In this document: positions 1 through 63,904 of the stretch, piece after piece
Numbering within the stretch: position 1 is the first letter of the stretch
How the letters are laid out: each line of letters opens with the position of its first letter
Origin: an uncultured Kiloniellales bacterium
GTDB taxonomy: Bacteria > Actinomycetota > Acidimicrobiia > Spongiisociales > UBA5794
Assembly (NCBI GenBank): GCA_964196275.1
Contig: CAXMSN010000104.1
Span: 1 to 63,904 of the forward strand
DNA length: 63,904 bases
Direction of reading: 5' to 3'
Position numbers and translations under genes: made by a program
The notes under the pieces: generated by a model
The model's database searches: none
What the model saw: the letters and a program-made list of their open reading frames with translations, nothing else
Told to the model about the DNA's origin: nothing

Positions 1-246
1 CTCCGCAGTCACAGTCATCAGCGGACTTCCGTCGATGGAAGCCGCGGCGGCATCCGTCGTCGGATCGCCTCTCGTAGACGCCTGGCTCACAACGAATGAA
101 GCCACGCCGATTCCCACCACCACGACGGCGACGATCAACCAACCGGGCGGCCGCGAGCCAACGTCGGGTTCGACGGCCTCGTCATCGACAATACGAACAG
201 TGCCTTCCCGCATGTCGACAACCTTACGCTCCCGTTGCCCACCCAT
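1..246 (-). CDS. Hypothetical single-pass membrane protein, partial (runs off window start)
   Basis: Manual translation of minus strand: MGGQRERKVVDMREGTVRIVDDEAVEPDVGSRPPGWLIVAVVVGIGVASFVV..., open to base 1, one hydrophobic helix; the + ORF 35..340 is its antisense shadow. Confidence 0.6.
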   Translation of the reverse strand, partial: MGGQRERKVVDMREGTVRIVDDEAVEPDVGSRPPGWLIVAVVVVGIGVASFVVSQASTRGDPTTDAAAASIDGSPLMTVTAE

Positions 247-336
247 GAGACTGATTGAAGGCGGTCAGCAGTTGCCAGTGAGTCATCTTGAGGGTGGTCA
301 GGTAGGCTCGGTGTCAGCCGACGCTGAAAGGTATCG

Positions 337-462
337 ATGAACAACTACGACCCCTCAAGGATCACGCAACTCTCGACCGGAACGATCGTGTTCCTTCTCG
401 TGTTCTTACCAGCGATCACGCTGCTCACACTCATCGCTCTCAGCGCCACCAGGTCGAACTGA
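337..462 (+). CDS. Small membrane peptide (41 aa), not in ORF track
   Basis: ATG at 337 preceded by GAAAGG; MNNYDPSRITQLSTGTIVFLLVFLPAITLLTLIALSATRSN* with a TM-length hydrophobic stretch. Confidence 0.55.
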   Translation: MNNYDPSRITQLSTGTIVFLLVFLPAITLLTLIALSATRSN

Positions 463-496
463 GCGCCACGTACCGGCATCGCCCCTCAAGCCGTCC

Positions 497-1020
497 TCAA
501 TCGAGCCTGAGGGAGTAGCGGGCTTCAGCGACTTCGACCACAAGAACCAACTCGGTCCGCTCGACACCCTGGTCCACCCATCCACGAGCTTGGTAGAAAC
601 GGCGTGCCCGCGCATTGTCGGGGTGCACCCAGAGGATCGCTTGGCGGAAACCGGCAGACTTCAGTGCGTCACGCGCTGCCTCGTGTAACGCAGGCCTACT
701 CCGGTTCCCCAGCTATCCGGATCGACGTTGATGACGTAGAGCTCTCCGCCCGTTGCCAGATCATCCTCAGCCTCCGGACCCACCAGGGCGAACCCCACGA
801 CCGTGCCTGTCGGATCCTCGGCCACGAACCGGGACGCTCGATCACGAGACGACTCTGACAGCACCCTGCGCCACATCTCAGCTCGCCGCTCTGCCGACAA
901 CGCTGCGAGATACTCATCTGGCATCAGGCCGTCGGAGTACGCAGCCCGCCACGCCCGGACGTGAACTGAGCCCATGGCGTCGGCATCAGCCGTGGTTGGA
1001 TGACGCACAGGGACCTGCAT
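497..1020 (-). pseudogene. GNAT N-acetyltransferase with a 1-nt frameshift near 690 (pseudogene or assembly indel)
   Basis: N-half MQVPVRHPTTADADAMGSVHVRAWRAAY...DPDSWGTGVGL ends at TGA 661; another frame continues HEAARDALKSAGFRQAILWVHPDNARARRFYQARGW...* (stop 497), the typical GNAT C-terminus. Confidence 0.8.
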
Positions 1021-1115
1021 GCGCAACGACACCAGCGTTTCGTCATGACCGGCTCGTCCCGGGTGAACCGTGATGAGAATGGTCACCGCAGGCCTGACCG
1101 GACGGTGCCGAAGCG

Positions 1116-1619
1116 TCAGGCGCGATCGTCCGACCGCGGCTCCAAGACCACGACGGCGGTCTCCGAGGACCGAAGGGCTGCGAAACCGTCAAGGTTCTCG
1201 TCGATCTCGCGCCACCGTGCCCACAGCTGCGACCGTTCCTCCCCCACCGCAGCTCTCCCCGTGACCTCGTGGCGACCAGCGGAAGTCTCGACGAACGCAT
1301 CGGTATTGGCCTGGAGGTTGAGCCACCATGCAGGATCTGCATCAGCCCAGCCGTTCATCGCCAAGGTCACCAGGTTGGGACCGTCGTCGAAGTAGCCGAG
1401 CATCACGCTCCGATCCTGGCCGCTGCGGCGTCCCGTGGTCGTCAGATTCATCATGCCCCAGCGGTTCGCCTTCGCACGTCTCAACCCGACGCGGCCGCGG
1501 GTGACTGAGTACAGGCCTCGGTGCACAGACCAAGCGAAGCGAACGAACCACCGCGGGGCAATCCGTGCTTGTTTTTCAGGTCCGCCCGACACTGATCCCT
1601 CCTCATCACTCGACATCAC
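1116..1619 (-). CDS. Deazaflavin (F420)-dependent nitroreductase family protein
   Basis: LTTTGRRSGQDR, AMNGWADADPAWWLNLQAN motifs. Confidence 0.85.
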   Translation of the reverse strand: MMSSDEEGSVSGGPEKQARIAPRWFVRFAWSVHRGLYSVTRGRVGLRRAKANRWGMMNLTTTGRRSGQDRSVMLGYFDDGPNLVTLAMNGWADADPAWWLNLQANTDAFVETSAGRHEVTGRAAVGEERSQLWARWREIDENLDGFAALRSSETAVVVLEPRSDDRA

Positions 1620-1689
1620 ATCGTATCACGGGCGCTCAGCGCCTCATTGAGTGATCAGCGGCACGGTCTGACGCTCCAAGTCAACGGCA

Positions 1690-2259
1690 CTACCGGTTCT
1701 CGACGTCACCGGTCTTGATGTCGCCGATCGCCTCGCCGATGAGGATCTGCTCGATCGTCTGGGACAACAGACCATACGACACCGGCCCGGACACCTTTCC
1801 GACCACGATGCCGTTCCGGTCAACGAAGAAGGTCTCAGGCAGCCCGAGCACCCCCCACTCGAAGGCGGTGGAAGAGCCCTCATCGATCGCATAGATCGTT
1901 GCAGCACTTCTTCCTAGCTCGTCGAGGAAAGCCTCAGCTCTCCGGGCATTGTCCTGGTAGTTGACCGCCACGAACGTCGTGTCGAACTCCGCGTAGTCGT
2001 CAGCGGCACGGACGAGTGCGTCGTGCTCGGTGCGACAACCGAGACACCAGGACGCCCAGAAATTGACGACGACGATGTCCCCGGACAGATCTGCCATCGA
2101 TATCTCACCATCGGACTCCATGAGGGTGATGGGCGACGCAGGGGCAGGTTTTCCGATGAGCGGCGATGAGGAGATGCCGGGATCGGAGCCAAACCGCCCA
2201 GCGAACACAAGGCCAAGCGCGATGAACGCTACGCCTGCCACGATGACCACCCAGACCAT
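1690..2259 (-). CDS. ccmG: Thiol:disulfide interchange protein CcmG/DsbE (TlpA family)
   Basis: N-terminal TM, VVNFWASWCLGC, GLPETFFVD; last gene of ccm operon; start may be GTG at 2292. Confidence 0.85.
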   Translation of the reverse strand: MVWVVIVAGVAFIALGLVFAGRFGSDPGISSSPLIGKPAPASPITLMESDGEISMADLSGDIVVVNFWASWCLGCRTEHDALVRAADDYAEFDTTFVAVNYQDNARRAEAFLDELGRSAATIYAIDEGSSTAFEWGVLGLPETFFVDRNGIVVGKVSGPVSYGLLSQTIEQILIGEAIGDIKTGDVENR

Positions 2260-2284
2260 CCTTGAACCTCGCGTCGTGTCTACA

Positions 2285-3064
2285 TCAGCCACGCGATGTC
2301 TCGATCTCGCGGATGAGCTCGATCGCCGAGTCACGCACTTCAGCCGGAATCCCGTCATCCGACGCGACGATCGTGAGATGCACGATCGCCTCATCGCCGC
2401 GTTCGAGCGTTACGTAGATGTTGCCGACATACCAATGCGCAGTCAGTGAGGTCGGGTCACGCTCGAGCGCGGCCTCGACGTACCCAACTGCGACGTCGGG
2501 ATGACCCGAGAGGTACGTCATCCACCCGACATTGGCCAATGCCTCCGGATTTCGCTCGACCTCAAGTATGACGAAGTAGTGGTCGAGTGCCTGATCGAAT
2601 TCGCCGGACTCGAAGTATCTCCGAGCAAGCCCAAGCCGCATGGGGATGACGCCAGGATTCGCCGCCACCACGGCTTCCATCTCCTCGTTCGTGACCTCTG
2701 AGAGGTCTCTTCCTTCCCCACTCAGGATCTCCTCAACGATCCCCTCGACCCCACTCGTAGGTGTTGACGTGAGCGAGATCGCGGCTGATATCCCGATGAC
2801 GACGATCGCGATAGCAACAGCCGCTGTACCGATGATCGACCGACGGCTCATCCGCCGGCGGCCGGTTGTCTCACTCGGCTCACTTGACCCCGGAACGCCG
2901 CCCTGACCTCGGCGCTCGATCACGGCGTCCAACTCGGCCACATAGCGGGCGCGCAGGCGGTCGGCGGTCTCGACGTCTATCTCACCGTCGGCGAGTTGCG
3001 CATCGAGGTCAGCAAGTTCGTCGGTCAGGAGTTCGATCTGTTGGAGGTCCCTGTCCTCGGTCAC
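2285..3064 (-). CDS. ccmI: CcmI/CycH-like TPR protein
   Basis: N-terminal DELADLDAQLADGEID segment, TM helix, TPR-like repeats; position after ccmH. Confidence 0.65.
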   Translation of the reverse strand: MTEDRDLQQIELLTDELADLDAQLADGEIDVETADRLRARYVAELDAVIERRGQGGVPGSSEPSETTGRRRMSRRSIIGTAAVAIAIVVIGISAAISLTSTPTSGVEGIVEEILSGEGRDLSEVTNEEMEAVVAANPGVIPMRLGLARRYFESGEFDQALDHYFVILEVERNPEALANVGWMTYLSGHPDVAVGYVEAALERDPTSLTAHWYVGNIYVTLERGDEAIVHLTIVASDDGIPAEVRDSAIELIREIETSRG

Positions 3065-3472
3065 GGTTCGACCCCCGTGCGCTTCACGGTCGACCGCCTG
3101 AGGGCGACGATCGCGATGATGCCTACCGCGAGCATGGCCACGGGAGCAAGCCAGAGAACCACCGACCAGCCTGAGGTTGAGGTGTCGAGAATGAAAGAGT
3201 CCCCGAAGTTGGCGGCGAACTCATCCAGAATCTCGTCATCAGTTGCGCCTTCGGCCACGCGCACAGCGATCAACGCCCTGTAATCCGCAGCGACTCCCGA
3301 CGCCGAATCCGCAAGCGACTCGCCATTGCAGAACGGACATTTGATCGAGACGGAAAGTGCTGCGACCCGGTCCTCTGACGTTGGATCTGAGGAACCCGTC
3401 GAAGCCAAACCCACGACCATGACGACCAACGCGAACGCACCTATGGCGATCGCAAGAGTCGATTTGAGGCGG

Positions 3473-3480
<8 letters not shown>
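3061..3480 (-). CDS. ccmH: Cytochrome c biogenesis protein CcmH
   Basis: IKCPFCNGESLADS motif, C-terminal TM LWLAP. Confidence 0.85.
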
Positions 3481-5499
<2,019 letters not shown>

Positions 5500-5503
<4 letters not shown>

Positions 5504-5910
5504 GATTCGGTGCAGGTGTGCAGTTCGGTGTCGTAACGATCGGTGTCCGACCCGTACTGCTCATCGTGCTTCACGAGCATCGTGTCCGACTCGAACGCCT
5601 CACCGGTCCACACGCCCTCAACCACTACACCGATGCCTTCTTGGAAGAGCTGCGGCGGCACACCAGTGTGGATCACGCCGACGAACGTGTCACAGTCCTC
5701 AACCTCGAAATGGACCTCGGTTCCCTGATCGACGACCGACCCGACAACGACGCGGCCACCGAGACGAAGCCGATCCTCGCTGGCAGACCTTGCTTGCACC
5801 TCCTCGGGCGTGTTGAAGTACACGAGCGAGGCGTTGAGGTTGACCATGAGCACACCGAGCACACCGATCAGAACCACGGCGGGGATCACGAACTTGGCGT
5901 AGCGCCTCAC
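5500..5910 (-). CDS. ccmE: Heme chaperone CcmE
   Basis: LVYFNTP, RLGGRV, LVKHDEQY (HxxxY); GTG start overlaps ccmD stop. Confidence 0.9.
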
Positions 5911-6038
5911 GAGCGTTCGTTCAGTTTGAGTCTGGCCTTCTTGATCCTTATCGCGATCGAACCGGCGAACGCGATAAGGCTCACATAGGTCACGGCGTAT
6001 GCCGCGGCGACCCATCCCCATTCACTTCCGAAGTCCAT
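5907..6038 (-). CDS. ccmD: Heme exporter protein CcmD (43 aa), not in ORF track
   Basis: MDFGSEWGWVAAAYAVTYVSLIAFAGSIAIRIKKARLKLNERS*; fills the ccmC-ccmE gap with TGATG and GTGA overlaps; TM plus basic tail. Confidence 0.8.
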   Translation of the reverse strand: MDFGSEWGWVAAAYAVTYVSLIAFAGSIAIRIKKARLKLNERS

Positions 6039-6775
6039 CAACTCTCCTCCCCGAGGCTTGGGGCGGTGACGGCGGCACCGGCTACCGGGCCGGCGTCTGA
6101 CTGCTCGGCACGGAGGACCTGCTCCTCGAGCCTTGCGAGTTCCATCCGCTTCACCATCATCGCGACGTACATGAGCGTGAACATCGCAAGCGACACCAGA
6201 AGAGCCACGACCATCTCGCCATCCATATCCGGGCTCTCAGGCTTGAGCAGCGTTGGGGCTTGGTGCAGTGACCTCCACCAGACAACCGAGAAGTGCACGA
6301 GAGGAACCTGCACGACGGCGAGGACGCCAAGGATGGCACTCCTCTTTGCTCTCGCATCGATGTCATCCGTCGTTCGGCGGAGGGCGAGATACCCGAGGTA
6401 CACGAAGAACATGATGGCGGTGAGTGTCAGCCTGGCGTCCCAAGTCCACCAGACACCCCATGTCGGCTTACCCCAGATCATGCCAAGCGCAAGGGTCAGA
6501 CCCGTGAAGTACACACCTATCTCAGCTGACGACGCCGCGAGGCGGTCCCAGATGAGCGTCGATCGCCAGAGGTACATCGCAGATGCGGCCATCGTGACGC
6601 CGAACGCGAGATACGCAAGCCACGCGCCAGGCACGTGGACGTAAAGGATGCGCGACAACTGGCCTTGCACAGCGTCTTGAGGGACGAGCATCCCGGCGAC
6701 AAGAGTGACCAGACCAGCTACGACAATGGCAATCCACGGCCATACGCGGCTGCGATCGGGCGCTGTGGTGGTCAT
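6038..6775 (-). CDS. ccmC: Heme exporter CcmC
   Basis: YVHVP, WGKPTWGVWWTWDAR WWD domain, WWRSLHQ. Confidence 0.92.
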   Translation of the reverse strand: MTTTAPDRSRVWPWIAIVVAGLVTLVAGMLVPQDAVQGQLSRILYVHVPGAWLAYLAFGVTMAASAMYLWRSTLIWDRLAASSAEIGVYFTGLTLALGMIWGKPTWGVWWTWDARLTLTAIMFFVYLGYLALRRTTDDIDARAKRSAILGVLAVVQVPLVHFSVVWWRSLHQAPTLLKPESPDMDGEMVVALLVSLAMFTLMYVAMMVKRMELARLEEQVLRAEQSDAGPVAGAAVTAPSLGEES

Positions 6776-7443
6776 CCTGTCTCCTGTAGAGGCCTGGCAG
6801 AAAGAACTCCTGCGATCGCCAAGACAAGCACAACGACGACCAACATCAGAATCCATGTGAGGATACTGTGGCCGAGCCGTAGTCCCTCGAAGGCTTGCGT
6901 TGCAGCGATGAGCAAGGGGACCGACATCGGCGCAACGATGAGAGGGACGAGGGCAGCCGCGGACCGGTCAGTCGAGACGATTCCGCCTGCGAGCGTTCCG
7001 AGCAGGCCAAGGCCGACAGCGACGAGTATCAAGATCAATGGCACCCATGCCCAGCCAACGATCCTGATGTCGTACAGCGCAATGGTGAGCAGGCCGAGAA
7101 TCACCTCGAACACGATGAGGAGAAGCGAACTCGCCCAAGCAGATCCGACGAACGAGGCCGCAGGATCGATGCCGGTGAGCGACACCATGTCCTTCTGTGA
7201 TTGCGAGTCAGCGCCCGTCCTTCGCACAGAAACGAGCACCCCGAAGAGCATCACCACGACCCAGAACATCCCGATGCCAACAGCCCTGAGCGTCGGTGCA
7301 TCCGTCCCTATGGCGATGGGGACGAGAAGCAGGGCAACAGCACCAAACGGGAGGGTCACCCAGGCGACCTCACCGGACCGCCTTTCCCTGAGGAGATCGC
7401 GGCTCGCAACGGTGCGAGCTTGCCCGAAGAACGAAACGCTCAT
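6772..7443 (-). CDS. ccmB: Heme exporter permease CcmB
   Basis: Six-TM protein, LIVAPMSVPLLI; between ccmA and ccmC. Confidence 0.88.
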   Translation of the reverse strand: MSVSFFGQARTVASRDLLRERRSGEVAWVTLPFGAVALLLVPIAIGTDAPTLRAVGIGMFWVVVMLFGVLVSVRRTGADSQSQKDMVSLTGIDPAASFVGSAWASSLLLIVFEVILGLLTIALYDIRIVGWAWVPLILILVAVGLGLLGTLAGGIVSTDRSAAALVPLIVAPMSVPLLIAATQAFEGLRLGHSILTWILMLVVVVLVLAIAGVLSARPLQETG

Positions 7444-8084
7444 CGCAGGGTCCCCTCGGCGATCTCGTACGTCCGATCGACAACCGCCTCAACCCTTGCG
7501 TGATCATGCGAGACGAGAACGGCAGCACCGCCCCGTTTGACGGTTCTCGCAACGAGGTCGTCGACGAGGTCGATCGCATCGGCATCCAGGGCTGAATGTG
7601 GCTCATCGAGAAGAAGCAGGTCTGGCTTCGTCATCAGGATCCTGGCGAACTCAGCCCTTCGCTTCATGCCATGGCTACAGCGGTCCACCCTTCGGTCGAT
7701 CGCTCCGCCAAGCCCCACAGATTCAAGGCTTGAGATCGCAAGCGCATCCTCGATCCCCATCGCGTGGGCGACGAACGTCAGGTTCTCCATGAGCGTCAGC
7801 TCGGGGTACCAGCCGGGCGTGTGACCGATGTATCCGATTCGGGGGCGAACGATGAACCGATCGGGGCTGGAGAGATCCACTCCGAAGACACTTCCCGTGC
7901 CAGCTGACGGCCTGGTCAGAGTTGCGATCAGGCGGAGGAGTGTCGTCTTGCCTGCACCGTTGGTTCCGAACAGTCCGACGGACTCTCCTTCAGTGACTGT
8001 GAAGTCGACATCGCGCAGGATCGAAACCGCGCCAGCTCTCACGGCGGCGCCGGCGAGCGAGACGATCGTGGTCGCGTTGGGCAT
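7440..8084 (-). CDS. ccmA: Heme ABC exporter ATPase CcmA
   Basis: GTNGAGKTT Walker A, CSHGMKRR signature, LLLLDEP; TACCCT-N6-ATG leaderless-type start. Confidence 0.9.
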   Translation of the reverse strand: MPNATTIVSLAGAAVRAGAVSILRDVDFTVTEGESVGLFGTNGAGKTTLLRLIATLTRPSAGTGSVFGVDLSSPDRFIVRPRIGYIGHTPGWYPELTLMENLTFVAHAMGIEDALAISSLESVGLGGAIDRRVDRCSHGMKRRAEFARILMTKPDLLLLDEPHSALDADAIDLVDDLVARTVKRGGAAVLVSHDHARVEAVVDRTYEIAEGTLR

Positions 8085-8208
8085 TGGCGCAGGGTACCGA
8101 TTGTGCCAAGCACACAGGTACCTGACGCACCGACCCGAACCGTTCTGTGGGCCGTAACCCACCTACTCGTGCGTTGGAACCCTGGGTACGCGAAAGTCGA
8201 CAGAGGGT

Positions 8209-8234
8209 GGAATAGTGTGGCACCGACTTAGGTT
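8209..8234 (+). promoter_or_regulatory. SigH/SigR-type promoter GGAAT-N18-GTT upstream of thioredoxin
   Basis: GGAAT at 8209-8213, GTT at 8232-8234, exact 18-nt spacer; thioredoxin genes are established SigR/SigH targets in actinobacteria. Confidence 0.6.
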
Positions 8235-8267
8235 TCAGATTCGAGACTATTCAGGAGTAACCACACC

Positions 8268-8681
8268 GTGGCAACCACCGACATCACCGCAGACACGCTC
8301 GTCGAAACGATTGAGGGCAACGACATCGTGCTCATCGACTTCTGGGCCGAGTGGTGCGGACCGTGCAGAACCTTCGGACCCACCTACGAGAAGGTGTCCG
8401 AGAAGTTCCCCAACATCACCTTTGCAAAGGTCGACACTGAGGCCGAGCAGCAGGTCGCTGCGAACTTCGGTATCCGATCGATCCCAACGCTCGTCGCCTT
8501 CAGAGACAACATCGGCGTGTTCTCACAGCCGGGTGCCTTGCCTCAGGATGCACTCGAGGAGTTGATCGGGCAGATCGAGGGACTCGACATGGATGCGATC
8601 CGCAAAGAGATCGCATCAGAAGCTGAGGGCGATGGCGACGGTCATGATCACGACCATGATCACGATCACCAGCACGCCTAA
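8268..8681 (+). CDS. trxA: Thioredoxin with His/Asp-rich C-terminal tail
   Basis: DFWAEWCGPC; tail GDGDGHDHDHDHDHQHA. Confidence 0.92.
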   Translation: MATTDITADTLVETIEGNDIVLIDFWAEWCGPCRTFGPTYEKVSEKFPNITFAKVDTEAEQQVAANFGIRSIPTLVAFRDNIGVFSQPGALPQDALEELIGQIEGLDMDAIRKEIASEAEGDGDGHDHDHDHDHQHA

Positions 8682-8696
8682 CGAGCTTCGTCAGAC

Positions 8697-8912
8697 CTAC
8701 CGGTCGCGATTGACCAGCGGGGCAAGCACCTTCTGAGCTGCCGCAAGATCGGCTCTGTCCACGACAAGCTGGACGCTGTAACGACCGAGTATCCCCGGGT
8801 CAGTGATCACCGTGGATGGGATTTCGGCGTCGTTGAGTAGCCCCCATCCCTCCTCCGCGTCGTCGATCTTGTCGAACACGGCGGCCGCGATATCGTTGCC
8901 GAGAATGGACAT
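8697..8912 (-). CDS. Small hypothetical protein (possibly DUF2007-like)
   Basis: 71 aa, start overlaps tldE stop (TGATG); GLLNDAEIPSTV...VQLVVDRADLAAAQKVL pattern. Confidence 0.6.
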   Translation of the reverse strand: MSILGNDIAAAVFDKIDDAEEGWGLLNDAEIPSTVITDPGILGRYSVQLVVDRADLAAAQKVLAPLVNRDR

Positions 8913-10249
8913 CAGCCGTCTGTACCTCCTGTGAAATTCCACGCTGCGAGGTGAAATGACGGTGTGTGAACGACCGCCGGGTCCTCCTCGCCATTGGCGA
9001 ACCGACTGTTCGATCCTACGCCTGTGACGTTTCCCGGTGCGAGCGCATCAATGAACGACTGGGTGAATCGAAGATTCGTGAGCGCCCCGGAGATCACTCC
9101 GTTCTCGATCATGAACGTGCCATTGCGGGTGAGACCGGTAACCACAAGAGACTTCTTGTCGAGAACGCGGCAGTAGTTGAACGTGGAGACATAGATGCCG
9201 CGTTCGACCCCGGCGATAAGGTCCTCCTCGGTGGCGGCACCTTCCTTGAAGAACATGTTCCGTGCGGTCGGGCCACCCGTGTAGCCCTCCCCGGCGAACG
9301 GTGCCCGTCCGTTGGGTGCCACGGAGAAATGCGCTGCAGTACGCCGATCGTGGAGCAACGTCGGGGTGACCCCACCATCGATCAACGCGAGACGCTCACG
9401 CGTCGTCCCCTCCGCGTCGAAACTGAGCCCAAGCGCTCTCGAATCGAACGCATCGTCGATAAGGCTCACCCCCGGATCGAATCTTCGCTCACCGATCGTG
9501 ACGAACGATGTGCCATCCCTGGCGCTGCGACCGCTGAAGCCGTCGTCCCGTATGAACTCAGCGATCGTCGCCATGCACTCAGGAGCGAGAACGACCTCGT
9601 ACACATCAGGCTTTGCGTCGAACGCGTTGCGTCCCGCTCGCGCTCTTTCCGCTGCGAGTGCCCCGGCGGCTCGACCGTCGATCGAACCGATGCCTATCCC
9701 TGCCGAATGTCCGGTGCCTGCGCTCGAGCCCGTCTGATGGATGCCGTCGAGCACGGCCGTCGTGTGCCGGCCGTCGGTGAACCGCCCGTTTGTGTTCCCG
9801 TATGCGACATACCAACTGTTGGTTTCGCACATCCCGGCAGCAGAGAGCCCCTCACCCGCGTCAACGAAGTCCTTGACGATGTCGGCTCGGGCGGCTGGGT
9901 CAACGGTCGCAGTGGGCTCGTCGAAGCGATCGTGCTCGACCGGGTCCACGGGTCCGCCGAATCCGGGGAAGTCATCGTCGACGCGCTGAAGGCTCGCTTC
10001 GGCGATCGCAGACGAGACCAGCGATTCGATGCCGGCGGACGTCGGATTCGTTGTCGCCGCGCTTGCGACCCTCCCTGCGACCGCCACCTTGATCGTCAGG
10101 TCGGCGACATCGTCCGATACGTTCTGATGGATGAAGGAGTTGGCGAACCGGGTGAGTTCGGACGTACCGGTCTTTGCGACCACCTGGGCCTCGGCGCGAT
10201 CACCGACGATCTCGAGCGTCTTCTCGACGAGTTCGGTTGAGCGGCTCAT
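8912..10249 (-). CDS. tldE: TldE/PmbA family protein
   Basis: TRFANSFIHQNV, SFDAEG, GLTRNGTFMIENG; ATGA overlap with tldD. Confidence 0.85.
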   Translation of the reverse strand: MSRSTELVEKTLEIVGDRAEAQVVAKTGTSELTRFANSFIHQNVSDDVADLTIKVAVAGRVASAATTNPTSAGIESLVSSAIAEASLQRVDDDFPGFGGPVDPVEHDRFDEPTATVDPAARADIVKDFVDAGEGLSAAGMCETNSWYVAYGNTNGRFTDGRHTTAVLDGIHQTGSSAGTGHSAGIGIGSIDGRAAGALAAERARAGRNAFDAKPDVYEVVLAPECMATIAEFIRDDGFSGRSARDGTSFVTIGERRFDPGVSLIDDAFDSRALGLSFDAEGTTRERLALIDGGVTPTLLHDRRTAAHFSVAPNGRAPFAGEGYTGGPTARNMFFKEGAATEEDLIAGVERGIYVSTFNYCRVLDKKSLVVTGLTRNGTFMIENGVISGALTNLRFTQSFIDALAPGNVTGVGSNSRFANGEEDPAVVHTPSFHLAAWNFTGGTDG

Positions 10250-11685
10250 GCCTGCACCCCGACGCGCACGTTCCTGAATCTTCCCGGTGACGCCGAGTGC
10301 CCTGTGTGGGCGACCTGCATCGGCTGACCCTTTCCACAGTTCGGGATCCCCCAGTGCACCCATTCCGGCTCGCCGGCAAGCCGGTCGAGCGAGCCCCAGA
10401 ACTGGGGCGTGATACCGGTGTACGTAGGGTTCTTCAGGATCCGACCGAGCCTTCCGTTCTTGACCTCGTACCCGATCTCGCATCCGAATTGGAAATTGAG
10501 CCGCTTGTCGTCGATGGACCACGACCTGTTCGTCGCCATGTACACGCCATCATCCGTGTCCGCGATGATGTCCTCGAGGGTCCCGGCGCCGGGAAGCAGC
10601 CCGACATTCGTCATGCGGACCATCGGGATCCGGTTGTAGCCATCTCCGCGAACCATTCCGCCCGGTGTGAGGCCAGCGACCGCCGCGGAGTCTCGACCCG
10701 ACAGCACACCGACCCAGATGCCATCCTTCACGATGTCCACACGTTGCGCCGGAGAACCTTCGTCGTCGTAGCCGAACGTGCCGAGGGCACCGGGAATCGT
10801 CGCGTCGGCCGTGATGTTCATGAGGCTTGACCCATATCGATGTGTTCCGAGACTTTCGAGCTCGAGATGGCTCGTGCCCGCAAATGCTGCCTCCCAACCA
10901 AGGATGCGGTCGAGCTCGATCGCATGACCCACGGACTCGTGGATCTGCAGGGCGAGCTGGGAGCTCTCAAGGATCAGGTCGGTTTCACGCTCCTCCATCT
11001 GTGGGGCACCAAGGAGCGCGACCGCTTCCTCGGCGACCCGTTGCGCGTGATCCTGATAGTTCCACGCACGGATCACCTCGTATCCACCCGTCTCGAACTG
11101 ACCCCACGACTGGGGATACGAGCGAACCTGCGTCTCATGCTCACCGACAGCCGTTGCCTTGTAATAGCCACCCGCTTCGATGAGGTGCTGCTCGATCGCG
11201 CTGCCGGTGGACGAGACGAACCATTTGGCCGAATCCCCTCCAGACACGGTCCCGTACGCCGAATCGACGCCATCGACCGCCAGCATGGTTGTCGTGATGT
11301 CCAGCAACATGTCGACCTTCTCAGACGAGGAGACGTCAAACGGGTTCTCAACGTGTGGCGTCTCCCACGTGGCCGTGGTAGCTGGGATCTCGGGGAAGTC
11401 GAGCGGAGGGCCGGAGACAACGGCCGAGGCCTTGGCAACCGCCGCGGCCTTTGCTCCACACGCACGAAGGGACGCATCGGACAGGTCACTCGTTGCAGCG
11501 AATCCCCACGAAGATCCGATCAACGCCCGCACGCCAACCCCGACCTTCTCCTGTTCGTTGAGGCTCCGCAGACGCTGATTCTGCACCTCGATCTTCTCGA
11601 CACGGTCGAGCACCGCACGGCCATCCGAATAGGCCGCACCGGCATCCATCGCGGCCTGGACAGCGATCTCAGCTCGGTCGAACAT
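10246..11685 (-). CDS. tldD: TldD family metalloprotease
   Basis: HESVGHAIE (HExxGH), RMTN, CGKGQP. Confidence 0.92.
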   Translation of the reverse strand: MFDRAEIAVQAAMDAGAAYSDGRAVLDRVEKIEVQNQRLRSLNEQEKVGVGVRALIGSSWGFAATSDLSDASLRACGAKAAAVAKASAVVSGPPLDFPEIPATTATWETPHVENPFDVSSSEKVDMLLDITTTMLAVDGVDSAYGTVSGGDSAKWFVSSTGSAIEQHLIEAGGYYKATAVGEHETQVRSYPQSWGQFETGGYEVIRAWNYQDHAQRVAEEAVALLGAPQMEERETDLILESSQLALQIHESVGHAIELDRILGWEAAFAGTSHLELESLGTHRYGSSLMNITADATIPGALGTFGYDDEGSPAQRVDIVKDGIWVGVLSGRDSAAVAGLTPGGMVRGDGYNRIPMVRMTNVGLLPGAGTLEDIIADTDDGVYMATNRSWSIDDKRLNFQFGCEIGYEVKNGRLGRILKNPTYTGITPQFWGSLDRLAGEPEWVHWGIPNCGKGQPMQVAHTGHSASPGRFRNVRVGVQA

Positions 11686-11738
11686 CGTTCCTCCGTTGGT
11701 GGTGTCGCAGACAGAATACGCCGGGAAACGAAGCTGAG

Positions 11739-12401
11739 TTACCCGCCGATCGCGACGACGATGGCCTCGGCGGCCTCGGGTGCGAGTTGGATCGGTCCGC
11801 CTGCGGTATCGAGGACGATGGACCCATCAGGCGCGGAGGCCATGACGGACACGGTCACACCGCGCGACGCTCCCTGGGACTCGAGAAACGCATCGAACGG
11901 ACTTGCGACATCGACGATCTCCACCGTCATCCCCGCGGCAACCTCGTTGAGCGGGAACGTATCGGATCTCTGGTCGACGGATGGGATCGGCTTCCCTGTC
12001 GGCCCGAAGGCCGGACTCCCGAGGAACTCGGCAAGACGGACGGCGACCGCGTCAGGAGTGATGTGCTCCATCTCACAGGCGACCTCATCTGCATGCTCCG
12101 GAGTCAAACCAAGGTGCTCCGAGAGGAAGAGTCCCCACAGTCTCCGGTTCCGCAGCACGGTGTTTGCCAGCGCGGCGCCACTGTTCGTGAGGGTGACACC
12201 TTTGTACGGCGTGTAATCGACGTGACCCGCCACCTCAAGTTTCTTGATCATCTGGTTCGCAGCGACGGGAGTTACGTCGAGATCCTTTGCGATCCCTGAC
12301 ACCGCGATCGGTGGCGTCGCACCGTCTTCGATCGCTCGGGCGATCGTGATGAGGTACATCTCCTCAGCCTCGGTGGGATGGTGGTGATCGTTGGCGGTCA
12401 T
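11739..12401 (-). CDS. DtxR/MntR-family metal-dependent regulator with C-terminal FeoA-like domain
   Basis: EMYLITI, RNRRLWGLFL, ACEMEH, PTGKPIP. Confidence 0.88.
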   Translation of the reverse strand: MTANDHHHPTEAEEMYLITIARAIEDGATPPIAVSGIAKDLDVTPVAANQMIKKLEVAGHVDYTPYKGVTLTNSGAALANTVLRNRRLWGLFLSEHLGLTPEHADEVACEMEHITPDAVAVRLAEFLGSPAFGPTGKPIPSVDQRSDTFPLNEVAAGMTVEIVDVASPFDAFLESQGASRGVTVSVMASAPDGSIVLDTAGGPIQLAPEAAEAIVVAIGG

Positions 12402-12428
12402 GGGTGGAGGCTAGTTGCGGACGATGGC

Positions 12429-12505
12429 GGAAGTCGGAAGACGGACCACGGACCACGGATCAGAAGTCAGAAGTCAGAAGTCAGAAGTCACAAGTCACAA
12501 GTCAG
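12429..12505. repeat. Heptamer tandem array (11 units, drifting GGAAGTC to GGACCAC to AAGTCAG)
   Basis: ggaagtc ggaagac ggaccac ggaccac ggatcag aagtcag x3 aagtcac x2 aagtcag. Confidence 0.9.
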
Positions 12506-12507
12506 AG

Positions 12508-13500
12508 TCAGGATTCTGCGAGGAGGTCGAGCGGGAACTCGACAGCGTCGGCCTCTTCGAGGGCGAGCGAGACGATCGCTTCGAGGGTCACGCGCTCGAT
12601 CAGGTCGTCGTCGATGTGGAAGGGGCCTGATCGGTCCATGCGGTCTTGTGCGCTGAATGACCATCGTGGGATGTCAATGTCACTCTCGACGCCAAGGAAC
12701 ACTTCCGTGGAACCGAACGTGATGACTCTGGCCGGCAGATCGTTCTCCTCGTTCCATCCTTCTGTCCCGAGGTAGGACACCACGATCTCGACCGTCGCCG
12801 GCGACTCTTCACGGCCGCTCCACGAGACGTATCCCCAGTCGTCGTTGTAGTTCAGGCGCTCGATCACGATCGGTGTTCCATCGGCATCGATCTCGAACGG
12901 CACATCGATAACCTGCTCCTGGGGTGCGTTGTCATCGATCATCACGGTGACGGAAGACTCTTCAGTCATCAGATATGCGGACAGAACGGCTCCGCTAGGG
13001 TCGATAACACCGTCGAAGGCCACTTGGAGTAACGCTGGCGATGCGCTGTCCACCACCTGGCCGACCATCTCATGCAGACCGTTGGGTGAAGTCATTTCCC
13101 ACCGTGCAACCGAAGGGAACGGCTCGGACAACGGATCGACGCCTCCACGCACGGCAACGCCAACGGACACATACGTTCGACCATCGATCTCGTATATGGC
13201 TACGGGTGAGAATGCGACCGTCTCGGAAACTGGGGTAAAACCAGGGGGGAACGAGCTGGAACGTGCGTATACCACCTCGGAACCTGCAACGGTCGTCGTC
13301 GTTTCCGAGGGAGCACTCGCTTCCACATCGGCTACCGGCTCGGGCGAACTTGTCAACACGTAGGCCATGCCGGCGCCGGCGACGACGGCCAGAAGTGGCA
13401 GGAGCCAACGCAACAGACGGACAGTGGCACCTGGCTTCGTTTCATTGTCAACTTCGTAGGGAGAGGCGAGCAGGTGCTTGAAGTCGCGGTCGTCGGTCAT
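12508..13500 (-). CDS. Hypothetical single-pass membrane protein
   Basis: 330 aa from MTDDRDF; TM LLRWLLPLLAVVAGAGMAYVL; acidic extracellular domain; ATGA overlap with upstream gene. Confidence 0.75.
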   Translation of the reverse strand: MTDDRDFKHLLASPYEVDNETKPGATVRLLRWLLPLLAVVAGAGMAYVLTSSPEPVADVEASAPSETTTTVAGSEVVYARSSSFPPGFTPVSETVAFSPVAIYEIDGRTYVSVGVAVRGGVDPLSEPFPSVARWEMTSPNGLHEMVGQVVDSASPALLQVAFDGVIDPSGAVLSAYLMTEESSVTVMIDDNAPQEQVIDVPFEIDADGTPIVIERLNYNDDWGYVSWSGREESPATVEIVVSYLGTEGWNEENDLPARVITFGSTEVFLGVESDIDIPRWSFSAQDRMDRSGPFHIDDDLIERVTLEAIVSLALEEADAVEFPLDLLAES

Positions 13501-14327
13501 CGGATTCCCTCGATGTCGATCTCCACAGATCCGTCGCCCTCGAGCCATGCTGTTCCGACGATCCGAAGAGGGATGTCTGTCGGAAGGTCGTTCCCGACCC
13601 ACGTCAACGTCCAATCGGAGCCGCCTCCTGCGTCGCGAGCGAACGACCTCCACCCATGGCCCTCCCCGATGATGAACATCCAATCGGCCGTCGATGCGAC
13701 GGCTGACGCACCCACCCGGACGATCGACGACTCAGCGTGATGCGATACCTGGATCAGGTTCACTGCGCCCCCAGGGAAAAGCTCGAGGTGTGGCTGCTCA
13801 AGCGACAGGGTGAAGGAAGCATCGATCGGAGCACCGAACAGATATCTACTAATGGTCAAAGCCTCGACAGACTCTTCCGAGAATCCCTCCTCCACGGGGA
13901 ATCGGACGACGTTCACTCCCGGTCCGGGGATAGACCCGTCGATATCTCCATCCCCCGTTTCCAGAACCCATTCCATCGGATAGATCGAAGCGGCGTGTAC
14001 GGGATCGAGCTCCTCACCGAAGGCCGCCGCAAGAGCCGTGGACTGCGCCTGTGGAGCCAGGGACACCGCATCGAAGGTGAAGTCGTAGGAGTCATCGTCA
14101 GCGACGGCCCCAAGAGGAACGATCGCTACCCCTCCGATGATGGTCTCATGAGGCGCTGAGTGGTATTCGATCGTTTCGGCGGATGGCTGTGCGGCATCGG
14201 TCGTCGAAGCAACTGTGGCGGCAGGCGCGGCGACAGGCTCCGGCGCGGGCTGCGACCGGAATCCCAAGACAACGGCGACGCCCGCGACGAAGCCGATCAC
14301 ACTGAACGCGAGCGTTCGCACTGTCAT
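13497..14327 (-). CDS. Hypothetical membrane-anchored protein, possible paralog of downstream gene
   Basis: GGAGG RBS, N-terminal TM, Ala/Pro/Thr linker, acidic domain. Confidence 0.75.
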   Translation of the reverse strand: MTVRTLAFSVIGFVAGVAVVLGFRSQPAPEPVAAPAATVASTTDAAQPSAETIEYHSAPHETIIGGVAIVPLGAVADDDSYDFTFDAVSLAPQAQSTALAAAFGEELDPVHAASIYPMEWVLETGDGDIDGSIPGPGVNVVRFPVEEGFSEESVEALTISRYLFGAPIDASFTLSLEQPHLELFPGGAVNLIQVSHHAESSIVRVGASAVASTADWMFIIGEGHGWRSFARDAGGGSDWTLTWVGNDLPTDIPLRIVGTAWLEGDGSVEIDIEGIR

Positions 14328-14435
14328 TGGGCCTCCGACGACATCACCACTGTAGGAGTAGCCGCCACGTGCGTTCTCCGGCGAGGGACTCTATTTCTAT
14401 CGCCGCAGGGGCCGACGCCCTGATACGGTTGCGTG

Positions 14436-14885
14436 ATGCACGACCTCATTGGAACCTGGCGACTCGTCGACTGGACGGTGACGCTTGGTGATCGCATCGT
14501 CAAACCGTTCAGCGGGAAGTCGACCGGGCTCCTCACATACACAGCAGACGGCCGGATGACCGCGTCGTTGATGAAGATGGGGAGAGCCAGCATCGGTACG
14601 ACGTCGTTTGCGGAGGCCACATCCAGGCAGCGTGCAGCCGCATCAACGGGATACATCTCGTACGCAGGCAGTTATCACATCGATGGTGATCTCGTGCATC
14701 ACCAGGTCGAATTGAGCCTCTTCCCCGACTGGGAGGGCGACATCCAGACCCGTCGCATCGCATGGGTCGATGCCGATGACGGGACCGAACAACTCGAACT
14801 CTCTTACGTGCAGAACGGTGCGAGCCGTGAGGCAACGAACACGCTGCGATGGAGACGCGTTGCGCCGGAAGTTCGCACCCTCTAG
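14436..14885 (+). CDS. Lipocalin-like domain protein
   Basis: LIGTWRLVDW, GLLTYTADGRM, SYAGSY, LRWRR; TACGGT-N6-ATG. Confidence 0.82.
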   Translation: MHDLIGTWRLVDWTVTLGDRIVKPFSGKSTGLLTYTADGRMTASLMKMGRASIGTTSFAEATSRQRAAASTGYISYAGSYHIDGDLVHHQVELSLFPDWEGDIQTRRIAWVDADDGTEQLELSYVQNGASREATNTLRWRRVAPEVRTL

Positions 14886-14947
14886 CGCGAACAGCGCACC
14901 GCCCGTCGCACGCTGCGCGCTTTCGATTCGGTCCACCACCCGCTTCC

Positions 14948-15249
14948 GTCCCACTTTCAAGGGGGACAGAAGCCGAGCGCAGCGAGGCTTCAGGGGGATG
15001 ATGCAGGCCGGTCGCCGTATGGCGATTCCCTCCAACACCCTCCTAATTCGCTCCGCTCATTCGTCCTCCCTCGCAGGGAGGACAGGCGGAGAGGGAACCA
15101 ATCTTTGGTCTACGGTTCACAAATTCAGGTTCAAGAGGACGGAAGCCGAGCGCAGCGAGCCTTCAGGGATAGTGGAGGTCGATCTCCTCGGTGACGGCAT
15201 CCAGCCACTCCGGATTCGCAAGCTCACAGACCCCCTGAAGGGAGGACTG
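14948..15249. repeat. Cluster of REP-like palindromes in alternating orientation between convergent genes
   Basis: gtcccactttcaagggggac + gagcgcagcgag + ggggatg (14948-15000); inverse copy gtcctccc-tcgca-gggaggac (to 15083); partial copies 15131-15170 and about 15228-15249. Confidence 0.8.
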
Positions 15250-15257
15250 GCACTTGG

Positions 15258-15743
15258 CTATGAGATTCTGGCGAAGTCACGGTTGAAGTAGACCAGGGGT
15301 ACAGCAGCTTCGCCCCTCTCCGCTACGACCGTTCCGTAGATCACCCAGTGGTCGCCGATCTCCGTGCGCTCGACCGTCTCACATTCGAACACTTGAAATG
15401 CCTCGGCCAGTATCGGCCCGGCAAACGGGGCCACCGGGTCACTCCACTCGACCGATCCGAACTTGTCGGCACCTCTCATCGCAAACACCATCGCCGTTTC
15501 TTCAGCCCCTTCAGGCATGAAGTTCACGGTGAAGCCATCGGCACCGAGCAGCGGCTCCAACGAGCCTGCGACCTTGTCGATACATATGAGGACGATCGGC
15601 GGGTCCGCTGACACTGAGGTGAACGCTGACACCGTGATGCCGACTGGGCCATCGTCTGACGGTGCGGTCACGACGGTGACCGTCGCTGCCACATTCGCCA
15701 TCAAGTTCTTGAATCGTTCGGGTCCGATCGATGTCCCGCGCAT
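15258..15743 (-). CDS. Flavin reductase family protein
   Basis: VTVVT, GITVSAFTSVSADPP, GDHWVIYG. Confidence 0.88.
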   Translation of the reverse strand: MRGTSIGPERFKNLMANVAATVTVVTAPSDDGPVGITVSAFTSVSADPPIVLICIDKVAGSLEPLLGADGFTVNFMPEGAEETAMVFAMRGADKFGSVEWSDPVAPFAGPILAEAFQVFECETVERTEIGDHWVIYGTVVAERGEAAVPLVYFNRDFARIS

Positions 15744-15770
15744 TGTGTCCCTCGCTGTCGTTTCGATCGC

Positions 15771-15812
15771 AAATCGTACCGTGGCGATCCTCATCGATGG
15801 CGTGCATCGCAT
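15771..15812 (+). repeat. 42-bp imperfect direct repeat, copy 1
   Basis: aaatcgtaccgtggcgatcctcatcgatggcgtgcatcgcat; 35/42 identical to 17319-17360. Confidence 0.75.
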
Positions 15813-15844
15813 TTCCGCGGCGTTCGAAGCCGCTGCCGTGTCGT

Positions 15845-16501
15845 CTACGCGTGTACGACGATCCAGACCGCCACATAGTGGGCCATGTACGCAGCGACCG
15901 TCAGCGCATGGAATACCTCGTGGAACCCGAAGTATTCGGGTGAAGGATTCGGCCGTTTGGTGGCGTACACCACGGCTCCGAGGCTGTAGAGGATTCCGCC
16001 GATCACTATCAGCACGACGGCTGCGATACCAGCGCCATCCACCAGTTCGGGGATGAAGAAGATCGCAACCCAACCAACGACGACGTACAGCGCTGTCGAG
16101 AGCCAACGCGGAGCGGTGACCCAGAACACTCTGAAAACGACACCGGCAAACGCACCGGCCCAGACGATCAATAGGAGGATTCGACCCTCCTTGTCCGGAA
16201 GTGCAAGCACGGCAAACGGCGTATAGGTGCCCGCGATGATCAGATAGATGTTGGCGTGGTCGAGTCTTCGCAGCAGTCCCTCGACGGCGGGTGACCACGA
16301 TCCGCGGTGCAACAGCGCACTGACTCCAAAGAGGATGGACGCAGTGGTGGCGAAGATCGCCGAACTGACACGACTGGCCTGTGATGGAGCGGTTGCGACA
16401 AGAACGATGCCTGCGATGACGGAGACAGGGAACATGACGGCATGCAGCCATCCCCTGAGCTTCGGCTTCACCGCACTGTCTGCGTCTGCCTCGATGTTCA
16501 C
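15845..16501 (-). CDS. PAQR/hemolysin III family membrane protein
   Basis: KPKLRGWLH, RRLDHANIYLIIAGTYTP, FGFHEVFH; TAGCCT-N7-GTG. Confidence 0.88.
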   Translation of the reverse strand: MNIEADADSAVKPKLRGWLHAVMFPVSVIAGIVLVATAPSQASRVSSAIFATTASILFGVSALLHRGSWSPAVEGLLRRLDHANIYLIIAGTYTPFAVLALPDKEGRILLLIVWAGAFAGVVFRVFWVTAPRWLSTALYVVVGWVAIFFIPELVDGAGIAAVVLIVIGGILYSLGAVVYATKRPNPSPEYFGFHEVFHALTVAAYMAHYVAVWIVVHA

Positions 16502-16598
16502 GATGCGGAGGCTACCCGCAGGTTGGGAACCGAGACCTCGCGGCAAGAGTTCCGACGAACCGATGGCGGTACGAACTCCGCGGGGCGAGAATGCACTC

Positions 16599-17243
16599 AT
16601 GGAAGATTCCAACCCCGCAGAGGACGTCGGCAACCTGGTCGAGGGGCTCGCATTCACGGCAGTCCTGAACGACGGCGCTCTCGTTCGCATCCGACCGATC
16701 GCACCCAAGGACAAGGAACGACTGTCCGAGGGTTGGAAGAACCTGTCTGAGCGGTCCCGCTACCTCCGGTTCCTTCATGCAAAGCCCGCGCTCAGCACCA
16801 CGGATCTCGTCTATCTCACTGAGATCGACTACGAGAACCACTTCGCCTGGGCGGCTGAGGCCCTCGATAGCAACGACACCCCTGGCATCGGAATCGCGCG
16901 TTACATCCGAGACCCGACAGACCCCACGGTGGCCGAGGCCGCCCTCGCTGTCGTGGACAGCCGGCAGAGGCAAGGGCTTGGACGCATACTTCTCGAGGCG
17001 CTCGCCGATGCCGCCCGCGACAACGGCATCGAGCGATTCAGGGCGTACGTCTCCCTGTCCAACCTCCAGGTCCTCAGGGCACTGACCGCTGTTGGAGCGA
17101 TACGAGGGCACACCGAGGACGGCATGGTGAGCCTTGACATGCCATTGCCAGCCACCGATTTCGACCAATCGGCGATGTACGCGGCTCTCCGAACAGCTGC
17201 ACTCGACCAAGCGGCCGGCAAGAGTACGGATCTTGGCCTCTAG
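16599..17243 (+). CDS. GNAT family acetyltransferase
   Basis: LNDGALVRIRPI, LSERSRYLRF, AEAALAVVDSRQRQGLG. Confidence 0.85.
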   Translation: MEDSNPAEDVGNLVEGLAFTAVLNDGALVRIRPIAPKDKERLSEGWKNLSERSRYLRFLHAKPALSTTDLVYLTEIDYENHFAWAAEALDSNDTPGIGIARYIRDPTDPTVAEAALAVVDSRQRQGLGRILLEALADAARDNGIERFRAYVSLSNLQVLRALTAVGAIRGHTEDGMVSLDMPLPATDFDQSAMYAALRTAALDQAAGKSTDLGL

Positions 17244-17318
17244 CCAGCCCACGCCTTCGTAGAGAACGACGGTTCGTGGGACCGTGGAGTTTTGCGTTGG
17301 CCGACATCGCGCTGCCAT

Positions 17319-17360
17319 AAATGGCACCGTGACGATCCTCGTCGATGGTGCGCATCGTAT
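17319..17360 (+). repeat. 42-bp imperfect direct repeat, copy 2
   Basis: aaatggcaccgtgacgatcctcgtcgatggtgcgcatcgtat. Confidence 0.75.
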
Positions 17361-17371
17361 GCTCCAGATTC

Positions 17372-18274
17372 ATGGCTACATCATCCGACATGATCGACAT
17401 CGTCGAAGTGGGACCCAGGGACGGGCTCCAGAACGAGTCCGTGGTGCTCAGCACCGGGCAGAAACTCGACCTCATCGACCATCTCATCGGCTCGGGGCTG
17501 AAGCGGATCGAAGCTGTCTCTTTCGCCCACCCGGATCTCGTTCCCCAAATGGCTGATGCTGAGGCTGTGATGGCAGGTGTTCAACGCTCCGACGACGTGT
17601 CGTACATCGGCCTGGTCATGAACGCAAAGGGTTGGCAGCGCGCGGTAGAAGCCGATGTCGATGAGGTGAACATGCCGATGTTCACCACGGACACGTTCAA
17701 CACAAAGAATCAAGGCGCCACGACGCAGGGGTCGCTCTCCGTTCTCGCCGACATAGTCGCTGACGCGGAATCGCTGACTACACCTGTGTCGGCAACGGTC
17801 GGCACCGCATGGGGGTGTCCGTTCGAAGGCGAAGTGTCGGTAGAGCGCCTGCTCGCTGTCGTTGAGAGCGTGATGGAGATCGGGGTTTCCGAGATCGCCC
17901 TAGCCGACACCATCGGAGTGGCCGATCCGTGGTCTGTGACCGAACGCATCGAGGCGGTAAAGATGATCACCGGCGACACCCCCCTGCGTGTCCACTTCCA
18001 CGACACCCGTAACACGGGAATCGCCAACGTGTATGCAGCGATCCAGTCTGGAGTCTCGGTTGTCGACGCATCGGTCGGCGGCATCGGTGGCTGTCCATTC
18101 GCCCCTGCAGCAACGGGAAATATCGCAACTGACGATCTTGTATACATGCTCAACCGGGCCGGGTTCTCTCACGGCGTTTCGCTCTCTGAGCTGATCGGTA
18201 CATCGGCAGAGATGTCCAAAGCCCTTGGGAAGGAAGTACCCGCAATGCTGCCGAAAGCAGGAGATTTTCCATGA
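17372..18274 (+). CDS. hmgL: Hydroxymethylglutaryl-CoA lyase
   Basis: EVGPRDGLQNE, VHFHDT, GGCPFAPAATGN. Confidence 0.9.
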   Translation: MATSSDMIDIVEVGPRDGLQNESVVLSTGQKLDLIDHLIGSGLKRIEAVSFAHPDLVPQMADAEAVMAGVQRSDDVSYIGLVMNAKGWQRAVEADVDEVNMPMFTTDTFNTKNQGATTQGSLSVLADIVADAESLTTPVSATVGTAWGCPFEGEVSVERLLAVVESVMEIGVSEIALADTIGVADPWSVTERIEAVKMITGDTPLRVHFHDTRNTGIANVYAAIQSGVSVVDASVGGIGGCPFAPAATGNIATDDLVYMLNRAGFSHGVSLSELIGTSAEMSKALGKEVPAMLPKAGDFP

Positions 18275-18606
18275 TTCAGAAGACCACAGACAAACGAAGC
18301 GATGCAGGTCCGATGATTCGGCATATCGCGATGTTCACGTTCGTTGATGGTGTCACGGACGACGATGTGCGGGCGATCGATGAAGGTCTAGCCGGACTGC
18401 CTGGCGTGATCGATGCGATCCGTAGCTACTCGTTCGGGCGCGATCTCGGATTCAGCGACACGAATTACGACTACGCAGTCGTCGGTCAATTCGGCTCCCG
18501 GGCCGACCTTGACGTGTACTCGGCTCATCTCGAGCACGTCCGGGTGCTCGAGACCTGCATCAAGCCGGTCCTGAAGGATGTCGTCCGGATCCAGTTCGAG
18601 ATCTAG
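18271..18606 (+). CDS. Dabb family stress-responsive alpha/beta barrel protein
   Basis: IRHIAMFTF, YSFGRDLG, YSAHLEH. Confidence 0.82.
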   Translation: MIQKTTDKRSDAGPMIRHIAMFTFVDGVTDDDVRAIDEGLAGLPGVIDAIRSYSFGRDLGFSDTNYDYAVVGQFGSRADLDVYSAHLEHVRVLETCIKPVLKDVVRIQFEI

Positions 18607-19583
18607 CCCGAGGGAACTGCGCTCCCTTCATCCCCCTGGCTCGCAGACTCGCCCGTCCCCCTGCGGTCGCTGGCGCTCCCTTCATCCCCCTGGCTCGCAG
18701 ACTCGCCCGTCCCCCTTGAAAGGGGGACGGGGACGCTTCGTTTCAGGCCGTCGGTGGTGGGGCCGGCCAAGGGTGGGATCAGGGATACAAGGGCAACGAC
18801 GGTGAGTGCGATGCCCACCGGCGCGATCCTCCACATCGCATCGAAGCCTCCTATCAGTGTTGCCGATGCGAGGATCACGCTGGCTGCCATACGTGACATC
18901 ACCAAACGGGAGTCCTCGACGAGACCTGGTCTGGCATCCGTCTTTGCCGACACGCTCACCCTCGACGCTGCGATCGCACCGACAAGGAGGAACGCCACCG
19001 CGATAGCTGCGGTCTGTGCAGTCACGGTCACCGGGCTGAGCTCACCCGTATACCACCCTCCGATGAAGGCGCCAGCGAGGGTGCCGACGGCCCACCAACG
19101 CAACCGGCCGAACTCAGGGGCGACCTTCAGGGCCACGAATGCGAAGATGGCGATGCTCCAGAACGAGAGTTCGCGTCCGGAGCCGTATCCGATCACCGCC
19201 ATAAGGCCGAGGTCGAACATCGTGAGTGACCTCGCGACCGTCCCCGAGACCATGCGCAGAGCGATGGCGGCGGAAGCGACCAGAAGGATCGATGGAACGA
19301 ACCACAACGCAGCGACGAACGAGGCGATCATCGCCACTGCTGCCGGCCATGGGTGGTCTGGATCGAGCTCTCTCGTGAGTGCCCATGCGATGAACACGGC
19401 AAACGCAGCCGCGACCGCCTCGGCCACGGTCATCGGGTTTCCGACCATCCACTCTTCAGACAGCGCCCGCGCGAGATACAGCGTCAGCGCGATGCCGAAC
19501 CCTGCCACGACGATCTTGTTTGAGGTTCGCCGCATGTTCAGACCGCGTGCGAGGCCTGACATGTGTTTCGCTTGACTCATCAT
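18603..19583 (-). CDS. Hypothetical multi-pass membrane protein whose C-terminus reads through a REP-like repeat
   Basis: Multiple TM helices; tail RGTGESASQGDEGSA x2. Confidence 0.72.
   Translation of the reverse strand: MMSQAKHMSGLARGLNMRRTSNKIVVAGFGIALTLYLARALSEEWMVGNPMTVAEAVAAAFAVFIAWALTRELDPDHPWPAAVAMIASFVAALWFVPSILLVASAAIALRMVSGTVARSLTMFDLGLMAVIGYGSGRELSFWSIAIFAFVALKVAPEFGRLRWWAVGTLAGAFIGGWYTGELSPVTVTAQTAAIAVAFLLVGAIAASRVSVSAKTDARPGLVEDSRLVMSRMAASVILASATLIGGFDAMWRIAPVGIALTVVALVSLIPPLAGPTTDGLKRSVPVPLSRGTGESASQGDEGSASDRRGTGESASQGDEGSAVPSG
18619..18731. repeat. Tandem REP-like copies (44-bp direct repeat, 54-bp period) plus hairpin
   Basis: gcgctcccttcatccccctggctcgcagactcgcccgtccccct at 18619 and 18673; cccgtccccct-tgaa-agggggacggg hairpin. 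Confidence 0.88.
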
Positions 19584-19591
19584 GACCCAAA

Positions 19592-21019
19592 CTACAGGGA
19601 CTTGAGGAAGATGAGGAGCCGCTCTCTATCGGCGACATCGAGAGCTACGAACCCGTTTCGAGCGACCGCAGCCTCACCGCCGTGCCACAGCACAGCCTCT
19701 TCGATGGTTCGCGCCCTGCCGTCATGAAGGAATCCCGCATCCGGATTGACGGAGCGGATCATGCCGAGCCCCCACAGCGGCGAGGTCCTCCACTCGCTCG
19801 GTAGCGCTGTGCCGTCCGATCGCCCGTCACTCAGGCCGCCACCCATGTCATGGAGCAGCATGTCCGTATACGGAAGGATCGTCTGCTCCGAGAGCGCGAG
19901 GACACTGTGCTCACCGGTGGTCCACCGGGCGATGTGGCACGCAGAGCAGCCGAGCGTGTCGAAGATCTCCTCTCCTTCAACCACGGACGCATCCGAAACA
20001 CCCTTTCGAGCAGGCACGGCAAGCGTCTGTGAATAGAAGATGACCGCATCGAGGCGATCTCCTGAGATCTCAGGAGATCCCCCACTCCGAGCTTCGGCGC
20101 ATGCGACCTGGATCGTCGGACAGTTCTGGCTGGGTAGGGAGGGAGACGTGATCCCCATATCGAACAAGTACGCAAACGCTGTCTGGTCGGCGATCGAGGC
20201 GACATTCGACTTCAGCCCGAATCGGCCGAGAACCGACTCACCACCGCCAATCGGTACAGCTCGGGAGGCGACTCCTGATATGCCGTTGCCATCGAGATCC
20301 TCCGGATCCGCGTTCTCGAGAATGGCGCTCGCAGAGATGGCTTCAAGGAGGCCAACACCGATCAGTGGCGGTGCCACTCGTACCGAACGTGCGTGCAGCG
20401 AGCCGATCGATCCGAACATCTCGTCTCTGACCGTCACAACGGGTCTCCGCAACGTGTAGGGAGTGCCATCGACGTAGGCACCGGAAACCTCCTCCCACCG
20501 GACCTCCACGATCGCTTCCGAGAGGACCCCGTCGATCGCCTGCGTTTGGACCTGAATGCCGTAGGCATCGGCCGTCACGTCCTTGCCGTTGTCGTCGACG
20601 AATCTGAGGATGGGAAAGCTTTCGCTCGTTGAAGAACTCGGAGCAGATCCCCGGCCGTCCGCCACGTGACATGCTGCACACGAAGCGGACAGATATGTCG
20701 GCCCGAGGCCATCTCTGGTCGGCTCCGGCCCGGGAGCGCTCGTCCACGGTTCCGTGAAGAACTCATCTCCAATCCGAAACACGACCGCCCCGACGTCGTC
20801 GAGGTTCGCCGCAGGTTGGCTGAACGCACCGACGCCGGTGATCCGAACCGTGCCATCGCCCCCGGGTGCCGCCTTCTCAGCGTCCGATGCCCCGAAACTT
20901 GAGCCGCTCCCACATCCGGAGAGAGCAAGCGCCACTGACGCGATCAGGACCGCAGCGTTCCTGAAGGTCCGCAGGCCGTGTCGCATCATCGGCGCCAGCG
21001 TATCCGCCACGGTCTTCAT
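19592..21019 (-). CDS. Di-heme oxidoreductase family c-type cytochrome lipoprotein
   Basis: Lipobox LSGC; two CxxCH (CAACH, CSACH); DGLGP, WRTSPLWGLG, FLHDGRART..EAVLWHGGEA. Confidence 0.88.
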   Translation of the reverse strand: MKTVADTLAPMMRHGLRTFRNAAVLIASVALALSGCGSGSSFGASDAEKAAPGGDGTVRITGVGAFSQPAANLDDVGAVVFRIGDEFFTEPWTSAPGPEPTRDGLGPTYLSASCAACHVADGRGSAPSSSTSESFPILRFVDDNGKDVTADAYGIQVQTQAIDGVLSEAIVEVRWEEVSGAYVDGTPYTLRRPVVTVRDEMFGSIGSLHARSVRVAPPLIGVGLLEAISASAILENADPEDLDGNGISGVASRAVPIGGGESVLGRFGLKSNVASIADQTAFAYLFDMGITSPSLPSQNCPTIQVACAEARSGGSPEISGDRLDAVIFYSQTLAVPARKGVSDASVVEGEEIFDTLGCSACHIARWTTGEHSVLALSEQTILPYTDMLLHDMGGGLSDGRSDGTALPSEWRTSPLWGLGMIRSVNPDAGFLHDGRARTIEEAVLWHGGEAAVARNGFVALDVADRERLLIFLKSL

Positions 21020-21020
21020 G

Positions 21021-22274
21021 TCATCGCGCAGTGGGTTTCGCCCACATCCAGACATCGCACACGTTCGTTCCCGTCGGTCCCGTGACAACAACACAGCCGA
21101 CATCCTCGAGAACGGGGTTGCTGTTGTTCGATGCGAGTTCCGCGACTGCATCCCAGCCCTTGCGGGCGATCTCGTCACCCGTGGCTCCATCCACGATCGC
21201 TCCGGCGGCATCCGTCGGCCCATCGATCCCGTCAGTTCCCAGGGCAGCGAAGACGCCGCCAGATAGTGCAAGAGCCGGTACCGCTGCAAGCGCAGCCTCC
21301 TGGCTTCGCCCGCCGAGTCCTGTCCCTTGCAGCGTGACAGTTGTCTCCCCGGCTGCGACCCAGACGATCCCAGGCTCGGACGCCGTGATCAATTCCACTG
21401 CGCGAGTGCGCGACTCTCCGACCAACTCGAAAGTCGCGATCTGGACATCGAAGCCCTCCGCCCGCAGTTCGTCCGCAGCGGCATCGGCAGCCATGGCAGG
21501 CGAACCAACTGTCTCGACGACCGTCTCATACCGAGCAGGTGACCGCTCGAATCCATCGATGGCAGCACGCACCGAGTCAGGAATGTGATCAGCCAGCCCC
21601 CATCTGCCCATCATCTGTTGCGCTCTTGTGCCGAGGTCCGACGGAATCGTCGGACCTGAAGACACAACGTCGGCACCACCGACAACGACATCGGAGAGCA
21701 CGAGACTGACAACCTGCGTGGCGCCGGCCCACTCCACGACCCCTCCTGCCTTCATCTGGGACATCACTGCGCGGATCTCGTTCATGTCTTCGATCGGCAT
21801 GCCGGACCCGAGCATCAATGCGTTCACGTCGACAAGGTCGTCGAGCGTGACTGCTTCGGCCAGCACATCGGCCGCAGCGCTGCCGCCACCGGAGACCACA
21901 GCGACGATCAGGCCATCGTCGGGTGCACCGGAGACAACTTCCATGATGGCCAGGCCGGCGTCGAGACTCTCCTGAGTTGGGACAGGATGTCCTCCGCGGA
22001 CAAGCCTGACCGCACATGGGGCCTCGTACGGCGAGACCACGAGGCCTGCCGTGCTTCCTGTCTCGGCTGCAACAGCATCGGCCATCGCTGGGGCAGCTTT
22101 CCCGATACCGACGATCGTGATCTGATCCGGGCGGAACGTTCCCACAGCCCGACCACCGACAGATACAACGCCGTCCATGTACGTCAGCGATCTCGCCACC
22201 GCATCGAGCGGGTCCGCGGCCGAAACCGCCGCGGCGAAGGCGGATTCAAGTTGAGCTCTCGTAGGCAATGCCAT
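21021..22274 (-). CDS. Glycerate kinase type 2 (MOFRL family)
   Basis: GIGKAA, VSGGGSA, AGETTV, GRSQE, GTDGIDG, GPTGTNVCD. Confidence 0.9.
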   Translation of the reverse strand: MALPTRAQLESAFAAAVSAADPLDAVARSLTYMDGVVSVGGRAVGTFRPDQITIVGIGKAAPAMADAVAAETGSTAGLVVSPYEAPCAVRLVRGGHPVPTQESLDAGLAIMEVVSGAPDDGLIVAVVSGGGSAAADVLAEAVTLDDLVDVNALMLGSGMPIEDMNEIRAVMSQMKAGGVVEWAGATQVVSLVLSDVVVGGADVVSSGPTIPSDLGTRAQQMMGRWGLADHIPDSVRAAIDGFERSPARYETVVETVGSPAMAADAAADELRAEGFDVQIATFELVGESRTRAVELITASEPGIVWVAAGETTVTLQGTGLGGRSQEAALAAVPALALSGGVFAALGTDGIDGPTDAAGAIVDGATGDEIARKGWDAVAELASNNSNPVLEDVGCVVVTGPTGTNVCDVWMWAKPTAR

Positions 22275-22293
22275 GGTCGCGTAGTCTTGCAGC

Positions 22294-22653
22294 ATGGATC
22301 AGGAACACCACGCGGACTGGCTGATAGCTAGGGCCCTGGAAGATGGAACTCTCGACACCGGGGTCAGTCATGGCAAGCCCTTGCCGTCGATGAACCGTGA
22401 CCCGCTGTGGTGGGTCAGAGGCCTCCTCGACCGCGAATCGATGCCGGAACGGCTTGCGGAAGCGGAGAGCATGGTGGATGGCCTCTTTGACATGGCGGTC
22501 AAGGAACCGGACCTGAGGGCAGCAAGGGACATTCTCGCCAAGCGCAACCAGGCGGTGGTCGCATGGAACGCCGATGCACCCGAGGAACTCCGGCTGGAAC
22601 TCATCGAAGAGACCGACCTTCTCACCAGACGCGCCGAAGCGCCCGGTACGTAG
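22294..22653 (+). CDS. DUF1992 (DnaJ-associated domain) protein
   Basis: LIARALEDGTLD...GKPLP pattern; TAGTCT-N6-ATG. Confidence 0.65.
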   Translation: MDQEHHADWLIARALEDGTLDTGVSHGKPLPSMNRDPLWWVRGLLDRESMPERLAEAESMVDGLFDMAVKEPDLRAARDILAKRNQAVVAWNADAPEELRLELIEETDLLTRRAEAPGT

Positions 22654-22686
22654 CCGGACGCTTCAGGGCGGGTTAGTTGGTGGTGG

Positions 22687-23205
22687 CTAGGCGTCGTCTC
22701 CGTCCTGGTCGGACTGCTGAGCCTCACGCTCTGCCTTCTTCTCTGCGACGAAGTCATCCCACTCTGCCTGGGTGATCTGACCGTCTTCGATCAGTTCAGC
22801 GAACGGGCCGTCATCGTTCTTGAACGGATGGCCATCAGGGAGTTCGGCGATCTCTTCAGCCGAGATCACACCATCATCGAGCAGTTCCTCGGTCTGAGCC
22901 CTCAGGTGCCCCCGGCGATGGCGTCTGCCTTCGCCGTCCGGGCGGTTCGCTTTCAGCTCCTCGTGCTTGGCCTGAAGGGCCTCCTTCACCGCTGTCGCCT
23001 GACTCTGATTGATCGTGCCAGCATCGACGAGTTCGCCGAGCACCTCATCGAGGATGGCGCCCTTCTCTGGCCGCTCCTGGCTCTCCTGGGTCGTGGTGTC
23101 GTCGATGGTCTGAGCCTCGGCAGGCGAGTCCGTCGCTGTAGATGCGACGAACGCACCTGCAACGAGTATCCCGGCCGCAGCGACCGATGCAATAAGTCTC
23201 TTCAT
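22687..23205 (-). CDS. Secreted acidic helical protein of unknown function
   Basis: Signal peptide MKRLIASVAAAGILVAGAFVA..AEA; AAAGGA RBS; repeated L..G.I..(E/Q) segments. Confidence 0.78.
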   Translation of the reverse strand: MKRLIASVAAAGILVAGAFVASTATDSPAEAQTIDDTTTQESQERPEKGAILDEVLGELVDAGTINQSQATAVKEALQAKHEELKANRPDGEGRRHRRGHLRAQTEELLDDGVISAEEIAELPDGHPFKNDDGPFAELIEDGQITQAEWDDFVAEKKAEREAQQSDQDGDDA

Positions 23206-23275
23206 GGTGGATTCCTTTCATCCGACTTTGCCCCTGCAGGTTGACAAGCCGATGTGGTCGCTTTGTCAGGTGAAC

Positions 23276-23292
23276 CTAAGAACTAACTGAAA
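23276..23292 (-). promoter_or_regulatory. Putative MprA-type box upstream of secreted protein gene
   Basis: Minus strand TTTCAG-ttagt-TCTTAG, resembling the TCTCAG-N5-TCTCAG MprA box. Confidence 0.5.
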
Positions 23293-24679
23293 GATCTTGT
23301 ACGTCGCCATCGCTGTCCAGACACGGAATCGTGAACCCAACTTCTGCGCCGGATCCCGTGGGACGGTTCCGTGCGAACACTTCGCCGCCGTGATCCGTCA
23401 CTATCTGCTCCACGATCGACAGGCCGAGACCCGAGCCCGGTTTTGACCTCGCGTCGTCTGACCGATAGAAACGCTCGAACACATGGCCGATATCAGGCCG
23501 AGCGATGCCTGGCCCGCCGTCAGTGACGGTCAAGGTGCCATCGTCGATGGTGACGATGATCTCGCCATCGATCGGTGACCACTTGTCGGCATTTGCGACG
23601 ATGTTGCCGATGGCACGTTCAAGGGCCGCACGCTTTCCCGAAACCGTTGACGAGTCCGCATCAAGGACGACCGATCGCCCATTTCTCCGGTCGAGCCTCT
23701 CAGCGATCGCCTCAACGACGGCACGCAGTTCGACAGCCGCCAGAGGCTCCTCCTCGTACCGATCCGTAGCCAGGTCCACGACTTCCGAGACAAGCTCCGT
23801 CAGTTCCTCGACCTCGGCATGTGCGGCCTGAAGCATCCTCTTTCGTTCGTCGGGCTCTACCTCATGGCGCTGCAGGATCTCGATGTTGGTACGGAGCGCG
23901 GTCAGGGGCGTTCGGAGTTCGTGTCCCGCATCGCGGACCAGGCGTGTCTGCTCCTCTCGTGCCGCCTCGACTTCGGCGAGGAGCGCGTTGAACGCGATCG
24001 CGAGTTCAGCGATCTCATCGCTCCCTCTCACATCGAGCCTGCCTCCGATATCTCGCGTCTGTGTGATCTCAGACACGGACCGCTCGAGATCTCCGATGGG
24101 ACGGACAGCGTGGCGAGCGACGACAAGGCCAAGGCCTCCCGCGAGCAGGATGCCAAGGGCGCTCCCGACGGCAAGAAGAAGCGCGAATCCAGCAAGCGAT
24201 TCATCCGCCTCGGTGAGCGGTCGTCCGATCTGGAAGATGTTTTCGGTGCCCGGAACGACCAGTGTCGCGATGCGCAGGTGCGTTCCGTCGACCCATTCGG
24301 AACGGAGAGTCGCCTCATCTGGATCCAAGTCGTCCGCGCTCGGTGGAGGGAGCTCAAGCTCGTCGGAGCCGATGTTGAGCGTGCCCTCCGGGGTGATGAT
24401 CTGGAAGAAGGCTGTGTCGAATTCGGGCCGGCCCGGGCGAGCGAACACGGTCACGAGTTCGCGGAAAGGATTGCGGCCGCGATCCCCCGTTCCAAACAGT
24501 GGCCCTTCCTCTACGACGACCGAGCCGATCTCGACGATCGAGGCGCGCTCAAGGAGGCTCTCATCGATCTGACCCATGATCTGGCTTCTTGCGCCGAGGA
24601 ACGCTCCGATGGAGACCACAAAGACCGTCACGGCAACAGCAGCAGCGGATACCAACGCAATGCGCCGTTGAATGCTCAT
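23276..24679 (-). CDS. mprB: HAMP-domain sensor histidine kinase (MprB-like)
   Basis: Two TM, DAGHELRTP, NADKW, DGGPGI, FERFYR, GSGLGL. Confidence 0.85.
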   Translation of the reverse strand: MSIQRRIALVSAAAVAVTVFVVSIGAFLGARSQIMGQIDESLLERASIVEIGSVVVEEGPLFGTGDRGRNPFRELVTVFARPGRPEFDTAFFQIITPEGTLNIGSDELELPPPSADDLDPDEATLRSEWVDGTHLRIATLVVPGTENIFQIGRPLTEADESLAGFALLLAVGSALGILLAGGLGLVVARHAVRPIGDLERSVSEITQTRDIGGRLDVRGSDEIAELAIAFNALLAEVEAAREEQTRLVRDAGHELRTPLTALRTNIEILQRHEVEPDERKRMLQAAHAEVEELTELVSEVVDLATDRYEEEPLAAVELRAVVEAIAERLDRRNGRSVVLDADSSTVSGKRAALERAIGNIVANADKWSPIDGEIIVTIDDGTLTVTDGGPGIARPDIGHVFERFYRSDDARSKPGSGLGLSIVEQIVTDHGGEVFARNRPTGSGAEVGFTIPCLDSDGDVQDLSVSS

Positions 24680-25365
24680 CCGTCTGAGCGGAGTACGTAC
24701 CCGACGCCTCGAACAGTGTGGATGAGACGAGGTGCATCACCGGCTTCGAGCTTGCGGCGGAGATAGCCGACGTACACATCGAGCGAGTTGGACGATGTCA
24801 GGAAGTCGATGCCCCAGATCTCCTCGTAAATCGTGTCCCTGTCCAGCACGATGCCCGGTGTGCGGGCGAGCAGGACGAGAAGGTCGAACTCTGTCTTCGT
24901 GAGAACGATCGAGTCGTCTCCCCTCATGACCGTCCTGGCCCCAGGATCGATGACGAGGTCCTCATATCGCATCACCTGCGAGACGTCGCCCATCGACCGA
25001 CGGAGGAGCGCCCGGATCCGGGCAAGGAGTTCGTCGAGCGCAAACGGCTTCGTCAGGTAGTCATCAGCACCCGCATCAAGCCCCTCCACACGATCGTCTA
25101 CGGCGGTCTTCGCTGTGAGCATCAGTATCGGGATCGTGTCCCCTGATGCCCTGATCCGTTTGCAGGTCTCGATGCCGTCAACGTGGGGCATCATCACATC
25201 AAGCAGGACGAGGTCGTACGAGGTGCTCCTGACCATCGACAAGGCGATGCCCCCGTCGCGAGCGGCGTCAACCTCATAACCCTCGAAGCCGAGGGCGCGC
25301 TCCAGCGCCTCACGAACGGCAGGGTCGTCCTCGACGACGAGAATCTTCATGTCGGAATTCTCCAT
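24676..25365 (-). CDS. mprA: OmpR-family response regulator (MprA-like)
   Basis: ILVVEDD, LDVMMP, KPF, TSSNSLDVYVGYLRRKLE, IHTVRGVGY. Confidence 0.88.
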   Translation of the reverse strand: MENSDMKILVVEDDPAVREALERALGFEGYEVDAARDGGIALSMVRSTSYDLVLLDVMMPHVDGIETCKRIRASGDTIPILMLTAKTAVDDRVEGLDAGADDYLTKPFALDELLARIRALLRRSMGDVSQVMRYEDLVIDPGARTVMRGDDSIVLTKTEFDLLVLLARTPGIVLDRDTIYEEIWGIDFLTSSNSLDVYVGYLRRKLEAGDAPRLIHTVRGVGYVLRSDG

Positions 25366-25387
25366 TGCGCCAGCCTACGACGCAGTG

Positions 25388-25426
25388 GTGAGCGGAGCGT
25401 GAAACGAGCCTAAGAACGCGGTGAGA
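25388..25426 (-). promoter_or_regulatory. Four 11-bp-spaced hexamers (MprA-type boxes) upstream of response regulator
   Basis: Minus strand TCTCAC-N5-TCTTAG-N5-TTTCAC-N5-GCTCAC, followed by TAGGCT-N6-ATG. Confidence 0.55.
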
Positions 25427-25476
25427 GCCGTTCTCGTCAAGCACCTGCCGGGCAGGGTCGGGGTTACCATCGCCCG

Positions 25477-26355
25477 ATGACATGGACCATCGGCGGGCGG
25501 ACCGTCCTGATCACTGGCGGAAACAGCGGCATCGGCCTTGCAGCGGCAACGGCGCTCGCCCGCGACGGCGCACGCGTCGTCATCACAACTCGCGACCCGG
25601 CGAAGGGTGAAGCTGCAAGGGCCGTCGTGATGGATGAGACCGGAATCTCCGTGGAGGTCGGCATCCTCGACCTCGCGGACCTCGATTCCGTACGCCGTTT
25701 CGCAGAAGACTTCCTCGCCGCTCACGACGAACTCGCCGCTCTGATCAACAACGCAGGGGCAGTGATCGGATCGAGGAAGACGACGAAGGACGGGTTCGAA
25801 TTGACGTTCGGAACCAACCATCTCGGGCCGTTCCTCCTCACGAACCTCCTCACCGACCTTCTGATCGCGTCAGCCCCCGCTCGCATCATCAATGTCGGAT
25901 CGTCCGGCCATGGATATGCAACCGAGGGGATCGTGTTCGACGACCTCATGTGGAACGACCGCAGGTACAGACAGCGCGACGTCTACGGACACTCGAAGCT
26001 TGCGAACATCCTTCACGCCCGCGAAGCGAACCGCCGTCTGTCTGGCTCGGGTGTCACCGCCTACTCGATCCACCCCGGACTCGTCGGGACCGCATTCGGA
26101 ACCGGAGGGGACTCGTTCGTGATCGGCCTCGGCATCCGAATCGTGGGCCGCTGGCTACGATCGCCCGAACAGGGAGCGGATTCGGTCGTGTGGGCAGCAA
26201 CAGATCCTGACATCTCCGAGGAGGCCGGAAGCTACTTCGCGGACCGCGAGGTAGCTCGATCCACGCGCCACGCTCGAGACGACGAGCAGGCTGGGCGACT
26301 CTGGGAGGTCAGTGAACAGATCCTGACAGAGGCACAGGGAGACATCCTCTCGTGA
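25477..26355 (+). CDS. SDR family oxidoreductase (retinol dehydrogenase-like)
   Basis: TGGNSGIG, NNAG, YGHSK, HPGLV. Confidence 0.9.
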   Translation: MTWTIGGRTVLITGGNSGIGLAAATALARDGARVVITTRDPAKGEAARAVVMDETGISVEVGILDLADLDSVRRFAEDFLAAHDELAALINNAGAVIGSRKTTKDGFELTFGTNHLGPFLLTNLLTDLLIASAPARIINVGSSGHGYATEGIVFDDLMWNDRRYRQRDVYGHSKLANILHAREANRRLSGSGVTAYSIHPGLVGTAFGTGGDSFVIGLGIRIVGRWLRSPEQGADSVVWAATDPDISEEAGSYFADREVARSTRHARDDEQAGRLWEVSEQILTEAQGDILS

Positions 26356-27497
26356 CAGACGACATGCCCGAGAGCAAGATGGTGCCGATCGACGCCGATG
26401 ACGCTGGCATCCCTGAGCGTCCGAAACGGCCGTGGTGGAAGCAGGCCATCTCGATCGCGATCACATTGGTCGTGCTCGTCGCGGTGTTCGGCTTCGTCAT
26501 CCCACAGCTCGCTGACTATGACAAGGTCCTCGAGTACATAGGTGAGATCACGACACAGGAATGGGTTGTGCTCGTCGCGCTCGCCGGATGGTTCCTGATG
26601 GCCTACCCGATTGTGCTCGCGCAGATCCTGCGGAGCGCACGACTGCGTGAGACGTTCGTGAACCACATGACCGGAACGGCCATCACGAACTCCGTCCCAT
26701 CCGGAGGCGCCCTGGCGCTTCCTCTCAACTATGCGATGTATCTGTCGTGGGGGTTCACGCCGGAATCGATCTCAGCGACGCTGCTCGGAGCAGGCGTTTG
26801 GGATTGGCTCGCTCGGATCTCCCTCCCCGTGATCGCCGTGATCGGCGTCGCAATCGTTGGCGAGGCGATCTGGTGGATGTGGGTTGTAACCGTCGTCGGA
26901 GTCGCCATCGTGGCAGTCATGGTCTTCACGCTCATCAAAGTCGTTGGCTCCGAATCCGCAGCGGAGAAACTCGCATCGTTCGTCGACAGAACGGCTTCGA
27001 AGGTTCTCGGAAGGCTCAACAAGGAGAACCCCGGCGTCCACGACATGGTGATGCAGTTCAGGCTCGACCTGAAAGGGATCGTTTCGGACAGAGCATGGCG
27101 ACTGACCTGGTCAACCATCAGCAACCACGCCGCGATGGCTGCGTTGTTCACCGCATCGGTCTATGCGGTCGGGATCAGCACCGACCAGATCGCCGTCCCG
27201 TGGGTCGTGCTTGCGTTCACACTTGGACGTTTCCTCGTCATGATCCCCGTTAGCCCCGGCGGCCTCGGACTCGTTGACCTTGGTTGGATCGGCATCCTTA
27301 CGCTCGGCTGGCAGATGACCTCGGGGGAACCTGTCGACACCGACCGCATCGCCGCAGGTGTTCTCTTGTTCCGTGGACTCAGCCTTCTCCCACCGATCCC
27401 GATCGGCATGGCCTCGTGGCTGTTCTGGCGTGCTAACAAGAGCTGGCGTCAGGACTGGAGATCGAACCGGAGAGGCGAGACCATCGTCACCGAGTGA
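26352..27497 (+). CDS. Lysylphosphatidylglycerol synthase TM-domain (UPF0104) membrane protein
   Basis: Multi-pass; IPVSPGGLG, VLLFRG. Confidence 0.78.
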   Translation: MTDDMPESKMVPIDADDAGIPERPKRPWWKQAISIAITLVVLVAVFGFVIPQLADYDKVLEYIGEITTQEWVVLVALAGWFLMAYPIVLAQILRSARLRETFVNHMTGTAITNSVPSGGALALPLNYAMYLSWGFTPESISATLLGAGVWDWLARISLPVIAVIGVAIVGEAIWWMWVVTVVGVAIVAVMVFTLIKVVGSESAAEKLASFVDRTASKVLGRLNKENPGVHDMVMQFRLDLKGIVSDRAWRLTWSTISNHAAMAALFTASVYAVGISTDQIAVPWVVLAFTLGRFLVMIPVSPGGLGLVDLGWIGILTLGWQMTSGEPVDTDRIAAGVLLFRGLSLLPPIPIGMASWLFWRANKSWRQDWRSNRRGETIVTE

Positions 27498-27504
27498 CTG
27501 TCGC

Positions 27505-28017
27505 TCAGACGAACGGCCACATCGCATCGAGGCGGGTATCAAGGAAGGCGTTAATCGCAAGGGTCAATCCCAGCCACAGAACCCAGCCGGCTGCCATCGT
27601 GATCAACGCCTTGGGAGTCGGGATTTCAAGACCTTCCCTGACGGCGATCACCGATGCCAGCAGCATCCACACCGCTGCGGGCAAACCAAGGTACGGCACA
27701 ACTCCGAAGGCGAGAGGTGCGAACGCGAAGCCGATAACCCGCAGCATCTCTGGAAAGTCTGAGTCGCCACCGAACACTCTTGTACCGATGACGAAAGACA
27801 CACCACTCCAGACGAGCCACCCGATGACGCCTGCGATGATGCCAACCGGGATGGATGCGACCACGGGAACGTTCTCAGCAATGGCAGAGCCAACTCCCGC
27901 CATGCCGGATGCGACGACCACGACCACCGCCGCCTGCAGGTTCAGAGAACTATCGGTCGCGGCTTCTCTGAAGAAGTCGACATCAAGAAGTATCACGCGC
28001 ATCACGTTCCGGATCAT
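27505..28017 (-). CDS. Yip1-family membrane protein
   Basis: IGTRVFGGDSDF..MLRVIGFAFAP, VIAVREGL; TATCCT-N6-ATG. Confidence 0.72.
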   Translation of the reverse strand: MIRNVMRVILLDVDFFREAATDSSLNLQAAVVVVVASGMAGVGSAIAENVPVVASIPVGIIAGVIGWLVWSGVSFVIGTRVFGGDSDFPEMLRVIGFAFAPLAFGVVPYLGLPAAVWMLLASVIAVREGLEIPTPKALITMAAGWVLWLGLTLAINAFLDTRLDAMWPFV

Positions 28018-28288
28018 GAGGCGAGGATATGCGGATACCGGAGATTCGGCGTACTCCGCTGACGCATCACGTATTCGCCCTGTCGGCGGGCTCGCCCTGT
28101 GCTGCCCCTCGATGCCGCATTGCAACGCTTCGGCGAGTTCCAGCGATGACGTTGTCCAGCCGAGGGGCTAGTCGGTGTCAATCGGTTCAATCGATTCGCC
28201 GGCGGGAGCCCGTTGGTGGTCAATTCCCTCTGATGGCCGCTCAGCGCCACGGCGAGTAGGTCCGACTCAGGGCATCTACGCCGTAGTC

Positions 28289-28789
28289 GTGATCTCTATC
28301 CGCCACTATCAACCTGCCGACTACGACGCGTGTCGTCATCGGCTGTGGGTCCAACTTACGCAGCACCATCGAGTCATCTATGACGCCCCGTACATCGGTG
28401 GTGACGATCCAGGTGCCGACTTCGACGATCACTTGGCCTTGGTCGGGCCACAGCGTCTTTGGGTGGCTGTGAGGGAGGGTCAGATCGTCGGACTCACCGG
28501 ACTCATCGTGACCGATGAGTCGGCGGAGGTCGAGCCGATCATCGTTGATCCCGATTTCCGTCGCCGATGCGTTGCGAGCGCCCTCATCGACCACAACAAA
28601 GAGGTTGCGGATACCGAAGGGTTACCTGAACTGAAGGTACGGCCGGTCGCTCGGAACGCGATGATTCTCGACTTCCTCTCCAAACGAGGCTTCAACACCC
28701 TCGGACACGTGGAACTCATCGTCCGCCCGGACGACTCACGTAAATGGGTGGAGGGCGCCGAGGTGTCAGGCGTACGTTTCAGAGTTTGA
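28289..28789 (+). CDS. GNAT family acetyltransferase
   Basis: IRHYQPAD, IIVDPDFRRRCVASALI, FLSKRGF; start uncertain. Confidence 0.78.
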   Translation: MISIRHYQPADYDACRHRLWVQLTQHHRVIYDAPYIGGDDPGADFDDHLALVGPQRLWVAVREGQIVGLTGLIVTDESAEVEPIIVDPDFRRRCVASALIDHNKEVADTEGLPELKVRPVARNAMILDFLSKRGFNTLGHVELIVRPDDSRKWVEGAEVSGVRFRV

Positions 28790-28841
28790 CCAAGACAATG
28801 AGCAGGTGATCCGAGCCCGGCGAACTTGGGCCGGTCTCGCC

Positions 28842-29282
28842 TCATCGGACTTCAACCACGACTGCGGCGTAGCCATCACTTGGAGCGGTTAGGCCGTCCA
28901 GCTGGAAGCAGTCCATCCCCCACGTTCCCGATTCGTCAAGGACGACCATCAGTTCTCGATCCACGCTCCCTGGACGCAGGATGCCGCGCATGTTCTCTCC
29001 CTCACCACCGACCGTGAGCATCCCTTGTGACTGGATATCGTCGAAGGTGGTGCCATCAGGCACCTTCCACACGCTGAATCCGAAGCTCTGTTCGCTCCCG
29101 TTGATGACCTTGATGGTCAACTCTGTGCCGGTGTCGAATGTCGATGCTCCCGCGTAGCCACACGCATCTCCACCAAACGTCACTGTCGCGGTTGCTTCGG
29201 CTGGCTCAGCACTGCCGCAGGCGGTGAGCAGTAGCAGACCGGCCATGGCGGCGCCGATAGTGGTGGCGATTCGACGTCTCAT
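28842..29282 (-). CDS. Hypothetical lipoprotein
   Basis: Signal peptide with lipobox LTAC; small beta-rich domain. Confidence 0.72.
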   Translation of the reverse strand: MRRRIATTIGAAMAGLLLLTACGSAEPAEATATVTFGGDACGYAGASTFDTGTELTIKVINGSEQSFGFSVWKVPDGTTFDDIQSQGMLTVGGEGENMRGILRPGSVDRELMVVLDESGTWGMDCFQLDGLTAPSDGYAAVVVEVR

Positions 29283-29431
29283 TCAGCCCCATGTGTAACT
29301 CGGACGCATACTGTATGAAGGGTGGATCAACGCCAGTCGTACCACAAACAATATTGCCCATCTGCTCCCAGCTGCCATCAGCCAAGGCTGAGATCGCTCA
29401 TATTCGTGTGATCTGCAAGTGGGATAGAGAA

Positions 29432-30310
29432 CTATCGAATTCGACGTTCTCTCCCGATTCGGTCACGCCACGAGCGGATCGCTTCGCCTATCTGGTGCGG
29501 CGAGTCTTCCTGGATGAAGTGAATCCCCGCGACCGTCACTTCCTCCTGGTTGCTCCATGTTCGACAGAAGTCCCGCTGGCTCCCGGTGAGAATGAATCCG
29601 GGGTCCGCATTGATGAAGAGCTTCGGGATGTCGGTCGCGGACAGCCACCGCGAGTAGGAGTCAACGATTTCGTGCACATCTGACGGCTCGCCACCGAATG
29701 GGAGCTGACGCGGCCACGTCAATGTCGGCCGGCGCGACTCTCCTTGTTCGATGTAGGGGGCCTCGTAGACCGCCATCTCATCTTCAGACAGCTCACGAAT
29801 GATGGCCGACGGCAGTAGGCGTTCCACGAATACGTTCTTGTCGATGACGATGACCTCACCCGCTTCGGTCCGCATCGACTCGAAGAGTGAGCGAGAGCTC
29901 TCCGGCCAGTCCGCCAAACTCAACGGCCTGACGATCGCCTCCATGTAGGCGATTCCGAGCACTCGATCACGGTGCCTGTTCGCCCAATCGAATCCGAGCC
30001 CCGCTCCCCAGTCATGCACGACCAGCGTGACAGAATCTCCGAGATCAAGTGACTCCAGGAGCGGATCGAGATAGGAGCGATGTTCGACCAGCGAGTAGGA
30101 AGTGGAGTCGCTGTGTTCAAGCTTGTCCGAATCGCCCATGCCGATGAGATCGGGGGCGATGCATCGATAGCCATCCTGAAGATGGGGAAGGATGTTCCTC
30201 CATAGATACGACGATGTCGGGTTCCCGTGCAGGAACACGACTGGCTCACCCTCGCCAACATCCACGTACGCCATCGAGCGACCGTTGACTGTCAGGAACT
30301 GTCTGTCCAT
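29432..30310 (-). CDS. dhaA: Haloalkane dehalogenase
   Basis: FLHGNPTSSYLWRN, VHDWG nucleophile, YMEA, GIHFIQED. Confidence 0.9.
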   Translation of the reverse strand: MDRQFLTVNGRSMAYVDVGEGEPVVFLHGNPTSSYLWRNILPHLQDGYRCIAPDLIGMGDSDKLEHSDSTSYSLVEHRSYLDPLLESLDLGDSVTLVVHDWGAGLGFDWANRHRDRVLGIAYMEAIVRPLSLADWPESSRSLFESMRTEAGEVIVIDKNVFVERLLPSAIIRELSEDEMAVYEAPYIEQGESRRPTLTWPRQLPFGGEPSDVHEIVDSYSRWLSATDIPKLFINADPGFILTGSQRDFCRTWSNQEEVTVAGIHFIQEDSPHQIGEAIRSWRDRIGRERRIR

Positions 30311-30384
30311 ATCTCATCTCTCGTTATCACCGACCCTACAGCTGTGGCGTACTCCCCATTACCGAGGCATGCAAGACTGCGCAC

Positions 30385-31074
30385 ATGTCGGTCATCCACG
30401 TTCAAGGCCTCGAAGGCGCAGCGAACGCTGCCGGAGTCGCTGTGGTAATTGACACCTTTCGGGCGTTCACCACCGCCGCATACGCACAGGCCCAAGGTGT
30501 GGGCACGCACTATCTGGTGAGCACCGTGGAGGAGGCTCGCGAGATCGCTGAACGGCACCGCGGAGCGCTGCTTTGCGGTGAGGTCGACGGGGTTCGGCCG
30601 GACGGCTTCGACCTCGGCAACTCACCAGCCGAAGTGCTTGAGACCGACGTCGAGGGTCGCGTGCTCGTCCAGCGGACATCGGGCGGCACGCGATGCGTCC
30701 GAACTGCCCTCTCTTCGGGGTCGGTCGCCGTTTACGCGGCCAGCCTCGTGGTGGCGACGGCCACGGCATCCGCCGTCGGGGCTGAACCCACCGTCACGAT
30801 CATCGCAAGCGGCCGAAATGGCGCTGTTCCCGCGTTCGAGGACGATGCAACGGCCATGTTGATCAACGATCTGATCGACGGACACGGCGATCCACACCGC
30901 GTTGCGACACGAGTGAGGGACTGTGATTCGGCAAGCAGGCTCGCAGAATCAACGTGGGCACATCCTGATGACGTGCTTCTTGCAACCGATGTCGACAGAT
31001 TCGACTTCGCGATGAGGTGCAACCTCATCGCAGACGGAAGCGCAGAATTACAGGCGGTCGGCGTATCGACGTAG
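30385..31074 (+). CDS. comB: 2-phosphosulfolactate phosphatase family protein
   Basis: VVIDTFRAFTT, GEVDG, DLGNSP, TSGGT. Confidence 0.82.
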   Translation: MSVIHVQGLEGAANAAGVAVVIDTFRAFTTAAYAQAQGVGTHYLVSTVEEAREIAERHRGALLCGEVDGVRPDGFDLGNSPAEVLETDVEGRVLVQRTSGGTRCVRTALSSGSVAVYAASLVVATATASAVGAEPTVTIIASGRNGAVPAFEDDATAMLINDLIDGHGDPHRVATRVRDCDSASRLAESTWAHPDDVLLATDVDRFDFAMRCNLIADGSAELQAVGVST

Positions 31075-31115
31075 GTCCTACGGGCCATGCGCAGAAATGT
31101 CTAGGCTGCGGGCAC

Positions 31116-31361
31116 ATGAGCGACCAGGCGCCTCAACTGGGCTACGACGCGACGGAATCACCACCTCCAGCCGACACATACAGCGCGACCCGAGTCTTCG
31201 CCAGCAACCCGCTGCGACGAACCCGCTATCAGCGTCGGAGCGGGTCCTTGCCACACCTTGAGGACCAACCGGATGTCGGCATGTCCAGAAGTGACCTTCC
31301 CTCGCCCGTCGTCTCGCCCTTGCGACCGCTCGAACGACTGCGCGACCTGATCAGCAACTGA
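31116..31361 (+). CDS. Possible small hypothetical protein (81 aa)
   Basis: MSDQAPQLGY...; TAGGCT 8 nt upstream; no recognisable motif. Confidence 0.3.
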   Translation: MSDQAPQLGYDATESPPPADTYSATRVFASNPLRRTRYQRRSGSLPHLEDQPDVGMSRSDLPSPVVSPLRPLERLRDLISN

Positions 31362-31444
31362 TCCGCCGCAGACTCACGTTTCGACTCCCGATGAGCCGTT
31401 CGCTATGCCTCAAGCGGTGATGAATCTCAGCCGATACACCCCGC

Positions 31445-31612
31445 ATGAGTATCTTCAATCGCGGGTCTTCGACGAAACGCTCCGAGCGTGCACACAACGA
31501 GCACGTCAGCGAACGTATGCGCGTGGTGCTCAACAAGGAAGTTGACCGCGAGGATGCTGAGACGGTCGAGAACCGCATCCGCAATTTGAACTACGGCTCG
31601 TCGCGAAAGTAG
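31445..31612 (+). CDS. Possible small hypothetical protein (55 aa), not in ORF track
   Basis: MSIFNRGSSTKRSERAHNEHVSERMRVVLNKEVDREDAETVENRIRNLNYGSSRK*; ends 3 nt from convergent DoxX stop. Confidence 0.45.
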   Translation: MSIFNRGSSTKRSERAHNEHVSERMRVVLNKEVDREDAETVENRIRNLNYGSSRK

Positions 31613-31615
31613 CCG

Positions 31616-32140
31616 TCAGTCGGCTGCGACCACGGAACCCGGCCGGTAGAAGATCAGTGTTTGGCCTATGCCTGCGGCTATGCCCGCGACGGCCAGTCCG
31701 ATACCCACCCATTCGTCGAGAAGCAACGTAAGCGTCGTACCGTCGAACTCGATTGCAGCATCGATCGCCCAGTCGCCTGCACCGATCGCGGCCAGCGCAA
31801 GGCCAGCGACGGCGATCGTCAGGACGTACTCGTACCCCTCGTCCGGCCGTGCAGTAATCCAGAAACCGGCCATCCGATGGACCGAGATGAACGCGACGGT
31901 CATGATCGCCACGGTTCCCATCACCGCAAGCGACGTTCCAAGACCGACGATCAACAGGACTCCAACACCGATCTCTGTCGCTGTCGAGAAGAACCATTGG
32001 AGTTGCGGGGCCTTGAACCCGATCGAGCCGAACCATCTACTGGTCTTCTCCCTGCCCCGAAGATGCTTCACCCCATGGGCGAGCATCACGATGCCGAGAA
32101 CCAGTCGTAGTCCGAGTGCGGCTGTGTCGATAGCTTCCAT
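31616..32140 (-). CDS. DoxX family membrane protein
   Basis: LRLVLGIVMLAHG, EIGVG, EGYEYVL, GAGDWAID. Confidence 0.88.
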   Translation of the reverse strand: MEAIDTAALGLRLVLGIVMLAHGVKHLRGREKTSRWFGSIGFKAPQLQWFFSTATEIGVGVLLIVGLGTSLAVMGTVAIMTVAFISVHRMAGFWITARPDEGYEYVLTIAVAGLALAAIGAGDWAIDAAIEFDGTTLTLLLDEWVGIGLAVAGIAAGIGQTLIFYRPGSVVAAD

Positions 32141-32329
32141 CGCAACCTCCTGTGTTCCGCAACGCACCGCAGCCACACATCATTCCGCCGGAGCTCTGGC
32201 CCCAGTAGATGAAGGCACGACATGCGAGCTGCTCAACCGTCCTGCCAGCCTCGATGATCTACGCAGACAAGTTCAGCTACTACTACCCGGAGGGCCGAAT
32301 CTGGGGCCCCGAAAGCTGAGCGTCGCTGC

Positions 32330-32809
32330 TCAGTCGTTCGACGATCGGCGCCGCTCGACCTCGGTCTTCAACTCCTGATTGAAGCCCACGTACATGTTCC
32401 TCATGGTGCGTGACGTGAGCCAGCCGATGACGCTCGCTGCGCCACCGTTCGCCTGATCGGTCTGGTGGAAGCGCGTCGTTTCCTCGTCAATCGTTTCGAC
32501 CCGGTAGACGTGATGGTCCGTCATGCCGAGGAGGAAGGGGTCGGACCATCCGAACTGCTCGCCGTCGATGAAGTCGATGAGGTTGTGTTCGTAGTGTTGC
32601 GTCATCCCGAAGACCTTGAACGCGACCTCTACATCGCCTCCGACGCTGAAGTCACCAACAAGGCTGACGAAAGACGAACTCCATGCCGCAAGATTCTCCC
32701 AGTCGGTGAGTGTCGCCCATACTTCCTCGACCGGAGCCTCGATGTCGATGTGCGTGACGATGCGGAACTCGTTGAACGAGACCTTCTCCACGTTCCCAGA
32801 TTCACTCAT
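32330..32809 (-). CDS. SRPBCC/polyketide cyclase family protein
   Basis: HIDIEAPVEEVWATLTD, FNQELKTEVE. Confidence 0.8.
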   Translation of the reverse strand: MSESGNVEKVSFNEFRIVTHIDIEAPVEEVWATLTDWENLAAWSSSFVSLVGDFSVGGDVEVAFKVFGMTQHYEHNLIDFIDGEQFGWSDPFLLGMTDHHVYRVETIDEETTRFHQTDQANGGAASVIGWLTSRTMRNMYVGFNQELKTEVERRRSSND

Positions 32810-32877
32810 CGCTGACTTCACCCATCCGTTCCGGCGTCCTGAAGCCCATTATGCGGTCCCACGGGACGCCAGAGTGG

Positions 32878-33447
32878 TCAGGTCAGGCCTGACATGGCGA
32901 ATAGGTGGAGTTGCTGCACGAGATCGGCACGTGAAAGTGCTCCATCGGGGTGGTACCAGCGTTGCGTTGCGTTGAGCATGGACAGGACGAAGATGCCCGA
33001 GATTTTCGGATCGACGTCGGACCTGAACGCACCCGAAAGGACACCAGCACGAATCGTGTCTCGGAACACGAGTTCGTACGCATCGCGCATGGTTGTCACG
33101 CGGTCGTGATCACTGAGGTCCAAGAAAGCGGCTTCGTTGAGGAACGTTCGAGATTCAGCCTCGTGGTCAACGAGAACCTCGATGTGGCCATCGATGAGCG
33201 ATCGGAGCCGCTCGGTCGACTCATCGTAGGATGACACTGCGTTGGCGGCCGAATCCTCGAACAACCTCGCCCCCCGTTCGATCACGGCCAGGAGCAACTC
33301 TTGCTTTCCACCGATGTGGGCATAGATGGACGACCCGAGGATGCCGAGATCATCACCGAGATCGCGCATCGAAGTCCCGTGGTAGCCGTGCGTTGCGAAA
33401 CGCTTGCCCGCTCCGATAACGATGTCCTCTCGCGAGAGCCTCGTCAT
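32878..33447 (-). CDS. TetR family regulator (PaaR-like)
   Basis: GYHGTSMRDLG..LG....SIYAH..GKQELL, WYHPDG; last gene of paa operon. Confidence 0.88.
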   Translation of the reverse strand: MTRLSREDIVIGAGKRFATHGYHGTSMRDLGDDLGILGSSIYAHIGGKQELLLAVIERGARLFEDSAANAVSSYDESTERLRSLIDGHIEVLVDHEAESRTFLNEAAFLDLSDHDRVTTMRDAYELVFRDTIRAGVLSGAFRSDVDPKISGIFVLSMLNATQRWYHPDGALSRADLVQQLHLFAMSGLT

Positions 33448-34508
33448 ACGTCGTAGGTCAGTTCGACCAGCTCGCTCACGGGGTGGGACTGACACGTGAG
33501 AACCTGGCCCGATGCCACCTCTTCAGCGCTCAGGCTCCAGTTCCGGTCCATGCGAACCTCGCCCTCCGTCACCTGCGCCCGGCATGATGCACAGGCGCCG
33601 CTCCGGCATGAGAAGGGTCCTTCCGGACGGATCGCGAGGACGTGATCGAGGATCGGAGCGCCGTCTGATGCGACGATCGCCGTCGACGTCCTTCCGTCGA
33701 GCGTGAACTTGACCGTTGAACCGACCACGTCGTCCTCGGCGACCTCGATCTCATCGACATCCCCGGCAAAGAACAGTTCGTCGTGAATGCGTGCAGCTGC
33801 GATGCCCCGCTCCTCGAGGGACGACCGAACAGCGTCGACCATGCCCCTGGGACCACATAAGTACCACGAATCGACGGTGTCTGGATCGACCACCGTGCCA
33901 AGCAGCTGCTCGACCTTCGACTCATCGATCCTGCCCTCGAGCAGAGGAATCGTGTGGGACTCCCTTGTCAGGATGTGGAGGAGAACGAACCGATCCGCGT
34001 ACGCCCCCTTCAGTGCATCAAGGTCGTCAAGGAACATCACCGATCGGCCGTCCCTATTTCCGTAGATCAGCGTGAACATGCTCTGCGGTTCGAATTCGAG
34101 AACCGACGCGATCATCGACATGACAGGGGTGATCCCGCTGCCTGCTGCGAACGCGACGTAGTGGTTCCGGTTGGATGCTGACGGCGCCAACGTGAACTCG
34201 CCCTTGGGAGGCGTGACCTCGAGCACGTCCCCCGCTTTGAGCACATCGTTGGCGAACGAGGAGAACGCACCTCCGGAAAGCTGCTTGATGCCGACTCGGG
34301 GTGAAGTCGTCCCTGCGGGCGAACAGATCGAGTAACTCCGCCGCACGTCCTCGCCGTCGATGGTCGCCCGCATGATCAGATGCTGCCCCGGCGTGTGCGT
34401 GTAGGCAGAGAGCAGATCGTCTGGAATTTCGAAGGTCACCGCGACGGAATCGTCCGTGAGTGGCTCAACGGAGGCGACCGTCAGTGTGTGGAACTCCGCG
34501 CCTTCCAT
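33444..34508 (-). CDS. paaE: Phenylacetyl-CoA epoxidase reductase subunit
   Basis: RRSYSIC, AGSGITP, YLCGP, CRSGACASC, LTCQ. Confidence 0.92.
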   Translation of the reverse strand: MEGAEFHTLTVASVEPLTDDSVAVTFEIPDDLLSAYTHTPGQHLIMRATIDGEDVRRSYSICSPAGTTSPRVGIKQLSGGAFSSFANDVLKAGDVLEVTPPKGEFTLAPSASNRNHYVAFAAGSGITPVMSMIASVLEFEPQSMFTLIYGNRDGRSVMFLDDLDALKGAYADRFVLLHILTRESHTIPLLEGRIDESKVEQLLGTVVDPDTVDSWYLCGPRGMVDAVRSSLEERGIAAARIHDELFFAGDVDEIEVAEDDVVGSTVKFTLDGRTSTAIVASDGAPILDHVLAIRPEGPFSCRSGACASCRAQVTEGEVRMDRNWSLSAEEVASGQVLTCQSHPVSELVELTYDV

Positions 34509-34990
34509 CAGATCGCCTTGAAGTAGTCGAACGGTTCGCTACAGGTGCTACACACCCACAGCGACTTGCATGCCGTCGATCCGAACTCCGACACCTTCGC
34601 CACACCGGTCGACGAGCATCTTGGGCACAAGATCTCCGGCACGACAGCGAGCGTCGAATCGGGAGGAGCGATGCCGAAACCTGCAAGCTTCCGCTTGGCC
34701 TCCGGCGACATCCAGTCGGTCGTCCACACGGGGAAGTGCTTCATCTCGACCGCTACATCCGCGATGCCGCGCTTGCTGAGTGCGGCGATGATGTCCTCCT
34801 CGATGACCGCCATGGCAGGACACCCGGAGTACGTGGGCGTGACGGACACGGCTACGGACCCGTCGTCGTGGACATCGACGTGCCTGAGAATGCCGATATC
34901 CGCGATCGTCAGTACGGGGATGTCGGGATCGACGACCTCTTCGAGCATCACGCGGATGTCGTCGGCCGTGACCTTCGTCGCCGTCACCAT
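34508..34990 (-). CDS. paaD: Phenylacetyl-CoA epoxidase subunit D
   Basis: TPTYSGCPA, WTTDW, CPRC, GSTACK, FDYFK. Confidence 0.92.
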   Translation of the reverse strand: MVTATKVTADDIRVMLEEVVDPDIPVLTIADIGILRHVDVHDDGSVAVSVTPTYSGCPAMAVIEEDIIAALSKRGIADVAVEMKHFPVWTTDWMSPEAKRKLAGFGIAPPDSTLAVVPEILCPRCSSTGVAKVSEFGSTACKSLWVCSTCSEPFDYFKAI

Positions 34991-35751
34991 GAGGCACCCG
35001 GATGTGCGCGCTGCATCCACTGCATCTCAGCAAGCAATGGCCCAAGGTTCTCTGTGTGCATTCCTGTTCGCCCACCGGACGCCTGATACGGATCTTCAGG
35101 CGACACGAGTGTCGCCTCCTCCAGCGTGCTGGCAACGATCGCATCGAACCGGCCCTTTCCAGCCGTGACGTCACAGATGAGGCCAGCCACCACGAGAGCG
35201 GCATCCGTGTCTGGCTGGTCGAACAACTCCTCGGTGAACCGCCACATGGCATCTATCCCACGCTGCATCCTCACATGGCTCTCTTCGGTGCCATCGCCGA
35301 GCCGAATGACCCACGAACTCGAGTGACGCAGGTGATAGGTGGCCTCCTTCAACGCCCGTGCAGCGATCCCGGAGAGGCGTTCATCGCGGGACGAACTCAG
35401 CCCCGCCCACAATTGCGTCTGGTATGCATCGAAGAAGAACCCTCTCGCTATGAGATGCGCAAAATCAGGCTGAGGCTGCTCCGCCAACAGCGCGTTGGTG
35501 AAGTCGCGCTCGTTCCGGAACATCGCGTACCAGTTGCTATCCCTGCCCGAACCTTCGATTTCGGCGGCGTAGTCGTACAGGTGCATCGCCACGCCCAGAT
35601 GGTCAAGAGCGATGTTGGCGACCGCAAGGTCTTCCTCAAGTTCCGGGGCGTACGAGATGTACTCGCCCAGGCGCTGGCCGAGGATGACGTTGTCATCGCC
35701 GTGGCGAACGAGGAAGTCGACGAGCGCAGTTCTTTCGACGGTCGTGGTCAC
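34984..35751 (-). CDS. paaC: Phenylacetyl-CoA epoxidase subunit C
   Basis: GDDNVILGQR, LEEDLA, KEATYH, GGRTGMHTE. Confidence 0.92.
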   Translation of the reverse strand: MTTTVERTALVDFLVRHGDDNVILGQRLGEYISYAPELEEDLAVANIALDHLGVAMHLYDYAAEIEGSGRDSNWYAMFRNERDFTNALLAEQPQPDFAHLIARGFFFDAYQTQLWAGLSSSRDERLSGIAARALKEATYHLRHSSSWVIRLGDGTEESHVRMQRGIDAMWRFTEELFDQPDTDAALVVAGLICDVTAGKGRFDAIVASTLEEATLVSPEDPYQASGGRTGMHTENLGPLLAEMQWMQRAHPGASW

Positions 35752-36089
35752 AGTTGACCAACTTCGTCAGGGATCTCGTAGAACGTCGGGTGGCGATATG
35801 GCTTGTCGTCGAACGATTCGAAGAGCGACTCCGGGTCGTCAGATGCGTGGATCGCTGACGACGGCACGACCCACAGGCTGATCGCCTCGCCGCGTCTCGC
35901 GTAGGCGTCCCTCGCGTTCTGGACCGCTGACTCGGAGTCGGCCGCATGCACCGAACCACAGTGCGTGTAGCTCAGCCCACGCTTCGGCCGGACGAACACC
36001 TCCCAGAGTTGCCAACCGTGGTTGGCCGTCGTCTCTGTCTTCAAATCGTCAACGGTCTCGCCGGGAGCGATCGGTACTTCGTAACTCAT
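35748..36089 (-). CDS. paaB: Phenylacetyl-CoA epoxidase subunit B
   Basis: WEVFVR, GSVHAAD, ARDAYARR, YRHPTFY. Confidence 0.92.
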   Translation of the reverse strand: MSYEVPIAPGETVDDLKTETTANHGWQLWEVFVRPKRGLSYTHCGSVHAADSESAVQNARDAYARRGEAISLWVVPSSAIHASDDPESLFESFDDKPYRHPTFYEIPDEVGQL

Positions 36090-36114
36090 GAGCTCTCCTT
36101 ACGCACGGGTCTCC

Positions 36115-37056
36115 TCAGGCGATCTTGTGGCTTCTGGCGGCTTGCTTCTCCGCATAGGCTTCGGCGGCTTCTCTCACCCAGGCTCCGTCATCCCACGCCT
36201 GGACCTTGTGTGCGATCCGCTCGCGATTCATCGGGCCGTTGCCTTTCACCGTGGCCCAGAACTCGTCCCAATCGATCGGGCCGACGTTCCAATGGCCAGA
36301 CTCCTCATCGAACGAGAGGTCTGGATCGGGGAAGGTGCAGTTGAGGTAGTGGCCCTGGGGAATGGTCTGGTCGATGTACATCTGACGGAGCTCGTCGTTG
36401 GAGATCCTCTTGACCTTCCACGCCATCGACTGTTCCGTGTGCGTCGACTCCGAATCGTGCGGTCCGAACATCATCAGTGCTGGCCCCCACCATCGGTCGA
36501 TCGCATCCTGGAGCATCGCCTTCTGCTCGTCGGTCCCATTCGAGAGCGCCATGAGGATTGCATAGCCCTGTCTGGCGTGGAAGCTCTCCTCCTTGCAGAT
36601 ACGGACCATCGCCCGGGAGTACGGGCCGTAGGAGGTGCCCTGCAGCATGATCTGGTTGACGATGGCTGCGCCATCGACCAGCCAGCCGATCACGCCGATG
36701 TCAGCCCATGACAGCGTCGGGTAGTTGAAGATCGATGAGTACTTCTGACGACCGGTGTGGAGCATGTTGACCACTTCGTCGCGCGATATCCCGAGCGTCT
36801 CCGCAGCCGAGTAGAGGTACAACCCGTGTCCGGCCTCGTCCTGGACCTTTGCGATGAGGATCGCCTTGCGCATCAGGGTCGGCGCCCTCGTGATCCAGTT
36901 GGCCTCTGGCTGCATCCCGATCACCTCGGAATGTGCGTGCTGAGCGATCTGCCTGATCAGCGTCGCTCGATAGCCGTCAGGCATCCAGTCTCTCGGCTCG
37001 ATCTTCTCATCCGCCTCGATCATCGCCTCGAAGCGCTCATTGTCGGTAATCGTCAC
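36115..37056 (-). CDS. paaA: Phenylacetyl-CoA epoxidase subunit A
   Basis: [27 protein letters not shown]. Confidence 0.95.
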
Positions 37057-37083
37057 GCAGCCTCCCCAGGTAGCGACCCGATA

Positions 37084-37105
37084 CTAACAAACGAACGTTT
37101 GTTAG
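37084..37105. promoter_or_regulatory. PaaR-type operator, perfect 10-bp inverted repeat
   Basis: CTAACAAACG-AA-CGTTTGTTAG; core CAAACGAACGTTTG fits the CNAACGNNCGTTNG PaaR consensus as I recall it; abuts TGtTAGTAT extended -10 on minus strand. Confidence 0.72.
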
Positions 37106-37116
37106 GTGCCGCGCTC

Positions 37117-37278
37117 GTCCTCCCTTCAGGGGGGACAACAGAGCAGCGTCAGCTGCGATGTAGGGGGGCCTGCGGGCCTGAGAGCCCGGAGTGGCTGGAA
37201 GTATCGAAGTCCAGAGCCGGACCTGCAACATCCCCTAGCTCGCTGCGCTCACTCGTACCCCTTGAATAAGGGGGACGG
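37117..37278. repeat. Pair of inverted REP-like elements between gdh and paaA
   Basis: gtcctcccttcaggggggac (37117-37136); catcccctagctcgctgcgctcactcgtaccccttgaataagggggacgg (37229-37278). Confidence 0.75.
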
Positions 37279-37294
37279 AGGTGCTTTCGACCTG

Positions 37295-40200
37295 TCAGTG
37301 ACCCAGCGCTATCTGCTTGAGCCTTCTTACCGCCACCATCCCGGCCGAGATGTCTTCGACGCCGTCTCTCTCGAGCCAGTGGAACAAGCGGTCCCTTCGA
37401 GGCAGAAGACGTGGGAAGCGGGCGTAGTGGGCGTCGAGCGATCCTTCGGTCTCACCGAGCACCATCGCAACGACATGCCTTCGCATCTGTTGGAGATCGT
37501 CTCGAAGCGATTCTGCGGCCAGACGTTCGAATGTCGTCGTGCCTGGCAGGTTCCGGATCTGGCGCTCGAGCCAGTCCACCTTGAACTCGTAGCTGACACG
37601 CGTGTAGATGGCGGCGACCTCCATCACATCACGACCGTGCTGATGTGCGAGTTCGATGATGTCTGGTCCCCTACGGAGCGAGTGCTGGAAGCCGTGGCGC
37701 TTCGCGATGTCCGGAGGCACACCGTTTGCGACCATGTGGGAGGCGGATGCTTCCGCTGGTTCCCTCCAGCCCTCGGGGTCGAGGCTCGGCATCCCCTCTG
37801 ACAGCGCAGCGAAGTCCGCACGCGAGAGGTCGATCTCCTCATCGATGGTTGTGGGAGTCACCGGGCGATTCAGATACCAACGGGTCACGGTCGATACCAA
37901 GCGGTCTATGTCACGGAGCATCTCGTGGTCGATGTCTGGGCCGATGGTTCCGACGAGGCCCTCAATCGCTGCCCACCGCTCACTCGCCCCGGTTATCTCT
38001 CTCGCGACTCGGTACGCACGCATGATTCGATTGGCAGGCGACCCGGTGAGGTGGCGCATCCTCGAGTAGAAGGTCGAGCCTTGCGAGTTCAGGGCCTGAT
38101 TCGCGACGATCGTCGCGATCAGCTCCCTCCGAAGGGGATGGACCCTGATCTCATCGGCGAACCGATCCGACACAGCCGTAGGGAAGTACCCGAGCAGGTC
38201 TGCTTCGAAATGGGGGTCATCGGGCAAGTCAGAATCCAGCAGAAGGTCCGTCAATGACCGTTTGGCATAGGCGAGTAGGACCGCCAGCTCAGGCCTCGTC
38301 ATGCCGCGGCCTTCCCGACCGCGCTGATTCATCTCTTCGGCGGAGGGCAAGAACTCGATCTCCCTGTCGAGGATTCCCTCACGCTCAAGCCGGTCGATGA
38401 GGTCCGCATACAGTTCGACGGTTCGATGTGACTCTGCCGACTCCTGCGAGAGAACCTGGGCTTGAAGGAAGTTGTCGTAGAGAATCGCCTCTACGACATC
38501 GTCGACCACACTCGCGATGATCTCGTCACGCTCAGCCCGATCGATCTTCCCTGATGCCTCGACGAGTCCAAGGAGGATCTTCAAATTCACCTCACGGTCG
38601 GATGCGTGCACGCCGCCCGAGTTGTCGATGAAGTCGGCGAATACGCGCCCGCCCCCCATGTCGAACTCGATTCGACCGCGCTGGGTGACACCGAGGTTTC
38701 CGCCCTCTCCTATCACGCGAGCGCCCACGTCTCGGCCGTTGATCCTGACGGAGTCATTGGAGCGATCCTGCACGAGCTCGGACGTCTCCGCCCTCGACTT
38801 GACGTACGTGCCGATACCGCCGTTCCACAGCAGGTCGGCTGGCGCTTTGAGGATCAGCTTGATCAGCTCGCTCGGTCTCGCTGATTCGACGGGTGTACCA
38901 AGGACCTCACGCATCTCGGGTGTGAGTTCGATGCTCTTGGCTGCTCGGTCGAACACGCCGCCCCCGGCCGAGATGAGATCAGCGTTGTAGTCGAGCCATG
39001 AAGATCTGGGTAACAAACTGATGCGCATTCTCTCGTCCCAGGACGCAGCAGGGTCGGGATCCGGGTCGAAGAAGATGTTCCTGTGGTCGAAGGCTGCAAT
39101 GAGCTTCATGTGTTTGGACCGAAGCAGACCGTTCCCGAACACGTCACCTGACATGTCGCCGATCCCGACGACGGTGATCTCCTCGGCCTCTACATCGACG
39201 CCCAGGTCGAAGAAGTGCCGCCGCACAGACTCCCAGGCGCCCCGAGCGGTGATTCCAAGTGCCTTGTGGTCGTAACCGGCCGACCCTCCCGATGCGAACG
39301 CGTCGTCGAGCCAGAAGCCGTACTCGGCCGCGATCTCGTTCGCCGTATCGGAGAACGACGCGGTTCCTTTGTCGGCAGCGACCACCAGATACGGATCTGG
39401 TGCATCGTGTGCCACAACAGAGTCAGGCGTGACGATCTCGTCCCCGACACGATTGTCCGAAACGTCGAGCAGCCCTCTGATGAACAGCCGGTATGCATCT
39501 TGGACTTCCTCGTACGAAGGCCGAGGGGCGTCGGCTGGTCGGCGTAGAACGAAACCGCCCTTCGCTCCCGTCGGGACGATGACAGCGTTCTTCGTCATCT
39601 GGGCCTTCATCAGCCCGAGAACCTCAGTTCGGTAGTCCTCCCGGCGATCGGACCATCGGATGCCGCCGCGCGCAACGGCGCCGCCTCGAAGGTGGACGCC
39701 TTCGACATCTGTCGCATAGACGTAGATCTCGTGCAGAGGTTTGGGTTCTGGCATCTCAGGAACGTCTGCGGATGCGAACTTGAGCGCCAGAGAGGAACGG
39801 CCTTCGACCCTGACGTTCGTTCGTTCGGTTGCAAGCACGAGTCCGAAGAAGCCTCTCAGGATCCGATCGTCGTCGAGCGACGAGACAGCGTCAAGGCCGT
39901 GCCGGATCTGCTTGGCGATCGCCTTCTCTCGTTCTTCGCTGTGAGCCTCGTCGAACCTCGCCTCGAACAGCCTCACGAGAGCCTCGGCGATCTTGGGGTG
40001 AGCGGTAAGCGTGTCGTTGACGTAGCCGATGGAGAACGACGGAGTCACAAGGCGCCAGTAGTTCCGATAGGCCCTGAGGATCGAGAGTTCGCCGTACGCC
40101 AACTCGGTTCCGAGCAGGAGCCGATGGAGCGCATCCGACTCCGCGCCGCCGGTGAGAACGGCTTCGATCGCAGTCGCGATGCGGTCCCCCACGGTCGCGA

Positions 40201-42094
40201 TATCGACCTGATTTCCCTCGGAAGTGAGAACACCGAAATCGTGGATGTAGGTTTGCTCTTCGCTACGGAGTCGCGTCGGTACCTCCTCGACGACGACCAG
40301 GCCGAGATGCTCGATCAACGGCACGACGGAAGACAGGTTGAGCTTTCCCGAGTTCCGGTAGACCGTGATCCTGGTCAGCCATTCAGATGCGGCGGGCGCC
40401 TTCGCCTCGTCGGCCTCGTTCTGCAGTCCCACAACGAGATCGGCGCCGGTCGATGCCAGCCGGTCAAGGCTGAGGATGTCTCCAACAACGAGCGCCAAGG
40501 CTGTCGAGGCCTTGTAATAGTCAGGGAACCCCGGCGTCCAGCGATCTGCAAGGCGGTTCGCCTCAGAGTCTCCAACCGCCTTGGCGAGTTCGCCGACAAC
40601 CTTGTCTTCCCACGTTCGCGCAAGTGCAAGCACCTCGACTTCGAGTTGTGAGACGTCAACCTCGACGGGCCCGGACCCCTCGGTCCAGACCGAGAAGTGG
40701 ATTCGCGCATCTCCCGACTCTGCGAGCGACAGTCGGTAGTCGACGGTGAGGCCTCCGTACGCATCCTTGAAGAGTTGCTGCAGTTCCTGGCGCAGCACCG
40801 AGTTGAACCGGTCACGCGGAACCGTGACGAGGATGCTGACAGATCTCCGGAGCGCATCGCGACGAACGAACAGTCGGACGCGTTCAGAATCTTCTGCGAC
40901 GATCAGCGCGCTGAGCGTGTCACCGAGATCCTCGATAGTGCCGGCGAACAGATCGTCTTTGGGGAAGCTGTCGAAGAGCTGGACCATCGACTTGTAGTCA
41001 TGAGAACCCTCGATGAGATCCTGATCCTTGAGGATCTGCTCGAGCTTGCGTCGCAGCACGGGAATCTCGCTGGCTGCTGCCATATAGGCCTTTGACGTGA
41101 ACAGCCCAATGAGCCTGTGTTCGGTCACGGTCCTGCCGTCATCGCCGGCTTTCCGGACACCCACGTATTCCATCCGAGCGCCGCGATGGACAGTGGCTTT
41201 CTGGTTGGTCTTCGTGATGACAACCAGGTCTCCGCCTCTGTATCGATCCCGGACGTACGGCGGCAGGTCAGAGAGCAACACGGCCTCGGGCTCGAACCCG
41301 TTGTCGTGGAGAATGCCCAATCCGCTTCCGGTTCTCGCCAGAACTGCCTGGTCACCGTTCTGATCCACGATGTCGTACTCGCGATATCCGAGGAACACGA
41401 AGTTGTCGTCGAGTAGCCACCGCAAGAACTCCACCGACTCCGAGATCTCGTCGAAGTGGAAGTACGTGTCTCCCGACTTCGCAGCCTCGACCATCTTGGG
41501 GACCATCCTTCGCATTGGCTCGAAGTCGCGCACGACCGAGGCAAGGTCGCTCAGTGTGTCGCGGATGTCGCTGGTCAGTTCCGCCTTGGCGTCCGAGTCG
41601 AGCCTGCGGTCGAGTTCGAAATGCTGGACGCTTACGACCCTGCCTGAGGACCGGGCCGAGTCGATACCGATCAGGAAGCCTGTCTCGTCTCTCGTCGTCC
41701 CGACGAGTGGGTGGAGATGCCGTTCGATCCCAACTCCGGACCGGCTGACAGCGAGAGCCATCGAGTCGACGAGGAACGGCCGGTCATCAACGACGACCTG
41801 GACAACCGATCCAGTGGTCTCGTATCCGCACTCGTTAAGCGACGGGTCGAACACGCGGATCGCCATCTCCTCGAGGCCTCGGCTCTGCACGAACAAGAAG
41901 AGGTCTGAGATCTCGGCGTACAACTGGTCGATCGGAATGTCCGGGAGATCGATGTTCGGAATGCGCCTGATGTAGAGGCGGGCAAAGGCCGAGAGCATCG
42001 CCCGAGTTTCATCGGGTACGTCGGCAGGAATCGTTGCGACCAGTTGGTCGACGACGGACGGTTCAGGCTTGACGGGCGAGCCGTTTCCGGTCAT
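37295..42094 (-). CDS. gdhB: Large NAD-specific glutamate dehydrogenase (1599 aa)
   Basis: VARGGIRWSDR, GLMKAQ, VPTGAKGG, DPYLVVAADKGTA, GDMSGDVFGNG, GEGGNLG; TAGCCT-N7-ATG. Confidence 0.95.
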   Translation of the reverse strand: MTGNGSPVKPEPSVVDQLVATIPADVPDETRAMLSAFARLYIRRIPNIDLPDIPIDQLYAEISDLFLFVQSRGLEEMAIRVFDPSLNECGYETTGSVVQVVVDDRPFLVDSMALAVSRSGVGIERHLHPLVGTTRDETGFLIGIDSARSSGRVVSVQHFELDRRLDSDAKAELTSDIRDTLSDLASVVRDFEPMRRMVPKMVEAAKSGDTYFHFDEISESVEFLRWLLDDNFVFLGYREYDIVDQNGDQAVLARTGSGLGILHDNGFEPEAVLLSDLPPYVRDRYRGGDLVVITKTNQKATVHRGARMEYVGVRKAGDDGRTVTEHRLIGLFTSKAYMAAASEIPVLRRKLEQILKDQDLIEGSHDYKSMVQLFDSFPKDDLFAGTIEDLGDTLSALIVAEDSERVRLFVRRDALRRSVSILVTVPRDRFNSVLRQELQQLFKDAYGGLTVDYRLSLAESGDARIHFSVWTEGSGPVEVDVSQLEVEVLALARTWEDKVVGELAKAVGDSEANRLADRWTPGFPDYYKASTALALVVGDILSLDRLASTGADLVVGLQNEADEAKAPAASEWLTRITVYRNSGKLNLSSVVPLIEHLGLVVVEEVPTRLRSEEQTYIHDFGVLTSEGNQVDIATVGDRIATAIEAVLTGGAESDALHRLLLGTELAYGELSILRAYRNYWRLVTPSFSIGYVNDTLTAHPKIAEALVRLFEARFDEAHSEEREKAIAKQIRHGLDAVSSLDDDRILRGFFGLVLATERTNVRVEGRSSLALKFASADVPEMPEPKPLHEIYVYATDVEGVHLRGGAVARGGIRWSDRREDYRTEVLGLMKAQMTKNAVIVPTGAKGGFVLRRPADAPRPSYEEVQDAYRLFIRGLLDVSDNRVGDEIVTPDSVVAHDAPDPYLVVAADKGTASFSDTANEIAAEYGFWLDDAFASGGSAGYDHKALGITARGAWESVRRHFFDLGVDVEAEEITVVGIGDMSGDVFGNGLLRSKHMKLIAAFDHRNIFFDPDPDPAASWDERMRISLLPRSSWLDYNADLISAGGGVFDRAAKSIELTPEMREVLGTPVESARPSELIKLILKAPADLLWNGGIGTYVKSRAETSELVQDRSNDSVRINGRDVGARVIGEGGNLGVTQRGRIEFDMGGGRVFADFIDNSGGVHASDREVNLKILLGLVEASGKIDRAERDEIIASVVDDVVEAILYDNFLQAQVLSQESAESHRTVELYADLIDRLEREGILDREIEFLPSAEEMNQRGREGRGMTRPELAVLLAYAKRSLTDLLLDSDLPDDPHFEADLLGYFPTAVSDRFADEIRVHPLRRELIATIVANQALNSQGSTFYSRMRHLTGSPANRIMRAYRVAREITGASERWAAIEGLVGTIGPDIDHEMLRDIDRLVSTVTRWYLNRPVTPTTIDEEIDLSRADFAALSEGMPSLDPEGWREPAEASASHMVANGVPPDIAKRHGFQHSLRRGPDIIELAHQHGRDVMEVAAIYTRVSYEFKVDWLERQIRNLPGTTTFERLAAESLRDDLQQMRRHVVAMVLGETEGSLDAHYARFPRLLPRRDRLFHWLERDGVEDISAGMVAVRRLKQIALGH

Positions 42095-42194
42095 GCACGC
42101 GAGGCTAGACGGGTCCTGATCAACAACGCGGCGATTTCGGGGATTGTCTTCGCCCACAGATATACGATGATGCGTCCAGAGTCGAAAGGGACCC

Positions 42195-42974
42195 ATGGCC
42201 AACCCACCGCTCCAGAAGCAATTCGGCGCCCTCCCTGAGGTCGGTGCGGGATCAGACGCGGCGCTCCAGGGCGCCCAAACGCCCGCTGGATTTGGAGCAG
42301 ACGATCCGATGACCATCGGCGGGACCTCAGCGAAGACAGCGTTCCTGCTGATCCTCGTCCTCGGTGCTGGCGCCTGGGGGTGGACGCTTGTCGATCCCGT
42401 CACTGGTGGCACGGGGCTTCCCGGCTGGTGGTTCTTCCTGGCGATCGGCGTGTTCGGCCTTGCGATACTGACTGCGTTCAAGCCGCACCTTGCGATCATC
42501 ACCGGACCCCTGTACGCCTTGTCTATGGGCGTCGCCATCGGGACGATCAGCCGTCTCTACGAATCGCAATTCGAAGGGATCGTTCTTCAAGCGATCATGG
42601 CCACGGCCGCCGTGTTCTTCGTAATGCTGGTCCTGTTCGTGACCCGGACGATCAAGGTGACCAATCGACTGCGCGGCGTCATCATCGGAGCAACGCTCGG
42701 GATCATGCTGTTCTATCTCGCCAGCTTCGTGCTATCGCTCTTCAGCACCAGCATCCCGCTTGTTTGGGATAGCGGCCCCGTCGGAATCGGTTTCAGCGTG
42801 CTGATCGTCGGGATCGCTGCATTCAACCTGATGCTCGACTTCGACCTGATCGAACGTGGCGTACAGGCCAGGGCCCCGAAGTCCATGGAGTGGTTCGGTG
42901 CGTTCGCCCTGATGGTCACCATCATCTGGCTCTACATAGAGATCCTCAGACTGATCGGCAAAGTCCGGAACTAG
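42195..42974 (+). CDS. Bax inhibitor-1/YccA family membrane protein
   Basis: MT..GT..KT, GIVLQA, LMLDFD, TIIWLYIEILR. Confidence 0.85.
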   Translation: MANPPLQKQFGALPEVGAGSDAALQGAQTPAGFGADDPMTIGGTSAKTAFLLILVLGAGAWGWTLVDPVTGGTGLPGWWFFLAIGVFGLAILTAFKPHLAIITGPLYALSMGVAIGTISRLYESQFEGIVLQAIMATAAVFFVMLVLFVTRTIKVTNRLRGVIIGATLGIMLFYLASFVLSLFSTSIPLVWDSGPVGIGFSVLIVGIAAFNLMLDFDLIERGVQARAPKSMEWFGAFALMVTIIWLYIEILRLIGKVRN

Positions 42975-42985
42975 CAGAAGACCAG

Positions 42986-43076
42986 GTATTCCGTACTACG
43001 TAATACGTACTATGGCCAGCATCCCTTCTGTCCCACTTTCAAGGGGGACGGGCGAGCGAAGCGAGCCAGGGGGATG
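42986..43076. repeat. Short heptamer run plus REP-like element
   Basis: gtattcc gtactac gtaatac gtactat, then gtcccactttcaagggggacgggcgagcgaagcgagccagggggatg (43030-43076). Confidence 0.82.
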
Positions 43077-43077
43077 C

Positions 43078-43356
43078 CTACGGTCTGTCTGGGAGGGACC
43101 GGTACCTCCCTGTTGCGAGGTCGAGGGTTACGGCGATGATGAGGGCGAAGCCTGCGGCGATCGCGATCGCTCCGGCGGTCGATTGGGCCATACCGCCGTC
43201 CGTCAGCACGTCGGCGCACGTCGCGCTGAACCGACCCGCCCTGTCGGACCCACTCTGACCCCAGATCACTGATCGACACGCGTCGGAACTCAGCACGGCA
43301 ATGCCCGTCAAGACGAATGTCAAGCCCCCAAGTGCGAGCGCGACTCTGACGATCAT
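43078..43356 (-). CDS. Small two-TM hypothetical protein
   Basis: 92 aa, two hydrophobic helices with a Cys pair in the loop. Confidence 0.65.
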   Translation of the reverse strand: MIVRVALALGGLTFVLTGIAVLSSDACRSVIWGQSGSDRAGRFSATCADVLTDGGMAQSTAGAIAIAAGFALIIAVTLDLATGRYRSLPDRP

Positions 43357-43533
43357 GTGGTTACTCCGGAAAAGAAACAGATCCCGCGCTGCCGGCGGAA
43401 TCCTCGATCCACAAATGCTATGTACGTTTCTCCCATACGGACCGAATCCGGGAGCACGGCCAGGTCGCCAGTTCTGCTCCGTAGTCCATGGTCCGGAGCG
43501 AGGCGGAGCCGAGCCACCACTACCTTTCCCACC

Positions 43534-44535
43534 ATGCAGTCACTCATCCATCTCTTCCGCATGTGGATTGCGGTCTCCCTCGCTGTGGCATCACGACTGT
43601 TCCGCAGACTCCTCCTCGGTCCCACCCTGCCGTCCTGGAGTTGGCGGACAGACGTCACCGTCGCAGGAGCCAGAGCGGCGATCGCGTCGGCAGCGACCCA
43701 ACCGGACAACCCTCTGATCACTGAGTTCGGGGCCAGGGTCCGGGCGCCGATCCCCATCAAGATGTGGGGCAAGGTCAGGGTCAACAGGACGAAACTCGGT
43801 GGCCTTCCCGTCGATCGCTACATCCGGCTTGACGATGCAACCGATCGGGCAACGATGCTCTACTTCCACGGCGGGGGCTATGTCTTCGGCAATCCAGGGA
43901 CGCACAGGCAGCACCTCTCGAGACTGGCATATGAGACAGGCACGAACGCGATCGCACCGCAGTACCGATTGGCCCCGGAGCACAAGTACCCCGCCGCCGT
44001 TGAGGACGCTCTGACCGCATACAACGCGATGCTCGCTTCGGGAACACAACCTGAGCGCATCGTCGTGGCAGGCGACTCTGCCGGTGGAGGCCTCGCTCTC
44101 GCATTGCTCCTCACGATCCGCGAACGGGGCCTCCCGATGTCCGGAGGTGCGATGCTGTTCTCCCCCTACACAGACCTCACGCACTCCTCGTACACGATCA
44201 CGACCAACGCCGACACCGACTATCTCCCGGCCGCCGAACTGGCGCAGCCGAACCACTACTACGCGGACGCAGACCAGCTGACGGATCCCATGGTCTCACC
44301 GGTGTTCGCCGACCTCACAGGCCTCCCGCCGATGCTCGTGCTCGCTGGCGGCGCCGAGATGATCCTCGACGACTCTGTGCGGCTTGTAGCCAACGCCAAA
44401 CGAGACGGTGTTGACACCACGCTGGTGGTGGAAGAGGAAATGATGCATGTCTGGCCAGCGTTGGTTCCATGGGAACCGGCAACCGAGAGGGCTCTGGTCG
44501 CGGCGTCTGAGTGGGTCGATACGCTCTACGCCTGA
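43534..44535 (+). CDS. Alpha/beta hydrolase (HSL-family esterase)
   Basis: YFHGGGY, YRLAPEH, GDSAGG, HVW; TACCTT-N7-ATG. Confidence 0.9.
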   Translation: MQSLIHLFRMWIAVSLAVASRLFRRLLLGPTLPSWSWRTDVTVAGARAAIASAATQPDNPLITEFGARVRAPIPIKMWGKVRVNRTKLGGLPVDRYIRLDDATDRATMLYFHGGGYVFGNPGTHRQHLSRLAYETGTNAIAPQYRLAPEHKYPAAVEDALTAYNAMLASGTQPERIVVAGDSAGGGLALALLLTIRERGLPMSGGAMLFSPYTDLTHSSYTITTNADTDYLPAAELAQPNHYYADADQLTDPMVSPVFADLTGLPPMLVLAGGAEMILDDSVRLVANAKRDGVDTTLVVEEEMMHVWPALVPWEPATERALVAASEWVDTLYA

Positions 44536-44614
44536 GACAGCCACAGAGACCCCTGGCACCGCAGCATTCGCCTAGTATCGGGTCACCCACAGAGGAGCCG
44601 TTCTGACCAGCGAG

Positions 44615-45853
44615 ATGAACCCCGCAGAGATGACACCTGCCGAGATCGCAGAGGTACAGAGAGCCTGGTACCGCTTCTGGCTCCCGCGGATCACGATCGG
44701 GTCGATTGTGGCCATGGCGGTCGTGTTCGGCGGTCAGTGGGTCTTCACCAGCACCACCGACTTCCTGATGACGATGATCCTCTCATTCTTCATCGCCTTT
44801 GCGATGCTCCCCGCCGTTGACTACCTCTCGGGCCGAGGATGGAAGCGAGGCCTCGCAACGGCAACTGTGATGTTCGTCGGCATGCTCATGGCGATCCTCT
44901 TCGCTTTCGCCATGGCACAGCTCGTCGTCGATCAGATCATCCAGATGATCGGGAAGTCATCGGGCTACGCGCAGCAGCTGATCGACTGGGTCAACTCAAC
45001 CTTCGATCAGAACTATACGATTGACGACGTCGTCGTACAGCTCGGTGGCTACGAAGACATCGCCGTCAAGGCTGGCAAGACGCTGATTTCTGGCATTCTT
45101 GGCTTCACCAGTTCGATCCTTGGTCTCATCTTCAAGGCGCTAACGATCTCCCTGTTCGTGTTCTATATCCTTGCCGACTTCCCGAAGATGCGAGCAGCGT
45201 TGCTTCACAACCTGCGTCCGTCCGCGCAGCTCCATGTCGACACGTTCCTGTCGATCACCGTGCAGAAGGTCGGTGGATACATCTACAGCCGGCTCGTCCT
45301 TGCGGCATTTTCGGCGGCTTACCACTTCGTAGTCTTCAAGATGCTCGGCCTGCCATACGCCTTGGCGATGGCCCTGTGGGTCGGCCTCGTAAGCCAGTTC
45401 GTCCCAAGCGTCGGCACATATCTCGCTGGAGTCGTCCCGTTCTTCATCGCACTGGCCGAAGGGGGGGCATCCACTGCCATCTGGGTCCTTATCGCGGTCA
45501 CGATCTATCAGCAGATCGAGAACTACCTGTTGTCACCGAAGATCACGAAGAACACGATGGACCTGCACCCTGCGATCGCGTTCGGATCAGCGATGATCGG
45601 TGCGGCGCTCCTTGGGGCCATAGGTGCCCTGCTTGCGCTTCCGGTCGCCGCCACTATCACGGCACTCGTCCAGACCTATGCGGATGACTACGAAATCATC
45701 GAGAACGAGCTCATCGAATCGCCGGACGAGTATTCCGCCAGGATGCAGGCGATCAGGGACGCCAAGGATCGCAAGCGGGCAGAGCGCAAGGTGAAGCTCG
45801 GATTCAAGCCGAAGACCGACGACGACGAATCGGACACATCGGACGACGAGTGA
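44615..45853 (+). CDS. AI-2E family transporter
   Basis: FVPSVG, YQQIENYLLSP, DLHPAIA, GALLALP. Confidence 0.88.
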   Translation: MNPAEMTPAEIAEVQRAWYRFWLPRITIGSIVAMAVVFGGQWVFTSTTDFLMTMILSFFIAFAMLPAVDYLSGRGWKRGLATATVMFVGMLMAILFAFAMAQLVVDQIIQMIGKSSGYAQQLIDWVNSTFDQNYTIDDVVVQLGGYEDIAVKAGKTLISGILGFTSSILGLIFKALTISLFVFYILADFPKMRAALLHNLRPSAQLHVDTFLSITVQKVGGYIYSRLVLAAFSAAYHFVVFKMLGLPYALAMALWVGLVSQFVPSVGTYLAGVVPFFIALAEGGASTAIWVLIAVTIYQQIENYLLSPKITKNTMDLHPAIAFGSAMIGAALLGAIGALLALPVAATITALVQTYADDYEIIENELIESPDEYSARMQAIRDAKDRKRAERKVKLGFKPKTDDDESDTSDDE

Positions 45854-46845
45854 GCGATGATGCCGACGCATCGGTAACAGGGGTCGGAGAGACGTTCGAC
45901 GAGTTCCGGCGATCGTTCTCGTACGGCTCTCGGGGAAACCTGAACTTCAAGTTCATGAAGTCGATGTCTGAGGCCGATGCCGCAGCCTTCCTCGCCACCG
46001 TTCTTCAGCAGCTCGGCGACGCGTACGACACCGGAGATGTCTCGCCCATGATCGAGACGGCGATCGAAGCCCAGATCGCTGGGTACGCCCCAAAGCCGGC
46101 CGACATGCCTCCCATGTTCGAGTTCGACAGTGGCCCGTTTGCGCCTGCGAAGACTCAGGTCAGCGAAGCGACGATCGGGCTCCTGACGACGTCAGGGCAT
46201 TTCCTCGAAGACGACGACCCTGAGCCCGAAGGCATGACGCAGGCTGAAGCGGTCGATCGCATCTCTGAGTCGCTCAGGGGGACGCCGACCCTCTCAGAGA
46301 TCCCGCGTACGTCGGATGTTGAATCGATCACTGTGAGGCACGGGGGATACGACATCACCTCTGCCGCGATCGACCCGAACGTCAGTTTCCCGATAGACCG
46401 CATGAACGAACTGGAGCGAGACGGAACGATCGGTGCATTGGCATCGACCTACTTCTCGTTTCCCGGAGCTACCTCCCAGGGTCGGCTCAAGCGCGAACTC
46501 GATGCATGGATCGATCGCATCAAGGCCGAAAATCTCGACTACATGCTGCTGGTTCCCGTCTGACCTGTCTGCCACGTGTCGGTCGGGCACGTAGCACGAG
46601 GCCTCGAAGAGGCCGGGATCGCAACGACGACGATCATGGTCGAGGCTTTCCGCCATCGGGCGGAACAGATGGTGGTCCCGCGTGCGGTGATCACACGCTT
46701 CCCGATGGGAAGGCCTCTCGGGGCGCCGCACGACACCGACCGACATCTCGACGTGATGCGCATGGCGTTCAGCCTCCTCGAGACCGCGACCGAATCAGGA
46801 ACCATCGTCAGCTATCCGCAGGCGTATCGGGTCCAGACCGCCTAG
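45850..46845 (+). CDS. PrdB/GrdB-like selenoprotein B (331 aa, Sec238 encoded by TGA 46561-46563)
   Basis: LLTTSGH, HGGYD, DPNVSFPIDR upstream; in-frame LLVPV-U-PVCHVSVGHVARGLEEAGI...PRAV...FPMG..LGAPH downstream; SECIS-like hairpin. Confidence 0.9.
46570..46596 (+). promoter_or_regulatory. Bacterial SECIS-like hairpin
   Basis: TGC-C-ACGTGTC [GGTCG] GGCACGT-A-GCA: 10 pairs (one G-U), one mismatch; G-leading loop starts 18 nt after the TGA. Confidence 0.75.
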
Positions 46846-46913
46846 TCGGATCGCGACGATTCCGGTGCAATTCGTAACCGTGGACGGCCTGTTCTCCCTC
46901 TGCGTTCGTGATG

Positions 46914-47081
46914 TCAGGTGCGATTGTGATTCCAGCCTGATGCAGAGATCAGGACGATTCCGATGAACCCAACGCCTGCAGCGGCACCGGACTCAAGAAC
47001 ATCCATCAGCAGGAGGCTGGCGGCGACGAAGACCACAAGTAGCCCCATGCCGAATCGGATTCTGTTCACATCTTCCAACAT
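46914..47081 (-). CDS. Small two-TM hypothetical protein (55 aa)
   Basis: MLEDVNRIRFGMGLLVVFVAASLLLMDVLESGAAAGVGFIGIVLISASG...; AGGA RBS. Confidence 0.6.
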   Translation of the reverse strand: MLEDVNRIRFGMGLLVVFVAASLLLMDVLESGAAAGVGFIGIVLISASGWNHNRT

Positions 47082-47201
47082 CTGAGATTCCTCCCGCCCG
47101 ATTCCTTCATGTCTTGGATGGAGCATCGCGTCCAGTACACGTCCGTGGCCGCCCATAACGGCAGATACGCGCAGCTGTCGGGGCCCGTATTGCCCGGACG
47201 G

Positions 47202-47570
47202 TCATGCGACTGTCGCAGCCGAGGCGGGCCTGAGGGCGATGTGCGTCCATGCGCCTCCGAGCAAGTCCACCGACGCAAACAGGACAAGTTGCCAAGGCCC
47301 AACGGTGAATGCCAGCGCGATCAGCCCTGCGGCGATGCCCCATCGAACCACGACGCTCATGCGATACAGCCGGGTGAACTCCGCCTGCACGGCCGTCCAG
47401 TAGAAAGCGCCGTAGCCGATCAACAGAAGTCCCAGGATCCTGATCCAGACCTCGTCGGTCTCTTCGATTTGGAAGACAGACAGGATGACGTTGGGAATCA
47501 GTAGAAACCCGGCGCCGACTACCAGCACGTAGCCGGTCCACACCGCCATGGAACGAGTAGCCCAAGACAT
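47202..47570 (-). CDS. Hypothetical four-TM membrane protein
   Basis: 122 aa; GAGFLLIPN, EVWIRILG, VDLLGGAWT. Confidence 0.75.
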   Translation of the reverse strand: MSWATRSMAVWTGYVLVVGAGFLLIPNVILSVFQIEETDEVWIRILGLLLIGYGAFYWTAVQAEFTRLYRMSVVVRWGIAAGLIALAFTVGPWQLVLFASVDLLGGAWTHIALRPASAATVA

Positions 47571-47698
47571 TGCCCACCCCCTATGCGAGTCAGCGATTCG
47601 ACGCACCAATGCGCGCCACAGCGGGGGGTGAGTCACAGACGGAACAGCCACCCATGAAGACGGATGTTCATCACCCTATCCAGCGGCTACGCCTAGCC

Positions 47699-47730
47699 GC
47701 GCACGACCGCAGCGCACGACCGCAGCGCAC
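47699..47730. repeat. 13-bp tandem repeat (2.5 units) in intergenic DNA
   Basis: gcgcacgaccgca gcgcacgaccgca gcgcac. Confidence 0.7.
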
Positions 47731-48040
47731 CTCTAGCCTTCGAAGCTACACGCACAGCCACCGTCGCAATAGAGCCATAAGTCACTTTCTAGGCTCACAT
47801 GTCGGTGCCTATGCGCTTCGAGATCTCCACGCCGAGATACGCCATCGGCTTTCCCGATTCCCGCGGAGAGAATCGCAAATCAATGCGAGGACACGCTACG
47901 AACTGTCGAATGTGACGACACCGATCCACATCACATCGTCAGCGAGGACCACGCCTCAGCAGGTCTTGGCGTTGCGTGCCCTGTCACCTCCCACAACGAA
48001 CAGGTAGCCGAGCGAGTCTGTGGTCCATGGTCTTCCGCCG

Positions 48041-50092
48041 CTATTCCCAGAGCGACCGCAGCACGTCCCCCACCGGGTCTGCACCATCGGCAAGGGATGG
48101 CACGAGGTCGTCGGCAACAGGTACGCCGGTTGCTGATGCAAGGAAGCCGTTCATTGCGGGGTCGAGGAAGCGGCTCGGCAGGGCGTAGGAGTGGGATCCG
48201 CTGGTCGAGTATCGGTGGTGGTAGTACCTCTGGGGAACCGTCACTGCGAGGTGATCCTTTGCCCGTGTAAGCGCGACGTATAAGAGTCGGCGCTCCTCCT
48301 CGAGTCCACCGGGTTCGGACAAAGCCATGTCCGATGGGATGTTTCCGTCGGCGGCATGGATCACCGTGACCGAGCGCCACTCGCCTCCCTTTGCGGAGTG
48401 GATCGTGGACAGGATGAGGTAGTCATCGTCGAGGTGAGGCGTATCCGCGTAGTCTGATGTGCTCTGGGGCGGGTCAAGGGTTATCTCCGTGAGGAATCGG
48501 CTTCGACTGTCGAAGTCCGAAGCGAGGGAAGCGAGGTGACCGATATCTCCAAGCCTCGCCGCGGCATCGTCATATGTTCTCTCGAAGACGACGTCGCAGA
48601 AGGTCTTCAGCCTGTCGATCTGCACGCTCGGAGAAGGCTCCTCACCGCTCGTCCCCCTGCAATCGCGCAGCACATCGCGCAGCAGTCCGAGCACTTCCCG
48701 TGTCTCGTTGGTGACCGGAAGGTCGTATCGCATGAACGCCTCGAGGGAGTCGACACCAGCCGACGCACCGACCTCGTCGATGTGGGCCTTGATCTTGGCC
48801 GCAGTCGCAGGCCCCACCCCCGGCAACAAGAGCAGGAGCCGACTCCACGCAAGGCCGTCTTTCGGATTGTCGAGCACACGAAGCATCGCAAGGAGATCCT
48901 TGACGTGTGCAGCTTCGAGGAACTTCAGGCCCCCGTACTTGACGAACGGAATGTTCCTTCTGGCGAGTTCGATCTCCAGCCCACCTGAATGGTGGCCTGT
49001 TCTGAACAACACCGCTTGATCACGCAAGTCGATGCCTTGCTCACGGAGTTCGAGAACGCGGTCACAGACCCAATCCGCCTGTGCTGCCTCATCGAAGCAC
49101 GTGACAAGATCAGGGATCAGGCCTGCAGGCCTCTCGGTCCACAGTCGTTTCCTGAACGCGATGTCCGATGCCTCGATGACGTCGTTGCTGACATCGAGGA
49201 TCTGCGGGGTGGATCGATAGTTCCGCTCAAGCTTGACGACCTCGACATCTGTGTACTCATCGGGGAATCCGAGGATGTTCTCGACGTTCGCTGATCGGAA
49301 CGAGTAGATCGACTGGGCGTCGTCTCCGACGACGGTGAGGTTGCCGTCCAACCCGCACAACGACTTCAGGATGTGTGCCTGGGAACGGTTGGTGTCCTGA
49401 TACTCATCGACAAGCACATGGTCGAAAAGGCCGCGGACGGTCGACCCGGCCTCCGATTCCATGAGCGCGTGCCAATACAGCAGAAGGTCGTCGTAGTCGA
49501 TGATGTTCTGCTCGCGCTTTGCCTCCGTGTAGCCCTTGAAGAGAACCGCGAGATCATCAGCGTGTTCAGCACACCATGGGAACCGGTCACGAAGAGTCTC
49601 CGAGAGGGGGATCTGCGAACTCACGACACGCGAGTAGACCGACGCGATCGTTTCTTTGCGCGGGAACCGCGTGCGAGACGTTCCGAATCCGTTCTCGGTG
49701 CGGAGGATCCCGAACAGGGACTCTGAATCCGTGCGGTCCATCACCGTGAACCCATCGGAGAGGCCGACGGCATTGCCGTATCTGCGCAGCAACCTGTTCG
49801 CGACGCTGTGGAAGGTGCCTCCCCACACACGCCCGAACGAACGATCCTCGATCATCGAGTCGGCTCGCCGAACCATCTCGGCAGATGCACGGCGTGTGAA
49901 GGTGAGGAGAAGGATGCGGTCGGCGGAGACGCCACGGTCGATCAACATGGCGACCCGGGCCGCAAGCGTCTTTGTCTTTCCGGTTCCTGCACCGGCGATC
50001 ACGAGCATCGGGCCTGTCTCGTGAAGCACGGCTCGGCGCTGCTCCTGGTTTAGTTCTTCAAGGTACGGTGGGGCATCACGGATATCGAACAT
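48041..50092 (-). CDS. UvrD/PcrA family ATP-dependent DNA helicase
   Basis: AGAGTGKT, TFTRRA, GTFHS, DEYQD, VGDDAQSIYSFR, STIHSAKGGEW, EERRLLYVALTRA. Confidence 0.93.
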   Translation of the reverse strand: MFDIRDAPPYLEELNQEQRRAVLHETGPMLVIAGAGTGKTKTLAARVAMLIDRGVSADRILLLTFTRRASAEMVRRADSMIEDRSFGRVWGGTFHSVANRLLRRYGNAVGLSDGFTVMDRTDSESLFGILRTENGFGTSRTRFPRKETIASVYSRVVSSQIPLSETLRDRFPWCAEHADDLAVLFKGYTEAKREQNIIDYDDLLLYWHALMESEAGSTVRGLFDHVLVDEYQDTNRSQAHILKSLCGLDGNLTVVGDDAQSIYSFRSANVENILGFPDEYTDVEVVKLERNYRSTPQILDVSNDVIEASDIAFRKRLWTERPAGLIPDLVTCFDEAAQADWVCDRVLELREQGIDLRDQAVLFRTGHHSGGLEIELARRNIPFVKYGGLKFLEAAHVKDLLAMLRVLDNPKDGLAWSRLLLLLPGVGPATAAKIKAHIDEVGASAGVDSLEAFMRYDLPVTNETREVLGLLRDVLRDCRGTSGEEPSPSVQIDRLKTFCDVVFERTYDDAAARLGDIGHLASLASDFDSRSRFLTEITLDPPQSTSDYADTPHLDDDYLILSTIHSAKGGEWRSVTVIHAADGNIPSDMALSEPGGLEEERRLLYVALTRAKDHLAVTVPQRYYHHRYSTSGSHSYALPSRFLDPAMNGFLASATGVPVADDLVPSLADGADPVGDVLRSLWE

Positions 50093-50153
50093 GTGTTCGA
50101 TGCTAGCGGACGGAACCGATCATGCAAAGTTGCTCGGCTTCGCCTCACTCCGA

Positions 50154-50250
50154 AATACGAACTACGAACTACGGACCACGGACCACGGACCAGCCTTACC
50201 TCTGTTCCCCTTTCAAGGGGAACGGGCGAGCGAAGCGAGCCAAGGGGATG
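50154..50250. repeat. Heptamer run plus REP-like element
   Basis: aatacga actacga actacgg accacgg accacgg; gttcccctttcaaggggaacgggcgagcgaagcgagccaaggggatg (50204-50250). Confidence 0.85.
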
Positions 50251-50284
50251 TTGCGGGGTCCGTGTTTCGTCGTCGGCTGCGGAG

Positions 50285-53200
50285 CTACTCGGTCAGGTGT
50301 GAGGCGAGTTCCTTGTCGAACCGTTCTCTGATCCCTTTGATCCGATCTGACATCGGGACCTCCTCTTCTTCGAACGCCTCCAACGCCGCGTTCTGGGAGA
50401 GGTAGTCGATGTTGGTCACACCGGACTTCGACTGGAGCATCCTCCACGACTTCCTCCGCTCTACGCAGTACAGCACGAGCTGGCGTGACAGCGACATCGC
50501 CCTGACGTTGCCCTTCGCATCCTCCACCTCGATGTACACACCGAAGTCTGGGACGTAGGAACGATGTGTCGGATCAAGCACGTTCCTCGCAACCACATCT
50601 GCCTGCTTCACGAGCAGCAGTATGTCGTCGAGGAAGATGAGGCCGTCGGTGGTCTTCGTTGGCTTGAGATGGCGCCGGAACCTCGCCTCGGTCGACGCGA
50701 AGTGCGCAACCGTGTACGCAAATGTCCTGTCCGACTGCTTGGACGTAATCTGTGTCCAGTCGCGGTCACGGTTGGCGTTGCCCGACACGTCGAGCGCCTC
50801 CTGGTAAGTCTCCCCAAGCTGAGGGTTGTGGACGAACTGCGGCATTGCCCGCGAGTCCCGCACGAGCCCGGCCTGCACCGTTGCGACATCGTCGGCCACG
50901 CCGTGCTCAGGCTGGCAGGTCGTGAACGACTGAATGAACGAAGTGCCCCGGTAGTCGAGTGCGTCAAGGATCGCCTTGTAGAACTGAGCCGTGTTGGCCA
51001 TCGACACCTGCGCCACGTAGGCGGAGCCGTGACCGGAGATGAACGACTCGGCGACACCCTTCTTCTCGGTCATCTTTCCCTCAGAGGCGACGCCGAACTG
51101 GTTCATGTCGCCGCCACCAGGCATCGGTGTCGAGTCTGAGTTCTGACCGCCTGTATTCGAGTACACCTGCGTATCAAGCATCAGCAGTTTGACATTCGGC
51201 CGGTTCTGCAGGACGACTTTCGATACGTTCTGGTAGCCGATATCTCCCATACCGCCATCACCACCGATGGCCCAAGCCTTCGGTAACTCCCGGATCTCAC
51301 GCGGCGTCATGGCGTTGTCTGTCATGTGCGTCATCTCGAAGAACTCGGCTTCTGAGATTCCAACGCCGAGCATCAGGTAGTCGGCCATCCGCTCCGGGAT
51401 GACCGATCGCTTGGCGTGGTCCATGATGAAGCTCTCACCGAGGAGCCACGTGATCGTTGCACCGTCTTGGAACAACGAGTTCATCCACGGATAGGGATGG
51501 GGGTTGTTCGGTGGCGTGGAGCCGTAGACCGTGTTACACCCGGTGTGGGCACCCATCGCCATGACGGACATCCCCTTCGGGACGGTCCCGTCGAGCGCCT
51601 GAAGGTCTCTGTGGTTGAAGGCGTCCTGGCGCATGGTGACGGTCAGGGCCTCGATGATCTGCTCGTCGCTGATCTCGCCATGGCTTGCGATGCGAACCGC
51701 TGTGTCCTCGATCGTTTCTCCACCGAGTCCGAGGATTGAATGTGCGACGAGCATCCGGAGCCGTTCGTACGACGGCATGTCAAGAGCCTTGATCTCACCA
51801 AGCATCTTCATGCCGTGGTCCTGGAGTTCGAGCGCTTTGTTGTCGAGACGGTCTGCCTTTGCGTGGTACATCGGACGCATGTAGGCCTCTGTCAGCGATG
51901 CAACTGCATGCAGAACTGACTTCTCACCACACCCTGCGCATGCGCCATCGCCGCTGACGAGAGCCTCGTAATTGGACCGCACCATCAGATGGTTCTTCAG
52001 GTGAGCAGCAGCGGATTCCATCGGATCGTCCGGGTCGAATCGGCCGAGGTACTTCTCGGGAGTATCAGGGAGCAGGTCGATGAAGTTCGTACCTGAAACG
52101 TGGTCAGCGTTGAGCTGAGGCGTTTCCTGAGCCATCTCAAGTGCTTCCCAAGGACATTCGAGAACGCACTCGGCACAGCCCTTGCAGAGGTCCGAGACCA
52201 TGATCGCAAAGAGGCCGCCCTCGCCGGGGCTACTCCTCTCAAGAGAGCGGAACAGGTGGGAGGTCTTCGTATATGCGAACGGCACGCGATCGAACAGTTG
52301 CATGAACTCGTCCTTGGCCGTGTCGCTCACACCATCGATCGCGTCGACTTCGGGCTTGAGGACATCGACGAACGGAACCGCTGCCTTCTCTTTGTCCTTG
52401 TCCTTGACGATATCGAGAAGCTTCTTGCGCACAGATGTCTCGAGATCGGGAAGGACGTCGACCATCTTCGCCCGCTCGGCCGGGTCAAGGATGTAGCCGC
52501 GTGCAGCGGTACCGAACACGACGTTGAAGTCCTGCGCGACGTTGGGAAGCGCGGTGTCGGGGCAGGCCGTGATGCAGTCCATGCACCCAGTGCAGTTCTC
52601 TGCGATCCATATCGGTGTCTCTCGCCGCGCAACGTATTTGCTCGCCGTCCGGCCAGATCCCGCTGCCATCATCGAAACCGACGAAAGCGGAGTCGATGGC
52701 TGGTCGTAGCCGAGTCCTGCCTTGAATTCCTTGTTGAACGTGGACACAAGAGTGAGAGGGATGCGAACCTCCTGAACCGCCGGGGCCACCGCAGCAGGGA
52801 TCTCGACGCTGCACGAGTCACATGGCGCAAGGGACGGGAGGCGCATGCTCGAACGGTCGGCTTCGCCAGGATCGCCGTACGGGATCTCCTGGATCTGCTC
52901 GTAGCCAGCGGTCATCACCGTCATGTTCGACTCGACGACGGCATCACCGAAGCGGCCGAACTTCTTGACGTACTGTGCGTGCACGATCTCGCGGTAGCGG
53001 TCGTCTGATACGTCGTACTCCTCGAGGAAACCTGACACCCTGAAGAACGCTCCGAGGAACGCATTGCCCTGCATCCTGAGCTGGAGTTCTGGCCTGTCTG
53101 TCGCTTCCCTAGCGATCCTGAAGCCGGGGAGCGTTACGACCCTTACCTTCTTGTCGATGATCTCTTGCCGGTACTGCGGCGGGATCCTCTGCCACACCGT

Positions 53201-54949
53201 GTCGGGGTCCTCCTCGGACTCCCACACAAAGGTTCCTCCTTGGTTCATCCCTTCGAGGGGGTTCGCATGGGTGAAGATCTTCGGATCTGAGCACAACACC
53301 ACATCCACATGGTGGAGGTCGCAGTTCGGGTGGATCCGCTCCGGGGCGGCAACCAGGAAGTAGGAGGTCGGTGCGCCCTTCTTCGCCGACCCGTACTTGG
53401 GGTTGGCAGAGACGTGGATGATCTCCTTCGGCCGTCCGTACTCGTCGACCTCGTCTTGGTGCTCGAGCAGATCGTCTCCGACCGCACCGATCACCTCGGA
53501 CAGGTTCTTACCCGTCGTGATCATCCCCCAGCCGCCGATCGAGTGGAACCTTACGGCTATGGCACCTTCGGGTAGGAGGGAGGGTGTCCTGTCTGCGACC
53601 ACGGCATACGGATGATCGATGCCGAGGGTGAAGTAGGTCTCTCCGTCTGCAACGGTGCTGCCGTCCTGGCGGGCCCGCTGACCGGTTGCGTACTCGTAGG
53701 CGCCGATGATGGCCTCTGGCCTGAAGTCCCTGCTCCCAAGCCCGTAGGAGCCAGACAGGATGAGCGGGGTGTCGGCATCCGTCAGACCCTGGATGTCGGA
53801 TTCGAAGCCTATGAATCCCACCTCAAGTGCCTTGTTCAGCGTCGCTCTGATCTCACGGGTCAGCGGGTTATCTCCCGACATCGACTCGTCGGTCCGCTCA
53901 AGAACGATCACCCTCTTCTTGCCAGCAAGGGCGGCTACGACGTCAGCCTCAGGGAACGGCCTGATGACGTTGATATGAAGCGAGCCAACACTCGCGCCGT
54001 CTTCAGCACGCATGTAATCGACGGCGGCCTCGATGTTCTCCGCCGCAGAGCCGAGCGAAACGAAGACCGTCTCGGCGTCGTCGGTCTTGTACTTCGATAC
54101 GAACCCGTAGTTACGTCCGGTGAGTTCCTCGAAGTCACGGTACGCCGCATCGAGCATCGGGAGGATCTCCTCGGAGAAGTGGTTCCTCCTGGCCAGAATG
54201 CCATTCATGTAGTGCTCCTGGTTCTGAACAGGCCCAAGAAGCATTGGGTTCTTCAGATCCATCATCACTGGCACCCGCCGACGCGTGGGACCGAACAGGA
54301 CCTGTTGGGCCTCAGTCGGTGTGTCGATGATGTCGTCGTGCGAGCCGAGGTACTCACGTAGGAGTTCAGCCTCGTGCTTGTAGAACGTGCGCTCGAGGTG
54401 GGAAGTCAGAAAGCCGTCTTGGATGTTCATCCCAGGGTTCAGCGAAAGCTCGGTCACCCTGCGAAGGATCAAAGCCTGATCCGCAGCCTGCTGCGCATCC
54501 TTGGCGAAGAGCATGATCCAGCCAGTGTCAAGCGCTGAGTACACATCGTCGTGGCCACAGTGAACGTTGAGCGCATGCTTGGTAAGCGCACGGGCGGCGA
54601 CCTCGAGAACCATGGTCGAGAGCTTCCCCGGTGCGTGGTAATACTGCTCGAGCCCGTAGACGATTCCTTGGCCAGAGGTGAAGTTGACGGTCCTGTGACC
54701 TGTCATCGAAGCGGCGATCGCCCCGCCTTGTGCTGCGTGCTCACCCTCAGCTTCGATCGCGATCTTCGAGTTGCCGAAAACGTCGAGAACACCCTCAGCG
54801 AAAGAGAGTTGGTAGTTCTCGCCCATCTCGGTGGACGGTGTGATCGGGTAGAAGACACCGGCCTGAGTGATCCGGGCCTCTGTGTGATAGGCGACGAGTT
54901 GGTTCCCGTTGGTTGTGACCCTGATACCGGGATATTTGGGTGCACCCAT
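50285..54949 (-). CDS. por: Single-chain pyruvate:ferredoxin/flavodoxin oxidoreductase, long form (1554 aa)
   Basis: YPITPS, GLGSRDF, CTGCMDCITACP, CKGCAECVLECP, GACAGCGE, GGDGG..DIG, LDTQVYSNTGGQ. Confidence 0.9.
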   Translation of the reverse strand: MGAPKYPGIRVTTNGNQLVAYHTEARITQAGVFYPITPSTEMGENYQLSFAEGVLDVFGNSKIAIEAEGEHAAQGGAIAASMTGHRTVNFTSGQGIVYGLEQYYHAPGKLSTMVLEVAARALTKHALNVHCGHDDVYSALDTGWIMLFAKDAQQAADQALILRRVTELSLNPGMNIQDGFLTSHLERTFYKHEAELLREYLGSHDDIIDTPTEAQQVLFGPTRRRVPVMMDLKNPMLLGPVQNQEHYMNGILARRNHFSEEILPMLDAAYRDFEELTGRNYGFVSKYKTDDAETVFVSLGSAAENIEAAVDYMRAEDGASVGSLHINVIRPFPEADVVAALAGKKRVIVLERTDESMSGDNPLTREIRATLNKALEVGFIGFESDIQGLTDADTPLILSGSYGLGSRDFRPEAIIGAYEYATGQRARQDGSTVADGETYFTLGIDHPYAVVADRTPSLLPEGAIAVRFHSIGGWGMITTGKNLSEVIGAVGDDLLEHQDEVDEYGRPKEIIHVSANPKYGSAKKGAPTSYFLVAAPERIHPNCDLHHVDVVLCSDPKIFTHANPLEGMNQGGTFVWESEEDPDTVWQRIPPQYRQEIIDKKVRVVTLPGFRIAREATDRPELQLRMQGNAFLGAFFRVSGFLEEYDVSDDRYREIVHAQYVKKFGRFGDAVVESNMTVMTAGYEQIQEIPYGDPGEADRSSMRLPSLAPCDSCSVEIPAAVAPAVQEVRIPLTLVSTFNKEFKAGLGYDQPSTPLSSVSMMAAGSGRTASKYVARRETPIWIAENCTGCMDCITACPDTALPNVAQDFNVVFGTAARGYILDPAERAKMVDVLPDLETSVRKKLLDIVKDKDKEKAAVPFVDVLKPEVDAIDGVSDTAKDEFMQLFDRVPFAYTKTSHLFRSLERSSPGEGGLFAIMVSDLCKGCAECVLECPWEALEMAQETPQLNADHVSGTNFIDLLPDTPEKYLGRFDPDDPMESAAAHLKNHLMVRSNYEALVSGDGACAGCGEKSVLHAVASLTEAYMRPMYHAKADRLDNKALELQDHGMKMLGEIKALDMPSYERLRMLVAHSILGLGGETIEDTAVRIASHGEISDEQIIEALTVTMRQDAFNHRDLQALDGTVPKGMSVMAMGAHTGCNTVYGSTPPNNPHPYPWMNSLFQDGATITWLLGESFIMDHAKRSVIPERMADYLMLGVGISEAEFFEMTHMTDNAMTPREIRELPKAWAIGGDGGMGDIGYQNVSKVVLQNRPNVKLLMLDTQVYSNTGGQNSDSTPMPGGGDMNQFGVASEGKMTEKKGVAESFISGHGSAYVAQVSMANTAQFYKAILDALDYRGTSFIQSFTTCQPEHGVADDVATVQAGLVRDSRAMPQFVHNPQLGETYQEALDVSGNANRDRDWTQITSKQSDRTFAYTVAHFASTEARFRRHLKPTKTTDGLIFLDDILLLVKQADVVARNVLDPTHRSYVPDFGVYIEVEDAKGNVRAMSLSRQLVLYCVERRKSWRMLQSKSGVTNIDYLSQNAALEAFEEEEVPMSDRIKGIRERFDKELASHLTE

Positions 54950-55033
54950 GGGAATCGTCGACCTCCAGCCAGAGAAAAGATGTGCGGTTCTTGCCCCACA
55001 GTGTAGTTCTCGGCGGCACCTTAGATCCCAGGT

Positions 55034-56053
55034 TCAGCCGACAGGCCCGCCCGCAAGATACGCATCGATGGCCCGGCGAAGCCGTAGACCCGCATCGATG
55101 AACCACTCGATGTAATCGCCGTACTCCTCGGATCTGGAGATGTGCCCTTCGCGGTACTCGGCGATGCGGACCGCACGGCGTTCCCTGCCGGGATCTTCGA
55201 ATTCGAGCGGACGGCCGTATGCGGCTTCCATGGCTCGCTTCGATGCGTGTAGCTGATGGAGAAGTTCGAGGTTCGCATCCCTGCTGCCCCTATTGATGTA
55301 CAACTCGTGACGGAGCAGGCGGTTCCGGGCAAAGGAAGCACTTATCGACGCCCCTTTGATCGGGGACGCCATGGTGAAGTAACTCCTGGGCTCAGGGTGC
55401 CGCCCATCCACCCAGTCCAACCCCCGGTTGCCGACCTTGGTCATGTAATCCGTCCAGAACCGCAGATACGCCGATGTGCGCAACTCTTTGCCCTGTCGGC
55501 CTCGGTACGACGGGGAGACGTTCGGCGATTCGTAGGGCGACGGCGTCTGCCCCGAAAGCCGCCGGGCCATCGACACCACCATGGCCGCATCCTCGGGAGA
55601 CATGTGTCTGAGCAGCACCCGCAACTCAGCCAAAGCCGCTGAAGAACTGAGTCCTCCGATCGACGGCTCGGGTTCCGCACTTTGACGCATGGGCGACGCA
55701 GGAGCCGACATCCGATACATCGCTGCAGGCTGCTCATCTATCCGAGAGGCATCCACCTGCAATGCCGCCGGTCCGTGGTCCGTGGTCCGTGGTCCGTGGT
55801 CCTCTCTGAAGGACCCATTCGCCAAGGCCAAAATTTCCGTCGGTGACACCCCCAGAGCAGCAGCGATCGCCTCTTCGAGCTTGGGGCTTGGGATCTTCTG
55901 ACCAGATTCGATGGCCGACAAGTACGAGTAGGAGATGCTCGCCGCCTCGGCGAGCTGCTTTCTATCCATGCGCTTGCTGGCTCGCAACTCGGCGACCGCT
56001 TCCCCGTATGCAGCAAGGAATGCGGGGTCGCTGCTGTGGTGACCTGATGTCAT
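55034..56053 (-). CDS. XRE-family HTH fused to a DUF4268-like domain
   Basis: N-terminal KQLAEAASISYSYLSAIESG; C-terminal FWTDY..., ELYI, LEF, RI..YR, IEWF pattern; TAGTGT-N6-ATG. Confidence 0.75.
   Translation of the reverse strand: MTSGHHSSDPAFLAAYGEAVAELRASKRMDRKQLAEAASISYSYLSAIESGQKIPSPKLEEAIAAALGVSPTEILALANGSFREDHGPRTTDHGPAALQVDASRIDEQPAAMYRMSAPASPMRQSAEPEPSIGGLSSSAALAELRVLLRHMSPEDAAMVVSMARRLSGQTPSPYESPNVSPSYRGRQGKELRTSAYLRFWTDYMTKVGNRGLDWVDGRHPEPRSYFTMASPIKGASISASFARNRLLRHELYINRGSRDANLELLHQLHASKRAMEAAYGRPLEFEDPGRERRAVRIAEYREGHISRSEEYGDYIEWFIDAGLRLRRAIDAYLAGGPVG
55771..55802. repeat. (GTCCGTG)4.5 heptamer array inside coding sequence
   Basis: gtccgtg x4 + gtcc; translated as EDHGPRTTDHGP. 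Confidence 0.9.
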
Positions 56054-56083
56054 CGTCGGACACTACCACAACGTATTTACTTC

Positions 56084-56112
56084 TTGCAGGGTTACTTTGG
56101 ATGGTGTATTAT
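56084..56112 (+). promoter_or_regulatory. Housekeeping-sigma-type promoter TTGCAG-N17-TATTAT for vWA gene
   Basis: AT-rich divergent intergenic region; GGAGG RBS before ATG 56156. Confidence 0.5.
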
Positions 56113-56155
56113 ACTTCTGAGTCATGCCGGAACGTCCGGAGACCCAGGAGGACAG

Positions 56156-56875
56156 ATGAATACAGACAGCACACGCAAGGCGGACCAGAACGACGATGCA
56201 TTGATCACTTTCGTGCTCGACGAGAGCGGATCGATGGCGCACATGGAAGACGCGGCGAGGGAGGCGTTCAACGAATTTCTCCAGGAACAGATCAATCACG
56301 GTGGACGGACGTGGTGGACGCTCGCCACCTTCAACTCACAGGCCCGCATGCGTTTCGAGCACATCCCGGGGGCAGAGGTGCGCCCACTCAAACGGGGCGA
56401 CTACCAACCGAGCGCTATGACGGCCCTCTACGACGCCCTGGGCGATGCGATAATCGCGACGCAGAAGCGCCTCGTCGACTCCCAGGACCGAGGAAATCCA
56501 AGCGACGTGATCGTCGTCGTGATGACCGACGGCATGGAGAACGCCTCACGCCGATGGACCCACCAGCGGGTCTTCGACCTCATCACCGAGTGCGAACAGG
56601 GCGGATGGCAGTTCATCTTCCTCGGAGCCAACCAGGACTCATGGGCCGTTGCCGATCGCCTCGGAATGAGGCACGCAGCCGTCTCCGACTTCTCACCAGA
56701 CCGCGAAGCTGCGATGCGTGGCACCGACGATGCGAACTACGCGGCCCGCGCATACCGCTCGAGCAAGGTCCAACAGGACTACTACTCCGACCATCGGGAC
56801 AAGAGCCGCTACGAGGCCGACGAACAGCGCCGCCAGCGCAAGGCCCGCGACAGTTCAAGAAAGCCGAAACGGTAA
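56156..56875 (+). CDS. vWA domain protein
   Basis: MIDAS residues FVLDESGSM, MTALYDA, VMTDGMENAS; WQFIFLGAN. Confidence 0.88.
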   Translation: MNTDSTRKADQNDDALITFVLDESGSMAHMEDAAREAFNEFLQEQINHGGRTWWTLATFNSQARMRFEHIPGAEVRPLKRGDYQPSAMTALYDALGDAIIATQKRLVDSQDRGNPSDVIVVVMTDGMENASRRWTHQRVFDLITECEQGGWQFIFLGANQDSWAVADRLGMRHAAVSDFSPDREAAMRGTDDANYAARAYRSSKVQQDYYSDHRDKSRYEADEQRRQRKARDSSRKPKR

Positions 56876-56880
56876 GGAGC

Positions 56881-56973
56881 GGTTTGCCGTTCGCACGCAC
56901 GGCGAACCACCCGAGTGATGACCCCTGGCATCGCAGCACGTATGCGTTCTCGGAGAGGATGCATACGTGCTGC
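56881..56973 (+). terminator. Two tandem hairpins after the vWA gene
   Basis: ggtttgccgt/acggcgaacc (56881-56908); perfect 13-bp arms gcagcacgtatgc/gcatacgtgctgc (56933-56973); no U-tract. Confidence 0.5.
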
Positions 56974-57583
56974 CCCTTGGAGCACGATGGTGAAACGATT
57001 CCACGAAATATGCTCGCTTACCCGGCGATACAGATAGTGTCCACGGCATAGCGCAGACGACACACCGCGAACAGCTGCGCTCGCCTCGGTTCCCCACCAC
57101 CACTTCCGTTGTAGTGCCCAAACCGCGTCTCGCCTTGCTGCTGGGTCATCCAACCGAGATACCTGCATCGCAGCCTGTACCGCATAGCCGTCAGAAATTG
57201 AACGGTATTCACCACGAAAGCCACAGTCCCATGACCCGAAATCCCGTTTCCCAAGCCCTCGTCATCATCAAGCAGGGTATTTCCACGCCGCCCAGAGTCG
57301 ATTCACCCAGCGAGCCCCTGACACAACCTTCCCCGACTGAACGTGCCCACCGCCGCGTGCTAGCCCGCCCATAGCGGCACATGAGCGCACATTCGACAGC
57401 AAGCACAATGAATCTCGGGTGTCGTGGAGCGTGTGGTTTGTTGGACAGGACTGGGTGGGGCCACACTGCTAGGTGCGCAGGCTCGTATTAGGTCACGCCA
57501 TACCCGAGAAGGTTGGTGAGTGGAAGCGGACAGGTCAGCGTGAAGACAGTTCCACAGGGACTCCGTACATGACGGATCAGATC

Positions 57584-58153
57584 TCAGGTTCGTCCGGTCT
57601 CGCCTGCGAGTCTGACGGGACCGACCTTCGAAGGGTTCCATCCGGTCTTTCCGTCATAGACCTCTGCTGCGAAGGCCATCCACGCGTCTGGGTCACCGTC
57701 GACCTTCTTCGCTGGTCCGAAGCGGACCGTCTTCGTTGAGCCGTCAACGATCGCCATGAGTATCGGAACGTCGGCTGCGTCCGCTATACGCCAGAACCCA
57801 GAGTGCCAATGCTCGACCCTGGATCTCGTTCCCTCAGGGGTGATCACGAGCAGCAAGCGGTCCGCCTCTGCGAACGCCTTCGTTGTCGTCGGAACCAAGG
57901 AGTGCGCCTCGGTCCGATCGACCGGGATTCCCCCGAAACGGCGGAGCATCGCACCGAGGGGGCCCCAGAAGACCGACTCCTTGATGAGGACCCGCACCGT
58001 GAGATGGAAGTGTTGGATAGCGCCGAGGAAGAGGACGTAGTCCCAGTTCGAGGTGTGCGGCGCCGCGATGATCACCATCTTCGGATGGTCCGGCATCTCG
58101 CCGACAACGCGCCATCCGATCAGATTCACGAACTTGAGGGCCAACCACTTCAC
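57584..58153 (-). CDS. plsC: 1-acyl-sn-glycerol-3-phosphate acyltransferase family protein
   Basis: APHTSNWD (HxxxxD), GGIPVDR, ITPEGTR, SGF. Confidence 0.85.
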   Translation of the reverse strand: MKWLALKFVNLIGWRVVGEMPDHPKMVIIAAPHTSNWDYVLFLGAIQHFHLTVRVLIKESVFWGPLGAMLRRFGGIPVDRTEAHSLVPTTTKAFAEADRLLLVITPEGTRSRVEHWHSGFWRIADAADVPILMAIVDGSTKTVRFGPAKKVDGDPDAWMAFAAEVYDGKTGWNPSKVGPVRLAGETGRT

Positions 58154-58204
58154 ACGCTGACCGTACTATCGGAGCGACAGTATCTCGGCAGCAGGGAGCG
58201 GGCA

Positions 58205-59413
58205 GTGAACATCGATCGGATCAGGGACGGCTTTCCGTCGCTGGGGCGCCAGGTCGGCGGCGAGCCTGCTGCCTACCTTGATGGTCCAGGCGGAACCCAG
58301 GTCCATGGTTCGGTTGTCGACGCGATGTCCGACTTCATGCGAAAGGGTGGCAGCAATCTGGGAGGAAGCTTCGACAGTTCGGTCGAGACCGTGGCCGGAG
58401 TGGACGGTGCGCGCAGCGCCGTCGCAGATCTGTTCGGCTCCCAACCATCTGAGGTCGTCTTCGGACAGAACATGACGTCGCTGACCTATGCGATGTCGCG
58501 TGCGCTCGCCAGAACCTGGTCGCCCACCAACAACGTTGTCGTGACACGCTTGGACCACGATGCGAACGTCACACCGTGGGTACAGGCGGCCAAGACCGCT
58601 GGCTGCGACGTTCGGTTCGTCGATTTCGACCCGGACAACGGATGCCGACTCGACCTCACATCGCTGTCTGCAGCCCTCGATGACCGAACCGCCCTCGTTG
58701 CGTTCACGCATGCCTCGAACGCCGTAGGGACGGTGCCTCCGGTATCTGAGATCGTTGATGCCGCACATGCTGTTGGCGCGCTGACCTACGTCGATGCCGT
58801 CCATTACACGCCACACGCAGCCGTTGATGTGGCTGCGACAGGAACCGACTTCCTTGCCTGCTCGGCGTACAAGTGGTTCGGCCCCCATACGGGCTGCCTC
58901 TACGGCAAGGCAGAACTCCTCACGAGCATCGAGCCGTTCAAGCTGCGCCCCTCACCCGACACCGCACCGGACCGCTGGGAGACCGGCACACAGTCCTTCG
59001 AGTCGTTGGCTGGCGTTACGGCCGCGGTCGACTACATCGCGAGCCTCGGATCGGGTTCGACACGCCGAGAACGTCTCGTCGATGCGTATGGCCACATCGG
59101 CGCCGCGGAGGCCTCCATTTCCGAACGGTTCCTTGCGGGAATCGCTGACATGCCTCACATCAACCTCTTCGGCGAACCCAGCTCGGAAGGACGAACGCCA
59201 ACGTTCGCCATCGATGTCTATGGGATCCCGGCGGCCGAGGTAGCCAAGCGTCTCGGAGACCAAGGCATATTCGTGTGGTCCGGTAACTACTACGCGGTTG
59301 AAGTGCTGGACCGCCTCGGAAAGCCCGAAGGTCTCGTCCGAATAGGGTTCGTCCACTACAACACGCTCGACGAAGTCGACAGGGTTCTCGCCGCTCTGGA
59401 GGAGATGGGCTGA
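58205..59413 (+). CDS. Cysteine desulfurase-like PLP enzyme lacking the usual catalytic Cys
   Basis: YLDGPGGTQ, LDHDAN, VDAVH, CSAYKWFGPH, WSGNYYA. Confidence 0.85.
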   Translation: MNIDRIRDGFPSLGRQVGGEPAAYLDGPGGTQVHGSVVDAMSDFMRKGGSNLGGSFDSSVETVAGVDGARSAVADLFGSQPSEVVFGQNMTSLTYAMSRALARTWSPTNNVVVTRLDHDANVTPWVQAAKTAGCDVRFVDFDPDNGCRLDLTSLSAALDDRTALVAFTHASNAVGTVPPVSEIVDAAHAVGALTYVDAVHYTPHAAVDVAATGTDFLACSAYKWFGPHTGCLYGKAELLTSIEPFKLRPSPDTAPDRWETGTQSFESLAGVTAAVDYIASLGSGSTRRERLVDAYGHIGAAEASISERFLAGIADMPHINLFGEPSSEGRTPTFAIDVYGIPAAEVAKRLGDQGIFVWSGNYYAVEVLDRLGKPEGLVRIGFVHYNTLDEVDRVLAALEEMG

Positions 59414-59880
59414 TGGATACATCGACGATCCCGGGATCCGGGCCGAACGTCAGGTCGCTCGCGAAGGAAGCAACGGTCGCGACCGATCCCATGACCGCAT
59501 GGACTGCATGGACAACGTCCGAAGAGATCACGGCGTGGTGGGGACTGCCTGCTTCCAACGTTGACCTTCGGATCGGTGGCGTGTTCGAGATGCTCTTCGA
59601 CATGGAGGCGGAACTGGGAAGCCAGGGGGGTGAGGGATGCAAGTACCTCGGCTATGTGCCGGGCGAGATGATCTCGTTCACATGGAACGCTCCCCCACAC
59701 CTTCCGCTGCGTACATCCAACACATGGGTCGTCATCTCGTTCACCGAGGTCGACGGCGGCACACATGTGCGACTCGTGCACACCGGCTTTCTCGAAGGCG
59801 ATGACTGGAACGACTACATGGACTACTTCCAACGGGCATGGGAGTTCGTTCTCGGCCTCTTCGTCGACCATTGGTCCTGA
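59413..59880 (+). CDS. SRPBCC (AHSA1-like) domain protein
   Basis: AWTAWTT, VDLRIGG, ISFTW, THVRLVHTGF. Confidence 0.85.
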   Translation: MDTSTIPGSGPNVRSLAKEATVATDPMTAWTAWTTSEEITAWWGLPASNVDLRIGGVFEMLFDMEAELGSQGGEGCKYLGYVPGEMISFTWNAPPHLPLRTSNTWVVISFTEVDGGTHVRLVHTGFLEGDDWNDYMDYFQRAWEFVLGLFVDHWS

Positions 59881-59956
59881 AAGAGTCAGCCCTGACCGCA
59901 GCTCACCAGCAGCGGCGGCATTACTGTGCGCGTCACGCAACCAATAAGGGGCACCC

Positions 59957-60274
59957 GTGTTTCTCGTTCGACGCATCTACAGCGTGCAGCCAGGCCAGGC
60001 GCGCAAGGCAGCCACGTACCTTGACCGACTCGGAAAGGCATACGAGGAAGCTGGTACGCGCGGCCCGTCAACGGTCTACTTCAACAGTGGGACGACACCC
60101 GGTGACAAAGACACGGTCGTCATGGCGTGGACGGACGCCGAACTCAAGTCCGCCTACCGCGACGACAGGGTCAGGATCGACACCGGTGACATCATGGAAG
60201 GCTTTTCGGACATTGCCATCAGCTCACGGATCGAGTTCTGGGAGATGATGACCGACGAAAAGCAACTCGACTGA
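59957..60274 (+). CDS. Hypothetical protein (NIPSNAP-like barrel)
   Basis: 105 aa, RRIYSVQPGQ; AAGGGG RBS, GTG start. Confidence 0.65.
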   Translation: MFLVRRIYSVQPGQARKAATYLDRLGKAYEEAGTRGPSTVYFNSGTTPGDKDTVVMAWTDAELKSAYRDDRVRIDTGDIMEGFSDIAISSRIEFWEMMTDEKQLD

Positions 60275-60287
60275 CACAGTCTCGCGG

Positions 60288-60944
60288 TCAGCCCTCACCG
60301 CTTGACGGGTCGACGAAGCCAGATTCGTAGGCCATGAACGACAGTTCGTGCCTGCTTGCGACGCCGAGCTTGTCGAAGATGTGACTCATGTGTGTCTCAA
60401 GCGTCTTGACCTTCATGTCGAGCCGCGTGGAACTCTCGCGATACGTGTAGCCCCGAGCGATCATCTTGACCACATCGCGCTCGCGCTTCGTCAGCCCGTC
60501 GAACGGTGTCTCCCTCTCAAGTACGACGTCGATATCGAGCATGTACCCCGCGACCTCCGGAGAGATCGGGTTCTTGCCATCCGCAGCCTCGGTGAGCAAG
60601 CGGGGAAGGTCATCGTCGTTCGTTGCCTTGGTCAGGTAGCCGTCGACGCCTGCACCGAGCATCGCTGCCACGTCGTCGCGGGAGGTTGACACCGTGAAAG
60701 CAACACAGGTGACGTCGGGCTCTGCCTTCTTGACGGCTTCCACGATGCTCGCCCCCATGTTCCGCGTGCCGTAGTGGACGTCGATAAGGGCGATGTCCGG
60801 CCGATGGGCAAGGATCTTCTTGATCGCTTCGTCAGGCTCCTCTGCCTCGGCAACAACGTCGAACGTATCTTCGAGGATCGAGCGCATTCCCCGCCTCAGC
60901 GCGGGATGGTCGTCGACAAGGAGAATGGACAGCTTCTCGCTCAC
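60288..60944 (-). CDS. NarL/LuxR family response regulator
   Basis: LVDDHP, DIALIDV, GYLTK, LTKRERDV, HIFDKLGV. Confidence 0.92.
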   Translation of the reverse strand: MSEKLSILLVDDHPALRRGMRSILEDTFDVVAEAEEPDEAIKKILAHRPDIALIDVHYGTRNMGASIVEAVKKAEPDVTCVAFTVSTSRDDVAAMLGAGVDGYLTKATNDDDLPRLLTEAADGKNPISPEVAGYMLDIDVVLERETPFDGLTKRERDVVKMIARGYTYRESSTRLDMKVKTLETHMSHIFDKLGVASRHELSFMAYESGFVDPSSGEG

Positions 60945-62071
60945 GGCAACACCACCGAGATTTCGATTTCCGTGCCCATGTTGGGTGACGACGTGATCGA
61001 GGTCGAGCCTCCCACATCGGCGATCCGACGTTGGATCGAGTTTCTCAACCCGAAGCCTCCGCGCGCAACGTCGGGTTCGAACCCTCGGCCGCGGTCACGA
61101 ACGAACACCTCGACGGTGCCGTTCTCTCGTCCGCAGTACACATCGACGGTCTTCGACCCGGAGTGCTTCGCGGCGTTGACCAGCGCCTCTCTGGTTGCAT
61201 CGACGACCGCTTTGAGTTGCGGCGTGATCTCCGCATCGAAGACACACACCATGTCTATCTCTATGTCGTAGAGGTCCTCCACATCGTCCCGCGTCGCGAA
61301 CATCACGGTCCCGAACGAGTTGTCGTACTTCGATCGCAGCTGATGGATCGTGCGCCTGAGCTCCCGCTCCTGCTTCCTAGCCAGATACGTGACCTGATCT
61401 CCATCGTCTGCGGCCGACCGGATCGCCGTGAGCGTCTGAAGCACGGAGTCATGTAACTGATCAGCGAGAAGCGCCTGCTCATCGTTCCGGATCTGTCTTT
61501 GGCGCTCCTCAGCGAGCTTCTCCTCGGCTGCTTCGCGAAGGCGATCACGGTCACGGAGGATGTCGAACGCGTAGCCAAGGATGAAGCCGTAGATGAGGAA
61601 GACAACAGCACCAAGTTTGTCGTTCAGGGGATGCGAGCCGACAAGACTCATCCCGATCCACTGGGTCACGAACAGAACCCCGCCTGCAGCGATCGCCCAC
61701 CGCATCGTGCCAGCGAACGCGACAACTGCGATCCACGAAATGGGGTAACCACCGTGGAACGTGCTCTCGGACCCCGACGCATAGGACGCGACCGCCGCAC
61801 CGACCGCGACGACTCCATCGGCGACGACGAACCGGACGCTCCCGAGCCGGTCTGGATCCTTTGCGACCCACACCGTGAAGATCGTCCAGAGTCCGGTGAT
61901 GATGGCCGTGCTGATCGAGATCCGCTTGTCGATCAGGTCATCGCTGAAGAATGCACCGACGACGAGCAGGAGAAGCCACGCCCATCCCGCGATCCGGAAC
62001 GCAAGCACGATCCGCGTAAGGATCGTCTGGATCGGCGTCGGTTCGTGCTGTACTGCTGCGGCTTCTGCCAT
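60941..62071 (-). CDS. Membrane sensor histidine kinase (HisKA_3-type)
   Basis: Multi-TM N-terminus, LHDSVLQTL, EALVNAAKHSG, DRGRGF, GFGL; TAGGAT-N6-ATG. Confidence 0.9.
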   Translation of the reverse strand: MAEAAAVQHEPTPIQTILTRIVLAFRIAGWAWLLLLVVGAFFSDDLIDKRISISTAIITGLWTIFTVWVAKDPDRLGSVRFVVADGVVAVGAAVASYASGSESTFHGGYPISWIAVVAFAGTMRWAIAAGGVLFVTQWIGMSLVGSHPLNDKLGAVVFLIYGFILGYAFDILRDRDRLREAAEEKLAEERQRQIRNDEQALLADQLHDSVLQTLTAIRSAADDGDQVTYLARKQERELRRTIHQLRSKYDNSFGTVMFATRDDVEDLYDIEIDMVCVFDAEITPQLKAVVDATREALVNAAKHSGSKTVDVYCGRENGTVEVFVRDRGRGFEPDVARGGFGLRNSIQRRIADVGGSTSITSSPNMGTEIEISVVLP

Positions 62072-62198
62072 GTCGACATCCTAGAACGCACCGGCAGGTC
62101 GTTCCATGGGGAACAACCCTTACGTCTCCGCGGGGCATACTCGGTGTACAGGGAGACCTGCCATAGAATCTCGGTGCCGTGCAAGCTAGGGAGGACAC

Positions 62199-63904
62199 GT
62201 GCGCCGATATCTCATCGCCGCTCTCATCGCAATACCGCTCATCCTCATCGTTGGTGTCGTCGCGGTGTACGCGTACGAAGAGGTCGTGGGCGATGACACG
62301 GTGAGCCACGGCGTAACGGCGGTTGGCGTCGATCTCTCCCGTATGACCGTCGAAGAAGCCACCGAAGAGATCGCCGCGTACGAAGAGTCCCTTGCCTCCG
62401 AGGAACTTGAGGTCATCATCGACGGCCACAGCCGGATGATCGACCCCTACGAAGTCGGCTTCGAGATCGACGAGGATGCCGTAGTCGACGAAGCGTTGCA
62501 CACGCGTCGATCGATCAACGGTTTCACGAACTTCGGAAATTGGATCGGAAACTTCTCCGAGACCGAGGATGTGACCGTGCCCACGACGCTCGATGAAGAG
62601 GCCGTGCTCGCGCTGCTCGACGACTGGAACCTCACAGCGATCGACAAACCTGCGTACGAAGGATCCGTCATAGTTGTGAACGGTGCCCCTGCACCTGAAT
62701 ACCCGCTGGCGGGTGTTCGTATCGATGAAGAGGCATCCGTGCCCCTGATCCTTGCCGCCATGTCCGGAGAGACAAGCGGACCGGTAATCCTCCCTCTCAG
62801 ACCGCTCGTACCGATCGTTACAGATGCCGATGTCGATGAAGCCGTGGCGTTCGCAACGCTTCTCGTTTCCGAACCGATCGTGCTCAGGCCAACGGGCCGA
62901 ACAGCCGGCATGGTCTTCACGTCAGCAGGACTGACCTCCGCCCTCCGCAGCGAGGTCGTGACCAACTCGCCAGCGACGGTGGTGCCATCCCTTGATCCGG
63001 AGATCCTCCGATCGATCGCTCAGGCATCGGCGCCAGAGTTCACCGAGAGCCCGGTATCTGCCAGGTTCGCCTTCGACAAGGTTACGAAGCAGATCTCTGT
63101 CATTCCGTCCCGCGTCGGCCGGGCGGTCGACGTCGATGCCGTCGCCGATGCGGTCATAGCTGCAGCCGTCACGTGGCGAGGCGGCAATCTTCCCATGACG
63201 CAGGGCGACGCGGCAGAACTGACAACTGAGCAGGCTGAGGCCATGGGTCCGTTCGGCGAGGTTTCGACGTTCACCACGAGGCACCCCTGCTGTGCGAACA
63301 GAGTGGTCAACATCCAACTGCTTGCTGACACGATCGATGCCCACTGGGTCATGCCTGGCGAAGAGTTCTCCGTCAACGACACCGCAGGTCAGCGCACAAC
63401 CGCAAAGGGCTACACACGTGCCGGTGCGATCATCGGTGGCGAAGTTATCTGCTGCAGCAGCCCCATCAACATCGGTGGTGGCACGAGTCAGTTCGCCACT
63501 ACTTTCTACAACGCTGTGTTCTTCGGCTGCTACGAAGACGTGTTCCATCAGCCACACAGCCTCTACTTCTCCCGGTACCCGTTCGTCCGGGAGGCAACCC
63601 TCGGGTTCCCTGCTCCGGACGTGAAGTTCATGAACGACTCAGCCGCTCCTGTATACATCGAGACCACGCACACACCGGGATCCATCACTGTCACCTTCTA
63701 CGGGAATAACGGTGGCAAGGAGTGCACGTCGGTGCGCAGCGGGAACACCATCACACGTGTGATGACCCACGCAGATGGCTCCGTGACCGAGCAGTCATGG
63801 ACGTGGCGCTACAAGAAGCCAAAGCCCAAGGAACCTGAAACCCCGACCACAACGGCACCCCCGGACACCACCACAACGGCACCCCCGGACACGACCACAA
63901 CGGC
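62199..63904 (+). CDS. VanW-family cell-wall protein, partial (runs off window end; missing from ORF track)
   Basis: GGAGG RBS + GTG; N-terminal TM; NIQL.ADTID, PGEEFSVN, GGGTSQFATTFYNA, HSLYFSRYP, EATL; C-terminal PPDTTTTA repeats. Confidence 0.88.
   Translation, partial: MRRYLIAALIAIPLILIVGVVAVYAYEEVVGDDTVSHGVTAVGVDLSRMTVEEATEEIAAYEESLASEELEVIIDGHSRMIDPYEVGFEIDEDAVVDEALHTRRSINGFTNFGNWIGNFSETEDVTVPTTLDEEAVLALLDDWNLTAIDKPAYEGSVIVVNGAPAPEYPLAGVRIDEEASVPLILAAMSGETSGPVILPLRPLVPIVTDADVDEAVAFATLLVSEPIVLRPTGRTAGMVFTSAGLTSALRSEVVTNSPATVVPSLDPEILRSIAQASAPEFTESPVSARFAFDKVTKQISVIPSRVGRAVDVDAVADAVIAAAVTWRGGNLPMTQGDAAELTTEQAEAMGPFGEVSTFTTRHPCCANRVVNIQLLADTIDAHWVMPGEEFSVNDTAGQRTTAKGYTRAGAIIGGEVICCSSPINIGGGTSQFATTFYNAVFFGCYEDVFHQPHSLYFSRYPFVREATLGFPAPDVKFMNDSAAPVYIETTHTPGSITVTFYGNNGGKECTSVRSGNTITRVMTHADGSVTEQSWTWRYKKPKPKEPETPTTTAPPDTTTTAPPDTTTT

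Follow-up and report, generated by a model that had tools for sequence, protein, structure and literature searches.

The locus examined here poses the question of what a relative of PrdB does when the usual subunits of a Stickland reductase do not accompany it. PrdB chemistry requires a pyruvoyl partner. An initial annotation of this DNA (the window, a stretch of 63,904 nucleotides from an uncultured bacterium whose GTDB lineage lies in the class Acidimicrobiia) had described a selenoprotein B gene with an extra N-terminal domain, apart from any such partner and coupled to an AI-2E transporter in a candidate undescribed system. When the elements of this interpretation are taken separately, the orphan PrdB relative without a pyruvoyl proprotein or GrdA and its family-specific N-terminal domain withstand comparison with related genomes, and the coupling to the transporter does not. 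The features on which the comparison is based are collected in Table 1.

Table 1. Features of the selenoprotein locus, in coordinates of the window
Feature	Coordinates	Strand	Basis or remarks
Family-IV (HSL-type) esterase gene	43534..44535	+	Abhydrolase_3, 183.7 bits; HGGG and GDSAG motifs
AI-2E family transporter gene	44615..45853	+	PF01594, 187 bits
PrdB-like stand-alone selenoprotein gene	45850..46845	+	331 aa, GTG start, TAG stop; translated with TGA as U
Family-specific N-terminal extension, residues 1–∼101	45850..46152	+	Absent from canonical PrdB
PrdB-homologous core, residues 104–330	46159..46842	+	BLASTP against L002 PrdB
UGA codon, Sec U238 of the U238-P-V-C241 redox motif	46561..46563	+	Aligned with Cys in Cys-homologues
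SECIS hairpin, just 3' of the UGA	46570..46596	+	Predicted fold and covariation

Results

Selenoprotein gene

The gene encodes a single protein once its in-frame TGA is decoded as U238, within the string VPVUPVCHV, and its GTG codon is the sole in-frame start ahead of a conserved N-terminal motif. Gene callers divide the same sequence into ORFs of 237 and 89 amino acids, as would be expected if two unrelated reading frames had been joined by mistake or if a gene had been broken by a nonsense mutation. Nearly all of the more than 200 homologues are likewise miscalled, as fragments of ∼234–240 amino acids that stop at the Sec codon. Against an artefact of this kind, however, one lone TGA occupies the same codon in nearly all of the relatives compared (∼90 class matches and ∼80 metagenome loci), the frame downstream of it is conserved, and cysteine takes its place in homologues: P0029, P0071, and P0093 read VPVCPVCHVS where the window protein reads VPVUPVCHVS, and CxxC versions of the motif thus exist. 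This conservation refutes the pseudogene reading, to which we attach a negligible probability.

The predicted SECIS hairpin consists of an upper stem in which 46574–46580 pairs with 46586–46592, a GGUCG loop (46581–46585), and a lower stem in which 46570–46572 pairs with 46594–46596. Across 92 distinct sequences 97.5 per cent of cells are paired, with compensatory changes in four of the seven pairs (24 cells), and the observed values of pairing and covariation were reached by none of 500 shuffles. A search of the window against Rfam, by which bacterial SECIS elements are not detectable, returned no family match. The organism's own genome carries the complete selABCD machinery, with tRNA-Sec (selC) at C67:37391-37485, selA and selB at C112:931-4021 (both above their cut-offs), and selD at C67:61546-62472 (402.7 bits), which is a further point against a broken gene. 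Because homologues carry cysteine at the Sec position and the hairpin is conserved and covaries, readthrough of the UGA is not a matter of chance, and judged by this conservation the window gene is a real selenocysteine-containing gene.

Relationship to PrdB and GrdB

A scan of genome contigs with a single protein recovered only three distant Bacillota PrdB loci, which were used as canonical references. The L002 protein is a true PrdB, encoded in a prdC-prdA-prdB operon, and the core of the window protein aligns with it in BLASTP at 34 per cent identity (E 2e-34), with Sec aligned to Sec. This homology runs across the whole length of PrdB of the Clostridium sticklandii and C. difficile type (TIGR04483) and takes in the motifs RHGGYD, DxN, FSFxG (FxFxG in its looser form), U-x-x-C-H with Sec at the homologous position, and PMGRPLG. 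Unlike canonical PrdB, the window protein has ∼100 more residues at its N-terminus, is encoded apart from PrdA, PrdC, or any prd operon, and falls in a separate clade, and the hosts of the orphan genes are not Stickland-fermenting Bacillota.

Profile searches place the protein in the superfamily and outside its named subfamilies. Pfam GRDB (PF07355) matches at 47.5 bits against a gathering threshold of 22, with residues 88–234 aligned to model positions 207–344 and positions 1–206 unmatched. The models for PrdB, GrdF, GrdH, and GrdB all match below their cut-offs, including the PrdB equivalog TIGR04483 (103.1 bits against 300), the subfamily model TIGR01918 (44.8 against 65.45), GrdF (61.5 against 800), and GrdH (54 against 775). 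GrdB, GrdF, and GrdH (TIGR01917, TIGR01918, NF040794, NF040795) belong to the same Pfam family, and the C-terminal half of GrdF and GrdH aligns with residues 88–319 with Sec at the equivalent position; the window protein differs in lacking the ∼200-aa N-terminal region of GrdB and in occurring without GrdE, GrdA, or GrdC.

The phylogeny agrees with this placement. The window protein lies inside a clade distinguished by the N-terminal extension (type A, SH-aLRT 99), and it shares with its orthologues both the N-terminal motif and the string UPVCHVSVGH. Orphan types A–D group together (86) beside canonical PrdB, which is their nearest canonical relative in the tree, with GrdB as the outgroup; the GrdB proteins of the class sit on a long separate branch with 100% support and differ in their Sec motif, TUGTGTRCG. 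Orthologues from 15 genomes and ∼80 metagenome loci are 45–89 per cent identical to the window protein over residues ∼10–330. By these sequence comparisons the window gene is in a distinct, well-supported orphan PrdB-like clade of the GRDB/PrdB superfamily, one that is widespread in Acidimicrobiia and, judged by named homologues, sporadic elsewhere in the phylum Actinomycetota. Proteins of this kind were already known, though uncharacterised, and the window protein adds a further member.

N-terminal extension

The extra domain that had been noticed ahead of the selenoprotein B core is real and family-specific, and its length of ∼90–100 residues depends on the alignment used to delimit it. BLASTP pairs residues 104–330 with residues 30–241 of L002 PrdB, leaving an extension of ∼100 residues, and the Pfam and GrdF alignments begin at residue 88, consistent with the earlier figure of about 90. 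AlphaFold2 (AF2) predicts four helices within the extension (residues 16–21, 31–38, 41–61, and 65–79). Its most conserved stretch runs from S22 to K34 and holds the loop motif S22-F23-x-Y25-x-x-R28...K34 (SFSYGSRGNLNFKF in the window), the five named residues of which are invariant among 65 full-length sequences.

Among the 1.84 billion proteins of the library searched, this domain is confined to the N-terminus of the window protein's own family, where its 124 representatives, all of 328 aa or fewer, are always fused. A Pfam search with residues 1–87 gave no hit, a sequence search of solved structures matched nothing, and alignment with PrdA by hhalign gave a probability of 0.08, that is, no similarity. 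The suggestion that the domain stands in for a partner subunit is on these results speculation.

Stickland partners

The reported lack of prdA/grdE, grdA, prdC, and trxB in the vicinity holds for the ∼20 flanking ORFs scanned against Pfam, among which no trxB, prdC, or grd-like gene was found. PrdC and PrdD/E were likewise found neither among the ORFs on either side nor among 227 neighbouring proteins from 79 loci. The initial annotation had proposed a search of the genome for PrdA/GrdE homologues; the search for partners covered the organism's own genome, 16 orthologue genomes, and 301 genomes of the class. The own assembly of 2.09 Mb (82.75 per cent complete) contains neither PF09338 (GrdE/PrdA) nor PF04723 (GrdA), and each of these families was found in 0/16 orthologue-bearing genomes (the own genome and 15 others that are 94–100 per cent complete). 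As a positive control, both were found in all seven grd-bearing genomes of the class. The orphan status of the gene is thus upheld.

The same control shows that the restriction of PrdB and GrdB to anaerobic Bacillota had been overstated, given that complete grd clusters (GrdE, Sec-GrdB, GrdC, Sec-GrdA, and Trx) occur in seven genomes of this class, including one from the same genus (G142). A full cluster in so close a relative and an own genome of which 17 per cent is unassembled might together suggest that the window protein serves as one subunit of a classical Prd or Grd reductase of the Stickland type, with the genes for its partners lying at another site, perhaps in the unassembled portion. 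This is extremely improbable, since the type A orthologue is missing from every grd-bearing genome, G142 included, the 15 near-complete orthologue genomes all lack GrdE/PrdA and GrdA, canonical GrdB in this class falls in a clade of its own with its own Sec motif, and the window protein misses the cut-off of every equivalog model. Hidden partners were rejected as a candidate explanation after the search of 301 class genomes, in which PF09338 and PF04723 never accompany the orthologue.

Gene neighbourhood

The overlap of the selenoprotein gene with the stop codon of an AI-2E transporter gene (GTGA), behind an HSL-type esterase, is present in the sequence as it had been described. The esterase scores 238 bits against the GESAG-HSL subfamily model, which is below the cut-off. 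Its ORF is open from a GTG at 43357, and ATG 43534 is its likely start because orthologues align from about residue 46–60. The three genes are co-directional, with a gap of 80 nt between the first two, and they are probably co-transcribed in this genome.

Such an arrangement, which recurs in a relative with 89 per cent identity (L060), invites the view that the three genes constitute a dedicated system, with the selenoprotein reducing or cleaving a substrate that the transporter moves. A comparison of neighbourhoods, made over 18 loci and then over ∼79, speaks against it. The transporter adjoins the selenoprotein gene in two of the ∼79 loci, namely the window and L060, so that the linkage to which the initial annotation had attached its system is not conserved, an outcome that the annotation itself had named as a refutation. 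The esterase lies upstream in six or seven loci of one subclade only, within a common GDH...UvrD synteny, and is missing from related loci, L040 and L005 among them. In the syntenic relatives L007, L008, L042, and L066 no gene stands between the esterase and the selenoprotein gene downstream of it, and for this reason the transporter is read as a lineage-specific insertion. A dedicated system of these three genes is therefore very unlikely, and the transporter–esterase operon was ruled out as a conserved unit at both sample sizes. The link to the transporter is a local accident and not a new system; the transporter would have inserted between esterase and selenoprotein gene, giving a local arrangement without functional coupling.

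No conserved neighbour emerged from the 227 neighbour proteins of the ∼79 loci, and genes of redox metabolism and detoxification recur at low frequency, in a minority of loci. In L103, L123, and L124 the gene next upstream, in the same orientation, encodes a MerA-like flavoprotein disulfide reductase (FDR), and L073 has an AhpD-like protein upstream. In L005, L041, and L064 this co-oriented position next upstream is taken by ArsM (NF008823, 295 bits where the cut-off is 263), which in a further four loci lies within ∼5 kb. Upstream in L005 there is additionally a gene for an ArsR-type HTH regulator, and EamA or MFS exporters recur among the neighbours of the orphan PrdB-like loci. Taken together with the recurrence of AhpD-like proteins, these genes are what would be expected of a reductase that detoxifies metalloids or electrophiles, for example pentavalent (methyl)arsenicals or selenium species, in company with ArsM and with a MerA-like electron donor. 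Yet each association is seen in fewer than 10–20 per cent of the loci with enough flanking sequence, the neighbours vary from locus to locus, the window has none of them, and the common ancestry of closely related contigs may account for some of the associations. A detoxifying role of this kind is unlikely.

Discussion

The AF2 model of the window protein is a confident single compact chain (pLDDT 86, pTM 0.87), interrupted by a low-confidence loop at residues 21–30 (pLDDT 63). A Foldseek search of this model against the PDB gave no significant match (best E 0.076, TM-scores of 0.27 or less), and because no solved structure resembles the model the fold provides no hint of function. The U-x-x-C motif and the homology to PrdB, by contrast, point to a redox role, and we lean, with moderate confidence, towards a self-contained PrdB-like selenol/thiol reductase acting on a candidate substrate that may be a small molecule or a protein. 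In the mechanism we propose, the Sec238/Cys241 pair would cycle between the selenol/thiol and selenenylsulfide states and in doing so would reduce, or reductively cleave, its substrate, and it could be re-reduced by a general disulfide-reductase system such as thioredoxin or the MerA-like flavoprotein that some genomes encode in an adjacent gene. In this proposed mechanism, a selenol/thiol redox pair with two residues between its members, the protein would resemble the UxxC and CxxU selenoproteins of the thioredoxin fold (Trx-, Prx-, DsbA-, and AhpD-like), but their fold is unrelated and Pfam finds no Trx-like domain in the window protein.

Within a self-contained reductase, the helical N-terminal domain with its invariant S22/Y25/R28/K34 loop may be an intrinsic part of the enzyme, serving for instance to close over the bound substrate as a lid or to mediate oligomerisation. 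A bolder alternative would make the protein a single-chain analogue of PrdA plus PrdB, in which the N-terminal domain activates the substrate in cis, conceivably through a carbonyl that Ser22 would form by autocatalysis, for reductive cleavage of C–N or C–X bonds. The domain is family-specific and always fused, its invariant residues fall in or beside a loop of low model confidence as expected for a functional loop, and the substrate-side motifs of PrdB are retained. However, the domain has no detectable similarity to PrdA, GrdE, or any Pfam family, the residue preceding Ser22 varies, and the sequence shows no known motif for self-cleavage, which together make cis activation decidedly unlikely. 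For the orphan clade as a whole, a single-polypeptide reductive-cleavage enzyme in which the N-terminal domain would do the substrate-binding and activating job of PrdA/GrdE appears quite unlikely.

The system had been thought undescribed, but proteins of this description have been counted for some time. Among the selenoproteins of the oxic surface ocean, the UxxC proteins of pfam07355 that are labelled proline reductase PrdB have ranked with the most abundant in selenoproteome surveys since 2005, where they are classed as thiol-dependent redox selenoproteins (Zhang and Gladyshev 2005, PMC1088965, Table 3; 2008, PMC2398784, Table 2). At the level of the family description, these ocean proteins resemble the window protein in pfam membership, in the UxxC motif, and in a strong SECIS element. 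They come from aerobic surface-ocean samples, in which Stickland fermentation is not expected, and the two papers counted and labelled the sequences without describing an N-terminal domain, orphan status, or subfamilies. A literature search found no functional study of an orphan protein resembling PrdB or GrdB in Actinomycetota. To our knowledge, nobody has asked how a subunit of a Stickland enzyme could work in the oxic surface ocean.

For the claim of a transporter-coupled system the outcome is a negative result. What the comparison establishes, with whole-genome controls, is that at least one large clade of PrdB-like proteins is never accompanied by a pyruvoyl partner or by GrdA, and that this clade has its own N-terminal domain and is distinct from the genuine grd systems of the same class. 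For these reasons the label 'D-proline reductase PrdB' that some annotation sources (e.g. JGI) give to genes of the orphan clade is probably wrong. The clade represents a widespread, putative selenoenzyme. Should it prove to be a single-polypeptide cleavage enzyme, aerobic or marine Actinomycetota would gain a selenium-dependent C–X bond reductase, which might act on a metalloid or on a compound derived from an osmolyte, and what ocean selenoproteome surveys have counted as 'proline reductase' for 20 years would be a different enzyme.

Results

The window gene is a real selenoprotein gene. When its TGA codon is read as sense a single 331-residue protein results, with the motif VPV-U-PV-C-HV, and a relative occurs in 72 of the 301 sampled genomes of the class (Acidimicrobiia, going by named homologues), nearly every match having exactly one in-frame TGA; some homologues instead carry cysteine at the UGA position (VPVCPVCHVS). 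The UGA is followed directly by a SECIS hairpin. Across 92 distinct sequences 97.5 per cent of its stem cells are paired and four of the seven pairs show compensatory double changes (e.g. C-G to U-A, G-C to A-U), while none of 500 shuffles matched the observed values and slid controls collapsed. The window genome's assembly (2.09 Mb in 139 contigs, 82.75 per cent complete) encodes tRNA-Sec, selA and selB adjacent to each other, and selD; given an in-frame TGA in the latter, SelD is probably itself a selenoprotein. Public gene callers cut almost every family member at the Sec codon into a product of 234–240 residues and a separate ORF of ∼90 residues, and database entries of the family are therefore systematically split.

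Features of the selenoprotein locus and of the loci and genomes compared with it
Feature	Location	Strand	Remarks
NAD-specific glutamate dehydrogenase	37295-42538	-	1747 aa; syntenic in related genomes
Upstream extension of esterase ORF	43357-43533	+	59 codons, open from GTG 43357
Esterase	43534-44535	+	likely start ATG; family-IV/HSL; Abhydrolase_3, 184 bits; HGGG and GDSAG motifs
AI-2E family transporter	44615-45853	+	Pfam, 187 bits
Selenoprotein ORF	45850-46845	+	331 aa; GTG start overlaps transporter stop as GTGA
Sec codon (TGA)	46561-46563	+	
SECIS hairpin	46574-46580/46586-46592	+	loop GGUCG
Fused pyruvate/2-oxoacid:ferredoxin oxidoreductase-like gene	50285-54949	-	1554 aa; syntenic in related genomes
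selD, window genome	C67:61546-62472		in-frame TGA
ArsR-type HTH regulator, ArsM and selenoprotein genes in a row	L005:4750-7011		ArsM 66 nt upstream, same strand
MerA-like genes	L103:1768-3285; L123:2808-4454; L124:3213-4859	same as selenoprotein gene	10-61 nt upstream
grd cluster, same genus (L140)	G142:C1:466000-481000		GrdE/G-like proprotein, Sec-GrdB, GrdC beta, Sec-GrdA; adjoins betaine-aldehyde dehydrogenase

Pfam places the protein in GRDB (PF07355; 47.5 bits against a cut-off of 22), and hits to the PrdB, GrdF, GrdH and GrdB models of NCBIfam all fall far below the respective cut-offs (103 against 300 for PrdB; 44.8 against 65.45 for the selenoprotein-B subfamily). Scanning genome contigs turned up a Filifactoraceae locus in which prdC, prdA and prdB lie in that order, and its genuine PrdB served for comparison. 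Window residues 104–330 align to residues 30–241 of this PrdB at 34 per cent identity, Sec to Sec, with the U-x-x-C-H, HGGYD, DxN, FxFxG and PMG motifs common to both; because the alignment begins at residue 104, the first ∼100 residues are extra. A maximum-likelihood tree built from the core region places the protein inside a clade of extension-bearing proteins (type A; SH-aLRT 99). With this clade group three more orphan types from the class (support 86); canonical PrdB is placed next to the orphans, and canonical GrdB has a long branch of its own.

The class also contains at least three more subfamilies of orphan GRDB/PrdB-like selenoproteins (loci L026–L039), all with an in-frame TGA: type B has a PrdB core with a C-terminal extension of ∼230 residues (TPVUPLCTRT), type C is ∼310 residues long (UPVCHQS) and type D ∼260 (PGUPMCHRS). 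Genomes with these types lack GrdE, except one (G182) with unlinked GrdE and GrdA.

The esterase, AI-2E transporter and selenoprotein genes are co-directional, and the GTGA overlap suggests co-transcription in the window lineage. The farther esterase start is probably spurious, since orthologues of 330–339 residues align only from about residue 46–60 of the long ORF. Flanking ORFs scanned against Pfam included the glutamate dehydrogenase, a UvrD helicase, the fused oxidoreductase and others, several without a match; none was a thioredoxin reductase, PrdC or a grd/prd component.

The initial annotation had proposed a transporter-coupled system. However, in ∼79 loci drawn from 14 genome regions, 3 assembly contigs and 80 metagenome contigs an AI-2E gene adjoins the selenoprotein gene only in the window and in one 89 per cent identical relative. 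The gene order of the window (glutamate dehydrogenase, esterase, selenoprotein, UvrD) recurs without the transporter in two genomes, complete or nearly so, and several contigs from the same family; there the esterase and selenoprotein genes lie 44–49 nt apart. The transporter is therefore a lineage-specific insertion between those two genes, and the proposed coupling does not hold. The esterase is itself upstream in 6–7 loci, all within one 10-member subclade whose other members lack it. When Pfam families were counted over 78 immediate and 149 further neighbours, none dominated; the commonest (ArsM-type, MerA-like, AhpD-like and EamA/MFS exporters) are each confined to a small fraction of the loci. 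Three loci have an ArsM-type arsenite methyltransferase (NF008823; 295 bits, cut-off 263) immediately upstream, at 10–32 nt in the two (L041 and L064) besides L005, and this may point to a metalloid-related role. In three others that place is taken by a MerA-like flavoprotein (FAD) disulfide oxidoreductase (NF004991; up to 768 bits), a candidate electron donor to the selenoprotein.

Neither PF09338 (GrdE/PrdA) nor PF04723 (GrdA) was found in the window genome's assembly, in which the sole GRDB match is the window gene. Because this assembly is incomplete, 15 other genomes with a full-length orthologue (94–100 per cent complete) were checked, and none contained either family. The searches themselves work, as they did detect both families elsewhere in the class, in seven genomes of which one belongs to the same genus.

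Sec-containing GrdA and PF09338 occur together in 7 of 301 class genomes. Among the grd loci (L140–L142), full clusters were established in two annotated ones, that of G142 and that of G231 (proprotein, GrdB, GrdC beta and thioredoxin); no report of a glycine, sarcosine or betaine reductase in Acidimicrobiia was found in the literature. None of the seven genomes has a type-A orthologue: weak matches in G231 and G295 (E ∼1e-11) are solely their own-cluster GrdB genes, and G182 has an unlinked type-C relative.

Pfam gave no match to the N-terminal extension, which is also unlike PrdA (hhalign probability 0.08). When 1.84 billion representative proteins were searched exhaustively it turned up 124 times, restricted to the window-gene family and always N-terminal in proteins of at most 328 residues; S22, F23, Y25, R28, K34, Q75 and Y79 are invariant in 65 full-length members. 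A confident AlphaFold2 single-chain model (pLDDT 86.3, pTM 0.87; 46-sequence alignment) folds it as four helices, with the invariant 21–30 stretch a lower-confidence loop. Foldseek returned no solved structure resembling the model (best E 0.076), nor did a PDB sequence search. Most simply, the extension is an integral lid or oligomerisation module; a much less likely reading is that it stands in for PrdA in cis, for example via a modified Ser22, conservation being the one observation in favour.

Discussion

The window protein is independent of PrdA, GrdE and GrdA and has no fixed partner. It shares with PrdB a homologous U-x-x-C-H motif that contains the Sec; the Cys-homologues have CxxC there. 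The Sec/Cys pair would form a two-electron redox centre that reduces or reductively cleaves a substrate, and the resulting selenenylsulfide could be re-reduced by thioredoxin or a flavoprotein disulfide reductase. ArsM, MerA-like and AhpD-like genes found next to the selenoprotein gene in some loci weakly favour the guess of a role in metalloid or electrophile stress.

The initial annotation was right that the protein is an orphan and that a real extra domain precedes its core; besides the transporter coupling, its claim of an undescribed kind fails, as selenoproteins of the pfam07355 UxxC kind are already catalogued in ocean surveys, though uncharacterised. In the surveys of Zhang and Gladyshev, 'proline reductase PrdB' (pfam07355, UxxC) ranks with the most abundant selenoprotein families of both the Sargasso Sea (42 sequences) and GOS (235 sequences in 38 samples), and is placed with the thiol-dependent redox selenoproteins (PMC1088965, PMC2398784). 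A 2026 review treats PrdB solely as a clostridial enzyme subunit (PMC13188914), and the literature searches gave no paper on what these homologues do, how their domains are arranged or on their orphan status. The window protein is probably a new member of this family, to which the present analysis adds controls for partner absence, a subfamily tree and a description of the N-terminal domain. The annotation as proline reductase is probably wrong, and the family matters mainly because it is abundant and probably mislabelled.

Follow-up and report, generated by a model that had tools for sequence, protein, structure and literature searches.

The segment at positions 45850-46845 (+ strand) of the window, i.e. 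the whole 63,904-nucleotide stretch of DNA analysed here, is very probably a single gene, whose product of 331 residues is a selenoprotein of the GrdB/PrdB superfamily and, within it, of the marine "PrdB-like" UxxC family. The protein has selenocysteine (Sec) at an internal UGA and is an orphan, i.e. it is found without PrdA/GrdE or GrdA. It is a real selenoprotein gene, from a family known since 2005-2008 and thus not new. Neither partner genes nor operon context nor host physiology bear out the published name of that family, proline reductase.

A single reading frame across an in-frame TGA

The complete selenoprotein gene (45850..46845, + strand) comprises 331 codons, with a GTG start, one internal UGA and a TAG stop. 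From the GTG at 45850, 237 codons run to ...D-Y-M-L-L-V-P-V, where TGA is met at 46561-46563. Past this TGA, the same frame continues with CCT GTC TGC CAC (P-V-C-H) for 93 codons until the TAG at 46843-46845. The predicted read-through product of 331 residues contains U238-P-V-C241-H242 and goes on as P-V-C-H-V-S-V-G-H, the predicted sequence around Sec238 being ...LLVPV-U-PVCHVSVGHVAR. The UGA is codon 238 (46561..46563, + strand), while the TGC codon for Cys241 lies at 46570..46572 (+ strand). Immediately upstream is an AI-2E family transporter gene (44615..45853, + strand), the TGA stop of which (45851-45853) overlaps the GTG start of the selenoprotein gene by 4 nucleotides (GTGA). In a table-11 listing of open reading frames, the gene appears as two pieces, 45850..46563 (237 aa) and 46576..46845 (89 aa, from a GTG at 46576), which the earlier note had proposed to be one gene with an in-frame UGA and a U-x-x-C-H motif at residues 238-242. 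Motif and 93-codon continuation to the TAG ending at 46845 are confirmed in the sequence, and the joining of the two pieces is borne out by a match to the PrdB model TIGR04483 that spans the TGA and by the retention of the TGA column in 20/20 and 79/80 loci, as detailed below.

Homologs of the gene were present in 29 of the genomes of 61 relatives, and the best 20 loci all have TGA at the same column, within the consensus ...LVP[VLI]-U-P-[VIM]-C-[HYF]... Loci from named genomes were also compared, 80 in all; most come from Acidimicrobiia MAGs, the rest from Gemmatimonadota, Chloroflexota, SAR324 and a few Proteobacteria. TGA is found in 79 of them, the exception being L106, from a Caldilineaceae MAG, with TGC. 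More distant paralogous subfamilies, with UPMCH, UPLCT or UPDCC at the site, have TGA at this column too. Full-length homologs in the protein database (P0029, P0071 and P0093) have Cys instead, reading ...LVPV-C-PVCHVS... Thus, only TGA or Cys was found at a column where the earlier note had expected either Cys or Sec. Cys241 is invariant in the family, with C in all 84 distinct stretches. The same TGA, and not TGC or TGT, is seen in three independent JGI metagenome contigs whose proteins are 78-91% identical, so that an error of assembly can be excluded. For these close relatives, dN/dS amounts to 0.10-0.19 over the 93 codons after the TGA and 0.09-0.15 over the 237 codons before it, showing that purifying selection is equally strong on both sides of the TGA. 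In a 13-sequence alignment, 22 of the 59 invariant columns fall in the 93 downstream residues. By comparison across these sequences, the in-frame TGA is predicted to encode selenocysteine.

A putative SECIS-type hairpin and the selenocysteine machinery

Minimum free energy folding and covariation delineate a putative SECIS-type hairpin inside the coding sequence (46570..46596, + strand). The upper stem of 7 base pairs, formed by 46574-46580 with 46586-46592, begins 10 nucleotides past the UGA and is closed by an apical loop GGUCG (46581-46585), in which G22 and U23 are invariant. Below a C/A mismatch, a lower stem of 3 base pairs (46570-46572 with 46594-46596) is weaker and less conserved. In a set of 24 sequences, which includes paralogs with differing amino acids (HVSVGH changed to HRSVGL, HQSVGL, HQTVSL or TRMVGT), 98.2% of the cells of the upper stem are paired and compensatory double changes occur in 5 of the 7 pairs. 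None of 500 shuffles was as good as the observed alignment, and sliding the 3' arm as a control lowered pairing to 16-45%. Within the stem, a comparison of 84 distinct stretches finds third positions frozen at synonymous sites: 81 of 82 have G at nucleotide 18, and nucleotide 27 is only G or A, both of which pair with U19. Fourfold sites just outside the stem vary freely (H = 1.5-1.95 bits). The single-sequence RNA fold of the hairpin is not exceptional (z = -1.45) and is unconvincing by itself, so that the SECIS assignment rests on the comparative evidence, i.e. on covariation. An Rfam scan of 46300-46900 at E <= 10 returned no SECIS family, the one match being a chance hit on the opposite strand. 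The position of the hairpin and its G-U loop agree with established features of bacterial SECIS elements. Like the E. coli fdhF SECIS, this is a hairpin within the coding sequence about 10 nucleotides past the UGA, with G-U in the loop; the hairpin sequence here, however, is family-specific and matches no Rfam model.

We then turn to the genome from which the window comes (assembly of 2.09 Mb in 139 contigs, 83% complete). The earlier note had supposed that the organism possesses the Sec machinery, and a search for selA, selB, selC and selD located all four genes. selA (C112:931-2250, 394 bits) and, directly downstream of it, selB (C112:2279-4021, 317 bits) score above their cut-offs, as does selD (C67:61546-62472, 403 bits). 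The latter has one internal TGA at the canonical active-site position, SHGAG-U-ACK, SelD itself thus being Sec-containing. ARAGORN places tRNA-Sec (selC), with anticodon tca, at C67 c[37391,37485]. The further idea that Sec decoding is patchy does not apply to this clade, as selA is found in 56 of the 61 relatives. All 29 genomes carrying the gene have selA, and all 5 relatives without selA are also without the gene; this association (hypergeometric p about 0.03) is a weak test because selA is nearly universal in the order.

Could the TGA be a true stop, with the downstream frame belonging to a pseudogene, to an assembly or sequencing error, or to a second gene (237 aa plus 89 aa from the GTG at 46576)? 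Gene callers using table 11 give exactly these two pieces, and one relative (G012, L026) is frameshifted just past the TGA. Against this, about 100 independent loci from several phyla retain the TGA, down to 43% identity, the downstream dN/dS remains at 0.10-0.19, and the Cys homologs are single uninterrupted reading frames. Moreover, a start at 46576 would lose the invariant U-P-V-C and the covarying hairpin would be left without explanation. We regard a true stop as scarcely credible. Only marginally less implausible is decoding of the UGA not, or not only, as Sec, either as Cys or Trp via a near-cognate or mischarged tRNA or through UGA reassignment. Cys is functionally tolerated at the site in a few homologs, and Cys insertion via tRNA-Sec under selenium limitation is known in some systems. 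Yet TGA is an ordinary stop in this organism, as in the transporter gene (45851-45853), and the final stop of many homologs; the genome has the full Sec machinery, and its SelD gene also carries TGA at the canonical Sec position; and a SECIS-type hairpin follows the UGA. Sec at codon 238 is therefore the reading retained below.

Superfamily membership and the published marine family

Two regions can be distinguished in the protein: a family-specific N-terminal region, residues 1 to about 87 (45850..46110, + strand), and a GrdB/PrdB-superfamily core of alpha/beta type, residues 88-331 (46111..46842, + strand), defined by PF07355, TIGR04483 and an AlphaFold2 model. Pfam and NCBIfam matches begin at residue 88 or 142. 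The Pfam model PF07355 (GRDB) matches residues 88-234 with 47.5 bits, above the gathering score of 22, aligning them with GRDB positions 207-344 and ending just ahead of Sec. The NCBIfam PrdB model TIGR04483 matches residues 142-328 to model positions 50-236 of 238 (E 1.5e-29), crossing the TGA, and its score of 103.1 bits lies below the equivalog cut-off of 300. Models for GrdB, GrdF and GrdH give 40.8-61.5 bits vs cut-offs of 602-800, and the subfamily model TIGR01918 gives 44.8 vs 65.45. As all PrdB and Grd models score well under their curated cut-offs, membership can be assigned at the superfamily level only. The designation "PrdB/GrdB-like" of the earlier note therefore holds for the superfamily and goes no further: the partners that define PrdB and GrdB enzymes were not found, and the scores fall under the equivalog cut-offs.

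The N-terminal region has a motif of its own, F-x-x-F-[RK]-x-S-F-x-Y-G-x-R-x-x-[LIV]-x-F-K-[FY], followed by helices, without counterpart in the PrdB and GrdB models; F19, S22, F23, Y25, G26, R28, F33, K34 and K37 are invariant in the 13-sequence alignment. The window protein has 331 residues vs 238 positions in the PrdB model and 431-435 in the GrdB-type models. Compared with Clostridia PrdB (TIGR04483), the protein is homologous over its last ~187 residues and shares Sec in UxxC, but here there are ~140 extra N-terminal residues, no PrdA (PF09338), no prd operon and an aerobic host. PrdB is the subunit of the Clostridia D-proline reductase described by Kabisch et al. 1999, as cited in PMC1088965. 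With GrdB/GrdF/GrdH (PF07355, TIGR01917/TIGR01918) it shares the GRDB match above the Pfam gathering score, while the first ~200 residues of GrdB are missing from it and neither GrdA nor GrdE was found; the motif here is UxxC, vs the UxxCxxC reported for GrdB (PMC13188914).

The subfamily has been met before. In the Sargasso Sea data, only two selenoprotein families were more abundant than "Proline reductase PrdB" (UxxC, pfam07355), which had 42 Sec forms and 1 Cys form (Zhang, Fomenko & Gladyshev 2005, PMC1088965). In the GOS data, PrdB was among the top selenoprotein families, with 235 Sec and 110 Cys forms (Zhang & Gladyshev 2008, PMC2398784). The supplement of the latter paper lists under "#Proline reductase" a Sec-containing read, JCVI_READ_1095913010181, which is 45% identical to the window protein over residues 14-308 (E 5e-86) and so belongs to the same family: the identity falls inside the range of the orthologs in this analysis (43-61%). 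The window protein and the marine GOS family have in common the N-terminal SF-x-YGSRSDLNFKF domain, the U-P-V-C-H-V-S-V-G-H(V) site and the C-terminal PMGRPLGAP, with no essential difference, the window member coming from an Acidimicrobiia MAG. The match to the GOS read means that the subfamily and its Sec were already catalogued. Reviews file the family under D-proline reductase (PMC9312934, PMC13188914), and our literature search found no paper treating the partner-less form separately.

Partner genes, gene neighbourhood and host physiology

In the genome of the window (83% complete), no match was found to PF09338 (GrdE/PrdA pyruvoyl proprotein), nor to PF04723 (GrdA), the search for the latter having no positive control. 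At this completeness, PrdA/GrdE/GrdA can only be called probably absent, a view that their distribution in near-complete relatives supports. PF09338 occurs in only 5 of the 61 relatives, with 326-420 bits, so that the search works. These genes adjoin distant GrdB-type paralogs (e.g. at G006:C1:471595-473876 and G054:C98:60271-62487) and never an ortholog. Of the 16 relatives with close orthologs, 14 are without PF09338, and many of them are 93-99% complete.

Across 81 loci, no PF09338-type neighbour lies within 6 kb of the gene, and no neighbour is conserved. The commonest is a SAM methyltransferase cluster (9 loci); an SDR (8 loci), a pyridine-nucleotide disulfide oxidoreductase (7) and a DUF427-thioredoxin fusion (5) also occur sporadically. 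All of these are too rare to single out a partner. Coupling to the AI-2E transporter as a feature of the family was ruled out: the adjacency is confined to a genus-level clade, and other close relatives retain BaxI, a hydrolase gene, then the selenoprotein gene itself and then UvrD, without the transporter. As for physiology, haem-copper oxidase subunit I (COX1) is detected with 439 bits in the genome of the window, which points to a respiring organism and not to a Stickland fermenter.

These data bear on the possibility that the protein is a genuine PrdB, acting in D-proline reduction of the Stickland type, or else protein B of a glycine, sarcosine or betaine reductase; its PrdA/GrdE partner would then be encoded at another place or in the 17% of the genome that is missing from the assembly. 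The best NCBIfam match is indeed the PrdB model (E 1.5e-29), relatives are labelled "D-proline reductase PrdB" by JGI and in the selenoproteome papers, and the UxxC motif is common to both, in a genome that is 83% complete. But 103 bits stand against a cut-off of 300, and the scores are below the cut-off of every Grd model, TIGR01918 included. The protein, at 331 residues, has an unrelated N-terminal domain; neither PF09338 nor PF04723 was found in the genome; only 2 of the 16 relatives that carry close orthologs have PF09338, and where it is present it adjoins a different GrdB-type paralog; none of the 81 loci has a PF09338-type gene within 6 kb; and the organism has a haem-copper oxidase. 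We consider such a role very unlikely. Judged by its genes and its sequence, the window protein is most likely not a bona fide D-proline or glycine reductase subunit.

Predicted structure and a possible mechanism

AlphaFold2 run on the 13-sequence alignment yielded a model with a pLDDT of 83.8 and a pTM of 0.85, made up of a helical N-terminal region and an alpha/beta core in which Sec238 lies between a strand (231-235) and a helix (239-254). This strand-to-helix location is the usual one for redox-active UxxC/CxxC motifs. A sequence search of the PDB gave only noise (Bcl-xL at E > 0.2), and Foldseek of the model against the PDB found nothing at E <= 0.001, the best TM-score being about 0.3, and thus offered neither a template nor a clue to function.

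We propose the following sequence of events. As is established for Sec insertion in bacteria, SelB-GTP would bring Sec-tRNA(Sec) to the mRNA being translated by binding the hairpin, and Sec would be delivered to the UGA at codon 238 in competition with RF2. In the product, helix 239-254 would have Sec238 and Cys241 at its N-terminal end. If the chemistry resembles that of PrdB and GrdB, the selenolate of Sec238 may be the nucleophile that catalyses a reductive reaction; the intermediate may be resolved by Cys241 to a selenenyl-sulfide, which thioredoxin or another thiol system may re-reduce. It is from this analogy that we infer Cys241 to be the resolving partner of Sec238 in U-P-V-C. Unlike PrdB and GrdB, the protein would work without a pyruvoyl subunit (PrdA/GrdE) or GrdA.

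Since no pyruvoyl or GrdA partner was found, and since a protein with its own N-terminal domain is encoded by a stand-alone gene in an aerobe, the substrate is probably not D-proline or glycine. More tentatively, aerobic bacteria of the sea and of sediments (Acidimicrobiia, Gemmatimonadota, Chloroflexota and SAR324) might have in their "PrdB-like" selenoproteins a distinct stand-alone selenoenzyme and not proline reductase subunits, an enzyme in which the N-terminal domain replaces the pyruvoyl subunit and which catalyses an undescribed reductive reaction, e.g. on an abundant marine osmolyte or other small molecule; we consider this possible, at less than even chances. If it were true, one of the most abundant selenoprotein families of the ocean would be functionally mis-named. 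The family being among the most abundant marine selenoproteins, a stand-alone example in a respiring member of the Acidimicrobiia with complete Sec machinery offers a reasonable start toward the real substrate. What is known of Sec decoding itself is unchanged by this finding.

Annotation of the family in databases

That standard pipelines would split the gene in two had been anticipated, and this is what is observed. Among the 120 best homologs in the protein database, only 3 are full-length, with Cys; the other 117 (about 97%) stop short as N-terminal fragments of some 230-240 aa. On the three JGI contigs the gene is called as a 237-aa gene plus one of 89-101 aa. Since members of this family score below the cut-off of every NCBIfam model, the Sec residue will probably be missed by automatic annotation. 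The result is a systematic truncation, in which fragments of ~234 aa are stored without their active site, next to an orphan reading frame of ~89 aa.

Selenocysteine machinery

The SelD protein of the genome that contains the window (G000:C67:61546-62472; L002:1351-2520 in the extracted locus) is itself a selenoprotein, with the motif SHGAG-U-ACK. The tRNA-Sec gene lies ~24 kb from selD on the same contig, C67, while selA-selB is located apart from both, on contig C112. In a profile search, selA scored above the cut-off in 56 of the 61 genomes of the order. Sec decoding is thus a near-universal trait of this lineage of actinobacteria.

Variation in the SECIS element and in PrdB/GrdB-like proteins

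Across ~100 loci, the SECIS loop (46581-46585 in the window) takes two forms over the same columns: a pentaloop, GGUCG, versus an extra C-G pair closing a GUG triloop. About 60 of 84 stretches have G at nucleotide 21 and C at nucleotide 24 (UCG-GUC), and ~24 of 84 have C at the first of these positions and G at the second (UCC-GUG); G22-U23 is invariant in both forms. One ortholog, L026 (G012:C4:428824-429775), carries a 1-nt insertion ~40 nt past the TGA, so that the match falls in two frames; either the gene has decayed into a pseudogene or the assembly is wrong at this point.

Loci L030-L038, from relatives G031, G011, G040, G060, G025, G018, G051 and G013, define at least three further paralogous subfamilies of PrdB/GrdB-like proteins, with the motifs UPMCH, UPLCT and UPDCC. 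These paralogs are 280-400 aa long and 29-35% identical to the window selenoprotein, and each subfamily has one TGA, at the same column as the Sec codon of that protein. In the UPDCC group, the hairpin (CGUGCC...GGCACG) is displaced ~7 nt farther downstream.

GrdE/PrdA-type genes in relatives

A strong GrdE/PrdA-type gene (PF09338, 326-420 bits) was found in five relatives: G006 (C1:471595-473876), G054 (C98:60271-62487), G036 (C154:49801-52169), G045 (contig C14) and G055 (contig C96). In at least three of the five, it adjoins a distant GrdB-type homolog, one of which contains a TGA. This arrangement suggests that genuine Grd/Prd-like reductase clusters are present in some genomes of the Acidimicrobiia order.

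Neighbouring genes

Between the selenoprotein gene and uvrD/pcrA lies a 156-aa ORF (47107-47577, minus strand), which matched nothing in Pfam or NCBIfam, had a homolog in 0 of 99 related loci, and may not be a gene. The region is flanked by two very large genes, both on the minus strand. The one at 37295-42538 encodes a bacterial NAD-glutamate dehydrogenase of 1747 aa (751 bits to PF05088), and the one at 50285-54949 encodes a fused protein of 1554 aa that resembles pyruvate/2-oxoacid:ferredoxin oxidoreductase.
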